A stretch of DNA of 64,000 bases from Alphaproteobacteria bacterium (GTDB lineage Bacteria; Pseudomonadota; Alphaproteobacteria; CALKHQ01): the NCBI GenBank assembly GCA_965227515.1, contig CBDDFZ010000001.1:1856001-1920000 (forward strand). Reading direction: 5' to 3'. How positions within the stretch are numbered: the stretch's first letter is position 1; every line of letters begins with the position of its first letter. Below are positions 1 to 64,000 of this stretch, piece by piece. The position numbers were made by a program, and so were the translations under genes. Below the pieces are notes generated by a model. It was not told where the DNA came from, did not search any database, and saw only the letters and a program-made list of their open reading frames with translations.

Positions 1-665
1 AGCGCAACGCGCCCGTCGGCGCCGACGATCTCCCCACCGTGGCTCCACAGCGCATAGCCGAAGTAGATATCGGTCTCGATGCCCTTGCCCTGGATGCCGA
101 ATCCGTACGTCTCGTCGCCCAGCGCGGCGATGTCGCCGGCGACCGTGGCCAGTTCGGTCCAGGTCGCGGGTGGGTTGGTGTGCCCGGCGGCCTGCAGCAG
201 CGCTTGGTTGACGTAGAGCGCGCGCGAGGATGCGGCGAACGGCAACCCCCAGAGCTGGCCGTTCATGGTCGAGGCCGCCAGGACGCTCGGCATGAACCGG
301 GATGCCAGCTCGGGCGCGATCGCCGCGTCGAGCGGCGCGATGGCGCCCTCGGCGGCCAGGTCGACCAGCCAACGGGTCGCGACAATGGCGATATCGGGCG
401 GCGCATCGCTCTCGGCGGCGAGGCGCGCGAACAGCTCGTCCCAGTCGACGACCTCGACGCTGATTGCCGTGTCGGGATGGTCAGCGGCGAACGCGTCCGC
501 CGCCGCGCGCAGATAGGGCTCGGTCTGGTCGCTATAGGCGGGCGCCAGCAGCCGGATGTCGTCGGCCTGCGCGAACGCGGGAGATTGCAGCCCCAGCAAC
601 GCGCCCAGACAGGCCAGCAGCCAGCGCTGGCGCCAGCGCGGTTTCGTCCACTTGTCCTTGGACAT
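1..665 (-). CDS. ABC transporter extracellular solute-binding protein (family 1, sugar type), runs off the window edge
   Basis: Hand translation from ATG at 665: MSKDKWTKPRWRQRWLLACLGALLGLQSPAFAQADDIRLLAPAYSD... signal peptide; later TYGFGIQGKGIETDIYFGYALWSHGGEIV, typical of SBP family 1. Confidence 0.8.
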   Translation of the reverse strand, partial: MSKDKWTKPRWRQRWLLACLGALLGLQSPAFAQADDIRLLAPAYSDQTEPYLRAAADAFAADHPDTAISVEVVDWDELFARLAAESDAPPDIAIVATRWLVDLAAEGAIAPLDAAIAPELASRFMPSVLAASTMNGQLWGLPFAASSRALYVNQALLQAAGHTNPPATWTELATVAGDIAALGDETYGFGIQGKGIETDIYFGYALWSHGGEIVGADGRVA

Positions 666-794
666 GGTACCTGGGCATCATCCCTTGTATCGGCAGCCCG
701 CCGCCTGGTGCTAGTCTGGCATCGTCCGTGGCGCATGGGCTTCCGCGCGCGGCTCATGAGCTGTCACTCACACCAGAATCGCGGGAACAATTGT

Positions 795-1940
795 ATGACG
801 CACGAATTGGTCATCAGCAACGGACACGTCATCGATCCGGCCAACACCATCAACGGCATCACCGACATCGCGTTCTCCGGCGGGCGGGTGGCGGCCGTCG
901 GCGACGAACTGGCGAGCAGCGGCGCGGAGACGGTGATCGATGCCGGCGGCAAGTACGTTGTGCCCGGGCTGATCGACCTGCACACCCACGTCTACTGGGG
1001 CGGCACGTCGCTCGGCGTCGATGCGGAGGGGGTCGGCCGGGTCAGCGGCACCACCACATTCGTCGACGCCGGCAGCTCCGGACCCGGCAATTTTCCCGGC
1101 TTCAAGGCCCATGTCATCGACCCGTGCCCGCTGCGCATCCTGGCCTTCGTCAACATCTCGTTTGCCGGCATCTTCGCGTTCTCGCGCAATGTGATGGTCG
1201 GCGAGTGCCGCGACATGGACCTGCTGCACCCCGGCGAGGTGGTCGACATCGCGCGCGAGTACCCGGAGCTGATCCGCGGCATCAAGGTGCGCGTAGGCCG
1301 CATTGCCGGCGGCACCAGCGGCGTTGCGCCGTTGGACCTGGCGGTCGAGGTGGCCGAGGAGCTGGACCTGCCGATCATGGCGCACATCGACTACCCGCCG
1401 CCCGGCCGCAGCGAGGTGCTGACGCGGCTCCGCCCCGGCGACGTGCTGACCCACTGTTTCCGTCCGTTCCCGAATGCCCCGATCACCCGCACCGGCGCCA
1501 TGCGCGAGGACATGATCGCGGCGCGTGAGCGTGGCATCATCTTCGATATCGGCCACGGCGCCGGGTCGTTCGCCTTCCACGTCGGCACCGCCGCTCTGGC
1601 CGAGGATTTCCCGCCGGACTGCATCTCCAGCGACGTGCACCAGCTCTGCATCGACGGGCCGACCTATCACCTGCTGGAGACCATGTCGAAGTTCCGCAAC
1701 CTGGGCATGTCGATGTTCGATGTCGTGGCCTGCGCCACCGCCACGCCGGCCCGCGCCCTGCGCATGCCCGACCTGGGTCATCTGGGCGTGGGTGCGATCG
1801 GCGACGCGGTGATCCTGGAGGAAGAGGAGGGCGCGTTCGTCTACCACGACATCACCCAGGCGGAGCTGAAGGGCAACACCAAGCTGGCGACCCGCCAGAT
1901 CGTCGTTGCCGGCGAGCTGTGGCACACCGTGGGGGGCTGA
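795..1940 (+). CDS. Amidohydrolase/deacetylase family metallohydrolase (dihydroorotase-like)
   Basis: PGLIDLHTH metal motif, TTFVDAGS, MAHI, THCF, DIGHG, ISSDVH; start MTHELVISNGHVIDP. Confidence 0.9.
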   Translation: MTHELVISNGHVIDPANTINGITDIAFSGGRVAAVGDELASSGAETVIDAGGKYVVPGLIDLHTHVYWGGTSLGVDAEGVGRVSGTTTFVDAGSSGPGNFPGFKAHVIDPCPLRILAFVNISFAGIFAFSRNVMVGECRDMDLLHPGEVVDIAREYPELIRGIKVRVGRIAGGTSGVAPLDLAVEVAEELDLPIMAHIDYPPPGRSEVLTRLRPGDVLTHCFRPFPNAPITRTGAMREDMIAARERGIIFDIGHGAGSFAFHVGTAALAEDFPPDCISSDVHQLCIDGPTYHLLETMSKFRNLGMSMFDVVACATATPARALRMPDLGHLGVGAIGDAVILEEEEGAFVYHDITQAELKGNTKLATRQIVVAGELWHTVGG

Positions 1941-1944
1941 GCCG

Positions 1945-3156
1945 ATGACCGACGACGGCGGCAGCGGCTGGGCCTGGCCCGACTATCGCGCCATCTATTC
2001 CTACGCCTGGGACCTGCTGGACGAGGGCGTCGATGCGATGCTCGGCCACATCGGCGACACCGGCGCCAACACGATCACGCTGGCCACCAGCTACCACGCC
2101 GGGCGCTTCATGCGGCCGCATGGGCGCCAGGGCCGGGTGAAGGAACTGGTGGACGGCGCGGTCTATTTCCGCCCCGATATGGCCGAGTACGGCGCGATCA
2201 AGCCGCTGCCGCACCCGATGCTGGACGATTTCGACCCGTTCGCCGAGATCGAGGCGCACGACAGCCTGCAGTCTGTGGCCTGGATCGTGTGCCTGCACAA
2301 TTCGGCGCTGGGCGCGCGCCATCCCGAATTCACCGTGCGCAACGCGTTCGGCGATCATTACTCGTTCAGCCTGGACCCGGCGGCGTCCGAGGTGCAGGAC
2401 TACATCGTGACCCTGTGCACCGATGCGGCGCAGTCCACCAACATCGTCGGCATGGTGCTGGAAACGCCGGGCTATCTGCCGTTCCAGCACGGCCTGCACC
2501 ACGAGTTCCAGTTGATGCCGCTGAACCCGTGGGTCGACCGGCTGCTGGCGCTCAGCTTCTCCGACGCGGCGATGGCCGGCGCGGAGGCCGCCGGCATCGA
2601 TGCCGAGCGCCTGCGCAAGCTGGTGGTGTCGTGGGTCGACGCCTACCTGTCGTCGGACATCGCCATCGACCCGGCGATGGCGCTGGAATGGTTCATGGGC
2701 GACATCCTGGGCGAGCCGGACATGGCCGCCTTCCTGCGCTGGCGCTGCAAGATCGTGACCGACCTGGTCGCGGCGGTGCGGGCGAGCGTGCCGAAGACGG
2801 TGTGGGTCGGCGTCATCCCCACCGTGCAGCGGCCGACGGCGGCGACATGGCTGGAAGGCTCCGACCTTGCCGGCCAGGCGGCCGCCGCCGACTTGGTGGA
2901 GGTGCCGGCCTACCAGCCGAAAGTGGGCGAGGTCGCGGCCGATCTGTTCGATGTCCGCCGCCGGATCGGAGACCAGGCCCGCATGCACGCCATCCTGCGG
3001 CCGGACGTGCCCGATTTGCGCACCGCCGGCGAGGTGGAGGCGGCGGCCGTTGCCGCACGCGACGCCGGTGCGTCGGGACTTTCTTTCTACAACTATGGCC
3101 ATTTGCGCCGGCCGGCTCTGGCCCGCGCTGCTGCCGGATTCAGGGCTTTCGCATGA
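1945..3156 (+). CDS. Hypothetical protein, possibly glycoside-hydrolase-like TIM barrel
   Basis: Host-like codon usage, in an operon between amidohydrolase and SDR (ATGA overlap); motifs TLATSYHAGRF, WIVCLHNS, LSFYNYG. Confidence 0.7.
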   Translation: MTDDGGSGWAWPDYRAIYSYAWDLLDEGVDAMLGHIGDTGANTITLATSYHAGRFMRPHGRQGRVKELVDGAVYFRPDMAEYGAIKPLPHPMLDDFDPFAEIEAHDSLQSVAWIVCLHNSALGARHPEFTVRNAFGDHYSFSLDPAASEVQDYIVTLCTDAAQSTNIVGMVLETPGYLPFQHGLHHEFQLMPLNPWVDRLLALSFSDAAMAGAEAAGIDAERLRKLVVSWVDAYLSSDIAIDPAMALEWFMGDILGEPDMAAFLRWRCKIVTDLVAAVRASVPKTVWVGVIPTVQRPTAATWLEGSDLAGQAAAADLVEVPAYQPKVGEVAADLFDVRRRIGDQARMHAILRPDVPDLRTAGEVEAAAVAARDAGASGLSFYNYGHLRRPALARAAAGFRAFA

Positions 3157-3956
3157 CAGAGAACTTCCAAAACAAGCGCGCACTCGTCACCGGGGCCGGC
3201 TCCGGCATCGGCAACGCCATCGCCAGCCGCCTGGCGTCGGAAGGCGCGTTCGTCGGCGCGCTCGACATGAACATGGAGGGTGCGGAGGAAACCGTCACCC
3301 GCCTGAAGCAGCATGGCGGTGCCGGTGTCGCGCTGCATGCCGACGTCACCAACAAGCGCCAGGTGGCCGCCGCGGTCGAGAAGTTCATGCAGGCCACCGA
3401 CGGCGTCGACGTGCTGATCAATTGTGCAGGTGCCGCCAATGCCGAGGGCTTCGACGACACCGATCCCGAACTGTGGGACCTGGACGTCGCGATCAACCTG
3501 ACCGGGCCGTATCTGATGGCGCGTGCCGTGCTGCCGAGCCTGATCGCGGCCGGCGGCGGTTCCATCGTCAACATCAGCTCGGTCAACGGCATCATGCACT
3601 TCGGCAACCCCGCCTACAGCGCTGCCAAGGGCGGGCTGATCATGTTCACCAAGAGCCTGGCGACCGAGTACGGGAAGCACAACATCCGCGCCAACGCCGT
3701 GCTGCCGGGCACCATCTTCAGCCACGCCCACGAGGCCCGGATGAAGCGGCAGCCGGACTTCATGCAGCGGCTGACCAAGTGGTATCCGCTGGGCCGGGTC
3801 GGCCGTGTGGAGGAGGTGGCCGCCGCGGTCGCCTTCCTGGCGTCGGACGAGGCCTCGTTCATCAGCGGCGCCGTGCTGACCGTCGACGGCGGCCTGACCT
3901 CCGGCCTGAAGGCGATGGCCGACGAACTGACGCTGGCGGACGGCGGCGACGACTGA
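3153..3956 (+). CDS. SDR family oxidoreductase
   Basis: TGAGSGIG, NCAG, YSAAKGG catalytic motif, VDGG. Confidence 0.95.
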   Translation: MTENFQNKRALVTGAGSGIGNAIASRLASEGAFVGALDMNMEGAEETVTRLKQHGGAGVALHADVTNKRQVAAAVEKFMQATDGVDVLINCAGAANAEGFDDTDPELWDLDVAINLTGPYLMARAVLPSLIAAGGGSIVNISSVNGIMHFGNPAYSAAKGGLIMFTKSLATEYGKHNIRANAVLPGTIFSHAHEARMKRQPDFMQRLTKWYPLGRVGRVEEVAAAVAFLASDEASFISGAVLTVDGGLTSGLKAMADELTLADGGDD

Positions 3957-3992
3957 TCCGGGCGTCGGCGCGGGTGGCCGGCCGGGCTGGCG

Positions 3993-4061
3993 TTAAGGCT
4001 TCGCTAACCATACGCCGTCAGCTTGCCCAGCGTTCACGCTTGGCCTAGGATTTGCGTTAAC
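3993..4061. promoter_or_regulatory. CtrA-like boxes upstream of the M23 peptidase
   Basis: TTAA-GGCTTCG-CTAAC at 3993-4008 (one mismatch to TTAA-N7-TTAAC) and a TTAAC half-site at 4057. Confidence 0.45.
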
Positions 4062-4121
4062 CAAACCCGATGAGCGGCCGCGCAGGAGGGCGCCGCGGCT
4101 GTCGGGTCGCGTTCAGGGGAT

Positions 4122-5408
4122 GTGCAGGACATGGCAATCGACCACCGGGCACCGTCGCGTCGCGGCGGGTGGATCAGCGCTGTTGTTGCCGCGGGGTGCG
4201 CGGCCGGGCTGGCGCTGGATGCGTTCGCGTCCACGCCCGACGACATGGCGCCCTGGCTGTTCCGGCCGGCGCCGAAGGGCGACCTGACGCCGGACGGTCC
4301 GGTCGGGTCGGACCTTGCCGACGCGCCGGCACCCTGGCTGATGCGCATGCCGACGCTGGCCGAATACTATCTGGTGACCGACTTCGTCGCCGAGGTCCGG
4401 GTGGCGGTGGAGGATGTGTTCGCGCCGGAGAACCTGATCACCATCGGCTACTACTCCGAGCGCTACCAAAGGCTGCGGCTGGAAGCCCGGCTTGCGGTGC
4501 TGGAACTCGCGATGAACGAGGTGGCGGCCCCGGTCGCACCCGACGCAGACCCCATCATGCCGGTCGTTTCCGCCGATGCGGACGTGGACCAGCGTGCCGA
4601 CTTCTCGGCCCTGCACCGCCAGTACCAGTTGCTGTCGGAGCGATGGGACGTGCTGGTCCAGGAGCGCGATTCGCTGGAGGCCCAGGTGGCGGCGCTGACC
4701 GGCGCGCTCGAGGCCTCCGACCGTGCCCACGACGAGCTCACCTACCGCCTCAGCCTGTGGACCATCGACGACATCAACGCCGCCCAGGACGTGATCGCGA
4801 TGACCGGCCTGGACGTGGAGTTGATGCTGCTGCGGTTGGCCGCGTCCCAGCCGGCGGTGTCGCGCGGCGGCCCGTATCTCGCGGCTTCGGCGGCGCCTGT
4901 GGTGAGCGCCCAGGACGAGAGCACGGCCGCACTCGGCAGCCATATCGAGCGCTGGGACGGGCTGCGCCAACTCCTGCGCATGCTGCCGCTCGGCCAGCCG
5001 ATGGACGAATACAAGCTGACCAGCGGGTACGGCCACAGGATCGACCCGATCAATGGGCGCGACGCCTACCATAGCGGTCTCGACTTCGTCGGGCCGATGC
5101 GCACGCCGATCCGCACCACCGCGCCGGGCGTGGTTGCTTTCGCCGACTGGCGTACCGGCTATGGCCGCCTGGTCATCATCGACCATGGGCTGGGCATCAC
5201 CACCCGCTACGCGCACCTGAGCGGCATCCTGGTCGAGGCCGGCGATGTGGTGGACTACCGCCAGCCGATCGGCCTCCTGGGCAGCAGCGGTCGCAGCACC
5301 GGCCCGCACCTGCATTACGAAGTGCGCCTGGATGGTGTCGCCGGCGACCCGATGATGTTCCTGGACGCCGGCCGCTACGTCTTCAAGGCCCAGGCCGAAG
5401 CTGAGTAG
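4122..5408 (+). CDS. M23 family peptidoglycan metalloendopeptidase with coiled-coil N-terminus
   Basis: HSGLDF, TRYAHL, GSSGRSTGPHLHYEV motifs; start may be 4131. Confidence 0.9.
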   Translation: MQDMAIDHRAPSRRGGWISAVVAAGCAAGLALDAFASTPDDMAPWLFRPAPKGDLTPDGPVGSDLADAPAPWLMRMPTLAEYYLVTDFVAEVRVAVEDVFAPENLITIGYYSERYQRLRLEARLAVLELAMNEVAAPVAPDADPIMPVVSADADVDQRADFSALHRQYQLLSERWDVLVQERDSLEAQVAALTGALEASDRAHDELTYRLSLWTIDDINAAQDVIAMTGLDVELMLLRLAASQPAVSRGGPYLAASAAPVVSAQDESTAALGSHIERWDGLRQLLRMLPLGQPMDEYKLTSGYGHRIDPINGRDAYHSGLDFVGPMRTPIRTTAPGVVAFADWRTGYGRLVIIDHGLGITTRYAHLSGILVEAGDVVDYRQPIGLLGSSGRSTGPHLHYEVRLDGVAGDPMMFLDAGRYVFKAQAEAE

Positions 5409-5442
5409 GCGCCACGCGACGCTCGCTGATCTCCAAGGATTG

Positions 5443-5468
5443 CAAATAGGACAACTATGTCCTATTTG
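5443..5468. promoter_or_regulatory. Inverted-repeat operator in the hicAB promoter
   Basis: CAAATAGGACA-acta-TGTCCTATTTG, perfect 11-bp arms, overlapping a TTGCAA -35-like hexamer. Confidence 0.7.
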
Positions 5469-5479
5469 TCAGTCGTACC

Positions 5480-5695
5480 GTGAACGGCAAAGAATTCCTG
5501 CGGCTATTGCGCAAGCTGGGCAAAGCACGCCGAGTTCCGGTCACCTATGATGGCAAGCCCGGCAAGGGTAGTCACGGTCGCGTCTATTTCGGTGCAGCGT
5601 TCACAACGTTGAAGAGCCCGAAGGATGAAATCGGCCGTGGTCTTTTGGCGAAGATGTTGAAGGACCTTGGCCTAAACAAGGATGATCTGGCATGA
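5480..5695 (+). CDS. hicA: HicA family toxin
   Basis: 71 aa basic protein with GKGSH motif and C-terminal LLAKMLKDLGL. Confidence 0.85.
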   Translation: MNGKEFLRLLRKLGKARRVPVTYDGKPGKGSHGRVYFGAAFTTLKSPKDEIGRGLLAKMLKDLGLNKDDLA

Positions 5696-6120
5696 AGATC
5701 GCGTATCCGGCCCGATTTGAGCCCGACGAGGACGGGCGGGTAGTGGTGACGTTTCGCGATTTGCCAGAGGCGGCGACCGATGGCGAAAATCGCGATGAAG
5801 CGCGCGCCCAGGCCGTCGATCTGCTTAACTCAGTCCTTATGTTCCGCATGAAGTACCGGGAAGACGTTCCGGAGCCTAGCCGGCGTCGCAAGGATGAGGA
5901 ATTGGTGGTGCCAGATGCTGCGGTTGCGATGAAGATCGCGCTTTATGTCGCCATGCACCACCACGGCGTCAGTGCTGCGGAACTGACCCGCCGGTTGCGG
6001 ATCGACAATCGCGAAACCCAACGCCTGTTGGATCCTCGCCACGCCACGAAAACGGCGCGCATGAGTGAGGCGATCAGAGCTGCTGGCGGCGACGCAGTGA
6101 TCGAGCTACACGGCACGTGA
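5692..6120 (+). CDS. hicB: HicB family antitoxin with HTH
   Basis: YPARFEP..VVTFRDLPEAATDGE N-terminus, C-terminal HTH (QRLLDPRHATK); ATGA overlap with hicA. Confidence 0.9.
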   Translation: MKIAYPARFEPDEDGRVVVTFRDLPEAATDGENRDEARAQAVDLLNSVLMFRMKYREDVPEPSRRRKDEELVVPDAAVAMKIALYVAMHHHGVSAAELTRRLRIDNRETQRLLDPRHATKTARMSEAIRAAGGDAVIELHGT

Positions 6121-6134
6121 ACGGGCGTCGAAAC

Positions 6135-6264
6135 TTAGAGCATGATCATTTAAGTCGGCACCGGCCCTCTCCCCCACCCGGCCGCCCAGACATCATACTG
6201 GAGTTGGGCGGCCGGGTGGGGGAGAGGGCTGGCGCAGATTCAGCGTAAGCTGATCCCGATCTAA
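6135..6264. repeat. Palindromic MITE-like repeat, family A (full copy)
   Basis: TTAGAGCATGATC...GATCCCGATCTAA ends; central hairpin GCCCTCTCCCCCACCCGGCCGCCCA/TGGGCGGCCGGGTGGGGGAGAGGGC; related copies at 14021, 29415, 40657. Confidence 0.8.
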
Positions 6265-8253
6265 TCAAGCGGCGGGAATACGCGTAGCGGACGGCGTGGA
6301 GGCGTTGGTCTCCGGCGCTTCAACGTAACGATACCCCAGTTTCGGTACGGTCTGGATGCGGTCGCGCAATGGCCCCATCTTCTTGCGCAGTGTGCGGATG
6401 ACGGTGTCGACCACGTTGCTGCCGACGAAGGTGCGCCGCCAGATGCGCTCGATCAGCTCCTCCCGGCCGACGGCGGCGGGCGCACGGTCGATCAACTCGG
6501 CCAGCACCTGTGCCTCCAATGGCGTCAGCTCGACCACTGACCCGTCGACCGTGATTTCCCGGCGGTCGCGGACAAACGCCAATCCATCGCCACTGCCGTT
6601 CGTCATCGTGCCGGGGCCAGTCGCGCCGCCCGCCTGCACCAGTGTCGCCACCCAGTCCACAAGGTCGGCGCCGGGCAGGTCCAGGATCATCGTCGTCGGC
6701 AGGCCCGACGGCGCGCCCTCCAGCGGCTTGAAGCCGAGCCGTGCCATCAGCACGCCGTCGCTCTCCACCCCGGTCGCGTAGCTGTAGATGCGCGCAAGCC
6801 CCCAGCGTTCGATGTAGTTGCGCTTCAGGTCGAGCACGCAGGCGACGCGTTCCGGCGGCAGCGGTGCGACGCCGCGTGCCGACATCTGGCGGACGAACAG
6901 GACCTCGCCATCGACCGGGTGCGCGCTCAGATGCTGTTGCCACAGGGCGAACAGCGGATCGAGCGAGGCCAGGCCGGCTATCGGGTCGTCCTGGCGCGCG
7001 AATGCATAGAAGGCGAGCACCGCCCCGTCGTCGCCGCGTGCGACCGAGAAACGGTGCGGCAGGCGCCTGGTCCAGGCCTCGATGCAGGCGCGCTCGTCCG
7101 GGCCGTTGCGCTGCTCGGCGAGGGCCAGAATGGCCGGGAAATCGTCCTGGCGGGCGGGCTCCACCGGCGGCGCCGGTGCGTCGGTGGGGAAGAAGGCGTT
7201 GCGCAGCACCGGCTCCTCCAGCAGGTGCAGCAGGTCGGCCATATAGCGCCAGCGCCCGGCGCCGCTGACCCCGCGCAACTGGCCGAGGATCCAGTTCGCG
7301 GCGGTCGACCGCCAGGCCATGTAGCGTTCCGCCTCCACCCCCGACATCCAATCCACCACACACTGGCGCACCGGTTCGGCGATGTAGATGCCTTCCTCGT
7401 CGCGGGTGGCGAAGGGCAGGGCCTCGACCGCCTCCAGCAGCGACAGCGGCACCGGCTCGGGCGTGTCCAGGATGGCTGATACCAGCGCCCGGCTTGCCCG
7501 CCGCACGATGCAACAGGCCTCGGTGGCGCGGCGCAGTTCCTGGTCGCCGATGGCGTGCATGATGGCGTTGGCGAGTTCGCCGGCCGCGCGCACGGTGTCG
7601 AGCGTGCTCACCCGCGCGGCGTGTATCGCCATGCGCAGCCCCAGTGGATGGCCTCCGGTGAGCTGCCAGATGCGCGCGGCGACCGATGGCTCCAGACCGG
7701 CTTCGGCGACGGCGGCATCGCTCGCCTCGCGCGACAGGTTGCCGAGCCACATATCCAGGAAATACTGGGCATACTCCGCGGACCACTGCGCCGGTGGCGC
7801 GGTCGCTCCGGCGAACACGAACCGGGTGCTGGCCGGCATCGCCGGTACCAGTTCCATGCGCAGCCAGGATGCCGCCAGCCGCCAGGTGTCGACGTCGTCG
7901 ACCATGATGACCGTGGGCCTGTCCGCCAGCGTTGCGACCAGATGGGCGGCCAGTTCGGAGGTGTAGGTCGTGGGATGTCCCAACGCGCCGGCAATGGCGG
8001 CGACAATCGCCTCAGGCCGCGGCTCGATCTCCCCGGCCTCGATGCGGATACAGGGATGGTTCTCGCCGGCGAGCCAGGTCTCGAACGCGGCCAGCAGTGC
8101 CGACTTGCCGATGCCGACCGGGCCGTGGACATAGGCCACGACAGGCCCGTCGTCCGATGCCAACTGGCGCAGCAGGTTCAGCTCGGCATCGCGCCCCGCC
8201 AATGCGGTGCGGCGGCCACGCCGAAGCAGATCCGCAATCGTCCCCCCGTTCAT
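6265..8253 (-). CDS. AAA-ATPase + C-terminal OmpR-type winged-helix transcriptional regulator
   Basis: LAGRDAEL, Walker A GPVGIGKS, TGGHPLGL; C-terminal LTPLEAQVLAEL...SNVVDTVIRTLRKK..IQTVPKLGY. Confidence 0.85.
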   Translation of the reverse strand: MNGGTIADLLRRGRRTALAGRDAELNLLRQLASDDGPVVAYVHGPVGIGKSALLAAFETWLAGENHPCIRIEAGEIEPRPEAIVAAIAGALGHPTTYTSELAAHLVATLADRPTVIMVDDVDTWRLAASWLRMELVPAMPASTRFVFAGATAPPAQWSAEYAQYFLDMWLGNLSREASDAAVAEAGLEPSVAARIWQLTGGHPLGLRMAIHAARVSTLDTVRAAGELANAIMHAIGDQELRRATEACCIVRRASRALVSAILDTPEPVPLSLLEAVEALPFATRDEEGIYIAEPVRQCVVDWMSGVEAERYMAWRSTAANWILGQLRGVSGAGRWRYMADLLHLLEEPVLRNAFFPTDAPAPPVEPARQDDFPAILALAEQRNGPDERACIEAWTRRLPHRFSVARGDDGAVLAFYAFARQDDPIAGLASLDPLFALWQQHLSAHPVDGEVLFVRQMSARGVAPLPPERVACVLDLKRNYIERWGLARIYSYATGVESDGVLMARLGFKPLEGAPSGLPTTMILDLPGADLVDWVATLVQAGGATGPGTMTNGSGDGLAFVRDRREITVDGSVVELTPLEAQVLAELIDRAPAAVGREELIERIWRRTFVGSNVVDTVIRTLRKKMGPLRDRIQTVPKLGYRYVEAPETNASTPSATRIPAA

Positions 8254-8412
8254 GCCGGCCGCCGAACCCCGATTTCATGAGACCGCGATCTCATCGATTT
8301 CTCATCGCCGCATCATGCCTTCATCGCCCGACCCCGTCTATTGCACCTGCCAGCGGGCCGGCTTTCGGCCCAGTGGTGCAAGAAAGGCCCACGGACAAGA
8401 AAGGACAAAGCG

Positions 8413-9468
8413 ATGAACGAGCAGAAGATCGAGCAATTCCTCCACAAGGTGGTCGATGACCTGGGTGCGGCGTTCTCCATTGCGCCGGTGCGCATTGGCG
8501 GGTCGCTCGGCATCTATGGCGCGATGGCGGAGGCCGGGCCGGTCACTGCCGAGCAACTGGCCGCCGCAACCGGGCTCGCGGAGCGTTATCTGCGCGAGTG
8601 GCTGGCCCACCAGGCGGCCTCCGGCTACATCACGTACGACGCTGCGTCCAAGCGCTTCACCTTGCCGCCGGAGCATGCCTTCGTGCTGGCCGACCCGCAG
8701 AGCCCGGCCTACATCCTGCGCGGTTTCTGTGCCGCGTCGGCGCTGTCGGACAACATGGACGCGGTGATGGAGGCATTCCGCACAGGCGAGGGCGTGCACT
8801 GGGAGAACCAGGCCGGCTGCATCGCCTGCTACATCGCCGAGTTCTTCCGCCCCGGCTATCGCGCCAACCTGATCGAGAGCTGGCTGCCGGCACTGGACGG
8901 CGTTGCCGACCGGTTACGGTCGGGCGCAAGGGTGGCGGATATCGGCTGTGGCCACGGCCATTCGACGCGGCTGATGGCGCAGGCGTTTCCGGCCTCGCAG
9001 TTCGTCGGCATCGACATCCACACGCCGTCCATCGAGGCGGCCCGCTCCCACGCCCAGGCGCATGACGCCGGCGACAACCTGAGCTTCGAGCTGGGCAGCG
9101 CCCAGGATTTCGAGGGTGCCGACTTCGATTTCGTCACCTGCTTCGATGCCCTGCACGACATGGGCGACCCGGTCACCGCCGCGCGGCGAATCCGCCAGGC
9201 GCTGAAACCCGGCGGCAGTTGGATGGTGGTCGAGCCGTTCGCCAACGACAGCCTGGAGCAGAACTTCAACCCGATCGGGCGGATGTCCTATGCGGCGTCG
9301 ACCATGAGCTGCGTGCCGGGGGCGCTGGCGCAGAAGGGCGGCATGGCGCTCGGCGCTCAGGCCGGCGAGGCGACGCTGCGCGATATCATCGTGCGCGACG
9401 GCGGCTTCGCCAGCCTGCGCCGGGTGGCGGAAACGCCGATCAACCTGGTGCTGGAAGCGCGGGTTTAG
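8413..9468 (+). CDS. Class I SAM-dependent methyltransferase with N-terminal winged helix
   Basis: ERYLREWL, VADIGCGHG, FDALHDMGDP, LGAQAGE; RBS AAGGA. Confidence 0.9.
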   Translation: MNEQKIEQFLHKVVDDLGAAFSIAPVRIGGSLGIYGAMAEAGPVTAEQLAAATGLAERYLREWLAHQAASGYITYDAASKRFTLPPEHAFVLADPQSPAYILRGFCAASALSDNMDAVMEAFRTGEGVHWENQAGCIACYIAEFFRPGYRANLIESWLPALDGVADRLRSGARVADIGCGHGHSTRLMAQAFPASQFVGIDIHTPSIEAARSHAQAHDAGDNLSFELGSAQDFEGADFDFVTCFDALHDMGDPVTAARRIRQALKPGGSWMVVEPFANDSLEQNFNPIGRMSYAASTMSCVPGALAQKGGMALGAQAGEATLRDIIVRDGGFASLRRVAETPINLVLEARV

Positions 9469-9486
9469 GGCGCAAACCCTATCCCA

Positions 9487-9612
9487 TTGTCATCCATGGC
9501 CGAGGTCCAAGCGTAGCGATGGGCCTAGTGCCGGGATCCATTTCGACGCTCGCGCGATGCCTAGAATGGTTCCTCGACGCTCGGCCGTTCCGGCCTCGGT
9601 CAAGGATGACAA
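9487..9612. repeat. Palindromic repeat, family C (TTGTCATCC...GGATGACAA)
   Basis: Terminal inverted repeats; shares CTCGCGCGATGCCT.GAATGG.TCCTCG core with 57039-57163. Confidence 0.8.
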
Positions 9613-9676
9613 GGGTGTTGGTGATGGGAAAAAGACACGCAGTACCGATGCCGGTGCGGAAATTAGGCCCGGCGCG

Positions 9677-10126
9677 CTACTTTTCCCACCGCGCGGCGGC
9701 GTCGTCGTCGCTGGCGCGGGCCTCCACCCAGTGCTCGCCCTCCGGCGTGGCCTCGGCCTTCCAGAACGGCGCCTTGGTCTTCAGCCAGTCGATCAGGAAG
9801 GCGGTGCTTTCCAGCGCCGCCTGCCGGTGGGCGGACGCGGTGGCGACCAGCACGATGCGGTCGCCCGGCGCCAGGCGCCCGTAACGGTGGATGATCAGGC
9901 TGGCGTCGAGGGGCCAGCGCGCGTGCGCCTCCGCCTCGATCTCGGCCAGCATCTTCTCGGTCATGCCGGGATAATGCTCCAGCGTCATCGAGCTGACCGC
10001 CTGGTCGCCGTGCAGGTCGCGGACCAGGCCGACGAAGCTGGCCAGCCCGCCGATGTCGGTGCGCCCATCGGTCAGTGCCGCCAGTTCGGCGCCGATGTCG
10101 AAGTCGTCTTGCTGGACCTTAATCAT
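9677..10126 (-). CDS. moaE: Molybdopterin synthase catalytic subunit
   Basis: LEHYPGM, HRYGRL, SAHR, LKTKAPFWK. Confidence 0.95.
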   Translation of the reverse strand: MIKVQQDDFDIGAELAALTDGRTDIGGLASFVGLVRDLHGDQAVSSMTLEHYPGMTEKMLAEIEAEAHARWPLDASLIIHRYGRLAPGDRIVLVATASAHRQAALESTAFLIDWLKTKAPFWKAEATPEGEHWVEARASDDDAAARWEK

Positions 10127-10173
10127 CCGCTGGGATCATCCGCTGAAATCATCCGCCGGGCTTATCCGCCGGT
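10122..10173. repeat. 13-bp tandem repeat (about 4 imperfect units) between moaD and moaE
   Basis: atcatccgctggg/atcatccgctgaa/atcatccgccggg/cttatccgccggt. Confidence 0.8.
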
Positions 10174-10413
10174 GACGGGCGGGAACAGCGCCAGCTCATC
10201 GCCTGATTTCACTGCCGTCGACATCTCGGCGAACTCCTTGTTCACCGCCACCCGCACCGCATCCATGTTGGCGAGCGCGCGGGCATGGGCGTCGCTGCGG
10301 CCGCGCAACAGGTCGACCACGCCGCTGACGTCGGACACGCCGTCCGGCAGCTCGATGGTTTCCTCGCGCTGGCCGATGCGCTGCCTGAGCCAGGCGAAAT
10401 ACAGAACCTTCAT
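10162..10413 (-). CDS. moaD: Molybdopterin synthase sulfur carrier subunit
   Basis: MKVLYFAWLR...ELALFPPVTGG, C-terminal GG. Confidence 0.95.
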   Translation of the reverse strand: MKVLYFAWLRQRIGQREETIELPDGVSDVSGVVDLLRGRSDAHARALANMDAVRVAVNKEFAEMSTAVKSGDELALFPPVTGG

Positions 10414-11678
10414 GGCAGGAACTCTTTGAATGGAATGTAGGACGCCACGTCACCCATGCTCACATGGGTCACGCCTTCGGGCAATTCAACAAAGCCGTTG
10501 CTGTCGGTGATGGACGACAGGATGCCGGCGCCGTCGCGCGGAAACCGGGTGGCACGCGGCAGCTCGCCGGCCGGGCCGTCGTGCAGGCTCACCCGGATGA
10601 ACTCGCGCCGGTTGCCCTTCTTGCGCGCGTCGAAATCGACCCGGACCGGATAGCGTCGCGGCACCGGCTCGCGCGCGCCGCAGAGGTGGGCGATCAGCGG
10701 CCGGCCGATCAACAGGAATGTCACCATCGCCGCAACCGGGTTGCCGGGCAGCCCGAGGAAAGGCACGGCGCGGTCCCGCGCCCGGATCTCGCCGAGGCCG
10801 ACGGGGCGGCCCGGCTTGATCGACAGCCGCCAGAAATGCATGGCGCCGCGCGCGTTGACCGCCGCGGTCAAATGATCCTCCTCGCCGGTCGACATGCCGC
10901 CGGAGCTGACGATCAGGTCCCGGTCCGCGGCGCGTTCCAGGGCATCGCCGATGGCGGTGGGGTCGTCGCGGACGATGCCGAGGTCGGCCACTTCGCAGCC
11001 CGCGCCGCGCAGCAGGTGGGCGAGCGCATGGCGGTTGGCATCGTAAACATGGCCATCAGGCGTGGCCGTTCCGGGTTCGGCAAGCTCGTCGCCGGTGGAG
11101 AGCAGCGCCACCCGTAGCGGCCGCCGCACCCTCACTTCCGCCCGGCCGACCGAGGCCAGGAGGCCGATGTCGGCGGCACCCAGCCGACAGCCCGCGCGCA
11201 GGATGATGCTGCCGGCCTTCACATCCTCGCCGGCGAAGCGGCGGTTGGCGCCCGGTTTCAGGCCGGGCGGGATGGTGACGGTCGCGCCGCCGGCCTCGCA
11301 GTCCTCCTGCATCGCCACCGTGTCCATGCCGGCCGGCATCGGCGCGCCGGTGAAGATGCGCACGGCAACGCCAGCCGTGTCGGCTTCGGCAACCGGGTGG
11401 CCGGCGGCGGCCCGGCCCCGCACCGGCAGCACGGTCGCGGCAGCGGGATCGAGGTCGGCATGGCGGATCGCGTAACCGTCGACGGCGGAATTGTCGTGCG
11501 GCGGCACGCTGCGGTCGGCCACGACGTCTCCGGCCAGCACGCGGCCCCGGGCCTCGCTCAGCGGTACCGTCTCATCGCCGACCACGCACGCCGTGCGCTG
11601 GCGCAGTTCGGCCAGCGCGTCGTCCAGCGGCAGCAGCGCACCGCCGAAGGCGAAGCAGTCGTCGGTGAGCTGTGCCAT
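10410..11678 (-). CDS. moeA: Molybdopterin molybdenumtransferase
   Basis: NSAVDGYA, IFTGAPMP, STGDEL, KPGRP, LPGNPVA; start MAQLTDDCFAFG. Confidence 0.95.
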   Translation of the reverse strand: MAQLTDDCFAFGGALLPLDDALAELRQRTACVVGDETVPLSEARGRVLAGDVVADRSVPPHDNSAVDGYAIRHADLDPAAATVLPVRGRAAAGHPVAEADTAGVAVRIFTGAPMPAGMDTVAMQEDCEAGGATVTIPPGLKPGANRRFAGEDVKAGSIILRAGCRLGAADIGLLASVGRAEVRVRRPLRVALLSTGDELAEPGTATPDGHVYDANRHALAHLLRGAGCEVADLGIVRDDPTAIGDALERAADRDLIVSSGGMSTGEEDHLTAAVNARGAMHFWRLSIKPGRPVGLGEIRARDRAVPFLGLPGNPVAAMVTFLLIGRPLIAHLCGAREPVPRRYPVRVDFDARKKGNRREFIRVSLHDGPAGELPRATRFPRDGAGILSSITDSNGFVELPEGVTHVSMGDVASYIPFKEFLP

Positions 11679-12178
11679 CAGCCTGCCAGCCGGCAGTGGC
11701 GGCCGATGAAGTCGGCGACGGCCGCCGGGTCGTTCAACGGCAGCACCGGCACATCGGCGCCGTCGACGGGTGCGTCGCTGGCCACCGCCACCACATGGGG
11801 GTCGCGTGGCGCCATCAAGTCGTGGCCGAGCGACGGGCGGTGCACCTCCAGCTTGTCCATGGCGTGGGACTTGAACCCCTCCACCAGCACCAGGTCGACT
11901 GGCGACAGCTTGGCGATCAGCGCGTCCAGCGAGGGCTCGGCCGCGCCGCGATGCTCGTGCAGCAATGCCCAGCGCAGTTCGGAGGAGATCAGCACCTCGC
12001 TGGCGCCGGCCTCGCGGTGGCGGTAGCTGTCCTTGCCCGGCCGGTCGACGTCGAAGCGGTGATGCGCGTGCTTGATGGTGGAGACCGTGACCCCGCGCTC
12101 GACGAAGATGGCGATCAGCCGCTCCATCAGCGTGGTCTTGCCGCTGCCGCTCCACCCGGCAAGCCCGAAGACGCGCAT
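11678..12178 (-). CDS. mobB: Molybdopterin-guanine dinucleotide biosynthesis protein B
   Basis: GWSGSGKTT, IKHAHH, DRPGKDS, LVEGFK. Confidence 0.95.
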   Translation of the reverse strand: MRVFGLAGWSGSGKTTLMERLIAIFVERGVTVSTIKHAHHRFDVDRPGKDSYRHREAGASEVLISSELRWALLHEHRGAAEPSLDALIAKLSPVDLVLVEGFKSHAMDKLEVHRPSLGHDLMAPRDPHVVAVASDAPVDGADVPVLPLNDPAAVADFIGRHCRLAG

Positions 12179-12182
12179 GGCC

Positions 12183-12794
12183 CTATTCGCCCTCAGAGGC
12201 GGTCGCGCCGGCGGTATCGGGTGCGTCGGCTCGGTCCTGGGCATCGCGCGCGATCATGTGGCGGATGCCGCCGCGCATGTACTCGTAGCCGGTGTAGAAA
12301 GTGATCGTGGCGGCCAGCCACAGCCCGACCAGCCCGACGATCCAAAGCCAATATCCCACTGCCGGGGCGATCAGCAGCACCGCGACGGCGATCAGTTGCG
12401 CGGTTGTCTTGTACTTGGCGAGCGTGGTCACCGGGATCACCACCCGGTCGCCGGCGATGAACTCGCGCAGGCCGGAAATCAGGATCTCGCGCAGCGCGAT
12501 GACGATGGCCGCGACGATGTGGATGCCGTCGATCGTGCCCTGGCCGACCAGCATCACCATCACCGCCAGCACCAGCACCTTGTCGGCAATCGGGTCCAGG
12601 AAAGTGCCGAAGCGGCTGATCTGGTTGCGCTTGCGCGCCATCCGGCCGTCGACGAAGTCGGTCAGCGCGGCGGCGACGTAAAGCACCAGGGCGGCCCAGC
12701 GCGCCACGTCCCACGGCACGTACATCAGCGCGACGATCACCGGCACGGCGCCGATGCGCGCCAGCGTCAGGATGTTCGGCAAGGTCAGGAGCAT
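12183..12794 (-). CDS. pgsA: CDP-diacylglycerol--glycerol-3-phosphate 3-phosphatidyltransferase
   Basis: LPNILTLARI, TDFVDGRMAR...FGTFLDPIADK motif. Confidence 0.95.
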   Translation of the reverse strand: MLLTLPNILTLARIGAVPVIVALMYVPWDVARWAALVLYVAAALTDFVDGRMARKRNQISRFGTFLDPIADKVLVLAVMVMLVGQGTIDGIHIVAAIVIALREILISGLREFIAGDRVVIPVTTLAKYKTTAQLIAVAVLLIAPAVGYWLWIVGLVGLWLAATITFYTGYEYMRGGIRHMIARDAQDRADAPDTAGATASEGE

Positions 12795-12806
12795 TCGCGT
12801 CTTATT

Positions 12807-13493
12807 TCAGAACGCCAGATAGGTGTCCACCAACCCGGGGTCGTCGCGGACGGCTTTGGCCGGCTGGCGGTCGGCGATCTGGCCGCGTTCCACGAACACC
12901 ACCGTGTCGCAGAGGTCGAGCGTCAGGTCGACGTTCTGCTCCACCAGCAACAGCGCGGTGCCGCGCTCCTCGGCCAGCCGCCGCAGGGTCTCGCCGATCT
13001 CCGCCACGATGGAGGGCTGGATGCCCTCCGACGGCTCGTCGAGCAGCAAGAGCTTCGGGCGGCGGATCAGCGCGCGGGCGATGGCCAGTTGCTGCTGCTG
13101 GCCGCCGGAGAGCGCGCCGGCATCGTCGCCGCGCCGCTCGGCCAGCGCCGGGAAGATATCGAGGCCCTCGTGCACCGATCCGGCGGTCGTATCGCCCAGT
13201 TGCAGGTTTTCCTCGACCGTGAAGCCGGTGAAGATCTCGCGGCCCTGCGGCACGTAGCCGATGCCCGCGCGGGCCACCCGGTGCGGCGGCAGCCGGTCGA
13301 TGCGTTGGCCGTCGAACGTGATCGTCCCTTGGCGCGCGCGGACCAGCCCCATAATCGACTTCAGCAACGTGGACTTGCCGGCCCCATTGCGCCCGAGCAG
13401 GGCCAATCGCTCGCCGGCGCCGACCGAGAGGCTGAGCCCGTCCAGCACCACGCCCTCGCCGTAGCCGGCGGTGATGGCAGAGACCTCAAGCAT
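12807..13493 (-). CDS. ABC transporter ATP-binding protein (UrtE/LivF-like)
   Basis: GRNGAGKST, LSGGQQQ, LDEPSEGIQP. Confidence 0.95.
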   Translation of the reverse strand: MLEVSAITAGYGEGVVLDGLSLSVGAGERLALLGRNGAGKSTLLKSIMGLVRARQGTITFDGQRIDRLPPHRVARAGIGYVPQGREIFTGFTVEENLQLGDTTAGSVHEGLDIFPALAERRGDDAGALSGGQQQQLAIARALIRRPKLLLLDEPSEGIQPSIVAEIGETLRRLAEERGTALLLVEQNVDLTLDLCDTVVFVERGQIADRQPAKAVRDDPGLVDTYLAF

Positions 13494-13679
13494 GGATCAT
13501 GGAGAAAATCATGTTTCGCTTCGACCGCATAGGAAGCACCAGCGCCTTGGGTCAGTTCCGAGCATTGCAAACTCGTAACACGGCACACGAATGTTTGGCG
13601 CTAGATTGGTTCGATAATTGAACCGGTGGTAAAACCGGTGTGATTTTCGCGTGTCTATCGCTAATGGGAGGGCGAAGCG

Positions 13680-14024
13680 ATGTCCGATCAATTTGACCCC
13701 ACGCGGCTGCAAGACGGTGACATGGTGGTTTGCGACAAAGGTACCCAGCCAGGCACCTTCCGATCCTTGAATCGGTCGCGCAAGGCCACGGCGAACGAAA
13801 CCACGCCCCTGGTCAACATCCCCCTGTTCGGGATGTGTAATTCCCCTGCGCATCCCCAAGGTCTTGCGGCGACGTCGGCGGCACAGGGCGTTTCGGTGCC
13901 CGCGCAATGCATGCCGAATATTCCGTCGCAATGGCTCGGCGACGGTGCGCAAGGGCCAGGTGGCTCGGTGGGCGCCGGCTCGGTATGTGTTTGCGTGTGG
14001 GGCGGGCAAATCAAGAAGGTCTAG
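13680..14024 (+). CDS. DUF4280/PAAR-like domain protein
   Basis: VCDKG..P, NIPLFGMCNS, C.P...W, C.C.WGG.I pattern typical of DUF4280; RBS GGGAGG. Confidence 0.75.
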   Translation: MSDQFDPTRLQDGDMVVCDKGTQPGTFRSLNRSRKATANETTPLVNIPLFGMCNSPAHPQGLAATSAAQGVSVPAQCMPNIPSQWLGDGAQGPGGSVGAGSVCVCVWGGQIKKV

Positions 14025-14077
14025 GACATGATCGTCTAAGTCGGCGCAGACTTCAGCGTACGCGAAGAATAATCTAA
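14021..14077. repeat. Family A repeat, copy lacking the central hairpin
   Basis: CTAGGACATGATC..TAAGTCGGCGCAGA.TTCAGCGTA...ATCTAA matches both ends of 6135-6264. Confidence 0.65.
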
Positions 14078-14838
14078 GCCCCTGCTTGGGTGCCGAGATA
14101 GTTCTGCCGCACGATGTCCAGGCCGCGTACCTCGTCATAGGAGCCCAGCGCCGCGATCTTGCCGGCGATCATCACGGCGACCGGGCAGTTCAGCGCGGCA
14201 ACGAAGTGCATGTCGTGCTCGATCAGCAAGACGGCGGCATCGTCGTCGCGGTGAATGCGGGCGATCAGTTCCGCGGTTGCCGCCGTCTCGGCGCGGGTCA
14301 TGCCGGCCGTCGGTTCGTCGAGCAACAGCAAGCGCGCGCCGCCGGCCATCACCATCGCCAGTTCCAGCCACTGTTTCTCGCCGTGTGACAGGCGGCCGGC
14401 CGGCCGGTCGCGGCTCTCCGGCGCCAGCGAGAAGCGATGCATCAGGTCCGCAACTTCGCCCTTGCGAGCGGGCGCGCCATTGCGGCGGTGCGGCGCGCGG
14501 GCGGCGGTGCGCAGGTTCTCCGCGACGGTCAGGTCGGCAAAGACCGACGGCACCTGGAACTTGCGGCCGACGCCCAGGGCCGCGACCCGGTGCGGCGGCA
14601 GGCCGGTGATCGGCTGCCCATCGAAGCGGACGGTGCCGGCATCCGGCCTCAGATGCCCGGTGATCACGTTGAACAGGGTGGTCTTGCCGCAGCCATTGGG
14701 GCCGATGATGCACAGCATCCGGCCGGCCCCCAGGCCGAGGTTCAGGCCATCGAGCGCCCGCACCCCGCCGAAGCTGCGGTGCAGGCCCTCGATCTCCAGC
14801 AGCGGCGGCGCGGGGTCCGCGCCAGTCGGTTCAGCCAC
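14074..14838 (-). CDS. ABC transporter ATP-binding protein (UrtD/LivG-like)
   Basis: GPNGCGKTT, GRKFQ, LSHGEKQWLE, DEPTAGM, EHDM. Confidence 0.95.
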   Translation of the reverse strand: MAEPTGADPAPPLLEIEGLHRSFGGVRALDGLNLGLGAGRMLCIIGPNGCGKTTLFNVITGHLRPDAGTVRFDGQPITGLPPHRVAALGVGRKFQVPSVFADLTVAENLRTAARAPHRRNGAPARKGEVADLMHRFSLAPESRDRPAGRLSHGEKQWLELAMVMAGGARLLLLDEPTAGMTRAETAATAELIARIHRDDDAAVLLIEHDMHFVAALNCPVAVMIAGKIAALGSYDEVRGLDIVRQNYLGTQAGA

Positions 14839-14844
14839 CAGCGG

Positions 14845-16011
14845 CTAGCTGCAGCCGGCCTCGGGCGCGATCGGCCCCATGTCCTCGACCACGCTCAGGC
14901 CGTCGCCTTCGGTCTTGGCCAGGTACATGTTCATGGTGACGTGGTGGTCGGCGGCACCAATGCTGAGCTCGCCGGTTGGCGTGTCGATGGTCAGGCCCTC
15001 CAGCCCGTCGATCAGCGCCTCGGACGTCACCTCCTCGACACCGTCCAGGGCGGCGGCGACCGCCTTCATCGAGTTGTAGTGGGTGAAGGCGTAGTGGCTG
15101 ATCGGCACGTCGTCGCCGGCCGCGGCGCGGATGCGGGCGACGAAGTCCTGCGCGCCCTCGCTCTCCATCGCGGCGGCAAACGGCACCGTCACCCACATGT
15201 TCTGCCCCTTGCCCTCGCCGAACGCGCCCAGATAGGTCTCGGCAAACCCCAGGAAACCGACCGTGACGTTGTCGAGCAGGCCCAGATCCTCGGCCTGCTT
15301 GATGAAGGTGATGCCGTCCGCGCCCGGCAGCGCGAACAACAGCACGTCGGCGCCGCTATCTGAAATGCGCCGCACCACCGGCGCGAACTCGGTCACGCCC
15401 CATGGGGTGAACTCGGTGCCGACGACGGTGCCGCCGCCGGCCTCGACGATGGCGGCCGCCTGCTCGAACATCTTCTGCGGCCACACGTAGTCGGCGCCAA
15501 ACATGAAGACGTTGGTGCCCGCGTTCTCCAGCAGGTAGGGGACCAGTTTTTCAAGTTCCTGGTTCGGCACCGTGTTGAACGAGAACAGGTAGCGGTCGCA
15601 CGCCCCGCCCTCGTAGTTGGTGGCATAGAGCAGCGGTACCTTCGACCGACTGACGGTCGGCGTCATCGCGTCGCGCGCGTTGGACGTGATCGGACCGGAC
15701 AGCGCCAGCACCTCCTCGCGCCGGATCAGCGCGGTGGCACGCTCCACCGAGACTGCGGGGTCGGTCTGGTTGTCCTCGTAGACGATTTCCAGCGGCTGGC
15801 CGTTGATGCCGCCGGCGTCGTTGATCTCGGCGGCGGCCAGGTCCAGCCCCAGCTTCGCCTGGTTGCCGAACAGCTCGAGCCCCCCGGAAAACGGCTGCAC
15901 CGCGCCGATCTTGATGGGAGACGACTGGGCGATGGCCGGCATCGGCAGCGCGGCGGCGGCGGTGATCGCGGTGCCGGTGGCAAGCAGGCGGCGGCGGGTG
16001 AAAGAAGCCAT
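14845..16011 (-). CDS. Branched-chain amino acid/amide ABC substrate-binding protein with Tat signal
   Basis: TRRRLL Tat motif, INDAGGING, YEGG, GADYVWP. Confidence 0.9.
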   Translation of the reverse strand: MASFTRRRLLATGTAITAAAALPMPAIAQSSPIKIGAVQPFSGGLELFGNQAKLGLDLAAAEINDAGGINGQPLEIVYEDNQTDPAVSVERATALIRREEVLALSGPITSNARDAMTPTVSRSKVPLLYATNYEGGACDRYLFSFNTVPNQELEKLVPYLLENAGTNVFMFGADYVWPQKMFEQAAAIVEAGGGTVVGTEFTPWGVTEFAPVVRRISDSGADVLLFALPGADGITFIKQAEDLGLLDNVTVGFLGFAETYLGAFGEGKGQNMWVTVPFAAAMESEGAQDFVARIRAAAGDDVPISHYAFTHYNSMKAVAAALDGVEEVTSEALIDGLEGLTIDTPTGELSIGAADHHVTMNMYLAKTEGDGLSVVEDMGPIAPEAGCS

Positions 16012-16106
16012 GGCGGAGGTCCCCCGTTCGGCTGGTGGTGTCAGCGGTGGGTCGAGCGTATTGACTGGCTGGCACGGGCGTCAATAACGTTGCGCGAGGA
16101 GTGGCA

Positions 16107-16967
16107 ATGGAATCTTTCGCGCGTCCGGCGACATTGGAACAGGCGGTCGGCCTGCTCGCTGCAGGTATTGATGGGGGCGCGCGCCACCAGATCCTTGCCG
16201 GCGGCACGGATGTCTATCCGGCGCAGGGCGACCGGCCATTCGCCGGTCCGATCATGGATATCTCCGGCGTGGCCGGTCTGCGCGGCATTGCGCGGACGGA
16301 CGAGGGGTGGCGCATCGGTGCCGGCACCACCTGGACCGATGTGGTCCGCGCCGACCTGCCGCCGGCATTTCGTGCGCTGCAACAGGCCGCGCGCGAGGTC
16401 GGGTCGGTGCAGATTCAGAACGTGGCCACGGTCGCCGGCAATCTGTGCAATGCCTCGCCGGCGGCCGATGGGGTGCCGCCGTTGCTGGTGCTGGATGCCG
16501 AGGTCGAACTGGCGTCGGTGCGCGGGATGCGGCGGATGCCCCTGGCCGAATTCATCACTGGCAACCGCTCAACCATGCGCGGTGACGACGAAATGGTGAC
16601 TGCCGTTGTGGTGCCGGAGGCGGCGTCGACCGGGTCCAGCCACTTCCGCAAATTAGGCGCGCGCAAGTATCTGGTGATCTCGATAGCCATGGTTGCGGCA
16701 CGGCTGGACCTTGCCGGCGACGGCACGGTGCGTGACGCCGCCATCGCGGTGGGCGCGTGCGCGCCGGTGGCGCGGCGGCTGCCGGATGCCGAGGCGGCGC
16801 TGGTCGGTGCGCGGGCGGATACGGATTTGCCGTCGCGAATAGGCGCGGATCACTTGGCGGGCCTCAGCCCCATCGACGACGTGCGCGGAACCGGGGCCTA
16901 CCGCAGCGATGCGGCGCTGGAACTGGTGCGCCGGTGCGTGACCGATTGCATCGCGGAGCCGGCCTGA
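16107..16967 (+). CDS. Xanthine/nicotinate dehydrogenase family FAD-binding subunit
   Basis: LAGGTD, QIQNVATVAGNLCNASPAADG, KLGARKYLVIS, PIDDVR; RBS GAGGAG. Confidence 0.9.
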   Translation: MESFARPATLEQAVGLLAAGIDGGARHQILAGGTDVYPAQGDRPFAGPIMDISGVAGLRGIARTDEGWRIGAGTTWTDVVRADLPPAFRALQQAAREVGSVQIQNVATVAGNLCNASPAADGVPPLLVLDAEVELASVRGMRRMPLAEFITGNRSTMRGDDEMVTAVVVPEAASTGSSHFRKLGARKYLVISIAMVAARLDLAGDGTVRDAAIAVGACAPVARRLPDAEAALVGARADTDLPSRIGADHLAGLSPIDDVRGTGAYRSDAALELVRRCVTDCIAEPA

Positions 16968-19753
16968 TGTCCGCGCCGCTGGCCGAGACGAAAACGCGCG
17001 ACGGTGACGGTCTGGCCCTCGTCGTCAATGGCACGGCGGTCGCCTGCGACGTGCCGCCGGCCACCCGTTTGTCGACGGTGCTGCGTGACGGACTGGGGCT
17101 GACCGGCACCAAGGTCGGCTGTGACGCCGGCGATTGCGGCGCGTGCAGCGTGCTGCTGGACGGTGAGGTGGTGTGCGCCTGCATGGTCGCCGCCGGCCAG
17201 GCCCAGGGCCGGACGGTCACCACCATCGAAGGGTTGGCCGACGACCCGGCGATGCAACGCCTTCAGAATGCGTTTCTGGACAGGGGTGCTGCGCAGTGCG
17301 GCATCTGCACGCCGGGCATGCTGGTCACCGCGAAGGCCCTGCTCGCGGCCGATCCCGCGCCGCACGCCGATGCAATTGCCGATGCCCTGGGCGGCGTGCT
17401 GTGCCGCTGCACCGGCTATCGCAAGATCATCGCGGCAGTGCTGGATGCGTCGCAAGGCGCGGCCCTGACGGCGCCTTTGCCTGGCGCGGGCGAGGCGGTG
17501 GGCGCGTCCATCGTGCGGCTCGACGGGCTCGCCAAGGTGACGGGTGCCGACCGGTTCGGTGCCGACGGCGCGCCAGCCGAGGCACTTGTGCTGCGGGTCA
17601 TCCGCTCGCCCTGCCATCACGCGCGCTTCGCGTTTGGCGACATCGCCGGTTTCGTGCGCGCCCACCCGGGCATCGAGCGCGTGTTCACCGCCGCCGACAT
17701 CCCCGGCCGCAACCGCCATGGCGTGATCCCACCGTTCGCCGACCAGCCGGTGTTCGCGGAGGACGTCGCGCGCTTCAAGGGGGAGGCGGTGGCCGCGGTG
17801 GTCGGCAGCGCGGAGGCGATGGCGACCCTCGACCTTGCGGCGTTCCCGGTCGCCTGGACGCCGCTGCCGCATGTGCTGGACACCGAAGCGGCCCGCGCGC
17901 CCGATGCGCCGCTGCTGCACGCGGACCGGCCCGGCAATCTGCTGGTCGCCGGGCGTGTCCGCCGGGGCGATGCCGATGCCGCGTTGGCCGGCGCAGCCGT
18001 GGTGGTCGGCGACAGTTTCGAGACCAGCTTCGTGGAGCACGCCTATATCGAGCCGGAGGCGGGGCACGCGGTGCCGCTGGCCGATGGTGTGGACGTCCAC
18101 GCCTGCACCCAGGCGACCTACATGGACCGCGACGATCTCTGCGCGATCCTCGACCTGCCGCCGTCGCGGGTGCGGGTGACGCCGACAGCGGTCGGCGGCG
18201 GTTTCGGTGCCAAGCTCGACCTGTCGGTGCAGCCGTACATCGTGCTCGCCGCCTTGGCTCTGCAACGCCCGGTGCGGATGGCCTACACCCGGCCGGAGTC
18301 GATGGCGTCCTCGACCAAGCGCCACCCCGCGAGCATCGACATGGCGATTGGCGCGGACGGCGACGGCCGGATCACCGCCATCCGCTTCGCCGGCACGTTC
18401 AACACCGGCGCTTACGCCTCGTGGGGCCCGACCGTGGCGGCACGGGTGCCGGTGCACGCCTCCGGACCCTATCTGGTGCCGCATTACCAGGCGGAGGCGA
18501 CGGCGGTGCACACCCATGGCCCGGTGGCCGGTGCCTTCCGGGGGTTCGGCGTGCCGCAGTCAGCGGTGGCGCTGGAGACGCTGATCGACCGGCTGGCCGA
18601 CCGGCTCGGCATCGACCGGCTGGCGATCCGCCGCCGCAACGCGCTGACCGACGGCCAGCCGACCGTCACTGGCCAGGTCTTCGCGCAGGGTGTCGGCATC
18701 GATGCCTGCCTCGCCGCGCTGGAGCCACATTGGACCCGCGCGGTGGCGGAAGCGCGGGCCGCTACTGCCTCCGCTGGCAATGCCTCCACGGGCACCGTGC
18801 GCCGTGGCGTCGGGGTGGCGAGCTGCTGGTACGGCTGCGGCAACACCGGGCTGCCCAACCCCTCGACCATGCGCGCCGGCATCGCGCCGGATGGGCGGGT
18901 GGTGCTGATGCAAGGCGCGGTCGACATCGGCCAGGGGTCGCACACTGTGGTCACTCAGTGCTTCGCCGATGCGCTGGGCGTGCCGGTCGGCGCGGTCGAC
19001 CCGGTGGCCGGCGATACCGACATCACCCCCGATGCCGGCAAGACGTCGGCCTCGCGCCAGACATTCGTGTCCGGCAAGGCGGCGATGCTCTGCGGCCAGG
19101 CGCTGCGCGACAAGGTGCTGCGCTACGCCAATGCCGGTCCCGACGCCGGCATCAGGATGGAAGCAGGCCAACTCGCGATCCACGAAGGCGAGACGCGCCG
19201 GGTGCTCGATCTCTGTGACATGCCCGTCGATGGCTATGGCTGGGTGCTGGGCGCCGAGGCGACCTACGACCCGCCGACCACGCCGCTGGACGACAACGGC
19301 CAGGGCAGCCCCTATGCCGTGTTCGGCTATGGCGCGCAACTGGTGGAACTGGCGGTCGACATCGCGCTCGGCACCGTCGAGCTGATCCGGATCACCGCCG
19401 CCCATGACGTCGGCCGCGCGGTCAATCCGGCGTTGGTCGAAGGGCAGATCGAGGGCGGCATCGCCCAGGGCATCGGCATGGCGCTGATGGAGGAATACGT
19501 GCCCGGGCGCACCGAGAACCTGCACGACTACCTGATCCCGACCATCGGCGACGTGCCGGAAATCCGGTCGATCATCGTCGAGGTGCCGGACGCAGAAGGC
19601 CCCTATGGCGCCAAGGGGTTGGGCGAGCATGTGCTGATCCCCACCGCGCCGGCGATCCTGAATGCGATCCGTGACGCCACCGGGGTCGAACTGACCCGCT
19701 TGCCGGCAACGCCCGACCGGGTGTTGGCCGCCATCAAAGCGCGCGCAACATGA
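16967..19753 (+). CDS. Molybdopterin-dependent hydroxylase, fused 2x[2Fe-2S] and Moco subunits (nicotinate dehydrogenase-like)
   Basis: GCDAGDCGAC, QCGICTPG, CRCTGY, GGGFG, AFRGFG, AKGLGE. Confidence 0.9.
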   Translation: MSAPLAETKTRDGDGLALVVNGTAVACDVPPATRLSTVLRDGLGLTGTKVGCDAGDCGACSVLLDGEVVCACMVAAGQAQGRTVTTIEGLADDPAMQRLQNAFLDRGAAQCGICTPGMLVTAKALLAADPAPHADAIADALGGVLCRCTGYRKIIAAVLDASQGAALTAPLPGAGEAVGASIVRLDGLAKVTGADRFGADGAPAEALVLRVIRSPCHHARFAFGDIAGFVRAHPGIERVFTAADIPGRNRHGVIPPFADQPVFAEDVARFKGEAVAAVVGSAEAMATLDLAAFPVAWTPLPHVLDTEAARAPDAPLLHADRPGNLLVAGRVRRGDADAALAGAAVVVGDSFETSFVEHAYIEPEAGHAVPLADGVDVHACTQATYMDRDDLCAILDLPPSRVRVTPTAVGGGFGAKLDLSVQPYIVLAALALQRPVRMAYTRPESMASSTKRHPASIDMAIGADGDGRITAIRFAGTFNTGAYASWGPTVAARVPVHASGPYLVPHYQAEATAVHTHGPVAGAFRGFGVPQSAVALETLIDRLADRLGIDRLAIRRRNALTDGQPTVTGQVFAQGVGIDACLAALEPHWTRAVAEARAATASAGNASTGTVRRGVGVASCWYGCGNTGLPNPSTMRAGIAPDGRVVLMQGAVDIGQGSHTVVTQCFADALGVPVGAVDPVAGDTDITPDAGKTSASRQTFVSGKAAMLCGQALRDKVLRYANAGPDAGIRMEAGQLAIHEGETRRVLDLCDMPVDGYGWVLGAEATYDPPTTPLDDNGQGSPYAVFGYGAQLVELAVDIALGTVELIRITAAHDVGRAVNPALVEGQIEGGIAQGIGMALMEEYVPGRTENLHDYLIPTIGDVPEIRSIIVEVPDAEGPYGAKGLGEHVLIPTAPAILNAIRDATGVELTRLPATPDRVLAAIKARAT

Positions 19754-21204
19754 CCGATACGCTGGCCGCCGACAGCACCGAGGAGCCCGGCAAGATCCGC
19801 TGCGATGCCTGCCCGGTGATGTGCTACATCGCCGACGGCATGACCGGTGCCTGCGACCGTTATGCCAATGCCGGCGGGCGGCTGGTGCGCTGCGACCCGC
19901 TGACAGTGCTGGAGCGCACCCAGGCCGCCGACGGCAAGCTGGTCCCGTTCGTGGAGGGGGCCGCCGGCTGGAACGGCGATCTGGTCACGCCGGGCGGCGC
20001 CTTCGTCACCGCCATTGGCGCCGGCACCACCTATCCCGACTACAAGCCGGCCCCCTTCATCGTCGCCGCCGAGCACGAGGGTGTCGACACCGTCACCGTC
20101 GTCACCGAGGGCATCTTCTCCTATTGCGGGGTGAAGGTGAAAATCGACACCGACCGACACCTGGGGCCCGAATGCGCCACGGTCTGGGCGGACGGCGAGG
20201 CGATCGGCCACGTCACCACCGGCGAGTACGGCTCGCAGATGCTCTCGCTGGGCGGGGTCACCCATTTGACCGGCGGCAACAAGCGAGAAGGCAGGGTGAC
20301 CTGCGCCGCGCTGCTGGCGCTCTGCAATGGGGAGGCGGTTGAGCTGAAGGTGGAGGGCGGCGCGACGGTCGAGGTGCAGGCCGGCCGGCCGCCTGTGGTG
20401 AACGGCGTGCGCGAGGAGCGGATGCGGGTCGGCTGCGGCTCGGCCACCATCGGCATGTTCGCCAAGCAGTGGTTCGGCCTGGTCGACGAAGTGGTGGTGG
20501 TCGACGACCACATCACCGGCGTCATTTCCGAGCACCAGGCCGGCAAAGTGCTGGGCTGGCCCGACACCGGCATCAGGATCAGGGGGCGGAAGTCGACGCC
20601 CGGCCGCTATTTCCAGGTCGCCAATCCCGGCACCGGCTGGGGCGGCACCGACGTCACCGACCCGCTGACCATCCTGCGCCCGTTCGACCCGAAGCGCGCC
20701 TGGCCCGGCATGTCGCTGCTGATGGTGTCGACCACCGGCGAGCAGCACGCCTATTTCGTGCTGAACGAGGACCTGCAACCGGTGGAAACCGCGTTGCCCC
20801 CGGACCTGCACCAGTCGGTCGACAGGATCGAGGAGAACTGCGAGCCGGCGCTGTGCACGGTGCTGTTCATGGGCGGGGCCGGCGGCAGCCTGCGCGCCGG
20901 GGTGACCGAGAACCCGGTGCGCCTGACGCGGTCCGTGCGCGATGCGCTGACCCGCGTCACCTGCGGCGGTGCGCCGGTCTACATCTGGCCCGGCGGCGGC
21001 ATCACGCTGATGGTCGACGTGACCCTGTTGCCCGACAATGCCTTCGGCTACGTGCCGACGCCGGCGCTGGTGGCGCCGATCGAGTTCACCCTCAGCCGCG
21101 ACGACTATGTGGCGCTGGGCGGCCACGCCGACCACATCGTGCCCCTGGAGGACGCCCTGGAGCGCGCCACCGGCACCGATGGCGTGCGCCGGATCGGGCG
21201 ATGA
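19750..21204 (+). CDS. 6-hydroxynicotinate reductase-like Fe-S protein
   Basis: KIRCDACPVMC, GACDRYAN, TEGIFSYCG, MRVGCGSATIG, GGAGGSLRAG, WPGGGIT; context with Mo hydroxylase and UPF0280. Confidence 0.8.
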   Translation: MTDTLAADSTEEPGKIRCDACPVMCYIADGMTGACDRYANAGGRLVRCDPLTVLERTQAADGKLVPFVEGAAGWNGDLVTPGGAFVTAIGAGTTYPDYKPAPFIVAAEHEGVDTVTVVTEGIFSYCGVKVKIDTDRHLGPECATVWADGEAIGHVTTGEYGSQMLSLGGVTHLTGGNKREGRVTCAALLALCNGEAVELKVEGGATVEVQAGRPPVVNGVREERMRVGCGSATIGMFAKQWFGLVDEVVVVDDHITGVISEHQAGKVLGWPDTGIRIRGRKSTPGRYFQVANPGTGWGGTDVTDPLTILRPFDPKRAWPGMSLLMVSTTGEQHAYFVLNEDLQPVETALPPDLHQSVDRIEENCEPALCTVLFMGGAGGSLRAGVTENPVRLTRSVRDALTRVTCGGAPVYIWPGGGITLMVDVTLLPDNAFGYVPTPALVAPIEFTLSRDDYVALGGHADHIVPLEDALERATGTDGVRRIGR

Positions 21205-21259
21205 TGGCCGGGGCGATGATGGCCGGGGCGATGATGGCCGGGGCGATGATGGCCGGGGC
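21200..21259. repeat. 15-bp tandem repeat, 4 x GATGATGGCCGGGGC
   Basis: Four identical units seen directly, starting across the stop codon of the upstream gene. Confidence 0.95.
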
Positions 21260-21274
21260 GCTGAGGATTGCGCG

Positions 21275-22141
21275 ATGATGGGCGCGGTCGCCGCCATGTT
21301 GCCCGACGGCCGCCGGCTGCACTTGCAGCACGGGCCCATCGACCTGGTGATCGAGGCATTCGGCCGGCCGGACGCGGTCGCCGATGCCTATGAGCGTGCC
21401 CGCACCCGTTTCGCGCCTGTGCTGGAGCGGCTGGCCGCCGAGTTGCCGTTGCTGCGCACCCCGTGCGGCGAGACGTTGGTGCGGGCGCGTGACCCAATCG
21501 CACAGAACATGCAGCGGGCCGCCGTGCGGTTCGCCCCGGCCTTCATCACGCCGATGGCAACGGTGGCGGGCGCGGTAGCCGACGCGGTGTTGGCCGCGAC
21601 CGTGGCTGGCGACGGTCTGTCCCGCGCCTACGTCAACAATGGCGGCGACATCGCGCTGTGGCTGGCGCCGGGCGCGCGGCTCGATATCGGTGTGATCGCA
21701 CCGAGCGCCGCCCGGCTGGAGATTGCGGCGGCGAGCCCGGTGCGGGGCATCGCCACCAGCGGGCGCCACGGGCGCAGCCATTCGCTCGGCATCGCCGATG
21801 CGGTGACCGTGCTGGCGCGCGACGCGGCGACGGCGGATGCCGCTGCGACCCTGGTCGCCAATGCCGTCGACCTGCCCGGCAGCGCCAAGATCGGGCGGGT
21901 GCCCGCGGTGCGGCTCAGCCCCGACAGCGACCTGGGCGACCGGCTGGTCACGGTGGTGGTCGACGAGCTGAGCGATGCGGAGATCGCCCGCGCGCTCGAC
22001 CGGGGGGAGCGCCGGGCGCTAGGCTATCAGCGCCGCGGCCTCATCCAGGGTGCCGTGCTGTGCCTCGGCGACCGGATGCGCACGGTTGGCGCCTGCCCGC
22101 TGGTCTCGGTCGGCCAGCATCGGCAGGCAGCGTGCGCGTGA
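21275..22141 (+). CDS. UPF0280 (ApbE-like) family protein
   Basis: RLHLQHGPIDL, ITPMATVAGAVAD, NNGGDIA, GIATSG..GRSHSLGIAD. Confidence 0.85.
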   Translation: MMGAVAAMLPDGRRLHLQHGPIDLVIEAFGRPDAVADAYERARTRFAPVLERLAAELPLLRTPCGETLVRARDPIAQNMQRAAVRFAPAFITPMATVAGAVADAVLAATVAGDGLSRAYVNNGGDIALWLAPGARLDIGVIAPSAARLEIAAASPVRGIATSGRHGRSHSLGIADAVTVLARDAATADAAATLVANAVDLPGSAKIGRVPAVRLSPDSDLGDRLVTVVVDELSDAEIARALDRGERRALGYQRRGLIQGAVLCLGDRMRTVGACPLVSVGQHRQAACA

Positions 22142-22200
22142 GATGGGCAATCACGGGGAACTGGCATGCAATACTCTCCCCACGGAACCTCCAAGAATAA

Positions 22201-22291
22201 CGTCATGCTCGGGCTTGTCCCGAGCATCCACGAGATGGCCGCTTGGGCGGCCAATTAGACGTGGATGCCCGCATCAAGTGCGGGCATGACG
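22201..22291. repeat. Palindromic repeat, family B (CGTCATG...CATGACG)
   Basis: CGTCATGCTCGGGCTTGTCCCGAGCATCCACG...CGTGGATGCCCGCATCAAGTGCGGGCATGACG; 5 copies in the window. Confidence 0.9.
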
Positions 22292-22314
22292 AAGAAAGAA
22301 TGTGTGGCTGTGCC

Positions 22315-23394
22315 TTACTCTGCGTCACTCGCCGCTGGCGAGGCCGCCGGCGTTTCCGGCCAGCCGGCCAGTTCCGCCGACGCGGCAATGCGTTCGTCCT
22401 CGCTGCCGAAGCGCGCCTGGGACTCCAGGTAGAGACAGTACTGGCGGCGATATTCGGCGAGGTCGGCCCGGTCGATCAGCACCGACTGGCCCTGTCCGTA
22501 GAGGTCGAGCAGCGGCCCGGCCGCGGCCCAGGCCTCGCCCTCATAGGCTTGCAGGTAATAGGTGGCGGCGAGTCCAGCATCGCCGCTGGCCTCGGCATCG
22601 GCGGCCAGATCGAGCAGGAACGCCGCATTTCCCTTGTCGACCGCCTCGGCGGCATAGGTCGCCGCCAGTTCCTCGGAGGCGGACGGCAGCAGACCACGGC
22701 CGTGCAGCTCGGCCAACAGCGCGGCGGCAACGCCGTCGGGGTCCCCGTCCTGCGCGATCTGTTGCTGCAAGGCCAGCTCCGCGCGCAGGAACAACTGGTC
22801 GGGCGCGCCGAACAGGGCCGCGATCTCGCTGTTGCGCTGGGCGAGCGTGCCGAGCCGCACCCATGATGCGATCCACCCGTTCTCGGCACTGGTTTCGAGC
22901 GCCAGTGCCGCCTCCGGCAGGTTGCCGCGATCCAGATGCCATTGCGCCAATGCATTGACGGCGGTCGGGTCGCCCAGGCCAGCGGCCATCTCCAGCATCT
23001 CCTCGCCCAGTTCGGGGTCGGCCGGTTCGGTTCCCCAGCCATAGCCGACGACGATGGCGAGCTGGCCCATATACAGCCCTTCCAGGTTCGGCCATTCCTC
23101 GTTTAGGAAGAAATCGCTGAACCCGGCGTAGAACGTCTCCGCGCGTTCCGGGTCGATGGGCGCGTCGCGGCCGAGCCGATAGGCGTTGCCCAGCACGAAA
23201 CCCAGGTCCGGGCGGTCGTCGCGGAACGCCTCCTCCATCCGGCGGATCGCCAGCTCCCGCTCGGAGACCGAGCCTTGCAGTGCGGAGTCCGCGTCGGTCG
23301 GCACATCGCTTGCACCGGCACACCCGGCCAGCGCGATGGCAAGTGTGACCAAGGGCGCGGCGATGTGGGCGGTGGCTGTTCGTACAATCCTCAT
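22315..23394 (-). CDS. Sel1/TPR-repeat lipoprotein
   Basis: Lipobox LAGC after a hydrophobic stretch; LGNAYRLG, AAGLGD, SAENG Sel1-like repeats; start could be 23406. Confidence 0.7.
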   Translation of the reverse strand: MRIVRTATAHIAAPLVTLAIALAGCAGASDVPTDADSALQGSVSERELAIRRMEEAFRDDRPDLGFVLGNAYRLGRDAPIDPERAETFYAGFSDFFLNEEWPNLEGLYMGQLAIVVGYGWGTEPADPELGEEMLEMAAGLGDPTAVNALAQWHLDRGNLPEAALALETSAENGWIASWVRLGTLAQRNSEIAALFGAPDQLFLRAELALQQQIAQDGDPDGVAAALLAELHGRGLLPSASEELAATYAAEAVDKGNAAFLLDLAADAEASGDAGLAATYYLQAYEGEAWAAAGPLLDLYGQGQSVLIDRADLAEYRRQYCLYLESQARFGSEDERIAASAELAGWPETPAASPAASDAE

Positions 23395-23508
23395 GACCTG
23401 TGTCATATAAACCCGCAGGCGCCAACGCAACACGCCGCGCCGTTTGGGCCGAATGCATGCCGGCAACAACGGTTGAATGGGCCGCCGGGCCGAGGAGAAG
23501 CGAGGACA

Positions 23509-24492
23509 ATGCGCGTTCTGGTGACGGGAGGGGCCGGCTATATCGGCAGCCATGCCTGCAAGCATTTGGCCGCGGCTGGCCACGACGTGGTGGTCTACGA
23601 CAACCTTTCGACCGGGCATGCCGATCTGGTGCGCTGGGGCATGCTGGAACAGGGCGATATCCGCGACGGCCGGCGCCTGCGCCAGGTGTTCCGCGAGCAT
23701 CCGATCGACGCGGTGATGCATTTCGCGGCGTTCTCGTGCGTGGGCGATTCGGTGCGCGACCCCGGCGCCTATTACGCCAACAACGTCGGCGGCACCCTGT
23801 CGCTGTTGCGCGCGATGTGCGACGCCAAGGTCGACCGCATGATCGTGTCGTCGACCTGCGCCGTCTATGGCCAGCCCGACCAGGTGCCGATTGACGAGAC
23901 CGCGCCGCTGGGGCCGGTAAACCCCTATGGCGCGACCAAGCTGGCCATGGAGCTGATGTGCCGCGACTTCGAGGCCGCGCACGGCCTGCGCACCGTCGCC
24001 CTGCGCTATTTCAACGCCGCCGGGGCCGACCCCGAGGGCCGCATAGGCGAGCGGCACGACCCGGAGACCCACCTGATCCCGCGCGTGTTCATGGCGATCA
24101 ACGGCGAGGCGCCGGAAATCTCGATCTTCGGGACCGATTACGACACCGAGGACGGCACCTGCGTGCGCGATTACATCCATGTCGACGACCTGGCCGCGGC
24201 CCATGTCGCCGCCGTGCACCACTTGGCCGAGGGCGGCGCGAGCGACGCCTTCAACCTGGGCACCGGCGACGGCTATTCGGTGCGCCAGGTGATCGAGGCG
24301 GCGCGCCGGGTGACCAACCGGGAGATCCCGGTGGTCGAGGGGGCGCGGCGCCCGGGCGACCCGGCCCGCCTGTTCGCCGACCCCGGCAAGGCGCAGCGGG
24401 CGCTCGCCTGGTCGGCGACATCCTCGTCGCTGGACCACATCATCGATACCGCCTGGGCGTGGTACCAGGCGGAACAACGTCGAGGGCAATAG
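23509..24492 (+). CDS. galE: UDP-glucose 4-epimerase
   Basis: MRVLVTGGAGYIGSH, YGATK, LRYFNAAGA, RDYIHV. Confidence 0.95.
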   Translation: MRVLVTGGAGYIGSHACKHLAAAGHDVVVYDNLSTGHADLVRWGMLEQGDIRDGRRLRQVFREHPIDAVMHFAAFSCVGDSVRDPGAYYANNVGGTLSLLRAMCDAKVDRMIVSSTCAVYGQPDQVPIDETAPLGPVNPYGATKLAMELMCRDFEAAHGLRTVALRYFNAAGADPEGRIGERHDPETHLIPRVFMAINGEAPEISIFGTDYDTEDGTCVRDYIHVDDLAAAHVAAVHHLAEGGASDAFNLGTGDGYSVRQVIEAARRVTNREIPVVEGARRPGDPARLFADPGKAQRALAWSATSSSLDHIIDTAWAWYQAEQRRGQ

Positions 24493-24552
24493 CACGAAAA
24501 ACGGCGGCAGGGTCGCCCCCGCCGCCGCGCGAAACCCGGACCGTTCGGTCGG

Positions 24553-24906
24553 TTACTGGACGATCTCTTCGCCGTCCACGGTCACGACGAACTGGCCGTC
24601 AGAGCCGTCCACCACGACCTCATCCTCGGCGGTCACGGCAAAGCTCTCGCCGTCGACGACCACTTCGGTGTCGCTGACGACCACCAGGTGCTCGTTGAAC
24701 CGCAGCTCAATGCCGTCAGGGCCCTGCACGGTGCCGATGCTGCCGTCGCCGATGATGGTGACGGTCATGCCGTTGACGGTCGACGAAACTCGCGATTCGG
24801 CGAATGCCGGCTCGAAGACGACGATGCCGACGGCCGCGACGGCAGCCAGCAGGGAAACGGCGAGGGCCGGGCCACGCCATGAACCGAAAAGAGTGCGCTT
24901 GGACAT
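24553..24906 (-). CDS. Small secreted acidic beta-rich hypothetical protein
   Basis: Signal peptide ending AFA; RBS GGAG; host-like codon usage. Confidence 0.7.
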   Translation of the reverse strand: MSKRTLFGSWRGPALAVSLLAAVAAVGIVVFEPAFAESRVSSTVNGMTVTIIGDGSIGTVQGPDGIELRFNEHLVVVSDTEVVVDGESFAVTAEDEVVVDGSDGQFVVTVDGEEIVQ

Positions 24907-25090
24907 GTTTTGGTGCTCCCAGTTGAGGGGCCATCAGCGGCCCCATGCCAGCCAATTTGGTCAGCGCAGGGATCGGTGCCTGTGAACTGGCTCATAGGTA
25001 GGGTGCAAATCCGTGCGCCGGAGGCAACACCCCAGGTGCCTCGGCGCCATCGCCATTTCCGTCGCCGCCCTGCTTGCGTATTGTCCGGCC

Positions 25091-26863
25091 ATGGCTACGG
25101 GCATGCAACGAAGGTTGTCGGCCATTCTCGCCGCGGACATTGTCGGCTACTCCCGACTGGTCCGCGCGGACGAGGATGGGACGATTGCGGCGGTCAATAC
25201 GCTGCGCCGCGACGTGATCGAGCCGCTGCTCGCAACCCACAACGGACGTGTCGTCAAGCTGATGGGCGATGGCATTCTCGTCGAGTTCGCAAGCGTGGTC
25301 GATGCCGTGCGCGCGGCCTTGGAGGTCCAGGAAGCCGTGACCGCGCAGGTTGCCGACATGCCCGAGGACCGACGGTTGCGGTTCCGTATCGGCGTCAACC
25401 TGGGCGACGTCGTGATCGATGGCGACGACATCCACGGCGATGGTGTCAACATCGCAGCCCGGCTGGAGGCGCTTGCCGCGCCCGGTGGCATCTGCATCTC
25501 CGGCGCCGTCCACGACCAGGTCAAGAAACGGGTCCCGCAGACCTTCACCGACATGGGCGAGCAGACGGTGAAGAATATCGACGAGCCGGTCAGGGTCTGG
25601 CAGTGGGCCAGCGAGACGTTGCCGGAGACGGCTGGCAGCCCCGCCGCGCCGACCAGCGCGCCCAGCCTGCCCGACAGGCCGTCCATCGCCGTGCTGCCGT
25701 TCGCCAACATGAGCGGCGACCCGGACCAGGACTATTTCGCCGATGGCATTGCCGAGGACATCATTACGGCACTGTCGCGCGCACGCTGGCTGTTCGTGAT
25801 TGCCCGCAATTCCAGCTTCTCCTACAAGGGCCGCAACGTCGACGTGAAGGTCGTCGGCCGAGAGCTTGGCGTGCGCTACGTGCTGGAGGGCAGCGTGCGC
25901 AAGGCGATGAGCCGGGTGCGCATCACCGGTCAGTTGATCGAGGCCGCGACCAGCCTCCATCTGTGGGCCGACCGGTTCGACGGCGAAATGGCGGACATCT
26001 TCGATTTGCAGGACCAGGTGACGTCCAGCGTGGTCGGTGCGATCTCGCCCCGGCTGGAGGAAGCGGAGATGGAGCGCGCGCGCCTGAAGCCGACCGAGGA
26101 CCTGGATGCCTATGATTTCTATCTGCGCGGGCTGGATGCCTTCCACCGCTATACGCCGAGCGGCAATGCCGAGGCGTCGGAGATGTTCGGCCACGCGATT
26201 GAGCACGATCCAGACTATGCCGCCGCCTACGGGTTTGCGGCGCGGTGTTTCGCACAGCGCATGGGCTTCGGCTGGATGGACGACCCGGAGCGCGAGGCGG
26301 TGGAAGCCATGGCCCTGGCCCGAAAGGCGGTGCGCCTGGGCCGCAACGATGCCATCGCGCTGGCCAATGCGGGTTTCGTACTCGCGCTTTTCGGTGCGGT
26401 CGACGAGGGGTCGGCCCAGATCGAGAAGGCCCTGACCATCAATCCGAACCTGGCGACGGCCTGGCATGTGGGCGCGGTCGCCGCCGTGTTCCGTGGCGAC
26501 ACGGGGATGTGTCTCGAACACGCGTCGCGCGCCATTCGTCTGAGCCCGCAGGATCCACAGGAGTTCGCCATGCATGCCATGTCGGGTCTGGCGCACTTTC
26601 TGGCCGGTCGGGTGGACGAGGCGGTGAGTTGCGCGGAGCGGGCGTTGAGCGAGAACCCGAAATTCACAGTCACCAGCGGCGTGTTGGCCGCCAGCTATGC
26701 AGTTTCGGGCAGGCAGGCGGACGCGGCGGAGGCGATGGCGCGACTGTGCGAACTCGCACCGAAGCTGAGGTCGTCTAACCTGACAAGTTGGCTGCCCTTC
26801 ACCCATACGCGCGACATGGACCGGTGGGTCGAGGGGTTGCGCCGCGCCGGCCTGCCGGAGTGA
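25091..26863 (+). CDS. Class III adenylate/guanylate cyclase with TolB-like and TPR domains
   Basis: AILAADIVGYS, MGDG, RIGVNLGDV, GDGVNIAARLE, PSIAVLPFANM, TPR repeats. Confidence 0.93.
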   Translation: MATGMQRRLSAILAADIVGYSRLVRADEDGTIAAVNTLRRDVIEPLLATHNGRVVKLMGDGILVEFASVVDAVRAALEVQEAVTAQVADMPEDRRLRFRIGVNLGDVVIDGDDIHGDGVNIAARLEALAAPGGICISGAVHDQVKKRVPQTFTDMGEQTVKNIDEPVRVWQWASETLPETAGSPAAPTSAPSLPDRPSIAVLPFANMSGDPDQDYFADGIAEDIITALSRARWLFVIARNSSFSYKGRNVDVKVVGRELGVRYVLEGSVRKAMSRVRITGQLIEAATSLHLWADRFDGEMADIFDLQDQVTSSVVGAISPRLEEAEMERARLKPTEDLDAYDFYLRGLDAFHRYTPSGNAEASEMFGHAIEHDPDYAAAYGFAARCFAQRMGFGWMDDPEREAVEAMALARKAVRLGRNDAIALANAGFVLALFGAVDEGSAQIEKALTINPNLATAWHVGAVAAVFRGDTGMCLEHASRAIRLSPQDPQEFAMHAMSGLAHFLAGRVDEAVSCAERALSENPKFTVTSGVLAASYAVSGRQADAAEAMARLCELAPKLRSSNLTSWLPFTHTRDMDRWVEGLRRAGLPE

Positions 26864-26889
26864 CGGGCCGCTGAGGACACTGTCGGCCG

Positions 26890-27759
26890 CTACAGGCCAG
26901 CCAGCCAGTCCAGGCCCTCGCCCACCCATTCGGCCGGGATCGAGTGGCCGCCCGCATGCAGGCAGAGCTGCAGTTCGTCGCCGCTGCCGCACGCCGACCA
27001 GACCTGGCAGTCGTAGCGTGGCGCGGCTTCCAGCCGGTCGGGCAGGGCAGCGCAACCGTCAATCTCGCGCAACAGGTCCAGGCCCTCGGGGATCGGCATC
27101 GAGTTGTAGATCCCGATCCGGTCGAAGGCGACCACGCGGTCGCTGGTGCCATGGATGTGGCGCATGCTGATCGGCCCGGTCGGGCAGTCGGGCGGGGTCG
27201 AGCCCCAGAAGCCGCCGGCGATCGGCAGGTAGCCCGCGAACAGGTCGCCGGCGTAGCAGGCGACGTTCCACACCATGGAGGCGCCGCGGGAGAACCCGGA
27301 TGCCAGCGTCATGTCGGGGTCGACGGGCCAGCGCGCCTGGATGTCGGCCATCACGGCATGGACGTAGGCCAGCTCGTCGCGCCCCGGCTCCGCGCGCCCG
27401 GAACCGATCTGCCGCCAATAGCCGGTCTGCGCCCATGGCACCACGAACAATGCGCCGCGACGGGTGACGCCGTTGATCATCACCCTGTTGCGGAACATGC
27501 CCTCAGGCGAGGAGTTCCAGCCGTGGAAGAACACCACCAGCGGCAGCGGCGAGCTGCCGTCCCAGCCGTCGGGCAACTGGGCGAGATAGTAGCCGCCGTC
27601 GACCTCGCACCGGCCGCCGCTGCCGCAATCGTCCGCGATGGCCGTCGTCGCCGGTGGCAGCAGAAACCCGGCGAGCGCCAACAGCACTGTGGGTCCGATA
27701 CCGGCGACTCTGCGCGAAAACGACAATGCCCTGCTCCCGTGCCAGTGGAGCGCCAGCAT
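26890..27759 (-). CDS. Secreted esterase (LpqC/PHB depolymerase-like); start uncertain
   Basis: VFFHGW, GFSRGAS nucleophile motif, HIHGTSD, GGH. Confidence 0.8.
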   Translation of the reverse strand: MLALHWHGSRALSFSRRVAGIGPTVLLALAGFLLPPATTAIADDCGSGGRCEVDGGYYLAQLPDGWDGSSPLPLVVFFHGWNSSPEGMFRNRVMINGVTRRGALFVVPWAQTGYWRQIGSGRAEPGRDELAYVHAVMADIQARWPVDPDMTLASGFSRGASMVWNVACYAGDLFAGYLPIAGGFWGSTPPDCPTGPISMRHIHGTSDRVVAFDRIGIYNSMPIPEGLDLLREIDGCAALPDRLEAAPRYDCQVWSACGSGDELQLCLHAGGHSIPAEWVGEGLDWLAGL

Positions 27760-27864
27760 GCCGTGCAGGCCCGCTCACCGCACGCCACAAGCGCGTTACG
27801 GTGACCGGCATCACACTGCGTTCGCCTGCGGCGGCGATCCCTTGCCTGGCGAGAATATTCATAC

Positions 27865-27880
27865 CTAACAAGCGGTTAAC
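27865..27880. promoter_or_regulatory. CtrA-like box
   Basis: CTAA-CAAGCGG-TTAAC, one mismatch to TTAA-N7-TTAAC. Confidence 0.4.
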
Positions 27881-28027
27881 CGGTTCCCCGGCCCAGGGTG
27901 GCTGCGCCTTCCGGCGGCCCTGCGACCGCGATCCGATGGGGCGCGCGCATCCAAACACACCGACCCGCGCGTACCGATGCCATTGCAGCACACGGTCGAC
28001 CCCGACCGTGAATATTGGAGAATCCAG

Positions 28028-29338
28028 ATGGCAAAGAAGTCCCAGAAGACGGCGACCACCACCACGAAAACCCAGGTGCTCCGCAAGACCCTTCGACTGG
28101 CGGAACTGGAATCCAACCGCCTGCTGTTAAGCCACCCCGACATTGGCGATGTTGCCTATCGCATCGAGGGAACGCTGTCGGTCGACGCGCCGGCCGACGT
28201 CGACCTGTTGGCGAAGGATGCTTGCGCGGAGGGCCCGGTTGCCCTGACGCCGGTCGACATGAGCATTGTCGCCCGCCCCATCTGTCCGGTTCCGGCGCCG
28301 TTTCCCAAGCTGATCTCGTTCAGCTTCGCAATGGATGACGAGGCGATGACCGACGCATCGGGATCGTTCGACCCGGTGCGTGGCGTGGCCGCGCTTCGCG
28401 TTCCGGTCGCGGTCGTCATCCCCGATTTCGAGTATCGGTCGGATGCCATTCCAACCGAAGGCGCCGATGACCCGGCGGGCGACTATCCGTTCGAGGACCG
28501 CCAGGTCGGGGTGGCGCATTTCGCTCTGCACTGCGGCGACGGTGTTTTCAAAATGTCGGGCTTTGCCGATGCGATCCGACTGCCCGGGTCCGTCTACCTG
28601 GATGGCGATCCGGTGTTCGGCGGCTGCTTCGAGATCGCCGACGGCATGCGTTGCGGGCTGATCAAGGTGACGTTGCGCAATGCGACGGGCGACCCGAAGT
28701 TCACCGAGAAGATGGCGAACGACGTCCTGAAACGCGTCAACGACATATTCAGCTGCAAGACCGGGCAGGCCTGCATCAACTTCCAGAGCACCAAGTTCTA
28801 CGCCACCAGCCTGGTTGCGCCCAATCCGAGGCTCCGTCCGAAGGCCGACCCGGAGAGTACGCGCGACTATCTGAAATGGCTGGCGCCCTACCGCAACGAT
28901 ATCTCGACCAACAAGGGCGAGGTGTTCAACGTTCACTTCATCGACCGCTTCAACACGTCGCGCACCAACACCCCGAACGACGGCTTGCTTGGCGCGCTGG
29001 TGCCGCTTGGCGGCAATGCGTCGTGCGCTGTGTCGACCAGAAACAACGCCGGCAAGAAGTACACGACCGACGAGTTGGCCGGCCTGCTCGCCAACACCAT
29101 TTCGCGGCGGTTGGCGCTGGCGGTCTTTCAGACCAAAGCGGACCCGAAGGGCGTGCGCGGGCCCAGCCCCAACAAGACCAATCTGTCGTTCCGGCCACAG
29201 AACATCGCCGGGTACGGTGCGAACCTGATCGCGAACACGCAGTTGAACGCGGCGCAGTGCAAGCAGCTTCGGCGCAGCCTGTACATCACCGCCACCAAGG
29301 ATACCTGCACGTTCAAGCCGCGGGAGAAGATTGCCTGA
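28028..29338 (+). CDS. Hypothetical protein with a degenerate zincin-like C-terminal domain
   Basis: RBS GGAG before MAKKSQK; long ORF with good codon usage; C-terminal layout resembles zincins (see findings). Confidence 0.7.
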   Translation: MAKKSQKTATTTTKTQVLRKTLRLAELESNRLLLSHPDIGDVAYRIEGTLSVDAPADVDLLAKDACAEGPVALTPVDMSIVARPICPVPAPFPKLISFSFAMDDEAMTDASGSFDPVRGVAALRVPVAVVIPDFEYRSDAIPTEGADDPAGDYPFEDRQVGVAHFALHCGDGVFKMSGFADAIRLPGSVYLDGDPVFGGCFEIADGMRCGLIKVTLRNATGDPKFTEKMANDVLKRVNDIFSCKTGQACINFQSTKFYATSLVAPNPRLRPKADPESTRDYLKWLAPYRNDISTNKGEVFNVHFIDRFNTSRTNTPNDGLLGALVPLGGNASCAVSTRNNAGKKYTTDELAGLLANTISRRLALAVFQTKADPKGVRGPSPNKTNLSFRPQNIAGYGANLIANTQLNAAQCKQLRRSLYITATKDTCTFKPREKIA

Positions 29339-29414
29339 CGCTTGTCCGGATTGTGAGTATCGCGATGGCCCGGCGTCCAGGTGGCGCCGGGCCGAGCTTT
29401 GCTGGCAGCCGGCG

Positions 29415-29474
29415 CTAGAGCATGGAAATGGGAGAGGGCCGGTGCAGATTCAGCGTAAGCTGAACCCGATCTAG
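29415..29474. repeat. Family A repeat, internally deleted copy
   Basis: CTAGAGCATG...GGGAGAGGGCCGGTGCAGATTCAGCGTAAGCTGAACCCGATCTAG matches 6135-6264. Confidence 0.8.
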
Positions 29475-30106
29475 CTCTTGGCCTCTTCCCACTCGTCCTC
29501 GACGAACTCCTTCGACGAGTTGGTCTTCGGGAAACCGATGTCGGGGACGTCGACCCCCAGGAAGGCGCATAGCGGCGCCCAGCCATCGCCAAGGTCGAAG
29601 GTCAGCAGGCGGTCGGCGGGAATGGTGGCCTGCACTTCGGCGATGTGGTCCCGGAAGACCTGGGTGGCGTGCGCCCGGTCTGTCAGGCGGTCGTCGAAAG
29701 TCGGCTTGACCAGCGTGTCATAGGCCATGTCGCAAATCGCGTTCAGGTGCGGGACGGGGTGCGTGCCGCGCCCGGCAATCAGCGGCGCGATCGTCGCCTG
29801 CACGCTGTCGAACCAGGCATCCGGGTCGCGGACCGTCAGGATCACCTTGGCGTCCGGGTAGTACGCCGCCAGTTCGCGCCAGTACTTCGCGCCCGGCCAG
29901 TCGACCTGGGATCGGTAGCCTTCGAACATGCGGTCCCAGTCGGGCGCGGCACCGCGCGCCACCGCCGCCCAGTCGGGCAGAAGTTCGGGATTGTCGCGGA
30001 TCTCGAACATATGGTGGCACGGGCCGAACCCCAGGTGCTCCAGAGCCAGCTTCAAGGAGTTGGTGCCGGTGCGGCCGAAGCCCGCGCCAATGATCTCAAG
30101 CGCCAT
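29471..30106 (-). CDS. Sulfotransferase-like P-loop protein
   Basis: IIGAGFGRTGTNSLKLALE, CHHM, VDWP, GWAPLCAFL. Confidence 0.9.
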   Translation of the reverse strand: MALEIIGAGFGRTGTNSLKLALEHLGFGPCHHMFEIRDNPELLPDWAAVARGAAPDWDRMFEGYRSQVDWPGAKYWRELAAYYPDAKVILTVRDPDAWFDSVQATIAPLIAGRGTHPVPHLNAICDMAYDTLVKPTFDDRLTDRAHATQVFRDHIAEVQATIPADRLLTFDLGDGWAPLCAFLGVDVPDIGFPKTNSSKEFVEDEWEEAKS

Positions 30107-30143
30107 CGCGTCCCCCCAGACAGTCGCGTCGCGCGTGGGCCGG

Positions 30144-30539
30144 CTACTTCTTGGTCGGGCGGCCGCGGGTCATGCCGCGCCCGGTGGTGCGCTCGGCGAT
30201 ACGGGCCGCCTTGCCGGTACGTCCACGCAGATAATACAGCTTGGCACGCCGCACCTTGCCGTGGCGAATCACGTCGATCGACTCCAGCCGCGGGCTGTAG
30301 AGCGGGAACACGCGCTCAACGCCCTCGCCATAGGAGAGCTTGCGCACGGTAAACGACGAGTTCACGCCGGCATTGCGGCGCGCGATACACACGCCCTCGA
30401 ACGCCTGCACGCGCTCGCGGTTGCCCTCGATCACGCGCACGTTGACCCGCACGGTGTCGCCGGCGCTGAATTCCGGGATCTCGCGCGACGCGGTCTGCTT
30501 CTCGATTTCCTCGCGTTCCAGCTCTTCGATGACGTTCAT
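30144..30539 (-). CDS. rplS: 50S ribosomal protein L19
   Basis: [37 protein letters not shown]; RBS AAGGAG. Confidence 0.98.
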
Positions 30540-30599
30540 GTTGTCCACTCCTTGGCGGGCCGCCGGTGCGGCCTGGTTATTGCGGTCAGGGATGCCGCG

Positions 30600-31349
30600 T
30601 CAGCGCTCGCTGCCGCGTGCGTCCTGGTTGGCGACGTAGCGGGCCCACAGGTCCGGCCGCCGGTTGCGGGTAATCTGCTCCGCCTGCCGGCGGCGCCATT
30701 TCTCGATCTCGGCGTGGTGGCCGGACAGCAGCACGTCCGGCACCGCGCGTTCGCCCCATTGTGCGGGGCGGGTGTAGTGCGGGTGCTCCAGCAGGCCGTC
30801 GCGAAAGCTCTCGTGCACCACCGATGCGGCCGTGCCGACGACACCCGGCAGCATGCGCACGCAGGCATCCAGCACCACCATCGCGGCCGGCTCGCCGCCG
30901 GACAGCACGAAGTCGCCGACGCTGATCTCGGTCAGGCCGCGTGCCTCGATCACGCGCTCGTCCAGCCCTTCGTAGCGGCCGCACACCAGGACCACGCCCG
31001 GGCCCTGGGCCCAGCTGTCGACCATCGCCTGGTCGACCGGACGGCCGCGCGGGCTGAGGTAGAGCAGCGGCGCACCTGCGGGGGCGTTGGCCGCGACGGC
31101 GCCGATCGCGCGATCCACCACGTCGGCGCGCATCACCATGCCGGCACCGCCGCCGAACGGCTCGTCATCGACGGTGCGATGCTTGTCCTCGGCGAAGTCG
31201 CGGATATCGACGGCGTCCAGCGACCAGCGGCCGTCGGCCAGGGCGCGCCCGGCCAGCGAATGGCCCAGCGGCCCCGGAAACATCTCCGGGAACAGGGTCA
31301 GCACCGTCGCTGCCCAGCAGTTCGGTTGCCGTGCGGGTTGGCTAGCCAT
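30600..31349 (-). CDS. trmD: tRNA (guanine37-N1)-methyltransferase
   Basis: [36 protein letters not shown]. Confidence 0.97.
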
Positions 31350-31932
31350 GACCGGGTGCCGCCGCTGCATCTTGCTCGTCAAGGGCGTCGTCGTCTTCGT
31401 CGTCGGCGCGCGTGCGGTCGGGGTCTAGCCCGGCCGGCACCTCCACCACGATGCGGCCGCCGGGGATGTCCACTTCCGGCACGCAGGCATGGTTGAACGG
31501 CAGCACCAGGGTGGCGAGCCCCGCGCCGCGGGTGATCTCCACCACGTCGCCGGCCCCGAAGTCGGAGATGTTCGACACGGTGCCGATGGCGGTCCCGTCG
31601 CGATCCACCGCCGCCAACCCGATCAGGTCGAAGTGGTAGAACTCGTCATCGTCCTCGGTCTCGGGCAGGCTTGCCCGGTCGACGTGGAGGCGGGTGCCCT
31701 TCAGCGCCATAGCCGCCTCGCGGTCGGCGATGCCCTCGATCCGCGCGACAAGTGCCGCGCCGGAACGGCCGGTCAGGCTGATGTCGAAGCGCTCGCCATC
31801 CGCACCATACAGCGGGCCGTAGGCACAAATGTCCTCCGGCTCGTCGGTGAAGCTGCGCAGCTTTACCAGACCGCGAACGCCATGGGCCGCCCCGATGGCG
31901 CCGATGCAGATCAGCTTGTCACGCTCAGGCAT
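31342..31932 (-). CDS. rimM: Ribosome maturation factor RimM
   Basis: [22 protein letters not shown]; position between rpsP and trmD. Confidence 0.95.
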
Positions 31933-31968
31933 CGCTCAAGCATCCCAAACGGCGGCGGGTGCCGCGCC

Positions 31969-32418
31969 TCAGGCGGTGGCTTCGGCTTCCGCCGCTTCGT
32001 CGGCACCAGCGTCCTCGGCCGGCGCTTCCGCAGGGGCCTCATCAGCCTCGGCAGGTGCCGCGGCCGCTTCCTCGGCTGCCTTCTTCGCCTCCTCGGCCTC
32101 CTTCATGCGCTCAAGCGCCTTCGCCTTGGGCTGGCTCTTCTTGGTCTGCTCGCGCAGCACGAACTTCGGCGCCAGGCCGGCCTCGCCCAGGAAGCGGGCC
32201 ACCCGGTCGGTCGGCTGCGCACCGACGCCCAGCCAGTGCTGCACGCGCTCGGTGTTCAGTTGCACGCGGTGCTCGTCGTCGCGCTCCAGCATCGGGTTGT
32301 AGCTGCCCACCTTCTCGATGAAGCGGCCGTCGCGCGGGTTGCGCGCATCGGCAACCACGATGCGGTAGTAGGGGCGCTTCTTGGCGCCGGCACGGGCGAG
32401 GCGGATTTTCAAAGCCAT
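31969..32418 (-). CDS. rpsP: 30S ribosomal protein S16
   Basis: [24 protein letters not shown]. Confidence 0.98.
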
Positions 32419-32478
32419 CGCTGGTTGGTCCTTTCTGTGGTCGATTCCGTCGTGTCGCTAGCGAAACAGGATGCAGGG

Positions 32479-33906
32479 TCAGCCCTGCGGGAAACCGGGG
32501 GGCAGGCCGCCGGGCGGCAAACCACCGGGGGGCATGCCGCCTCCCGGACCACCGCCGCCGCCACCGAGCAGGCTGCCCAGGCCGCCGCGCGCCAGCCCCT
32601 TCGGGCCCAGCTTGCCGACCTTCTTCATCATCTTCGACATTTCCGCATGCTGCTTCAGCAGCTTGTTGACTTCCTGCACCGTGGTGCCGGAGCCGGTGGC
32701 GATCCGCCGCTTGCGCGAGGCATGGATCACCTTCGGCTTGGTCCGCTCGCCGGGGGTCATCGACAGGATGATTGCCTCCTGGCGTTTCAGGATGCTCTCG
32801 TCGACATTGGCCTGGTCGAGCTGTTTCTTGATCTTGCCGATGCCGGGCAGCAGGCCCATCAGGCCGCCGAACCCGCCCATCTTCTTCAGCTGGCGCAGTT
32901 GCTGGAGAAGGTCGTTGAAGTCGAACTCGCCCTTCTGCATCTTGCGGGCGATCTTCTCCGCGTCCTCTTCCTCGATGACCTGCTGGGCCCTCTCCACCAG
33001 GCTGACGACGTCGCCCATGCCCAGGATGCGGCCGGCGATGCGGTCGGGGTGGAAGGGCTCAAGCGCGTCGATCTTCTCGCCGACGCCGATCAGCTTGATC
33101 GGGCAGCCGGTGACCGCGCGCATCGACAAGGCCGCGCCGCCGCGCGCGTCGCCGTCGACGCGGGTCAGCACGATGCCGGAAAGCCCGATCCGCTGGTTGA
33201 AGTTGGTGGCGGTGGTCACCGCGTCCTGGCCGGTCATGGCGTCGGCGACCAGCAGGGTCTCCGCCGGCTTCACCGCGTCGCGCACCGCCGCGACCTCGGC
33301 CATCAGCGTCTCGTCGATGGAAAGCCGGCCGGCGGTGTCCAGGATCACCACGTCATAGCCGTTGAGCTGGCCGGCGCTGATCGCGCGCTTGGCGATGTCG
33401 ACCGGGCGCTGGCCCGGCACGATGGGCAGCGTCTTCACCTCGGCCTGCTCGCCCAGCACGGCAAGCTGTTCCTGCGCGGCGGGGCGGTAAACGTCCAGCG
33501 ACGCCATCAGCACTTTCTTGCGCTGATCCACCTGCAGCATGCGGGCGATCTTGGCCGACGTGGTGGTCTTGCCGGAGCCCTGCAGGCCGACCATCAGGAT
33601 CGGCACCGGCGGCACCGCGTTCAGGTTCAGGCTCTGGGACTCGGCCCCCAGCATGGCGACCAGCTCGTCATGGACGATCTTGACCACCTGCTGGCCGGGG
33701 GTGACCGACTTGATGACTTCCTGGCCGACCGCGCGCTCGCGGACCTTGTTGACGAAGTCCTTGACGACGGGCAGCGCGACGTCGGCCTCCAGCAGCGCCA
33801 CGCGGACCTCGCGCATGGCCGTGCTGACGTCGGCCTCGCTCAGCGCGCCGCGCCGCTTCAGCTTGTCGAAGATATCGCCGAGCTTGCCACCTAGTCCGTC
33901 AAACAT
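32479..33906 (-). CDS. ffh: Signal recognition particle protein
   Basis: GLQGSGKTT, DTAGR, DGDARGGA, M domain SMT..ER. Confidence 0.98.
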   Translation of the reverse strand: MFDGLGGKLGDIFDKLKRRGALSEADVSTAMREVRVALLEADVALPVVKDFVNKVRERAVGQEVIKSVTPGQQVVKIVHDELVAMLGAESQSLNLNAVPPVPILMVGLQGSGKTTTSAKIARMLQVDQRKKVLMASLDVYRPAAQEQLAVLGEQAEVKTLPIVPGQRPVDIAKRAISAGQLNGYDVVILDTAGRLSIDETLMAEVAAVRDAVKPAETLLVADAMTGQDAVTTATNFNQRIGLSGIVLTRVDGDARGGAALSMRAVTGCPIKLIGVGEKIDALEPFHPDRIAGRILGMGDVVSLVERAQQVIEEEDAEKIARKMQKGEFDFNDLLQQLRQLKKMGGFGGLMGLLPGIGKIKKQLDQANVDESILKRQEAIILSMTPGERTKPKVIHASRKRRIATGSGTTVQEVNKLLKQHAEMSKMMKKVGKLGPKGLARGGLGSLLGGGGGGPGGGMPPGGLPPGGLPPGFPQG

Positions 33907-33954
33907 TGGGGCCTTCGAACATGTTGCCGTCCCGCGTTGTTGGCGCGCGCCAAA

Positions 33955-34042
33955 CGAAAAAGCGCCGGTGCGCGAAACTCGCGGACCAGCGGAGCGCCGT
34001 GGCGCCTGGAAAGTCACTGCCCTGATGGGTCAGTCGTAGCGT
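33955..34042 (-). ncRNA. Possible structured ffh leader RNA
   Basis: GC-rich hairpins plus a U-run between the promoter and ffh start; an ffh leader family is known in Alphaproteobacteria; not verified by covariance model. Confidence 0.35.
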
Positions 34043-34051
34043 GTGCGCGGG

Positions 34052-34080
34052 ATATAGGGGGTTTCGGCGCGGTATGTCAA
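34052..34080 (-). promoter_or_regulatory. sigma70-type promoter for ffh
   Basis: TTGACA-N17-CTATAT on the minus strand. Confidence 0.7.
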
Positions 34081-34137
34081 CGATTGCGCGCGTAGTTGCA
34101 TTTGATCCACGGGGCCTATTCTCGAAAACACTCAAGT

Positions 34138-34225
34138 CGTCATGGTCGGGCTTGTCCCGACCATCCACGTCTTTTTCTCCGACGGCGGCAAGACGTGGAT
34201 GCCCGCAACAAGTGCGGGCATGACG
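34138..34225. repeat. Family B palindromic repeat
   Basis: CGTCATGGTCGGGCTTGTCCCGACCATCCACG...GTGCGGGCATGACG. Confidence 0.9.
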
Positions 34226-34243
34226 TTATTGAGCTTTCAAAAC

Positions 34244-34948
34244 CTACGCCGCCTCGGCCATTTCCGGGTACAGGCGTTCGGTCATGCGGGCGACGTAGTA
34301 GACCAGGTTCGGCATGTCGGAGACCGCCTGCTTCAACGGGCTCTCGAACGGCATCAGCAGCACGCTGGCCAGCATGCCGTAGATGGTGGCGTCCACTGTG
34401 TGCGGCTGCGCCCCGAACAGGAACGCGCGGTCGCCGAGCAGGGTCGACACCGCGTCGGCATCGCGGCGGCCGAATGCGTAGATCTCGGCCGGTGTGTGAC
34501 GCCCGATGCCGTGGCGCCACAGCATCTCGCGCGCGCTGTCGCGATAGCCGTTCGCCACCTCGTCCGGCACGTCGGCGAACACCATGCCGCGCAGCTTCTG
34601 CCAGTTCTCTTCCTCGATCCAGCGGCTGTAGACGATGGCGTGGTAGAACCGCTCCTCCATCATCACCTGCACGGCGTGGGCGGTCGCCCGGTCGACGGCG
34701 GCAAGGTCGTCATCGAGGGCGAGGCCGTGGTGGCGCGCCAGGTGCTCGGTGATCAGCGTGCTGTCGCCGATGACCTGGTCGCCGTCGGTGATGTAGGGCG
34801 CCTTGCCCTTCGGCGCGCCCGCCAGGTCGGTGATCGCTTCGACCTGGTACGGAATGCCGCCGAGGCGCAGGACCGTCTCCAGCTTCAGGCAGAAACCGCT
34901 GGGGCTGATGGTGCCGGGGCGGGCGACGAATTGGTGCAGGGTGAGCAT
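34244..34948 (-). CDS. Glutathione S-transferase (metaxin/Fax-like)
   Basis: SPSGFCLKLE, APKGKAPYI, IGDS, GIGRH. Confidence 0.9.
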   Translation of the reverse strand: MLTLHQFVARPGTISPSGFCLKLETVLRLGGIPYQVEAITDLAGAPKGKAPYITDGDQVIGDSTLITEHLARHHGLALDDDLAAVDRATAHAVQVMMEERFYHAIVYSRWIEEENWQKLRGMVFADVPDEVANGYRDSAREMLWRHGIGRHTPAEIYAFGRRDADAVSTLLGDRAFLFGAQPHTVDATIYGMLASVLLMPFESPLKQAVSDMPNLVYYVARMTERLYPEMAEAA

Positions 34949-35091
34949 GGCCGTTCTCCTGTTGGCGTGTGCGTCGGAAGGCACCATGCCAGCCCCCTGC
35001 TGACAGCCTGATGTCAGGAGAACACAGGGTGATCACGAAAAAGACCTGGCGCCATCGAGAACGAGCCTGATTGCTCCAAGACACCCTTGCT

Positions 35092-35181
35092 CGTCATGCC
35101 CGCACTTGTTGCGGGTATCCACGAGATGGCGGCGGAGCCGCCAACAAGACGTGGATGCTCGGGACAAGCCCGAGCATGGCG
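35092..35181. repeat. Family B palindromic repeat (opposite orientation)
   Basis: Near-exact reverse complement of 39261-39350. Confidence 0.9.
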
Positions 35182-35233
35182 GGGTTGAAAATTTTGCGGT
35201 CGAACCAATGGGTGAGGCGACAACGACGGTGGG

Positions 35234-35863
35234 TCAGGCCGGCGCCAACCCCATCAACCCACACCCATCCTCCAACTGCCCCCACAGGCTCGCGGCCATC
35301 GACCAGCGGACGAGAATGAGAAAGTCGCTTGCCTCGTCCATATTGACCCGCGCGTAGAGGACAGCCGGGCCGTGGCCGATGTTGGTGCCGACCACGTCGC
35401 CTGATTTCAGCGCGCGCGGGTGGAGGTCGATGGTGGTGAAGCGGGCCAGCAGGTGACGGACTCCCGGACCGGTCGCCTCGATCACCGTGTAGTAGTCGGT
35501 GACGTCGACCAGTTGATGGTGCGTATCGCCCGCGGCTTCGCTGATGCTGTCGGCGAGCGCCGCTTCGCCATCCGGTTCGGTGATCAGCATCCATTCGTCG
35601 GGACCGAGCCACAGTGCCGGGCCGAACGCATTGTCGACGGCCCGGTTGGCGTGGCGCGGTATGGCGATGCCGCCGAGCCGCCAGTGGTCGTAGCGTTCCG
35701 CATCCGGCTGCACGCCGGCGGCCCAATCCGCGCAGAGCACATCCGGCTTGCCGCGCAGGATGAGCTTGCCCATGAAAGGGCGCTCGGCCAGCGTCACCGC
35801 GCCATCGCCGAAGGTCTGTGGCGTGGTGTGGGCGAGGGGGGAGAGGCGCGGCACGTCAGCCAT
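35234..35863 (-). CDS. soxG: Sarcosine oxidase gamma subunit
   Basis: LWLGPDEW, IDLHP, VRWSMA; operon position. Confidence 0.85.
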   Translation of the reverse strand: MADVPRLSPLAHTTPQTFGDGAVTLAERPFMGKLILRGKPDVLCADWAAGVQPDAERYDHWRLGGIAIPRHANRAVDNAFGPALWLGPDEWMLITEPDGEAALADSISEAAGDTHHQLVDVTDYYTVIEATGPGVRHLLARFTTIDLHPRALKSGDVVGTNIGHGPAVLYARVNMDEASDFLILVRWSMAASLWGQLEDGCGLMGLAPA

Positions 35864-38800
35864 GACCATCCTCCCCCTTGGCCGCCGCCAGGAAGTCCGG
35901 CTCCACCACCTTCACCGGCACCGGCGTGTGCCCGGCGCCGGTTGCGTAGAGCGTCTGGCCGATGCGGTTGCCGCCGTCGGCCACCAGCGCCAGCGCGATG
36001 GCGCGTTGCAGGAACGGGCTGTCATAGCTCGACGTGACATGGCCCAGGGTCGGCACCGGGGGCGGGGGCTCGTACCGCGTCTCGATCAGGTGGCTGCCTT
36101 CGGCCAGCACCCGCGCCGGGTCCTCGGTCAGCAGCCCGACCAGTTGCAGCCGGCCCTCGCGCGCGGTGTCGGACCGGAACAGCGAGCGCCGGCCGATGAA
36201 GTCGCCCTTCTCCAGGTCGACGATCCAGTCCATGCGCAGGTCGTGCGGGGTGACGGTGCCGTCGGTGTCTTGGCCAACGATGATGAAGCCCTTCTCGGCG
36301 CGCATCAGGTGCATGCCGTCGGTGCCGTAGGGGGTGATGCCGTGGGCCGCACCTTTGGCCATCACCTTCTCCCACAGCCAGCGGCCGTGGGAGGCGCGGA
36401 TGTTGATCTCGTAGCCGAGGTCGCCGGTGAAGGCGACGCGGAAGACGCGCACCGGCACGCCCTCGATATGCGCGGGGCGCCACTGCATGAACTTGAAGCC
36501 GGCGGGGTCGGGGTCGAGGTCGTCGAACAGGCCGTCGACCACCGCGTGGCTGGCCGGCCCGCTGAGCGAGACCACTGCCCACTGCTCGGTGACGGTGGTC
36601 ATGTAGACGTCGAGGTCCGGCCACTCGGTCTGCAGGTAGTCCTCTAGCGTCGACAGCACGCTGGCCGCCCCGCCGGTGGTGGTGGTCATGTGGTAGTGGT
36701 TCATATCGATGCAGGCGGTGACACCGTCGTCACTGACCATGCCGTCCTCGCCCAGCATCAGGCCATAGCGGCAGCGGCCGGGCTTCAGCGTGTCGAAGCG
36801 GTTGGTGTAGACGCGGTTGAGGAAGGTGCCGGCGTCCTTGCCGACGATGTCGATCTTGCCGAGGGTGGAAGCGTCCATCACGCCGACCGTGGTGCGGGTG
36901 GCCAGGCACTCGCGGCGCACAGCATCGGCCAGGCTCTCGCCGGCCCGCGGATAGGCGCGGGCGCGCAGCCAGTCGCCCACCGGCTCGAACTCCGCACCGT
37001 TCTCCAGGTGCCAGCCGTGCATCGGCGTGGTGCGGGTGGGGTGGAAGTGCGGGCCGACCGCGTGCCCGGCGATGGCGCCGAACGTCACCGGCACCGTCGG
37101 CTGGCGGAAGGTGGTGGAGCCCACCTCAGGCACCGGCTTGCCGGTCAACTCGGCGACGATGCCGACCGTGTTCATGTTGGCGGTCTTGCCCTGGTCGGTG
37201 CCCATGCCGACTGTGGTGTAGCGCTTGACGTGCTCGATGCCGCGATAGCCCTCCTGTAGCGCGAGGTCGAGGTCGCGCACGGTGACGTCGTTCTGCAGGT
37301 CGACGAACGCTTTGGCCTTGCGGATCGGCTTGGACGACGTCGGCAGCCAGCTTTGCGCGACCGTGCCCGGGGTAGCCGGCGGGTTGGCGATGGGCGGGGT
37401 CTTCGATGCCTTCGCCTTGAAGCCAACGGCGGTTGCGGCAGCGGCGCCCGCGGTGGCGCCGTCTGCCATCGCCTCGGCGAGATCGAAGGTGCCGTTGGCG
37501 GCACCGACGCTCGTTTGCACCTGCCACGCCGTGCCGGGGCGATAGGCCATCAGCGCCGGGTCGTACCTCAGCGTGCCGCGCGACTGGCTGAACAGGGCGA
37601 CGTTGGGCACCCAGCCGGCGGCATTCAGCAGCAGGTCGCAGGCAACCCGCGCTTCCTCGCCTGGGCCGTTGGGGTGGGCGCTGTGCAGGATCGTGGCGTG
37701 GCGTATGCGCTTGCCGCCGCCTGTGTCGACCACGCTGGCGCCGACATAGACCGGGATGCTGCGGGCATGTGCGGCGGCCTGCAGCGCTGGGTCGGGGTTG
37801 GGCCGCGCGTCGGCGATGGCACCGATCTCGACCCCGGCGTCGGCGAGGTCGAAGGCAGCCTGCCAGGCGGCGTCGTGGCCGGCGAACAGCACCGCGCGGC
37901 CGCCGGCCTTCACGCCGTAGCGGTGCAGCATGTCTTGCGCCGCGCCGGCCAGCATGATGCCGGGCCGGTCGTTGTGGTGGAATGCAAACGGCCGCTCGAT
38001 CAGCCCGGTCGCGAGGATCACTTGCTTGGCGCGGATGCGCCATAGCCGCTGGCGCGGGGCCTTCGGGTCGCGATCGCCGGGCGGCAAATGGTCGGCCAAC
38101 CGCTGCCACAGCGTCACGAAATTGTCGGCGTAGTAGCCCACCGCCGTCGTCCGCGGCAGCAGCGTCGCTTCGGCGTGGCCGGCCAACTCATCGACTACGA
38201 CATCGGCCCATTGTGCCGCGGACTGGCCGCCGATCTGCAAGGCGTTGCCGCTGGCGCGCAGCCATCCGCCGAGCATCGGCTGGCTGTCGCACAGGATGAA
38301 CCTGGCATCGGCCTCCGCCGCCGCCCGCGCAGCCATCAGGCCGGCCGCACCGGCGCCGATGACCAGCACGTCGCAATGCCGGTTGATGGTGTCGTAGCGC
38401 TCCTGGTCGGTGCCGGTGGGCGCGATGCCAAGTCCGGCGGCGTTCCTGATGTGCGGCTCGAACGCCATCCAAGGCGCCGGTGGACCCATGAAGGTCTTGT
38501 AGTAGAAGCCGGCGGGCAGGAACCGGCCGGCGGCGCCGAACGCGGCCCGCGCGTCGAATCTCAGCGACGGCCAGCAATTCTGCGGCCCCGCCGCCAGCCC
38601 CTCGTAGAGCAGCTGGGTCGTCGCGCGCACATTGGGCTCGTCATGGGGCGTGCCGGGGCTGAGCTGCACCAGGCCCGCCGGATCCTCGTCGCCGGCGCCG
38701 AAGATGCCGCGCGGCCTGTGGTACTTGAAGCTGCGCCCGACCATGTGGACGCCATTGGCCAGCAGCGCCGAGGCCAGCGTGTCGCCCGCGAAGCCCTGAA

Positions 38801-38882
38801 AGGAGCGCCCATCGAACGTGAACGACAGCGGCTTCGACCGGTCGATCTGTCCGCCCTCGGCCGTGCGATATTGCTGGCTCAT
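35856..38882 (-). CDS. soxA: Sarcosine oxidase alpha subunit
   Basis: GDTLASALLANG, RSFKYHRPRG, EHVKRYTT.GMGTDQGK, C-terminal GcvT domain. Confidence 0.95.
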   Translation of the reverse strand: MSQQYRTAEGGQIDRSKPLSFTFDGRSFQGFAGDTLASALLANGVHMVGRSFKYHRPRGIFGAGDEDPAGLVQLSPGTPHDEPNVRATTQLLYEGLAAGPQNCWPSLRFDARAAFGAAGRFLPAGFYYKTFMGPPAPWMAFEPHIRNAAGLGIAPTGTDQERYDTINRHCDVLVIGAGAAGLMAARAAAEADARFILCDSQPMLGGWLRASGNALQIGGQSAAQWADVVVDELAGHAEATLLPRTTAVGYYADNFVTLWQRLADHLPPGDRDPKAPRQRLWRIRAKQVILATGLIERPFAFHHNDRPGIMLAGAAQDMLHRYGVKAGGRAVLFAGHDAAWQAAFDLADAGVEIGAIADARPNPDPALQAAAHARSIPVYVGASVVDTGGGKRIRHATILHSAHPNGPGEEARVACDLLLNAAGWVPNVALFSQSRGTLRYDPALMAYRPGTAWQVQTSVGAANGTFDLAEAMADGATAGAAAATAVGFKAKASKTPPIANPPATPGTVAQSWLPTSSKPIRKAKAFVDLQNDVTVRDLDLALQEGYRGIEHVKRYTTVGMGTDQGKTANMNTVGIVAELTGKPVPEVGSTTFRQPTVPVTFGAIAGHAVGPHFHPTRTTPMHGWHLENGAEFEPVGDWLRARAYPRAGESLADAVRRECLATRTTVGVMDASTLGKIDIVGKDAGTFLNRVYTNRFDTLKPGRCRYGLMLGEDGMVSDDGVTACIDMNHYHMTTTTGGAASVLSTLEDYLQTEWPDLDVYMTTVTEQWAVVSLSGPASHAVVDGLFDDLDPDPAGFKFMQWRPAHIEGVPVRVFRVAFTGDLGYEINIRASHGRWLWEKVMAKGAAHGITPYGTDGMHLMRAEKGFIIVGQDTDGTVTPHDLRMDWIVDLEKGDFIGRRSLFRSDTAREGRLQLVGLLTEDPARVLAEGSHLIETRYEPPPPVPTLGHVTSSYDSPFLQRAIALALVADGGNRIGQTLYATGAGHTPVPVKVVEPDFLAAAKGEDGHG

Positions 38883-39232
38883 TCCCGCTCGACTTTCGCG
38901 GCGTCGTTGCCCGAGCCGATGGCCGGCTCGCCTGCGGGTGTCGGCAGCACCTCACCCTCGACATTCGGACGCTCGGCACCGGGCGGGTAGGAGGCCAGCA
39001 CGCGGTCGGTGGCGGTGTTGCGCAGCACGTTGAAATAGCGGCGGCAGCCGGCGGCGTGCATCCAGCGCTCGGCGAACACGCCTTTGGTGTTGGTGCGCAT
39101 GAAGACGTAGTCGGCCCAAGCGTCGTCGTCCAAGTCCTCGGGCTTTTCCGGGCGCACGATGTGCGCTTCGCCGGCATAGGCGAACTCGTCCTGGTCGCGC
39201 TCGCCGCACCACGGGCATGGGATCAGCAGCAT
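38879..39232 (-). CDS. soxD: Sarcosine oxidase delta subunit
   Basis: MLLIPCPWCGER, ERWMHAAGCRRYFN. Confidence 0.95.
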   Translation of the reverse strand: MLLIPCPWCGERDQDEFAYAGEAHIVRPEKPEDLDDDAWADYVFMRTNTKGVFAERWMHAAGCRRYFNVLRNTATDRVLASYPPGAERPNVEGEVLPTPAGEPAIGSGNDAAKVERE

Positions 39233-39260
39233 TGTTTGCCCGCCATATGACAAACCACAT

Positions 39261-39350
39261 CGTCATGCTCGGGCTTGTCCCGAGCATCCACGTCTTGTTG
39301 GCGGCTTTGCCGCCATCTCGTGGATGCCCGCAACAAGTGCGGGCATGACG
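39261..39350. repeat. Family B palindromic repeat inside the sox operon
   Basis: Lies between soxB and soxD; same arms as 22201 copy. Confidence 0.9.
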
Positions 39351-39380
39351 GCGGGGTGGTTGCAGTTGCCATTGCGATCC

Positions 39381-40631
39381 TCAATGCGCCACGGCGGCGG
39401 CGCCGTGCTCGGCGACCAGCTTGCCTGAGGCGAAGCGTTCCATCGAGAACGGTGCGGCGATGGGGTGGGGGTCGTCGTTGGCGATTGTGTGGGCGAACAC
39501 GTGGCCGGAGCCGGGCGTCGCTTTCCAGCCGCCGGTGCCCCAGCCGGCATTGATGTAGAAGCCCTTCACCGGCGTCTTGGAGACGATCGGGCTCGCGTCC
39601 GGGCAGACGTCGACGATGCCGCCCCACTGCCGCATCATCCTGAGACGCGAGAAGATCGGGAACAGTTCCAGAAGCGCCGCCATCTGGTGCTCGATCACAC
39701 TGAACGCGCCGCGCTGCGAGTATCCGTTGGGCGCGTCCAGGCCGGCGCCCAGCACCAGCTCGCCCTTGTCGGACTGGCTGACATAGACGTGGACTGCGCC
39801 CGACATCACCACGCAATTGTGCACCGGCTTCACCGGCTCCGACACCAGAGCCTGAAGCGGATGGCTCTCGATCGGCAGGCGCAGGCCGAGCATGGCGGCG
39901 ATGACGCTGGAGTGCCCGGCGGCGACGCTGGCGACCTTGGACGTGCGGATGGTGCCGCGCGTGGTCTCCACCGCCTGCACCCCGCCGGCGTCCGCCTTGA
40001 TCGCGGTGACCTCGCAGTTCTGGATGATGTCGACGCCCAGCGCATCGGCCTGGCGCGCGAACCCCCACACCACCGCGTCGTGGCGATTGACGCCGCCGCG
40101 CCGCTGCAAGGTGCCGCCCAGCACCGGGAAGCGCGCGTCCGGGCTGGTGTTCACGATGGGGCAGAATTCGCGCACCTGCCTAGTGTCCAGCCACTCGGCG
40201 TCCACGCCTTGCAGGCGGTTCGCCTCCACCCGGCGTTTCAGGGTGCGCACCTCATTGTCGTCGTGGGCGAGGTTCAGCACGCCGCGATGGCTCATCATGA
40301 TGTTGAAGTTGAGGTCGCGGCCCAGCGTCTCCCACAGCTTCAGGGCGTGATCGTAGATCGCCGCGCTCTCGTCGTAGAGGTAGTTGGAGCGGATGATGGT
40401 GGTGTTGCGCCCGGCATTGCCTCCGCCGATCCAGCCCTTCTCCAGCACGGCGATGTTGGCCATGCCGTGCTCGCGGGCGAGGTAGTAGGCGGTGGCGAGC
40501 CCGTGCCCGCCGCCGCCGATGATCACCGCGTCATAGGCCGGCTTCGGATCCGGCGAACGCCATGCCGCCGGCCACCCCTTGTGGCCGCGCAGCCCTTCGC
40601 GCAACAGCCGCCATGCCGAGTACTTCGCCAT
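39381..40631 (-). CDS. soxB: Sarcosine oxidase beta subunit
   Basis: [47 protein letters not shown]. Confidence 0.97.
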
Positions 40632-40656
40632 AAATCAGGCCGTTGCCTGATTGTGC

Positions 40657-40748
40657 GAATTCGGTGCCAGCCCACACCCCCTCCCGGCCGCCCAACGACA
40701 GTATGATGCCTGGGTGGCCGGGTGGGGGTGCGGGCCGGTGCCGACTTT
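40657..40748. repeat. Family A repeat, central hairpin in opposite orientation
   Basis: Reverse complement aagtcggcaccggcccgcacccccacccggccacccaggcatcatactg... aligns to 6152-6240. Confidence 0.8.
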
Positions 40749-40762
40749 GTCGCTTGCGACCA

Positions 40763-41716
40763 TCAAGCGGTTTTCCCTTCCGGGATCGGGCTGTCCCAGC
40801 GGTCCATCCACTGGCCGGTCGAGGGGATTTCGAACGCCGACGGGTCCTTGAAGCGCGCGTATTCCTGGATGAAGTGCGAGGCGCTTTCGTACTCGGCCTG
40901 CAGGTCCGGGCGATAGGCGGGATCGTCGGCCTTGCGCATCAGGAACAGGGGCGTGCCCTCCGGCATGCCCGACGGCAGCGCCGGGTCCTGCCAGCGCAGG
41001 TCGATGCTCCAGCGCACCTCGTCGGAGAAGTTCTCCAGCGAGCGGTGCGGGATGAGCTGGTTGAGGAACAGCACCGACCCCTTTTTCATTTCGAAGGTGA
41101 CGATGTCGCCCTCGGGCAGGTCGGTCTCGGGAATGTAGAGATACCAGGACTGCTTGTTGCCGACCTTCTTCTCCAAATAGTGCTGCATCAGGCGTTCCGG
41201 CCGGTGGCCGCCGCGCACCACCTGGATCGGACCGTGGTCGCGGGTGATGTCCAGGAACGGGATCCAGGCCGTCGGCTGCAAGGTGTGTTCGGCGCCTTCC
41301 AGCAGGTAGGCCGTGTCCTGGTGCCACGGCACGGTCATGCGCTGGGTCTGCGGGGTCTTGGAGCGCACGTTCCAGATCGGGTGGCCGGCAATGTCGCCGC
41401 CGATCATCTGCCGCACGATGTCGATCAGGATGTCGCCGGCCCAGATCGCGCCGATGCCGGGCCGGAGCGAGCGCTTGAAATGGATCAGCACCGAGGTTTC
41501 GGGGTGCTCCTTCTCGATCAGCGCCAGCCGCTTGCCGAACGGCGCGTCGGCGTGCTTGTCGGTGATGCGGCCGGCGTCGTAGAGCACGTCGGCCATCTCG
41601 TCGACCATGGCGGCAATATCGTCCATCGCCGGCTGCAACAGGCTGTCGGGCAGCAGGTCCTCGACGAGCAGGAACCCGTCCTCGTCATACTGGTCTAGCT
41701 GTGCCTGGCTGAGCAT
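40763..41716 (-). CDS. PhyH-family Fe(II)/2-oxoglutarate dioxygenase
   Basis: VPWHQD, TAWIP, PHRS..N.S..VRWSIDLR. Confidence 0.9.
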   Translation of the reverse strand: MLSQAQLDQYDEDGFLLVEDLLPDSLLQPAMDDIAAMVDEMADVLYDAGRITDKHADAPFGKRLALIEKEHPETSVLIHFKRSLRPGIGAIWAGDILIDIVRQMIGGDIAGHPIWNVRSKTPQTQRMTVPWHQDTAYLLEGAEHTLQPTAWIPFLDITRDHGPIQVVRGGHRPERLMQHYLEKKVGNKQSWYLYIPETDLPEGDIVTFEMKKGSVLFLNQLIPHRSLENFSDEVRWSIDLRWQDPALPSGMPEGTPLFLMRKADDPAYRPDLQAEYESASHFIQEYARFKDPSAFEIPSTGQWMDRWDSPIPEGKTA

Positions 41717-41818
41717 GCCGTTCCCTCCCGATGCATGTGGCGGCATGGGCGGCCTTTCGGTGGCCGCCCTTTGTCTGGCCGCGATGCTACATGGTCAGGC
41801 AGGCGTGCGCCAATGCCG

Positions 41819-43138
41819 TTAGGTCTCCAGCTTGGAGCCGGTCTTGAGCAGGCCGGTGCCGGGGTTCTCCGGCTTCTTGAACGGCGTCTGCGCGACCTCG
41901 GCGTCCACCGGCGCGTCGGCGTAGGTCTTCGGCAACGTGACCGACAGTTGCGTGCCGATTTCGGCATAGCGCACCGGCACGAACGCAAAACCGATGTTGC
42001 AGCCTTGCGTCGGCGAGTACCACGCCGAGGTGATGTAGCCGACCAGCTCGTCGCCGTCGTGCACGTGGTAGAAGTCTGCCGGGTACCAGGTGATCGGCTT
42101 GCCGCCCATGCGCACGCCGACCAGCTTGTGGGTGACGCCTTCCTTCTGGATGCGGGCCAGTGCGGCCTTGCCGATAAAGTCGTCCTTGGTCAGGTCGACC
42201 TGCCAGCCGAACCCGACTTCGTAGGGGTTCATTTCCTCGTCGATGTCCTGCCCCCACGACAGGATGCCGGCCTCGATACGGCGGTGGTGGCCCGGCGCGA
42301 TGACCCGGATGTTGTGCTTCTTGCCGGCCTCCAGCACCGTGTCCCACATCTTCTCGGCGTTCTTGGTGGCGTCGCGCAGGTAGATCTCGTAGCCGGCCTC
42401 GGCGGAGAAGCCGGAGCAGGAGATCACCACCGGGCAGCCGGAGATCTGCGCCTTGCGCAGGTCGTAATAGGGCATGTCGGCCACGTCGTCGCCGAACAGG
42501 TCGCGCATCAGCGCCGTCGACTTCGGACCCTGGATCTGCACCGGCGCCACGTCGATCTCGCGGATCGTGACATCGAACTTTCCGGTCGCATTGACGCCCT
42601 TCAGATAGAGCCCGACGTCGCTGTCGGCGAGCGAGAACCAGAACTCGTCGTCCTCCGGGCGCAGCAGCACCGGGTCGTTGATGATGCCGCCGTCGGCATT
42701 GCACAGGATGACGTAGCGGCACTTGCCAGTCGGGCACTTCGAGGCCCGGCGGGTGACGACGAGGTCGACGAACTTCTCGGCGTCCGGTCCCTTGACCTGG
42801 ATCTGGCGCTCCACCGCCACGTTCCACATGGTCACGTGCTCGGTGAGGTATTCGTACTCCTTCATCAGGCCGCCGTCCTCGGGCCGGATGTAGGCGCGCG
42901 GGTGATAGACGTGATTGTAGACCTGATAGCACCAGGCGCCCTGTTCCTGGCTCAGGTGCCAGTAGGGGCCTTTGCGCAGGCGGCAGTCGATCAACAGCCG
43001 GCTGCCCTTGGCATCGATGCCTTCGTCGCCGTTGTCGCCGGACTGGCGAAGCTGGATCGGTACGTTGCGCTTCTTCAGGTTCGGGTTGTCGTAGATCGCC
43101 GCCGCGTTGTCGGCTGACAGTCGTCCGCTACCGGTCAT
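41819..43138 (-). CDS. GcvT-family THF-dependent demethylase, DmdA-like
   Basis: YQVYNH, MWNVAVERQIQVKGPDA, INDPVLL, GYEIYL, RRIEAGILSWG. Confidence 0.85.
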   Translation of the reverse strand: MTGSGRLSADNAAAIYDNPNLKKRNVPIQLRQSGDNGDEGIDAKGSRLLIDCRLRKGPYWHLSQEQGAWCYQVYNHVYHPRAYIRPEDGGLMKEYEYLTEHVTMWNVAVERQIQVKGPDAEKFVDLVVTRRASKCPTGKCRYVILCNADGGIINDPVLLRPEDDEFWFSLADSDVGLYLKGVNATGKFDVTIREIDVAPVQIQGPKSTALMRDLFGDDVADMPYYDLRKAQISGCPVVISCSGFSAEAGYEIYLRDATKNAEKMWDTVLEAGKKHNIRVIAPGHHRRIEAGILSWGQDIDEEMNPYEVGFGWQVDLTKDDFIGKAALARIQKEGVTHKLVGVRMGGKPITWYPADFYHVHDGDELVGYITSAWYSPTQGCNIGFAFVPVRYAEIGTQLSVTLPKTYADAPVDAEVAQTPFKKPENPGTGLLKTGSKLET

Positions 43139-43389
43139 GCCATCGTCCTCCCATCGCGGCCGTCGCAGGGCGCGACACCGCCGTGCATGCATGCCGCGCT
43201 CATAGCGCTTTGCGGCGATGGCATGCTGGCCTGTTTGCGACGCCGAAATGTCTGGTTGCGGCAGGTTGTCTCAGTGCGACATGCAGGGCGCGTCGCGACC
43301 CAAATGCGGAAATCGGGTTGCCTTGACCGGCCGCCTTCGCTTATCAGCCGGGCAGCCCCATATGTGCGGGGCAACTGGGAGACAGTCTG

Positions 43390-44304
43390 ATGGCGAGCAA
43401 GGTTTTCATCGACGGCGACGTGGGCACGGTGGGGTTGCAGATTCGCGACCGCCTGGTCCGCCGCGATGATATCGAGCTTGTCAGCATCGACAGCGCGCGC
43501 CGCAAGGAGTTGGACGCCCGGCTGGCCGCCTTTGCCGAGGCCGACGTGGCGATCCTGTGCCTGCCCGATGCGGCGGTGCGCGAGGTGATGCCCCACATCG
43601 GCGGTCTCGCCACCCGGTTCATCGACGCGTCGACCGCCAACCGGGTCAATCCGGACTGGGTGTTCGGCTTCCCGGAGATGGAGCCCGGTCACCGCGAGGC
43701 GATTGCCGCGGCCCGCTATGTGACCAACCCGGGGTGCTGGTCGACGTGCTCGATCGCGCTGATCCGGCCGCTGGTCAAGGCCGGCCTGATCGACCCCGAC
43801 AACCCGCCGGCGGTCTCTGGCGTCTCCGGCTACACCGGTGGCGGCAAGAGCATGATCGAGGAGTTCGAGAGCGGTGCGGTGACCGGCTCGTTCCTCTATG
43901 GCACCGCCCAGGCCCACAAGCACCTGCCGGAGATGCGCCACTACGGGCTGCTCAACCGCAACCCGGTGTTCGTGCCGTCGGTCGGGCAGTACGCCCAGGG
44001 CATGGCGGTCGCGGTGGAGGTGGCGCTCGACGGCGATGGCATCGCGGCGGCGGAGGCGGCGTTGCACGACGCCTACGACGGCACACACTTCGTGTCGGTG
44101 GTGCCGGCCGAGACCCATATGCCGCGCGTCTATCCCGAGCGCCTGAACGGCACCAATCGCCTGGAGCTGTCGGTCAACGGCAACCCGGACACCGGCTGCG
44201 CGACCCTGGTCGGCATCGTCGACAATCTGGGCAAGGGCGCGTCGGGCGCCTCGGTGCAGTGCCTGAACATCATGCTGGGCCTGGACGAGGCGACCGGGTT
44301 GTAA
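43390..44304 (+). CDS. argC: N-acetyl-gamma-glutamyl-phosphate reductase (short form)
   Basis: KVFIDGDVGTVGLQI, NPGC, SGYTGGG, DNLGKGASGA. Confidence 0.93.
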   Translation: MASKVFIDGDVGTVGLQIRDRLVRRDDIELVSIDSARRKELDARLAAFAEADVAILCLPDAAVREVMPHIGGLATRFIDASTANRVNPDWVFGFPEMEPGHREAIAAARYVTNPGCWSTCSIALIRPLVKAGLIDPDNPPAVSGVSGYTGGGKSMIEEFESGAVTGSFLYGTAQAHKHLPEMRHYGLLNRNPVFVPSVGQYAQGMAVAVEVALDGDGIAAAEAALHDAYDGTHFVSVVPAETHMPRVYPERLNGTNRLELSVNGNPDTGCATLVGIVDNLGKGASGASVQCLNIMLGLDEATGL

Positions 44305-44307
44305 GCC

Positions 44308-44769
44308 TTAGCCTGACGGCTTGATCAGCTTGGCGAGCAGGGCCGACAGGTCCGCTGACTCGCGGGCGGTGAGCTGCGTGCCGATGGTGGCCTCCAGGGC
44401 TGCGGCATAGACCGGCCACATGCGCTCGCGGATGTGCCTGCCGGCCTCGGTGATTGCGAAGACCTGCCCGCGGCCATCCTCGCTGCATGGGGTGCGGCGC
44501 ACGTATCCGGCGTCCTCCAGCCGGGCCAGCAGGCGCGACAGCCCGTATTGCGGCAGCAGCAGATGATCCTGCAGCACGTTCGGCCGCAGGCCGTCGTCGC
44601 CGGCGCGTTCCAGTTCCAATAGCGCGTCATACCAGGCGAGCGGCGGCAGGTCGGCCGCCTTCAGGTCGCCCTCGACCTGGCTGATCGCCCGATGGTGCGC
44701 ACGCACCAACCTGGCCCATGTCTTCAAGGTTGTCTTAGAGGGGCTCGCTTTGAGCGGCGTGTCGGTCAT
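44308..44769 (-). CDS. MarR family transcriptional regulator
   Basis: WYDALLEL, SRLLARLE..GYV.R, DGRG. Confidence 0.93.
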   Translation of the reverse strand: MTDTPLKASPSKTTLKTWARLVRAHHRAISQVEGDLKAADLPPLAWYDALLELERAGDDGLRPNVLQDHLLLPQYGLSRLLARLEDAGYVRRTPCSEDGRGQVFAITEAGRHIRERMWPVYAAALEATIGTQLTARESADLSALLAKLIKPSG

Positions 44770-44789
44770 GTGTGCCAAAGATCACATCC

Positions 44790-44850
44790 ATGCAGTTGCA
44801 TCAACCTTGACAATTAAATGCACTTGCATAGATGTTGAATGCAAATGCAT
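44790..44850. promoter_or_regulatory. Three ATGCA-NN-TGCAT palindromes (probable MarR operators) over a TTGACA promoter
   Basis: ATGCAGTTGCAT 44790, ATGCACTTGCAT 44818, ATGCAAATGCAT 44839; TTGACA at 44807. Confidence 0.75.
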
Positions 44851-44871
44851 CTAAATCAAGGAGGCACGTCG

Positions 44872-45321
44872 ATGCCGCAGTCCCAACTCAACGCCTATGC
44901 CGCGACCCTGCTTCGGGTGTCGCTCGGCGTCATGTTCATCGCCCATAGCTGGTACCTGAAGCTGGTGGTCTTCACGCTGCCGGGCACGGCGGCGTTCTTC
45001 GAGTCCATCGGCCTGCCGGGCTGGTTCGCCTACGTGGTGTTCGCGGCGGAGGCCGGCGGCGGCATCCTGCTGGTGCTCGGCGTCCAGACTCGCTGGGTGG
45101 CCCTGGCGCTGGTGCCGGTGCTGATCGGGGCGACATGGACCCATTGGGGTAATGGCTGGATGTTCGGCTACGAGAACGGCGGCTGGGAATACCCGCTCTA
45201 CCTGACCGTGCTGGCGGTCGCCCAAGTGCTGCTCGGCGACGGACGCTGGGCATTGATGCCATCCCGCCCGCTGAGCGCGCTGTTGCGTCTGCGACCTAAC
45301 GCAGCCCGCGCCCAGGCATAG
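44872..45321 (+). CDS. DoxX family membrane protein
   Basis: LLRVSLGVMFIAH, GTAAFFESIGLP, NGGWEY; RBS AAGGAGG. Confidence 0.92.
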   Translation: MPQSQLNAYAATLLRVSLGVMFIAHSWYLKLVVFTLPGTAAFFESIGLPGWFAYVVFAAEAGGGILLVLGVQTRWVALALVPVLIGATWTHWGNGWMFGYENGGWEYPLYLTVLAVAQVLLGDGRWALMPSRPLSALLRLRPNAARAQA

Positions 45322-45364
45322 ACGCGGTCACGCTCGGAAATTTCAGGGCCCGGTTCGCCGGGCC

Positions 45365-45874
45365 TCACCCGAAGACGATCTGGTCCGAACCCGCCACGGT
45401 CACCCGGCCATCGCCGGCGGGGAAGTCGGACAGGATCTGGTTGTGGTGCTCGATCACCTTTTCCGCCGACAGGTAGTCGCGGTCGAAGGTGGAGTGCGCG
45501 TCGGACACCAGCGTCACTTGATAGCCGAGGGCTGCCGCACGCCGGCAGGTGGTGTCGACGCAGAAGTCGGTATGCAGGCCGCAGACCACCAGGCGGCCGA
45601 TGCCGTGCTCGGCCAAGGTGGCCCGGAGGCCGGTCTCCAGAAACGCATCGCAATAGTGCTTGACGATATGGGCGTCGCCGGCCGACGGGCTCAACTCCCC
45701 AACCAGCGTGCCATCGGGTTCGACCCGGCTGTCGGTGACGTAGACGATCGGCACGCCCGCACGCCGGGCCGCCTGTTCCAGGGCGACCACCTGCGCCAGA
45801 ACGCGTTCAGGCTGCCAGGTTTCGTCCCACAGCAGGCTCTTTTGCATATCGATGATGATCAGCGCGGCCGTCAT
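45365..45874 (-). CDS. Isochorismatase/cysteine hydrolase family protein
   Basis: ALIIIDMQ, K..CDAF..T, TDFCVDTT, DAHST. Confidence 0.92.
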   Translation of the reverse strand: MTAALIIIDMQKSLLWDETWQPERVLAQVVALEQAARRAGVPIVYVTDSRVEPDGTLVGELSPSAGDAHIVKHYCDAFLETGLRATLAEHGIGRLVVCGLHTDFCVDTTCRRAAALGYQVTLVSDAHSTFDRDYLSAEKVIEHHNQILSDFPAGDGRVTVAGSDQIVFG

Positions 45875-45886
45875 CCGCTGTTCCTT

Positions 45887-46321
45887 TCAGTCGACGCAGG
45901 CAGCATAGCGCGCGCGGAAATCGGCGGCGACGTCCGACAGGCGCACTTCGCCGAACCGGTCCAGCAGCATCCGTGCGGCATCGTCGCGGGCCTGCCGCAT
46001 GGCGTCGTTGACGGCCTGCTCGACCAGGCATTTCGGCGCCTCGTTGGCGAGACCGAAGGCGAACAGCTCCGGCTCGCCCAGCGCGCCGTACACATCCAGC
46101 AGCGTGATCGCCGACAGCGGACGCGACAGGGTCCAGCCGCCGCCCTGGCCGCGCCCGGCGCGCACGAACCCGCCCTCGCGCAGGCCGGCCATAATGCGCC
46201 GGACCAGCGCCGGGTTGGCACCCAGCATGCCGGCAATCGTCTCCGAGGTGATCGGGCCGTCGGCGTCGTCCATGTGCAGCAGCACATGGAGCAGCCGCGA
46301 CAGCCGCGTGTCCTGGCGCAT
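45887..46321 (-). CDS. Rrf2 family transcriptional regulator
   Basis: LHVLLHM, NPALVRRIMAGLR, GQGGGWTL, ITLLDVY. Confidence 0.92.
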   Translation of the reverse strand: MRQDTRLSRLLHVLLHMDDADGPITSETIAGMLGANPALVRRIMAGLREGGFVRAGRGQGGGWTLSRPLSAITLLDVYGALGEPELFAFGLANEAPKCLVEQAVNDAMRQARDDAARMLLDRFGEVRLSDVAADFRARYAACVD

Positions 46322-46458
46322 GAGCGCGCTCCCGCATAGCCCGAAGGCTATGCCTATCCGATCAATTGAAACTTATGAAGTGACAAATTGCTTGATCTGC
46401 TTGCTATCAATCGTTACATCGAAAGTTACGATATAGATGCAACGAAAGGTAACGCAAC

Positions 46459-47088
46459 ATGATCGACGCAGACGCGTTGTCCGAGCAGGAATTCTGGGAG
46501 GACGTCTACCGCACCCGCCGCACCAGTTCGACCGGCAAGCCGAGCGCGCGGCTGGTCGAGTACGCCGATGGCCTGGCCCCGGGCAGCGCGCTCGATCTGG
46601 GGTGCTCACACGGCGACGATGTGCTGTGGCTCGCCAGGCGCGGCTGGCAAGTGCTGGGCGTCGACATCTCGGAAACGGCATTGGCGCGGGCGCGCAAGGC
46701 CGCGGCGGCAGCCGGGCTGGAGGACCGGGCGCGGTTCGCGCAGGTCAACCTGTCGGAACGTTTTCCCGAGGGCACGTTCGACCTGGTGACGGCGTTCTTC
46801 GTGCACTCGAAATCGGACTTCAAGGGCGAGGCGATGCTGCACCGCGCGGCCCGTGCCGTCGCCACCGGCGGCACCCTGCTGATCGTCTCGCACGCCAGCG
46901 TCGCGCCGTGGTCGTGGTCGGACCCGGACACAGTGTTCCCGACGGCGGAAGAGACCGTGGCAGCACTCGACCTCGACGAGAGCGAATGGACCCGCGTGTT
47001 CGTCGGCGATCCGGAGCGCACCGCGACGGGGCCGGAGGGCCAGAGCGCCACCATCAAGGATGCGGTGGTCGTGTTGCGCCGCAAATAA
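46459..47088 (+). CDS. Class I SAM-dependent methyltransferase
   Basis: FWEDVY, ALDLGCSHGDD, GVDIS. Confidence 0.92.
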   Translation: MIDADALSEQEFWEDVYRTRRTSSTGKPSARLVEYADGLAPGSALDLGCSHGDDVLWLARRGWQVLGVDISETALARARKAAAAAGLEDRARFAQVNLSERFPEGTFDLVTAFFVHSKSDFKGEAMLHRAARAVATGGTLLIVSHASVAPWSWSDPDTVFPTAEETVAALDLDESEWTRVFVGDPERTATGPEGQSATIKDAVVVLRRK

Positions 47089-47099
47089 CGCCGTGCCCG

Positions 47100-47498
47100 C
47101 TAGAACCACATGTCCTTCACGCGCCGGTGGTCGAAGGGCAGGTCATCGAACGTGTCGAGCCCGTCGAAATGGCGGATCGGCAGGTCGGCGATCCGGTCCG
47201 GGTCGTCGGCCAGCCGCAGATTGACCGCGATCCGCCGCCGGCCGTCCGCGCCCGGCTGGAGCGCGCGCCAATAGGCGACGCAACCGCATGTGGTGCAGAA
47301 ATGGAAGCCGATGCCGGGTTCGTCGCCCCAGCTATACGCCTCGGTCGGGCCGGTCACGGTGACGCCTTCGCCCTCGTAGTCATAGGCCCACAGCACGCCA
47401 TAGCGGCGGCAGACCGTGCAGTTGCACGCCGTGGTGTGTTCCGGCAGGCCGTCGAAGCGCCAGGAAACGGCACCGCAGTGACAGGATCCGGTGATCAC
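47100..47498 (-). CDS. GFA family Zn-dependent protein
   Basis: GSCHCG, CNCTVC, FCTTCG; GTG start overlaps the upstream stop. Confidence 0.9.
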   Translation of the reverse strand: MITGSCHCGAVSWRFDGLPEHTTACNCTVCRRYGVLWAYDYEGEGVTVTGPTEAYSWGDEPGIGFHFCTTCGCVAYWRALQPGADGRRRIAVNLRLADDPDRIADLPIRHFDGLDTFDDLPFDHRRVKDMWF

Positions 47499-48229
47499 GT
47501 CCGCATCTCCCCTTCTTCCGAAATAGCTGCCCCAGTTCTCTGCCCCAGCGCAGCCAGCGCGTCGGCGTAGTCGTCGACCGCTGCCGTGCCCTTCGGGGTC
47601 AACGCATAGATGCCGGTGGCGACCCGCTCGAACCAGCCATAGTGGTCGTCGGCCATCAGCCGGCGGGCGCGCGCGGTGCCGGTGGCGCCGGCGACAATGG
47701 CCGCCTTGGTGGGGCCATGGGCGTGCAGATAGGCGACGCACCTGAGCGCGTCCTGGCGATAGGCGGTCATCAGCTCGCGCCGCGTCGCACCTCCTGTGTT
47801 CGGATCGCCGACGCGCCGTGCGAACTCCAACAGCAATCGGCTGCGCCGGCCTTTCATCTGCCGCGGGCGATAGGGCGCCGGGTCGCAGTGGACCTCGACC
47901 GTTCCGTCTTCCAGCCGCACTGTTATTAAGCCGAGGCCGAGTCGGCGGCAGAGCCGGAGGTTGGCGCGCAACGCCTGCAGGAAACCGCGCCCGCTGCCGC
48001 GCGGCACCGCCACATAGACCGCATCGGCCATGCGCTGCCGCTCGATCGCCTGGTGGAACAGCGACAGCGCGAAGCGGGTCTTCAGCTCCACGATAACCGG
48101 TTGGTCCGGTTCGTCCCGGCGCACCGCAACCACGTCGGCGGCGCCGACCTCGCTTTTGACCTCATAGCCCTGGCCTTCCAGCAGGCGCTTGACGGGCGGA
48201 TAGAGATCGGTCTCGCGCAACTCGGCCAT
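47495..48229 (-). CDS. DUF2161-like putative PD-(D/E)XK protein
   Basis: RETDLYPPVK, ADVVA, IVELK, GDPN.GG, MTAYRQDAL, DHYGWFER. Confidence 0.8.
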   Translation of the reverse strand: MAELRETDLYPPVKRLLEGQGYEVKSEVGAADVVAVRRDEPDQPVIVELKTRFALSLFHQAIERQRMADAVYVAVPRGSGRGFLQALRANLRLCRRLGLGLITVRLEDGTVEVHCDPAPYRPRQMKGRRSRLLLEFARRVGDPNTGGATRRELMTAYRQDALRCVAYLHAHGPTKAAIVAGATGTARARRLMADDHYGWFERVATGIYALTPKGTAAVDDYADALAALGQRTGAAISEEGEMRT

Positions 48230-48337
48230 GCCCCCGCATAGCGCGGCAGGCCCCGAGTCGCCAAGCAGCCACGGTTTGCAGCGTCGGCGGTCTGCGCTAT
48301 GACCGTGCTCCCACAGCACCACCAACAAGGTTCCGCC

Positions 48338-49282
48338 ATGCCCAAATTCGATGCCGTCTTCGTCGGCCTGACCATCCTCGACATTGCCGGCCGGCCGGTG
48401 GAAGCGGTGCCGGAGGGCGGCGGCGTCGCCTTCATCGACGAGATCCGCATGAACCCGGCCGGCACCGCCGCCGGGGCCGTGATGAACGCGGCCAAGCTGG
48501 GGCTGAACACCGCCACCGTCGCCTGCGTGGGTGAGGACGCGATGGGCGACTACATCTTCGACGCCTATGGCCGCATGGGCATCGACACCTCGATGATGAG
48601 CCGCAGCGCGGCCTCGCGCACCTCGGCCACCATCCTGCCGATCCGCCCCAATGGCGAGCGCCCGGCGCTGCACAGCCGCGGCGCCTCCGACGACCTGTTC
48701 ATCGAGGAGGCCGCGTTCGACGACGTGTGCGACGCCCGCTTCCTGCACCATGGCGGCACCGGCCTGCTGAACGCGATGGACCAGGGGCAGAGCGCCAAGC
48801 TGCTGGCCCACGCCAAAGCGAAGGGGCTGACCGTCAGCCTGGACCTGATCGCCCCCAACGACGGCACCATGGCGCTGCTGGCCGGCCTGCTGCCCCATGT
48901 CGACTATTTCATGCCCTCCATGGAGGAGGCCGAATTCCTGTCAGGCGAGACCGAGCCGGAGCGGGTGGCGGCCGCGTTCCTGGACCTGGGCGCGGGGGCC
49001 TGTGTGCTGAAATGGGGCGCCAACGGCTCGTTCGTCCACACCGGGGCCGAGCACTTCCGCGTGCCGGCGTTCAAGGTGGCGGTGTCGGACACCACCGGCT
49101 GCGGCGATGCCTATTGCGGCGGCTTCATCGCCGGGCTGGCCAAGGGCATGGACTTGGCCGAGGCGTGCCGGCTCGGCACCGCCACATCGGGCCTGGTTGC
49201 GACCGGCCTCGGCTCCGACGCCGGCGTGGTGGACCTGGCGACGACGCTGAAGTTCATGGAAACGGCGGAGGTGCTGGACTGA
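48338..49282 (+). CDS. PfkB family carbohydrate kinase
   Basis: AGTAAG, PSMEE, DTTGCGDAYCGG. Confidence 0.92.
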   Translation: MPKFDAVFVGLTILDIAGRPVEAVPEGGGVAFIDEIRMNPAGTAAGAVMNAAKLGLNTATVACVGEDAMGDYIFDAYGRMGIDTSMMSRSAASRTSATILPIRPNGERPALHSRGASDDLFIEEAAFDDVCDARFLHHGGTGLLNAMDQGQSAKLLAHAKAKGLTVSLDLIAPNDGTMALLAGLLPHVDYFMPSMEEAEFLSGETEPERVAAAFLDLGAGACVLKWGANGSFVHTGAEHFRVPAFKVAVSDTTGCGDAYCGGFIAGLAKGMDLAEACRLGTATSGLVATGLGSDAGVVDLATTLKFMETAEVLD

Positions 49283-49306
49283 CCGCCGGGCGGCGAGGTG
49301 GCAGTT

Positions 49307-49739
49307 ATGATCGCCAGATTTGCGGTTGTCGTGCTCCTGCTGGCCGGCGGCGCCATGGGCGGTGGCGACGCGTTCGCGCAAGATCTGCCCGGCCCCAGCG
49401 CGTACGCCGTAGTGCGATATGAGTTGGCCAATCCAGATGGCAGCCGTTTCGGCGTGCTGCGCCACGACCGCAATCTGACCTGGCTGCTGGAGGCCGAAGG
49501 CGGGTTGCCCGAGGGTCTGCCGGACGACCTTCCCGCCGCCTGGCAGCAGATCCACATCGACGACGAGATGGTGCTGCTGCAAGCCCTGGACTGGCCCGGC
49601 GGCGGCCCGACCCCGCTGATGTTCGCGAACGCGCGCGCCCTGTCGGTGGAGATCGAGATGGTCACGCCCCACGGGCAACCGCCCCCGCGACGAGGGCGAC
49701 CGCGTCGCCTATGTGTTCGAGGTGGTGGCGACGGAGTAA
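49307..49739 (+). pseudogene. Secreted hypothetical protein with an apparent frameshift at CCCC 49667-49670
   Basis: Signal peptide ending AFA; removing one C gives ...MVTP-TGNRPRDEGDRVAYVFEVVATE* with host-like codons. Confidence 0.55.
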
Positions 49740-49775
49740 CTGAGCGCCCGTACTGCCCTGCCGGCGGCCCGACCG

Positions 49776-50147
49776 TCAGGGGCCGGTGATCTCGGCGAAT
49801 TCCGGGCTCATGGTCATTGAATCGGTGACCGTCACCGCCCCGCCGCACATGTCGACCATGTCGACAGCGCTGGCGTAGCCGGCGTCGTAGACCACCCACA
49901 CATCGAACAGGCACTGGCTGTCCGCGCGCTCGAACTGGAGATTGGCCGCGGCGCCGGGCGCGATCGTGGCGCCGCGCAGCATCTCCGCGCCCCAGACGGG
50001 CTGGTCGCTGGGCCTGACGTAGATTTGTGCGACGGCGTAGCTGCCGTCGTTCGAGAACGTCAGCACGCTGGTGGCGGCGTGGGCAGTCGAGATAGCGGGC
50101 AGCGCCGCGCCGATGGTGAGCGCGACGGCTGCCAATGTGCGGTTCAT
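49776..50147 (-). CDS. Small secreted hypothetical protein
   Basis: RBS GAGGAG, signal peptide ending AHA, W-G..L and C..D...D.C pattern common in alphaproteobacterial exported proteins. Confidence 0.75.
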   Translation of the reverse strand: MNRTLAAVALTIGAALPAISTAHAATSVLTFSNDGSYAVAQIYVRPSDQPVWGAEMLRGATIAPGAAANLQFERADSQCLFDVWVVYDAGYASAVDMVDMCGGAVTVTDSMTMSPEFAEITGP

Positions 50148-50395
50148 AATGATGCTCCTCCGGGTGAGGCGGGCCGGCCGATCTGGAACGAGTGATCCGA
50201 ACAGGTTGTTCGGGAGGCGCGTCTGGCGGCCCGGTGAGCTGGGCGCGGACTGGCCCAGGCGAGGGCGTCCACAGTGACAGCCCTTACGCATCCGATACAG
50301 CTGAAACCGCCCAGCCCTGGTTTTTGTGTCAGAAACATCCCTATTTTCTGACATATACAAATCCTTATGTCAGAAACGCGCCTTTGCGCCTGCGA

Positions 50396-50667
50396 CTACC
50401 GTCGGAATAGGGCGATATAGTCCTCGAACAGGAACAGGCGGTTTCGCCGCTGCCCGGTCAGTTCCCGCAGCACGCTGAGCGCGACGAAATCCGAGATCAG
50501 CGCCGATGCCGTGTTCTGGGTGGTGCCGATGAGTGCGGCCACCGCCTTCACGCTGACGATCGGCCGCGCATACAGATGTTGCATCAGCATGAGCGCGTTG
50601 TCCTGCCGGCGGACGCTGAACCGCGGCAGCACATCGCGCTCGATGGCCTGCCTAAGGCGCGGGCGAG
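50396..50667 (-). pseudogene. C-terminal remnant of a Fic/DOC family protein
   Basis: HLYARPIVSV..TASALI...LRELTGQRRNRLFLFEDYIALF typical of Fic C-terminal HTH; no HPFxDGNGR; host-like codons stop at about 50667. Confidence 0.7.
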
Positions 50668-50775
50668 CAAAGAACAAGTCAGAAACACGTGACGAGAGTG
50701 GCGCGTCGCACGCGCGACGGTATTTAGATTGACTAAACGTCAAACAAGCTCCGTCCTAAGAAGTATAATTGCGTA

Positions 50776-51066
50776 TCATGTTCGAAATAGATCGAAGGTA
50801 TGTTTATCACGTGGCGCCCGTACCCTGTCAAAACATGGATGTTTTGTTTTCGTCCAACCAATATTTCCATTAAAATGACACCAGCCACCATTCGGCATAT
50901 TAACGCTGAGAATTCGGTCGCCGCACATGGGACACAGGTGCCGATAGCTTTTCGATTTTTCTCCATCTCCGACATTAATCAAAGCCCATGAATCGCGCAC
51001 CTGAACACTGCGACCTGACTTTAGGTGTCGCACATGCCGCCTCCGCTTGATCCATTCGTAGGTCAT
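50776..51066 (-). CDS. Small basic putative Zn-binding protein
   Basis: RBS AAAGGA; CPMCG...WTKTKHPC motif. Confidence 0.65.
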   Translation of the reverse strand: MTYEWIKRRRHVRHLKSGRSVQVRDSWALINVGDGEKSKSYRHLCPMCGDRILSVNMPNGGWCHFNGNIGWTKTKHPCFDRVRAPRDKHTFDLFRT

Positions 51067-51326
51067 AGGTGTTGTGTCCTTTCTTCACTTAGACGATTTA
51101 TTTGCATAGGTCGAGCCCTCCGTCGATGCGTTGCTTCCGGCTCGTGCGCAAGTTATTTTTGAGCCCACCTTGAGCGTTCGTTACGGGTTCGGCATGGACC
51201 AAGACGGAATAACCCTTCTCTATGGCGCTGAGACAAAGAATCCCAATGAGAAAAGTGCGATTATAGCGACTGAATGAGTCGCGACGGCACGACTATCTGA
51301 TTTACAAGTGCGAGCAGGAGATTTTT

Positions 51327-52475
51327 ATGAGTGCACAGCGCCCTCAAACGGCAACTGAGCCATCTCGTCCTGTCGATGTACACTATCGACGGTTGGATCG
51401 CGAGATCGTATCATTTCCTAATAGTATATCATTTGCGGAGGCTTTGCGGCGAGTATTAAGAGTGAGAACCAATAGCCTTCTCGTGCAGGACGATGTTGGG
51501 CAGAGGGTTCAAAGACAAATTCCCAATCGACTAGGTGATATTCGTTGTTGGAACAATATTGTTGCTGAAGAGGGGCGAGTCTTTGGAACTATTTGTCTAT
51601 ACAGGCCGGCTGAGTTACAGGCAGTAATTCAGGCTAGAGGGATTGACGGTGTTGTGAGTGCTTATCCATTATCTCAAATCGGCGAAACAAATGGTGGAGA
51701 TTTCTTGAGAGCTATTTCGTACTGGATGTCCTTCGAAGATCATTTTTATTTGATACAATCGTCGTCGTTGCAAACCAGTGCGATGGAGAATTACTTTAGT
51801 TGGCTTCTCCAACGACATGGAATTCTGGAGTCTGGGCAGTCTGTTGGCATGAGTGTTGCGTTAGATCGTGATGCTATTGGTGGTGATCTTGAAGATTTAA
51901 GCTCTCTAAACGTCGGTGGAAGTCTTGCGCCACCAACGGATGGTGATTTGGATGGAAACGAAGATTCATTAGTATCGCATCCAGGCGTGGATATCCAATT
52001 GAGTGATGGTTCAGGTCGTCGTGAGCGCCGCCGGATCGGTCGTGGTCGCCAGATCCTGCCAAATGCATGGGATTTGCTGCACAACGTAATGCATGACCAA
52101 AGGTCTTTGGAGGAGGTTGAGGACGCGTACCGGGACCTTCGTCGGGCGGACCCCAATGCCACCCTTGACGCAGAGTTGGAGTTTTTCGTCCGAATTCGGC
52201 GGAGAACGGACACCGGTCGGTCGGCTCGTCAGCGCGCCCTTCAAGCCATAAGCAATGGACTCCGTGATCTGCCTGATGGCACCGTGACTGCGAAGGGGGA
52301 CGGTGGTACTGTAAGGGGAAAAGAGGTTCGGCTGAAGATGCCGCGCCGCATCAAGCTCGCGCGTCCGCCGCTTGGCGCTCCAGAGGGTGCTCAAAGTTCG
52401 TTGCTGGACCTTGACCACGCGTTTCACGAAATCAAATTAGTGCATGATCGGTTTGTTGAGGATGGCAGAATTTAG
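51327..52475 (+). CDS. Uncharacterised soluble protein (islet gene A)
   Basis: 382-aa ORF in AT-rich DNA; RBS AGGAG; 3 bp from the next gene. Confidence 0.85.
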   Translation: MSAQRPQTATEPSRPVDVHYRRLDREIVSFPNSISFAEALRRVLRVRTNSLLVQDDVGQRVQRQIPNRLGDIRCWNNIVAEEGRVFGTICLYRPAELQAVIQARGIDGVVSAYPLSQIGETNGGDFLRAISYWMSFEDHFYLIQSSSLQTSAMENYFSWLLQRHGILESGQSVGMSVALDRDAIGGDLEDLSSLNVGGSLAPPTDGDLDGNEDSLVSHPGVDIQLSDGSGRRERRRIGRGRQILPNAWDLLHNVMHDQRSLEEVEDAYRDLRRADPNATLDAELEFFVRIRRRTDTGRSARQRALQAISNGLRDLPDGTVTAKGDGGTVRGKEVRLKMPRRIKLARPPLGAPEGAQSSLLDLDHAFHEIKLVHDRFVEDGRI

Positions 52476-52478
52476 CGA

Positions 52479-53066
52479 ATGCAAGTAAGAAAAGGAGGAT
52501 TGATTTTTGGCCTAGTCGCCCAGATATCAATTTGGGGGATCGCGGTATTATGTTTTTTTTACGTTTCATTTCCTGTTTGGGAAAGCGCCTCATCGAGTCT
52601 GATAACAGCATTATCTCTATTCACCGGTGCAATATTGCTGCGTGTCATGAGGCCTTTTCCCGTTATGGATTCGGACGGGTTTGAAGATTTAGAGGAAATA
52701 GAAACGCTTGAAAGCTCTTTGAGACATGCAATGAGAGCGCTAGCTTTTGCGGCAGCGTTAGCAGGTATTGTAATTGGCCTTTTAGTTTTCCGCAAATCGC
52801 TCATATATATTACTACAGGAATAACAGAAATAGATGAATTGAGAGGCGAGGTTTATTCTGGAGCTTTAGGATTTATGATAATGTTTATTGTCTATAGGTT
52901 GGTGTATGTTGTGAGGTTGGATTTTTCTGTATTGCGACGACAGGCAAAATCAGTGAAAAATGCGTATAAAAGGAAGCGAGGTCGCGAGGAAATCGAATAT
53001 AGACGCAAGAGTGATGATCTAGACTACTCATATCGAGATACTGCAAAATATCCCGGTCGCAATTAG
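52479..53066 (+). CDS. Uncharacterised 4-TM membrane protein (islet gene B)
   Basis: Four hydrophobic segments, an acidic loop and a basic C-terminal tail. Confidence 0.85.
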
Positions 53067-53139
53067 GGTTACAAATCGTCAAGTCAAGTGTGAAATACCC
53101 CACTCCCCTCTCCCCCCATCCCGCCCTATAATCCCCCGC

Positions 53140-55356
<2,217 letters not shown>

Positions 55357-55381
55357 GCGCGGGGGTACTCTCCCACACTGC

Positions 55382-55487
55382 CGTCATGCCCGGGACGGCC
55401 CCCGCGAGGGGGTCGAGACCCGGGTATCCACGACTTGCCATCGTCCGACGAAAGACGTGGATGCGCGGATCAAGTCCGCGCATGACG
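55382..55487. repeat. Family B palindromic repeat (variant with an insertion)
   Basis: CGTCATGCCCGGG...GACGTGGATGCGCGGATCAAGTCCGCGCATGACG. Confidence 0.85.
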
Positions 55488-55630
55488 GACAACACGAGGC
55501 CCATAGCAGCTGAAATGTAGATGGGCTAACGGCCCTTGTTTGGTGGCGTGCATGAGTGGTCGTCCCTCAAGATGTCGGTGTCATACACGGAGTCGGGTTT
55601 GCCGCTCCAAGACATCGAGGAGAGACGACC

Positions 55631-56674
55631 ATGAACTACTATGCCGGGATTGACGTTTCTTTGGAATGGTCATCGGTGTGCGTTGTTGACGGCGCGGGCG
55701 GGATTGTCTGCGAGGCTCGTATTGCGAGCACGCCGGCGGGTTTGTTGTTGTGGTTTGGGTCTTTGGGGATTTCGGTTGAGCGGATTGGTCTTGAGGCGGG
55801 GCCGTTGTCGCAATGGCTTGTGCGGGGATGTAGCGAGGGCGGTCTTTCGGTTGAGTTGCTGGAGACGCGTCATGTTGCGCGGGCCCTTTCGACGATGCCG
55901 GTGAAGTCGGACCGCTCGGACGCACGCGGGATTGCTCAGCTGATGCGTGTGGGCTGGTTTCGTCCGGTTCACTGCAAGTCTTTGGCGGCCCAGGAGATGC
56001 GGGCCCTTTTGAAGGGTCGCGACCAGCTCCGCGCGAAGCTGCACGATCTTGAGATGCACCTTCGTGGTCAGCTGCGGAACTTCGGGCTGAAGGTAGGGCA
56101 CACCACCAGGCGCAGCTTTTCGACACGTATTTCGGAGCTTGTGGCGGGGCATCCGGTACTGGAGGCGGTGGCGGGGGCGCTGCTGTCGGCACGCGATGGC
56201 CTGTTGCTATCGTTCACGGCGCTGGACCGGCAGGTCCGAGCGGCATCGCAGGCGGACGATCGCGCTCGCCTGCTGATGACGGTGCCGGGCGTGGGGAGCA
56301 TTGTCGGACTGACCTACTTGTCGGGAGTGGACGACCCCGGGCGGTTTGCCTCGTCGCGCCTGGTGGGGGCGCACTTCGGCCTGACGCCGACCAAGCGCCA
56401 GTCGGGCGAGAGCGAGATGACGGGGCGGATCTCGAAGGTGGGCGATGCGGACGTGCGTGCAGCGCTTTACGAGGCGGCGCACGTAATCCTGACCCGGCCG
56501 ATCAAGGGCGGGTGGTTGAAGAGCTGGGCGATGAAGCTGGCCAGGCGAGCCGGCATGAGGAAGGCGAAGGTCGCGCTGGCGCGCCGGCTGGCCGTGATCA
56601 TGCACCGGATGTGGGTTGACGGCACCGCGTTCAACCATGCCGGACCGGTGCGCCCGGCGATGGCAGCGGCCTAA
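55631..56674 (+). CDS. IS110 family DEDD recombinase/transposase
   Basis: YAGIDVS, IGLEAG, KSDRSDARGIA (DEDD), VPGVG, RQSG catalytic serine, RISKVGD, VALARRLA; RBS GAGGAG. Confidence 0.96.
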   Translation: MNYYAGIDVSLEWSSVCVVDGAGGIVCEARIASTPAGLLLWFGSLGISVERIGLEAGPLSQWLVRGCSEGGLSVELLETRHVARALSTMPVKSDRSDARGIAQLMRVGWFRPVHCKSLAAQEMRALLKGRDQLRAKLHDLEMHLRGQLRNFGLKVGHTTRRSFSTRISELVAGHPVLEAVAGALLSARDGLLLSFTALDRQVRAASQADDRARLLMTVPGVGSIVGLTYLSGVDDPGRFASSRLVGAHFGLTPTKRQSGESEMTGRISKVGDADVRAALYEAAHVILTRPIKGGWLKSWAMKLARRAGMRKAKVALARRLAVIMHRMWVDGTAFNHAGPVRPAMAAA

Positions 56675-56744
56675 TGGCAAAGACGACCGCCGCATAGGGA
56701 GAACCAGCACACGAGCTTCGGCGGGCGCAGACACCGGCCCGTCA

Positions 56745-56905
56745 AGCGCCGTCCCGCGCCGGGACGATGGATCAGGTCAGGCCGCCATCCAGGATGTCGC
56801 CTCGCACGAGAGCACGCTTCCGTAGATTGGACCGACCGATCCTCGCATATCCATCTTGGTGGCGGCCGTGCGCCGACCCCGTACAGAAGCATGACCCAGG
56901 CGCCG
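56745..56905 (+). ncRNA. Putative seekRNA/bridge RNA
   Basis: 5' hairpin GTCCC..GGGAC; two internal loops carrying matches to the target site and to the circle junction (see findings); ends approximate. Confidence 0.7.
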
Positions 56906-56947
56906 GGACGACGAAAAAGGGATTGACCAACAATGGCCCGTTACAGA

Positions 56948-57031
56948 AGCCTGGGTGGAGCGTAGCGAAACCCGGGAATTCATCGTCTGGGGCAAGGTTC
57001 CCCGGGTTGCACTTCGTTCCACCCGGGCTAC
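56948..57031. repeat. GTAG-type REP pair (REPIN), left GTAG separated by the IS
   Basis: (GT)AGCCTGGGTGGAGCGTAGCGAAACCCGGG ... CCCGGGTTGCACTTCGTTCCACCCGGGCTAC. Confidence 0.85.
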
Positions 57032-57038
57032 GGGCCAA

Positions 57039-57163
57039 TTGTCATCCTCGGCCGAAGCCCAAGAGCACTTGGGCGGAGCGCCGGGGATCCATGGTTGACC
57101 TCGCGCGATGCCTGGAATGGATCCTCGCCACTCGGTCCTTTGGACCTCGGGCAAGGATGACAA
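57039..57163. repeat. Family C palindromic repeat
   Basis: TTGTCATCC...GGATGACAA; homologous to 9487-9612. Confidence 0.8.
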
Positions 57164-57185
57164 TGAGAGGAGGAGAGGGCGCCCC

Positions 57186-57872
57186 CTACAACAACGTCGC
57201 CTGGCGCTGGTGGGGCGCGATGCAGGCGGGCGTGTCGTTGCGCACGTTGTTGACAACGGTGTCGACCTCGTAGGCGGTCAGCGCCTCATCCGGGAACGGG
57301 CCGATCAGCGCGGCGGCGGCGTCGCGGTCGCCATGCAGCCACTGGTCGTGGTCGGCCGGGTCCAGCATCACCGGCATGCGCGGGTGGATGTGGGCGATGG
57401 CGTCGCTGGCGGTGGTGGTGACGATGGTGAACGTCTCGACGGGCTGCGCATCTGGGTCGTCGCGGTCGCGCCAGTGCTCCCACAGCCCGGCGAAGGCGAA
57501 AGGTCCGCCGTCGGCGAGTGTGATGCGATAGGGCTGCTTGCCACCCTCCATCTTGCGCCATTCGTAGAAGCCGTCGGCCACCACCAGGCAGCGCCGGTCC
57601 TTGAACGCGGCGCGGAACATCGGCTTCTCCGCCACCGTCTCGCCGCGCGCGTTGATCGCCTTGTTGCCGATGGCCAGGTCCTTCGCCCAGGCCGGCACCA
57701 GGCCCCAGCGCAGCATGTCGAGCGCGCGGCCACCCTCGCGGTTCAGGCGCACGACCGGCGCGTCCTGGGTCGGCGCCACGTTGTAGCGCGGCTGGAAGTT
57801 CAGCCCGCTGGTCACGTCGAACAGCGTCCGCACCGAGTCCAGCGGCGTGGTGATGGAGTAGCGCCCGCACAT
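57186..57872 (-). CDS. SOS response-associated peptidase (SRAP/YedK-like abasic-site protein)
   Basis: MCGRY N-terminus, RYNVAPTQ, INARGET, GFYEW, IHPRMPV. Confidence 0.95.
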   Translation of the reverse strand: MCGRYSITTPLDSVRTLFDVTSGLNFQPRYNVAPTQDAPVVRLNREGGRALDMLRWGLVPAWAKDLAIGNKAINARGETVAEKPMFRAAFKDRRCLVVADGFYEWRKMEGGKQPYRITLADGGPFAFAGLWEHWRDRDDPDAQPVETFTIVTTTASDAIAHIHPRMPVMLDPADHDQWLHGDRDAAAALIGPFPDEALTAYEVDTVVNNVRNDTPACIAPHQRQATLL

Positions 57873-57952
57873 ACCAGCAGTATAGGCAATGGCGGACGCC
57901 GGTTGGCGGCAAACTTCGCTGGCTCTGGCCAGCCGGTCGGTTACCGGCCGTG

Positions 57953-58468
57953 TCACCCGTCCGCGCCGCGCTGGCCGAACCAGCCATGCACGGTGCTGAT
58001 CCAGATGAAGACCATCGGGACGGTCAGCACCAGAATGGCGTTGGTCGTGATGCCATCCTCGATCGGCCACTCCGGATCGTAATTGAGTAGCCAGTCGATC
58101 AACGCGCCATAGAACAGCGGCAGCAGGACGTAGTTCAGCCATCCGGAGCTGCGCTCGAGCACGCGCACCCGTATGGGGGTGTAGACGTCGGCGTCGGAGA
58201 GGTGGGCGTAGTGGCGTCGATAGACCAGGCCCAGATAGACCGGCGCGGCGGCCCAGAACCCGCCAACCAGCCACGGCAGTGCCGAGAAAGGTGCCTCGTA
58301 GGGCGAGCGCTCCGCGGTGCCGATCAGCCCTTGCGCCGCGCCGGTCAGGGCCTGGCCGTTCAGCTCGGCCAGCACCAGGGTTGCGAACAGGGCAAGCGGG
58401 TAGACCACCGTCACCAGCGACAGGTCCAGGTACCACTTGCCCGCAATCGTCTTCGGCCGCCGTGTCAT
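57953..58468 (-). CDS. Hypothetical membrane protein (about 4 TM)
   Basis: Four hydrophobic stretches, host-like codon usage; start may be 58486. Confidence 0.7.
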   Translation of the reverse strand: MTRRPKTIAGKWYLDLSLVTVVYPLALFATLVLAELNGQALTGAAQGLIGTAERSPYEAPFSALPWLVGGFWAAAPVYLGLVYRRHYAHLSDADVYTPIRVRVLERSSGWLNYVLLPLFYGALIDWLLNYDPEWPIEDGITTNAILVLTVPMVFIWISTVHGWFGQRGADG

Positions 58469-58703
58469 CGGTGCATCTTGGTTCATGGAACGGTGCGGAC
58501 ACGCATTATCCGGTCGGTTCCAAAACCAAGCGTAAAGGACGCGCGCGGGCCTGTGGCAAAGGTGCCAGCGGTGCCTTTCGGCCACACAAATCTTTGCGCG
58601 TGGCGGCGCTTCGGGCCATATAGGGGTCGCATTCCGGCGGCGCGGACCAAATATAACTGGTTCGCCTTCCAAGCACGTCCGCCAACCCGAACGGGGCCTC
58701 CGC

Positions 58704-59117
58704 ATGTTATCCAAGACCGATGAAGACTACCGCCGCGAGCTGACGCCGCTGCAATACCAGGTGACGCGCCAGGGGGGCACCGAACGGCCGTTCAAGAACG
58801 AGTATTGGGACTGCAAGGACCAGGGCATCTATCTGTGCCGCTGCTGCGATGCGCCGCTGTTCTCGTCGGACGACAAGTTCGACAGCGGCACAGGCTGGCC
58901 GTCCTTCACGCGGTCGATCTCCCGCGAGGCGGTGGACGCCAACGTGGACACCAGCCACGGCATGGTCCGCACCGAGGTAGTGTGCGCCGGCTGCCGTGCC
59001 CACCTGGGCCATGTGTTCCCTGACGGGCCGCCGCCGACCGAGCGGCGCTTTTGCATGAACTCGGCGTCGCTGAAACTGCAGCCGAAGGGGCAGGCGGGCG
59101 AGGGCGAGGCCGCTTGA
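58704..59117 (+). CDS. msrB: Peptide-methionine (R)-S-oxide reductase
   Basis: GTERPF, KFDSGTGWPSF, HLGHVFPDGP, RFCMNS. Confidence 0.97.
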   Translation: MLSKTDEDYRRELTPLQYQVTRQGGTERPFKNEYWDCKDQGIYLCRCCDAPLFSSDDKFDSGTGWPSFTRSISREAVDANVDTSHGMVRTEVVCAGCRAHLGHVFPDGPPPTERRFCMNSASLKLQPKGQAGEGEAA

Positions 59118-59223
59118 GCCAAGCGTCACTGCGTTTCGATCAGGGCAGAGGTTCCAGGAAGGTGCGCTGCATGCCGTCGTTCTGCCGTTCCGCCGATGGC
59201 CGTCGCGTCGGGCCTGGCTGCCG

Positions 59224-60228
59224 ATGATTGCCGCCGCGCAACTGATCGGCGGCTTTCTGCTGTTGCTGTTCGGGGCCGAGCTGCTGGTGCGCGGCGCGGC
59301 CGGCATCGCCAAGCGCCTGGGCGTTTCGACCATGATCATCGGCGTTACGGTGGTGGCCTATGGCACCACGGCGCCGGAGTTCGTCGTCAGTGTCGACGCC
59401 ACCATCGGCGGGTCGACCGGGCTGGCCATCGGCAACGTCGTCGGCTCCAACATCGCCAACGTGCTCCTGATCCTGGGGTGCGCCGGCCTGATTGCGCCGA
59501 TCAGCCGGCCGAAGCAATCGTCTCACCTGGAAGCCAGCATGATGGTCGCGGCGACCGGGCTGTTCGTCCTGCTCGGCCTCTATGGCGTACTCTACTGGTG
59601 GACGGGCGTGGTGCTGTTGCTGCTGCTGGTCGGCAGCCAGATGGGCGCCTACATGCGCGACCGCCACGTCAATCGGAACGTCAACCACGCCGACCCGCCC
59701 TCCGACACCGAGGCCGAGGCGGCCGAGTTGGCGGCTAGCGCGCGGTTGCCCTGGCCCTATCTGATCGGGCTTTTCGTCGCCGGGCTGGCCGGCGTGCTGG
59801 TCGGCGCACACTTCCTGGTGGAGGGTGCGGTGACGACTGCGCGCACCTTCGGCGTGCCGGAGGCGACCATCGGCCTGACCCTGGTCGCCGTCGGCACCTC
59901 GCTGCCGGAGCTGGCCACCGCCGTGGTGGCGGCGCGGCGCAACCACGCCGAGATGGCGGTCGGCAACGTGATCGGCGCCAATATGTTCAACATGCTGGGG
60001 CTGACCGGCGTGGTCAGCCTGTTCGGGCCGATTGCGATACCGCACGGCATCGCCATCTTCGACCAATGGGTCATGCTGGGTGCTGCGATCGCGGTGCCGG
60101 TGGTGTTCCTGGTGTTCCGGGGGCTTGACCGGCGCATCGCGCTGGTGTTGCTGGCGCTTTATGCCGCGTACGTCTTCGCCCAGTTCCATGGCATGTCCGG
60201 CGTCGCCAACGTCGTGTCGCTGACGTGA
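59224..60228 (+). CDS. Calcium/sodium antiporter (YrbG-like), copy 1
   Basis: Alpha repeats GTTAPE / GTSLPE, GNVVGSNIAN. Confidence 0.93.
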   Translation: MIAAAQLIGGFLLLLFGAELLVRGAAGIAKRLGVSTMIIGVTVVAYGTTAPEFVVSVDATIGGSTGLAIGNVVGSNIANVLLILGCAGLIAPISRPKQSSHLEASMMVAATGLFVLLGLYGVLYWWTGVVLLLLLVGSQMGAYMRDRHVNRNVNHADPPSDTEAEAAELAASARLPWPYLIGLFVAGLAGVLVGAHFLVEGAVTTARTFGVPEATIGLTLVAVGTSLPELATAVVAARRNHAEMAVGNVIGANMFNMLGLTGVVSLFGPIAIPHGIAIFDQWVMLGAAIAVPVVFLVFRGLDRRIALVLLALYAAYVFAQFHGMSGVANVVSLT

Positions 60229-61190
60229 CGGGCGACATCCTTTATGTGATCGGGGGCCTGGTCCTGCTGGTCGGCGGGGGCGAGGTGCTGGTGCGCGGCT
60301 CGGTGGCGCTCGCCCGGCGGCTCGGCATGTCGCCGCTGATGATCGGGCTGACCGTGGTCGCGCTCGGCACTTCCAGCCCCGAGATCGTGGTCTGCGTCAA
60401 CGCGGCCCTCAACAACAGCCCGGGGATCGCCATCGGCAACGTCGTCGGCAGCGACATTGCCAACATCCTGCTGATCCTGGCGATCGGCGCCCTGATCCGG
60501 CCCGTACCGTGCCAGATGGGCACCCTGCGCCGCGACGGCCTGATGCTCACCGTCAGCTCGGCCGTGGTGGCGGTGGTGGCGCTGTTCGGCCTGATCCAGT
60601 GGTGGCAGGGCATCCTGATGCTGGTGGCGCTGGTCGGCTACCTGATGTTCTGCTACGGCGACGAAACCCTCCGTGTGCGCAAGGCCGAGGGCAAGAAAAC
60701 CGACGACGACACCGTGCCGGGGTCGCTGCCGCTGTGGCTGTCGCTGCTGCTGGTGGTGATCGGGCTGGCGGCGCTGATCGGCGGCGCCGAGCTGCTGGTC
60801 GACGGCGCGGTCTCCATCGCCACCGCCCTCGGCGTGTCCGAGGCGGTGATCGGCGTCACCCTGGTGGCGGTTGGCACGTCGCTGCCCGAGCTCGCCATCG
60901 TCGCCGTCGCAGCCTGGCGCGGCCAGTCGGACCTGGTGTTCGGCAATGTCATCGGGTCCAACATTTTCAACAATTTTGGTATCTTGGGCATCACCACGCT
61001 GTTCGCCGACATCCGCGTCGATGTCTCCGCTGTCGCTTTCGACCTGGCGGTGATGGTGGTGGCGGCGATCATGCTGATCCCGATGGCCGCGACCGGGCGG
61101 CGGCTGAACCGGGTGGAGGGCGGCATTCTGATCGCGCTCTACGCCGGGTTCACGGTGCTGAACTTCACCGGCAAGCCGGTACTGCTTTAG
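60225..61190 (+). CDS. Calcium/sodium antiporter (YrbG-like), copy 2
   Basis: GTSSPE / GTSLPE, GNVVGSDIAN; GTGA overlap with copy 1. Confidence 0.93.
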   Translation: MTGDILYVIGGLVLLVGGGEVLVRGSVALARRLGMSPLMIGLTVVALGTSSPEIVVCVNAALNNSPGIAIGNVVGSDIANILLILAIGALIRPVPCQMGTLRRDGLMLTVSSAVVAVVALFGLIQWWQGILMLVALVGYLMFCYGDETLRVRKAEGKKTDDDTVPGSLPLWLSLLLVVIGLAALIGGAELLVDGAVSIATALGVSEAVIGVTLVAVGTSLPELAIVAVAAWRGQSDLVFGNVIGSNIFNNFGILGITTLFADIRVDVSAVAFDLAVMVVAAIMLIPMAATGRRLNRVEGGILIALYAGFTVLNFTGKPVLL

Positions 61191-61203
61191 GGAGCATGCG
61201 GCC

Positions 61204-61992
61204 ATGGCCGACCGACGCTATCACCTGCCCGACATGCCGAGGACGGCCCTGGTGACCGGGGCGGGCAAGCGCGTCGGCCGCGCGATTGCGCTGGCGCTCG
61301 GCGAGGCCGGCTGGTCGGTCGCCGTGCACTACAATGGCTCGCGCGACGCCGCCGAGGAGGTGGCGGAGATGGTGCGCGCCGCCGGTGCCGAGAGCTGCAC
61401 GGTGCAAGCCGACCTGGGCCGCGAGGCGGAGGTCGTGGGCCTGGTGGACGCGGCCGCCGCCGGCATCGGCCCGCTCGGCTGCCTGGTCAACAACGCCTCG
61501 GTGTTCGAGTTCGACGAGGCCCTGACCGCGACCCGCGAGAACTGGGACCTCCACATGGAGGTCAACCTGCGGGCGCCGTTCGTGCTGACCCAGGCGCTCG
61601 CCCGGCAGGTGCCGGACGGCATGCGCGGCCACGTGATCAACATCATCGACCAGCGGGTGCTGAACCAGACGCCGTATTTCACATCCTATTCGGCCAGCAA
61701 GTTCGCGCTGTGGGGCATGACCCAGCAGCTCGCCCTGGCGCTGGGGCCCCTGGTCCAGGTCAACGGCATCGGACCCGGCCCGACCCTGAAGGGCGCCAAC
61801 CAGTCCCAGGAACAGTTCGACCGTCAGAACCGGGAGGTGCCGCTGGGCCATGGTGCCGAGCCATGGGAGATCGCCGACACCGTGCTGTTCCTGCTGGCGT
61901 CGGCGTCGATCACCGGCACGCTGATCCCGGTGGACGGCGGCCAGCACCACGGCTGGGCGCAACCCGGCCAGGAAATCAACCCGACTGATTGA
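61204..61992 (+). CDS. SDR family oxidoreductase (pteridine reductase-like)
   Basis: TGAGKRVG, NNAS, IIDQR, YSASK, VDGGQH. Confidence 0.92.
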   Translation: MADRRYHLPDMPRTALVTGAGKRVGRAIALALGEAGWSVAVHYNGSRDAAEEVAEMVRAAGAESCTVQADLGREAEVVGLVDAAAAGIGPLGCLVNNASVFEFDEALTATRENWDLHMEVNLRAPFVLTQALARQVPDGMRGHVINIIDQRVLNQTPYFTSYSASKFALWGMTQQLALALGPLVQVNGIGPGPTLKGANQSQEQFDRQNREVPLGHGAEPWEIADTVLFLLASASITGTLIPVDGGQHHGWAQPGQEINPTD

Positions 61993-62029
61993 CCGCGTGT
62001 GTATGGCGGGCGCCGGCAACGCCGGCCGC

Positions 62030-62752
62030 TTATTCCGCGGCGGCCCCAATTGACATGGTGTTCGTCATGGGGGGATCGCTATCGCCGATTGATTTTTCGC
62101 CAACGAAAAGACCGACGAAATCGTGGATGGCGAAGACTCCATCGCCGTTCACGATGACCCCAGCCTTGCCCGGATGAAGGCTTGGCTGAGATATCGTCGC
62201 CATAAAGTTGCCGGCGATGTACAGCTCCATGCCGTTCTCGACTTCGGCGATGCTCAGGGTGGCGCGGCCGTCAGGGCTAACGATGTCGTTCCAGTTCTCC
62301 ATCGTCGTTCGGTCCCAGGTCGCCTCGACCTTCGGGTCGCCATCCCCGATTCTGACGATGCTGATGCCATAGCCGTCGCCAACTTGGTGCAACGCGAGAG
62401 TCCAAAGCGGACTGGAGTCGTCGTCGCAACAAAATAGACCGATGTAACTGGACGAGTCCGAAGCGATGAGTTGCAGGTCGACGTCAAAGCGGCGGTAGCG
62501 ATCACTCTGCGAGAAAGTGAGCGTCATGTTCTGCGTCGGCGCACCAGTGTGGGAAACCACATGTACGTCGTCGCCCCGATAGCCGAACCATCCTTCGGCA
62601 AAGCTGCCATTGGGTGTGTCGAGATCGCCCAGGACGGCGAATTCGGACTGTGCGAGCGCTGATCCCGAGACCAGCAGGCTGGAGGCAACCAAGCCAATCG
62701 CCCAGAATTGTGCAAATCGACCATGTTTCTGGAATACAAAGCGAAACATCAA
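62030..62752 (-). CDS. Secreted beta-sandwich hypothetical protein
   Basis: Signal peptide ending ALA; LYIAG...GKAGVIV tail resembles ConA/DUF1080-like domains; lower GC than host. Confidence 0.6.
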   Translation of the reverse strand: MMFRFVFQKHGRFAQFWAIGLVASSLLVSGSALAQSEFAVLGDLDTPNGSFAEGWFGYRGDDVHVVSHTGAPTQNMTLTFSQSDRYRRFDVDLQLIASDSSSYIGLFCCDDDSSPLWTLALHQVGDGYGISIVRIGDGDPKVEATWDRTTMENWNDIVSPDGRATLSIAEVENGMELYIAGNFMATISQPSLHPGKAGVIVNGDGVFAIHDFVGLFVGEKSIGDSDPPMTNTMSIGAAAE

Positions 62753-63119
62753 TAGTCCTCAGGCTGGTTCGTTTGACACCGCACTCCCCAACCCTATGAG
62801 CCGGCATTGCGGCGGTCAAGGGAGCTGGCCACTGGGGCCATGCCAAATATTACTGTTGCAACATGATCGCATGGATTTTTGCAGCATGACTGATCGATGG
62901 CCGGATCGGCGAGTCACTAGACTGCAATACAGTAGCAGCGTTGAGTTAGGCAGTTTTGCAATGGAATTGCACCATCGCGCGCTACTTGGCAATTTTTGGC
63001 TCAGTCTACCCGGCACGCCGGCTGCGCTTGCCAAGTAATAACGACTTTTGAGGATCTGGCGTTCGATGGTCCGTGGGGCTACTGGTAACTCTGCCGCGAT
63101 GTAGACTGGCGACTGTCCT

Positions 63120-63956
63120 TCACTTCCCGAACTTGCCGGCCTGGAAGTCCTCCACCGCCTGCATCAACTCGTTGCGGCTGTTCATCACGAACGGGCCGTA
63201 GCGCGCCACCGGCTCGGCAATCGGCTCGCCGTCGCAATAGAACATGGCGGCAGGTGCATCGCCCGCGGTGACCGTGATGTCGCCGGTGCCGTCGAACGCC
63301 ATCAGCGAGGGTGCGGTCGCCGTCACCGGATTGCCGGCCGCATCCGGAGCGGTGACCTCTCCCTCATAGACACAGAGGAAGGCGTTGTGGCCGGGCGCGG
63401 GCTCCAGGCGCACGGCGGTGTTCGGCTGCGCGTCCAGCATCAGCACCCGCATCGGCGTGCGCGGCTGCGCCGGGCCGGTGGCGTCGCCATACTGGCCGGC
63501 GATCACCTGGACACGGACGCCGCCATCCTCGACCACCGGGATGGTGTCGCGCTGAATGTCCTGGTAGCCGGGCGCCGTCATCTTCAGGGCCGCGGGCAGG
63601 TTCACCCAGAGCTGGAACCCGCGCATGCGGCCGTCGATCTGCTCCGGCATCTCCGAATGCACGATGCCGCGCCCGGCCGTCATCCACTGCACGTCGCCCG
63701 GCCCGATCACACCCTCGCCGCCGGTGGAGTCGCGGTGGCGCATGCGCCCGTCCAGCATCACGGTCACGGTTTCGAAGCCGCGGTGCGGATGGTCCGGGAA
63801 GCCGCCGATATAGGCCTTGGGGTCTTCGTTGTCGAAGCGGTCGAGCATCAGGAACGGGTCGATCATATCGACCTCGCGGGTGCCGACCATGCGGGTCAGG
63901 CGCACGCCCGCCCCGTCCGACGTCGCCATGCCGGCGACGATTTGCGCAACGTGCAT
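63120..63956 (-). CDS. Pirin family protein
   Basis: DPFLMLD, FPDHPHRGFETVT, QWMTAGRGIVHSE, GPFVMN. Confidence 0.96.
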   Translation of the reverse strand: MHVAQIVAGMATSDGAGVRLTRMVGTREVDMIDPFLMLDRFDNEDPKAYIGGFPDHPHRGFETVTVMLDGRMRHRDSTGGEGVIGPGDVQWMTAGRGIVHSEMPEQIDGRMRGFQLWVNLPAALKMTAPGYQDIQRDTIPVVEDGGVRVQVIAGQYGDATGPAQPRTPMRVLMLDAQPNTAVRLEPAPGHNAFLCVYEGEVTAPDAAGNPVTATAPSLMAFDGTGDITVTAGDAPAAMFYCDGEPIAEPVARYGPFVMNSRNELMQAVEDFQAGKFGK

Positions 63957-64000
63957 TGCAGCGCTCCTACAGGCATTCAAGGGTGGGGGTCACGGCCGCA

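Follow-up and report, generated by a model that had tools for sequence, protein, structure and literature searches.

Does the non-coding DNA downstream of the recombinase gene of an insertion sequence in an alphaproteobacterial genome encode an RNA that guides the element, and how would such an RNA read both the target and the ends of the element that it serves? The locus lies in a stretch of 64,000 nt (the window, to which positions refer unless another locus is named), and an earlier note on this stretch had read into 56745..56905 a bispecific guide RNA, 3' of an IS110/IS1111 recombinase gene, with a target loop, a donor loop and an AG core. All six of the motifs listed there are found in place (CCATCCAGG, CTCG-CA-CGAG, CCGTAG, CCATCTT and TACAGAAG, with GGTGGCG..CGCCGACC present at 56858-56878), as is the DNA that they were said to match, namely the right end, CCTGGGTGG, TGTAG, ATGGGC and the partner REP. 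The class of mechanism to which such an RNA would belong was described in 2024 by Durrant et al. (PMC11208160) and Siddiquee et al. (PMC11187229). Very probably, the region at 56746-56913, possibly from the hairpin at 56715 onwards, is the bridge or seek RNA gene of an IS1111-group insertion sequence.

The insertion sequence and its target

The recombinase matches two Pfam domains of the IS110 family, PF01548 (DEDD_Tnp_IS110, 9.6e-13, residues 5-150) and PF02371 (Transposase_20, 1.1e-19, residues 212-287), and, among PDB sequences, the ISCro4 transposase (9t56, 5.6e-11, residues 210-336) and IS621 (8wt6, 1.1e-9, residues 198-335). According to Siddiquee et al., elements of the IS1111 group encode a protein of 330-350 aa with the motif GL-P----S(T)G, have their longer non-coding region 3' of the gene, and carry subterminal inverted repeats of 7-17 bp (PMC11187229). 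The element shows each of these hallmarks: its subterminal repeats match at 8/9 positions when 55527-55535 is compared with the reverse complement of 56935-56943, the left repeat being kept in relatives as TAACGGGCC or TAATCGGCC; 275 nt of non-coding DNA lie 3' of the gene (56675-56949) as against 110 nt on its 5' side (55521-55630); and the translation, of 347 aa, has GLTPTKRQSG, which follows GL-P----SG, in its C-terminal domain. By these hallmarks the element is classed as an IS1111-group insertion sequence of the IS110 family, and the earlier assignment of the recombinase holds. A 12-nt inverted repeat on the 5' side of the gene (TGGTCGTCCCTC at 55557-55568 and GAGAGACGACCA at 55620-55631, 11/12 complementary) spans the ribosome-binding site of the recombinase and extends to the A of the start codon; relatives retain this pairing (GGTCGTCCCTCA with GAGGGACGACCATG), so that translation of read-through transcripts may be masked by it. 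Further upstream, a 738-aa reading frame (53140-55356) stops 165 bp before the left end of the element.

The host genome (5.5 Mb, 2 contigs) holds 20 full-length copies of 92-100% identity and one that is internally deleted. The sequence that the copies have in common runs from GTAG ATGGGC... through ...TTACAGAAG and then into CCYGGRTG, with GTAG preceding 20/20 copies, CGTAG preceding 15/20 and CCYGGRTG following the right end in 20/20, so that the insertion site in REP repeats is GTAG/CCYGGRTGN for all 20 full copies (the slash in such strings marks the point of insertion). The left contexts differ between all copies, which therefore represent independent insertions. The internally deleted copy (C1:998353-999264, ~89% identity) is decayed; it has kept both ends and lost what corresponds to ~56230-56827 of the window, and with it the last part of the recombinase gene and the RNA from its 5' side up to ~56827, target guide 1 included.

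The contigs of four other public runs were compared with the window. One of them, from run X2 and 139 nt long, passes directly from 55518 to 56948, so that 1429 nt are left out and 2 nt fit on either side; in this form the locus has no element and reads ...TGTAG/CCTGGGTGG.... Among these contigs no circle junction was seen, though rare forms would escape detection in contigs. The shared crossover dinucleotide is AG, the core that had been proposed, and the element is 1429 bp long. Across the 20 copies and the empty site, insertion is sequence-specific and the duplication of the target is limited to the 2-nt shared core. The occupied REP belongs to a pair forming an inverted repeat (56948-56976 and 57001-57029), and its partner, read on the minus strand from 57033 to 57019 as CCGTAG/CCCGGGTGG, is free of the element at ~70 bp from the occupied site. 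Other target-like REP sites without the element lie at 5327, 28597, 29659 and 40709 in the window, and 112 unoccupied sites of the form GTAG plus CCYGGRTGR are found genome-wide.

Table 1. Positions of the insertion sequence, its target and the predicted parts of its guide RNA
Feature	Positions	Strand	Remarks
Whole insertion sequence	55521..56949	+	1429 bp, AG core counted once, at the right end
Left flank TGTAG	55516-55520		
Left target half GTAG	55517..55520	+	Includes the left AG core copy, 55519-55520
Left end ATGGGC	from 55521		
Left subterminal inverted repeat TAACGGCCC	55527..55535	+	6 nt inside the left end
Recombinase gene	55631..56674	+	347 aa, DEDD and Transposase_20 domains
Hairpin 5' of the guide RNA core	56715..56747	+	Possibly part of a long RNA
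Closing helix, 5' strand	56750..56763	+	Core CGCCGGG 56757-56763; overlaps local hairpin 56750-56766
Target-arm basal stem, 5' strand	56769..56784	+	RNAalifold and pair counts
Target guide 1 CCATCCAGG	56785..56793	+	Complementary to right flank CCTGGGTGG, one U-G
Target-arm distal hairpin	56796..56815	+	Fold of the arm; CTCG-CA-CGAG 56801-56810
Target guide 2 CCGTAG	56820..56825	+	Identical to left target half plus AG core
Target-arm basal stem, 3' strand	56828..56842	+	RNAalifold and pair counts
Donor guide 1 CCATCTT	56851..56857	+	Complementary to A-AG-ATGG, core and left end joined in the circle
Hairpin between donor guides	56859..56880	+	RNAalifold and pair counts
Donor guide 2 TACAGAAG	56882..56889	+	Identical to right end plus core
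Closing helix, 3' strand	56896..56910	+	Core CCAGGCG 56896-56902; one G-A mismatch in the window copy
TTGACC	56923..56928	+	Candidate -35 box (promoter at the circle junction), 21 nt from right end
Right subterminal inverted repeat GGCCCGTTA	56935..56943	+	6 nt from the right end
Right end TACAGAAG	56942-56949		
Right target half CCTGGGTGG	56950..56958	+	Beginning of a REP

Relatives of the element

Relatives were gathered by a scan with one genome per species, which gave 75 loci, mostly in Alphaproteobacteria, with recombinases of 37-69% identity; a profile search found the 3' non-coding region in 56/75 of them. Removal of duplicates left 44 distinct 3' regions, that of the window included, of which 37 were aligned (alignment A1), leaving out the near-duplicates L040, L050, L062, L072 and L076 as well as L083 and L094, in which the 3' half is disrupted. 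The ends of the related elements were located by means of the internal copy of the right end and the subterminal repeats, which yielded usable right junctions for 45 insertions and left junctions for 32. The right end was not found in L021, L063, L079 and L088, nor the internal right-end copy (donor guide 2) in L083 and L094; L037, L071 and L072, with a mis-assigned right end, and L054, with too short a flank, were excluded from the junctions. Across the alignments, the scaffold is conserved and four short slots are variable.

L034 has its whole 3' non-coding region in two tandem copies with equal profile scores (2564-2803 and 2817-3056), and what looks like its right flank is where the second of these copies begins. 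In L096, a distant element of an E. coli plasmid with 27% identity, no RNA motifs in common were seen; a 9-mer, TTATAGTAC, occurs twice in its 3' non-coding region (1873-1892 and 1960-1979, ~87 nt apart) and may represent the same layout with an internal copy of the right end.

Target guides covary with the insertion sites

Taken singly, the matches of one copy carry weak to moderate weight (for a 9-mer with one wobble within 275 nt, p is about 0.01), and in the window copy only GTAG of target guide 2, CCGTAG, matches its own site. Support for the guides comes from covariation, both among relatives and among the copies within the genome. Guide 1 and its own right flank form a run of at least 8 pairs (Watson-Crick and G-U) in 20/32 distinct pairs, with a median of 8, compared with 41/944 cross-pairs, and the set covers, by reading, ~19 different target sequences. 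The flank GGCGGGTT is faced by guide 1 AACCCGCC, for instance, and in a sibling of that element the flank GGCGGATT is faced by AATCCGCC; further pairs of flank and guide are CCCGCATG with CATGCGGG, AGCGGTTT with AAACCGCT, GACTCGAA with TTCGAGTC, AAGGTTTG with CAAACCTT, and AATGTTGG with CCAACATT. Covariation of guide and target across homologues, by which the earlier note had proposed to check its reading, is in this way present.

The correspondence is incomplete, the run being shorter than 8 in 12/32 pairs and no longer than 5 in 7, and the poorly matched pairs include L027, L049, L024, L087, L046, L091 and L034. In both L027 and L049 the right flank fits guide 1 of a sibling and not the element's own, while guide 2 of L049 equals its own left flank, perfectly over 8 nt. 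Drift of the guide after insertion, exchange of flanks between copies, or an RNA supplied in trans could each account for the mismatch in these two elements and also in L024 and L087.

Guide 2 follows the other side of the insertion site. Identity with the element's own left flank extends at least 3 nt beyond AG in 13/27 distinct cases, as against 17/680 cross-pairs, with GCGCCACGGAG, CGGCAGAG, CCCGATAG and CACTTAG as examples of matching guides. Along the RNA, the stretch that would pair with the top strand comes first, on the 5' side, and the one for the bottom strand follows. The bases after guide 2 (ATTGG) were considered as a 'handshake' guide for the left end and rejected, since L043 contradicts this role and the bases are also part of the 3' strand of the arm stem; one case does fit, L058, with CTTGG and a left end of CTTGGG. 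A REP captured inside the element was likewise rejected as the origin of the target guides, which are oppositely oriented relative to the REP and whose layout is shared by relatives with other targets.

One guide base separates two subfamilies within the genome

The copies in the host genome provide a natural test of guide 1, as they split into subfamilies by a single guide base, A or G at 56791. Position 3 of the flank is T in 36/112 and C in 76/112 of the unoccupied sites. Copies with A at 56791 occupy CCT sites in 7/7 cases, compared with the 36/112 among unoccupied sites (p = 5.8e-4), and copies with G are found at CCC in 11/13 and at CCT in 2/13, which does not differ from the background (p = 0.34) and is as G-C and G-T pairing would allow. 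The G copies show a preference of their own at flank position 6, where A is present in 9/13 as compared with 21/112 unoccupied sites (p = 3.3e-4), this A being the Watson-Crick partner of a U in the guide. Over the 20 copies, A or G at 56791 tracks the T or C variant of the REP target.

Donor guides and the ends of the element

Within the 64-kb window, TACAGAAG occurs at two sites only, donor guide 2 and the right end, where 0.24 would be expected and 0/100 shuffles reach 2. Among relatives, 4/4 variants of donor guide 2 (ACAGAAG, AGAGAAG, AGCGAAG and AAAGAAG) reproduce the final 6-8 nt of the right end, AAAGAAG facing the right end AAAGAAA with one mismatch. Donor guide 1 agrees with the reverse complement of core plus left end at 7-8/10 positions in 15/17 distinct cases, and covaries with the left end in the combinations GGCAT with ATGCC, ACACCATC with ATGGTGT, and ACCCAA with CTTGGGT. 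Independent variants are fewer on the donor than on the target side, with 4 types of right end and ~5 of left end. Of the bases past donor guide 2, the first 1-2 match the right flank in some elements and not in others, as judged by eye. Four guide segments thus covary with flanks or ends, in relatives and in the subfamilies of the genome, a pattern that argues for the bispecific RNA 3' of the gene that had been proposed.

The donor matches could also be read differently, with only the target arm acting as a guide in the form of a short seekRNA. The protein would then recognise the ends by their subterminal repeats, and the right-end copy inside the element would be the relic of a duplication or a spare end. 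Siddiquee et al. have reported species of 82-96 nt with target matches only (PMC11187229); CCCCGTACAGAAG (56877-56889) resembles the right end GCCCGTTACAGAAG beyond the guide, as a duplicated end would; and alternative end boxes permit modular transposition in ISPpu9 (PMC12288879). A duplicated right end nonetheless leaves donor guide 1 unexplained, which is complementary and not identical to the left end and covaries with it, and when 56877-56889 was considered as an alternative right end, 0 of 20 copies were found to end at that site. Pairing with the donor is, moreover, established for IS621 and proposed for IS1111 members (PMC11208160). Guidance by the target arm alone is accordingly considered very unlikely.

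Predicted structure of the RNA

On alignment A1, RNAalifold finds two helices with 21 pairs, 15 of which are still paired through two-sided changes. These are the basal stem of the target arm, with two-sided changes in 9/14 pairs and 91% of cells paired over the 37 sequences, and the hairpin between the donor guides, with two-sided changes in 6/7 pairs and 93% of cells paired; a local hairpin, GTCCC/GGGAC, shows two-sided changes in only 2/5 pairs. Taken together, the three helices have 90.3% of cells paired as against 78.8% when shuffled, a level that 0/500 shuffles reach, though these controls overstate the significance because the aligned sequences are related; sliding the partners by 1-3 columns leaves 36-53% of cells paired instead of the observed 90.3%. 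The two main helices contain 89 G-U as against 12 A-C combinations, which points to an RNA of the plus strand. At the position of the distal hairpin of the target arm, all relatives have a hairpin of varying length and sequence.

The closing helix is partly misaligned in A1 and was scored for this reason with an anchored script, which finds a pairing run of at least 6 in 31/37 sequences compared with 96/934 cross-pairs. Its two strands change together, in the matched variants CGCAGGG/CCCTGCG, CGC-GGG/CCC-GCG, CCCCGGG/CCCGGGG, TGCCGGG/CCCGGCA and GGCAGG/CCTGCC, which include both compensatory substitutions and one-base deletions matched on the two strands. The closing helix and the local hairpin share three G residues and cannot both form fully, so that GTCCC/GGGAC is predicted to compete with the closing helix. 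A direct repeat, GCGCCGGGACGA, is present at 56756-56767 and 56899-56910 and gives the 5' GTCCC two possible partners, one nearby and one in the distal copy, the latter making the closing helix longer; in such a form the distal copy is absent from relatives.

The comparative consensus describes a conserved secondary structure that leaves the guides unpaired, and suggests an RNA with a three-way junction formed by the closing helix, the target arm and the donor hairpin. The donor guides are located in this junction and not in a second internal loop. For the second loop of the earlier note this means that the donor motifs are present as described, in a multi-branch junction in place of the internal loop; the interval 56745..56905 likewise gives the location correctly and falls short at its 3' end, as the closing helix reaches to ~56910-56913. 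A three-way junction agrees with a remark by Durrant et al., according to whom the bases that bind the donor appear, in many IS1111 members, to be placed in a multi-loop instead of an internal loop (PMC11208160). The hairpin at 56715-56747 has -18.4 kcal/mol and z = -1.76 in a single-sequence fold, and a hairpin in this position is visible by eye in each clade; the automated consensus gives 0 pairs on a poor alignment.

Folding the window RNA as a single sequence forms the closing helix, and the arm stem forms when the arm is folded alone. The interior of the consensus is missed by such folds, which pair the region of guide 1 to the donor hairpin, and the 276-nt fold has z = -1.37. Because their interior disagrees with the comparative structure, single-sequence folds were kept out of the model. 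A scan of 55300-57200 against Rfam with E up to 10 returned no relevant family, whether or not Rfam 15 includes a model for IS1111 bridge RNA, and its sole two matches are weak microRNA look-alikes on the REPs.

The lack of an Rfam match in this interval and the weak z-score of the fold would suit a 3' region that acts as DNA or as a plain 3' UTR (a protein site, a terminator or a stability element), with the flank matches as by-products of insertion into palindromic REPs, all the more since REPs are palindromic and GC-rich and hence frequently complementary by chance. The same matching of slots to flanks is, however, shown by relatives whose targets are not REP-like, and guide 2 is direct and not inverted, which speaks against a captured REP. 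Helices that stay paired through two-sided changes, together with the excess of G-U over A-C, indicate a strand-specific RNA. A region without a guide RNA is for these reasons considered highly improbable.

A candidate promoter at the circle junction

A promoter scan of the linear element detected no promoter-like site, in line with the reported dependence of IS1111 members on a promoter that is created at the circle junction (PMC11187229). In the window copy, TTGACC is a candidate for the -35 box of a promoter that would be completed only in the circular form. A TTGAC box lies 21-22 nt from the right end in most clades, outside the structured RNA, with TTGCGC in one clade; the -10 element that faces TTGACC across the predicted junction is poor.

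Proposed mechanism

The motifs, the ends, the AG overlap, the conserved helices and the covariation between guides and DNA are direct observations, and the following sequence of events would connect them. The RNA would be a plus-strand product, probably made as the 3' portion of a transcript shared with the recombinase gene and then trimmed, and would fold into a three-way junction closed by the long-range helix of 56750-63 with 56896-910. In the arm (56769-56842), the 5' side of the internal loop, CCATCCAGG, would pair with the top strand of the right target half and the 3' side, CCGTAG, with the bottom strand of the left target half and the AG core; in the junction, CCATCTT would pair with the core and the left end of the element, and TACAGAAG with the bottom strand of the right end and the core. 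By these contacts the RNA would unite the circularised element with the REP site (C)GTAG/CCYGGRTG, where the DEDD/serine recombinase would then swap strands at AG. Transcription, processing, protein binding, the circular intermediate and catalysis are here modelled on the family to which the element belongs.

The RNA gene of the window copy could itself be an inactive relic, the mechanism holding for the family and this element being immobile. The mismatch in the closing helix and the poor match of guide 2 to its own site would be understandable in such a copy. Five copies, that of the window included, are nevertheless 99.2-100% identical to the window over the element, with left contexts that are all distinct; the reading frame is intact, and in another run the locus shows polymorphism for the element. 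Near-identical copies, an intact frame and polymorphism of the locus together imply recent movement, and an inactive relic is therefore considered unlikely.

Several observations can be drawn together into a wider interpretation, which is advanced only tentatively and is judged rather less probable than even: the alphaproteobacterial clade would have a bridge RNA architecture distinct from that of IS621, combined with natural retargeting by a single base and with action in trans between copies. Both donor guides may be single-stranded in a three-way junction closed by the covarying long-range helix, and the competing local hairpin could serve as a switch in maturation or conformation. The A or G at 56791 may divide the REP population of one genome between two subfamilies. 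If this interpretation is true, the presence of L027 and L049 at sites that fit a sibling's guide would reflect an RNA acting in trans between copies.

Comparison with known systems

The closest parallels are the seekRNAs of the IS1111 elements ISEc11, ISPa11, ISKpn4 and ISPst6 (Siddiquee et al. 2024, PMC11187229), which come from the same downstream region and have the same order of strand matches. In IS1111 elements, the RNA lies downstream with its top-strand match 5' of its bottom-strand match, and long forms of 148-172 nt and short forms of 82-96 nt are described (PMC11187229; PMC13604230). The sizes predicted here, ~168 nt for the RNA bounded by the closing helix and ~74 nt for the target arm, fit these IS1111 seekRNAs. 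Subterminal inverted repeats, a protein of the size found here (347 aa) and GL-P----SG are further features held in common with the tested members, and ISPa11 likewise targets a REP (PMC11187229). In contrast to the tested members, the present element has the predicted target GTAG/CCYGGRTG with an AG core.

The comparison with IS621 shows a shared principle and a different layout. The core of IS621 is CT, and its bridge RNA is reportedly also described by Hiraizumi et al. 2024. According to Durrant et al. 2024, the IS621 bridge RNA is likewise bispecific, with a target-binding and a donor-binding part, each of which has two segments for opposite strands flanking the 2-nt core (PMC11208160). 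The two recombinases are related (PDB 8wt6, E = 1.1e-9). The IS621 RNA differs in being encoded 5' of its gene and in presenting two simple internal loops (PMC11208160), and its order of strand matches is reversed relative to IS1111 (PMC11187229). In the present RNA, by contrast, a long-range helix closes the three-way junction that would contain the donor segments.

ISPpu9 and ISPpu10 of Pseudomonas putida, which belong to the IS110 group, likewise insert into REPs and recombine AG of the target with AG of the element (PMC12288879). They differ in being without subterminal inverted repeats, in having the bridge RNA upstream, and in possessing a strong promoter of their own as well as the small RNAs Asr9 and Ssr9 (PMC12288879). 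The ISCro4 transposase (PDB 9t56) is the best match by sequence among solved structures, with only the C-terminal domain aligning confidently.

Among at least 7996 homologues, identity to the recombinase does not exceed 72% once the genome's own cluster is set aside, and the proteins concerned have no informative names; for plasmid records the highest identity is 70% at the nucleotide and 68% at the protein level, under the plain annotation 'IS110 family transposase'. The suggestion that this member and its specificity may be new is borne out to the extent of the 72% limit among proteins. Judged from protein and plasmid records, the RNA is most likely a well-supported new example within a class of guide RNAs that is already known, and the mechanism itself is not new; the element may already be catalogued, for instance in ISfinder.

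Significance

Bridge recombinases are under development for genome engineering, and much of the mechanistic work concerns IS621 and ISCro4, both of the IS110 group. From the clade around the present element, IS1111-type RNAs can be aligned that cover ~19 target specificities found in nature. Their code is readable: ~9 nt specify the right half of the target, the left half is given by 3-9 nt together with AG, and either end of the donor by ~7-8 nt. The natural covariation is unusually clean, and the set includes a natural case of retargeting by a single base inside one genome. While knowledge of the mechanism is left unchanged, such a set is useful for working out how IS1111-type elements recognise their donor ends and for picking orthologues.
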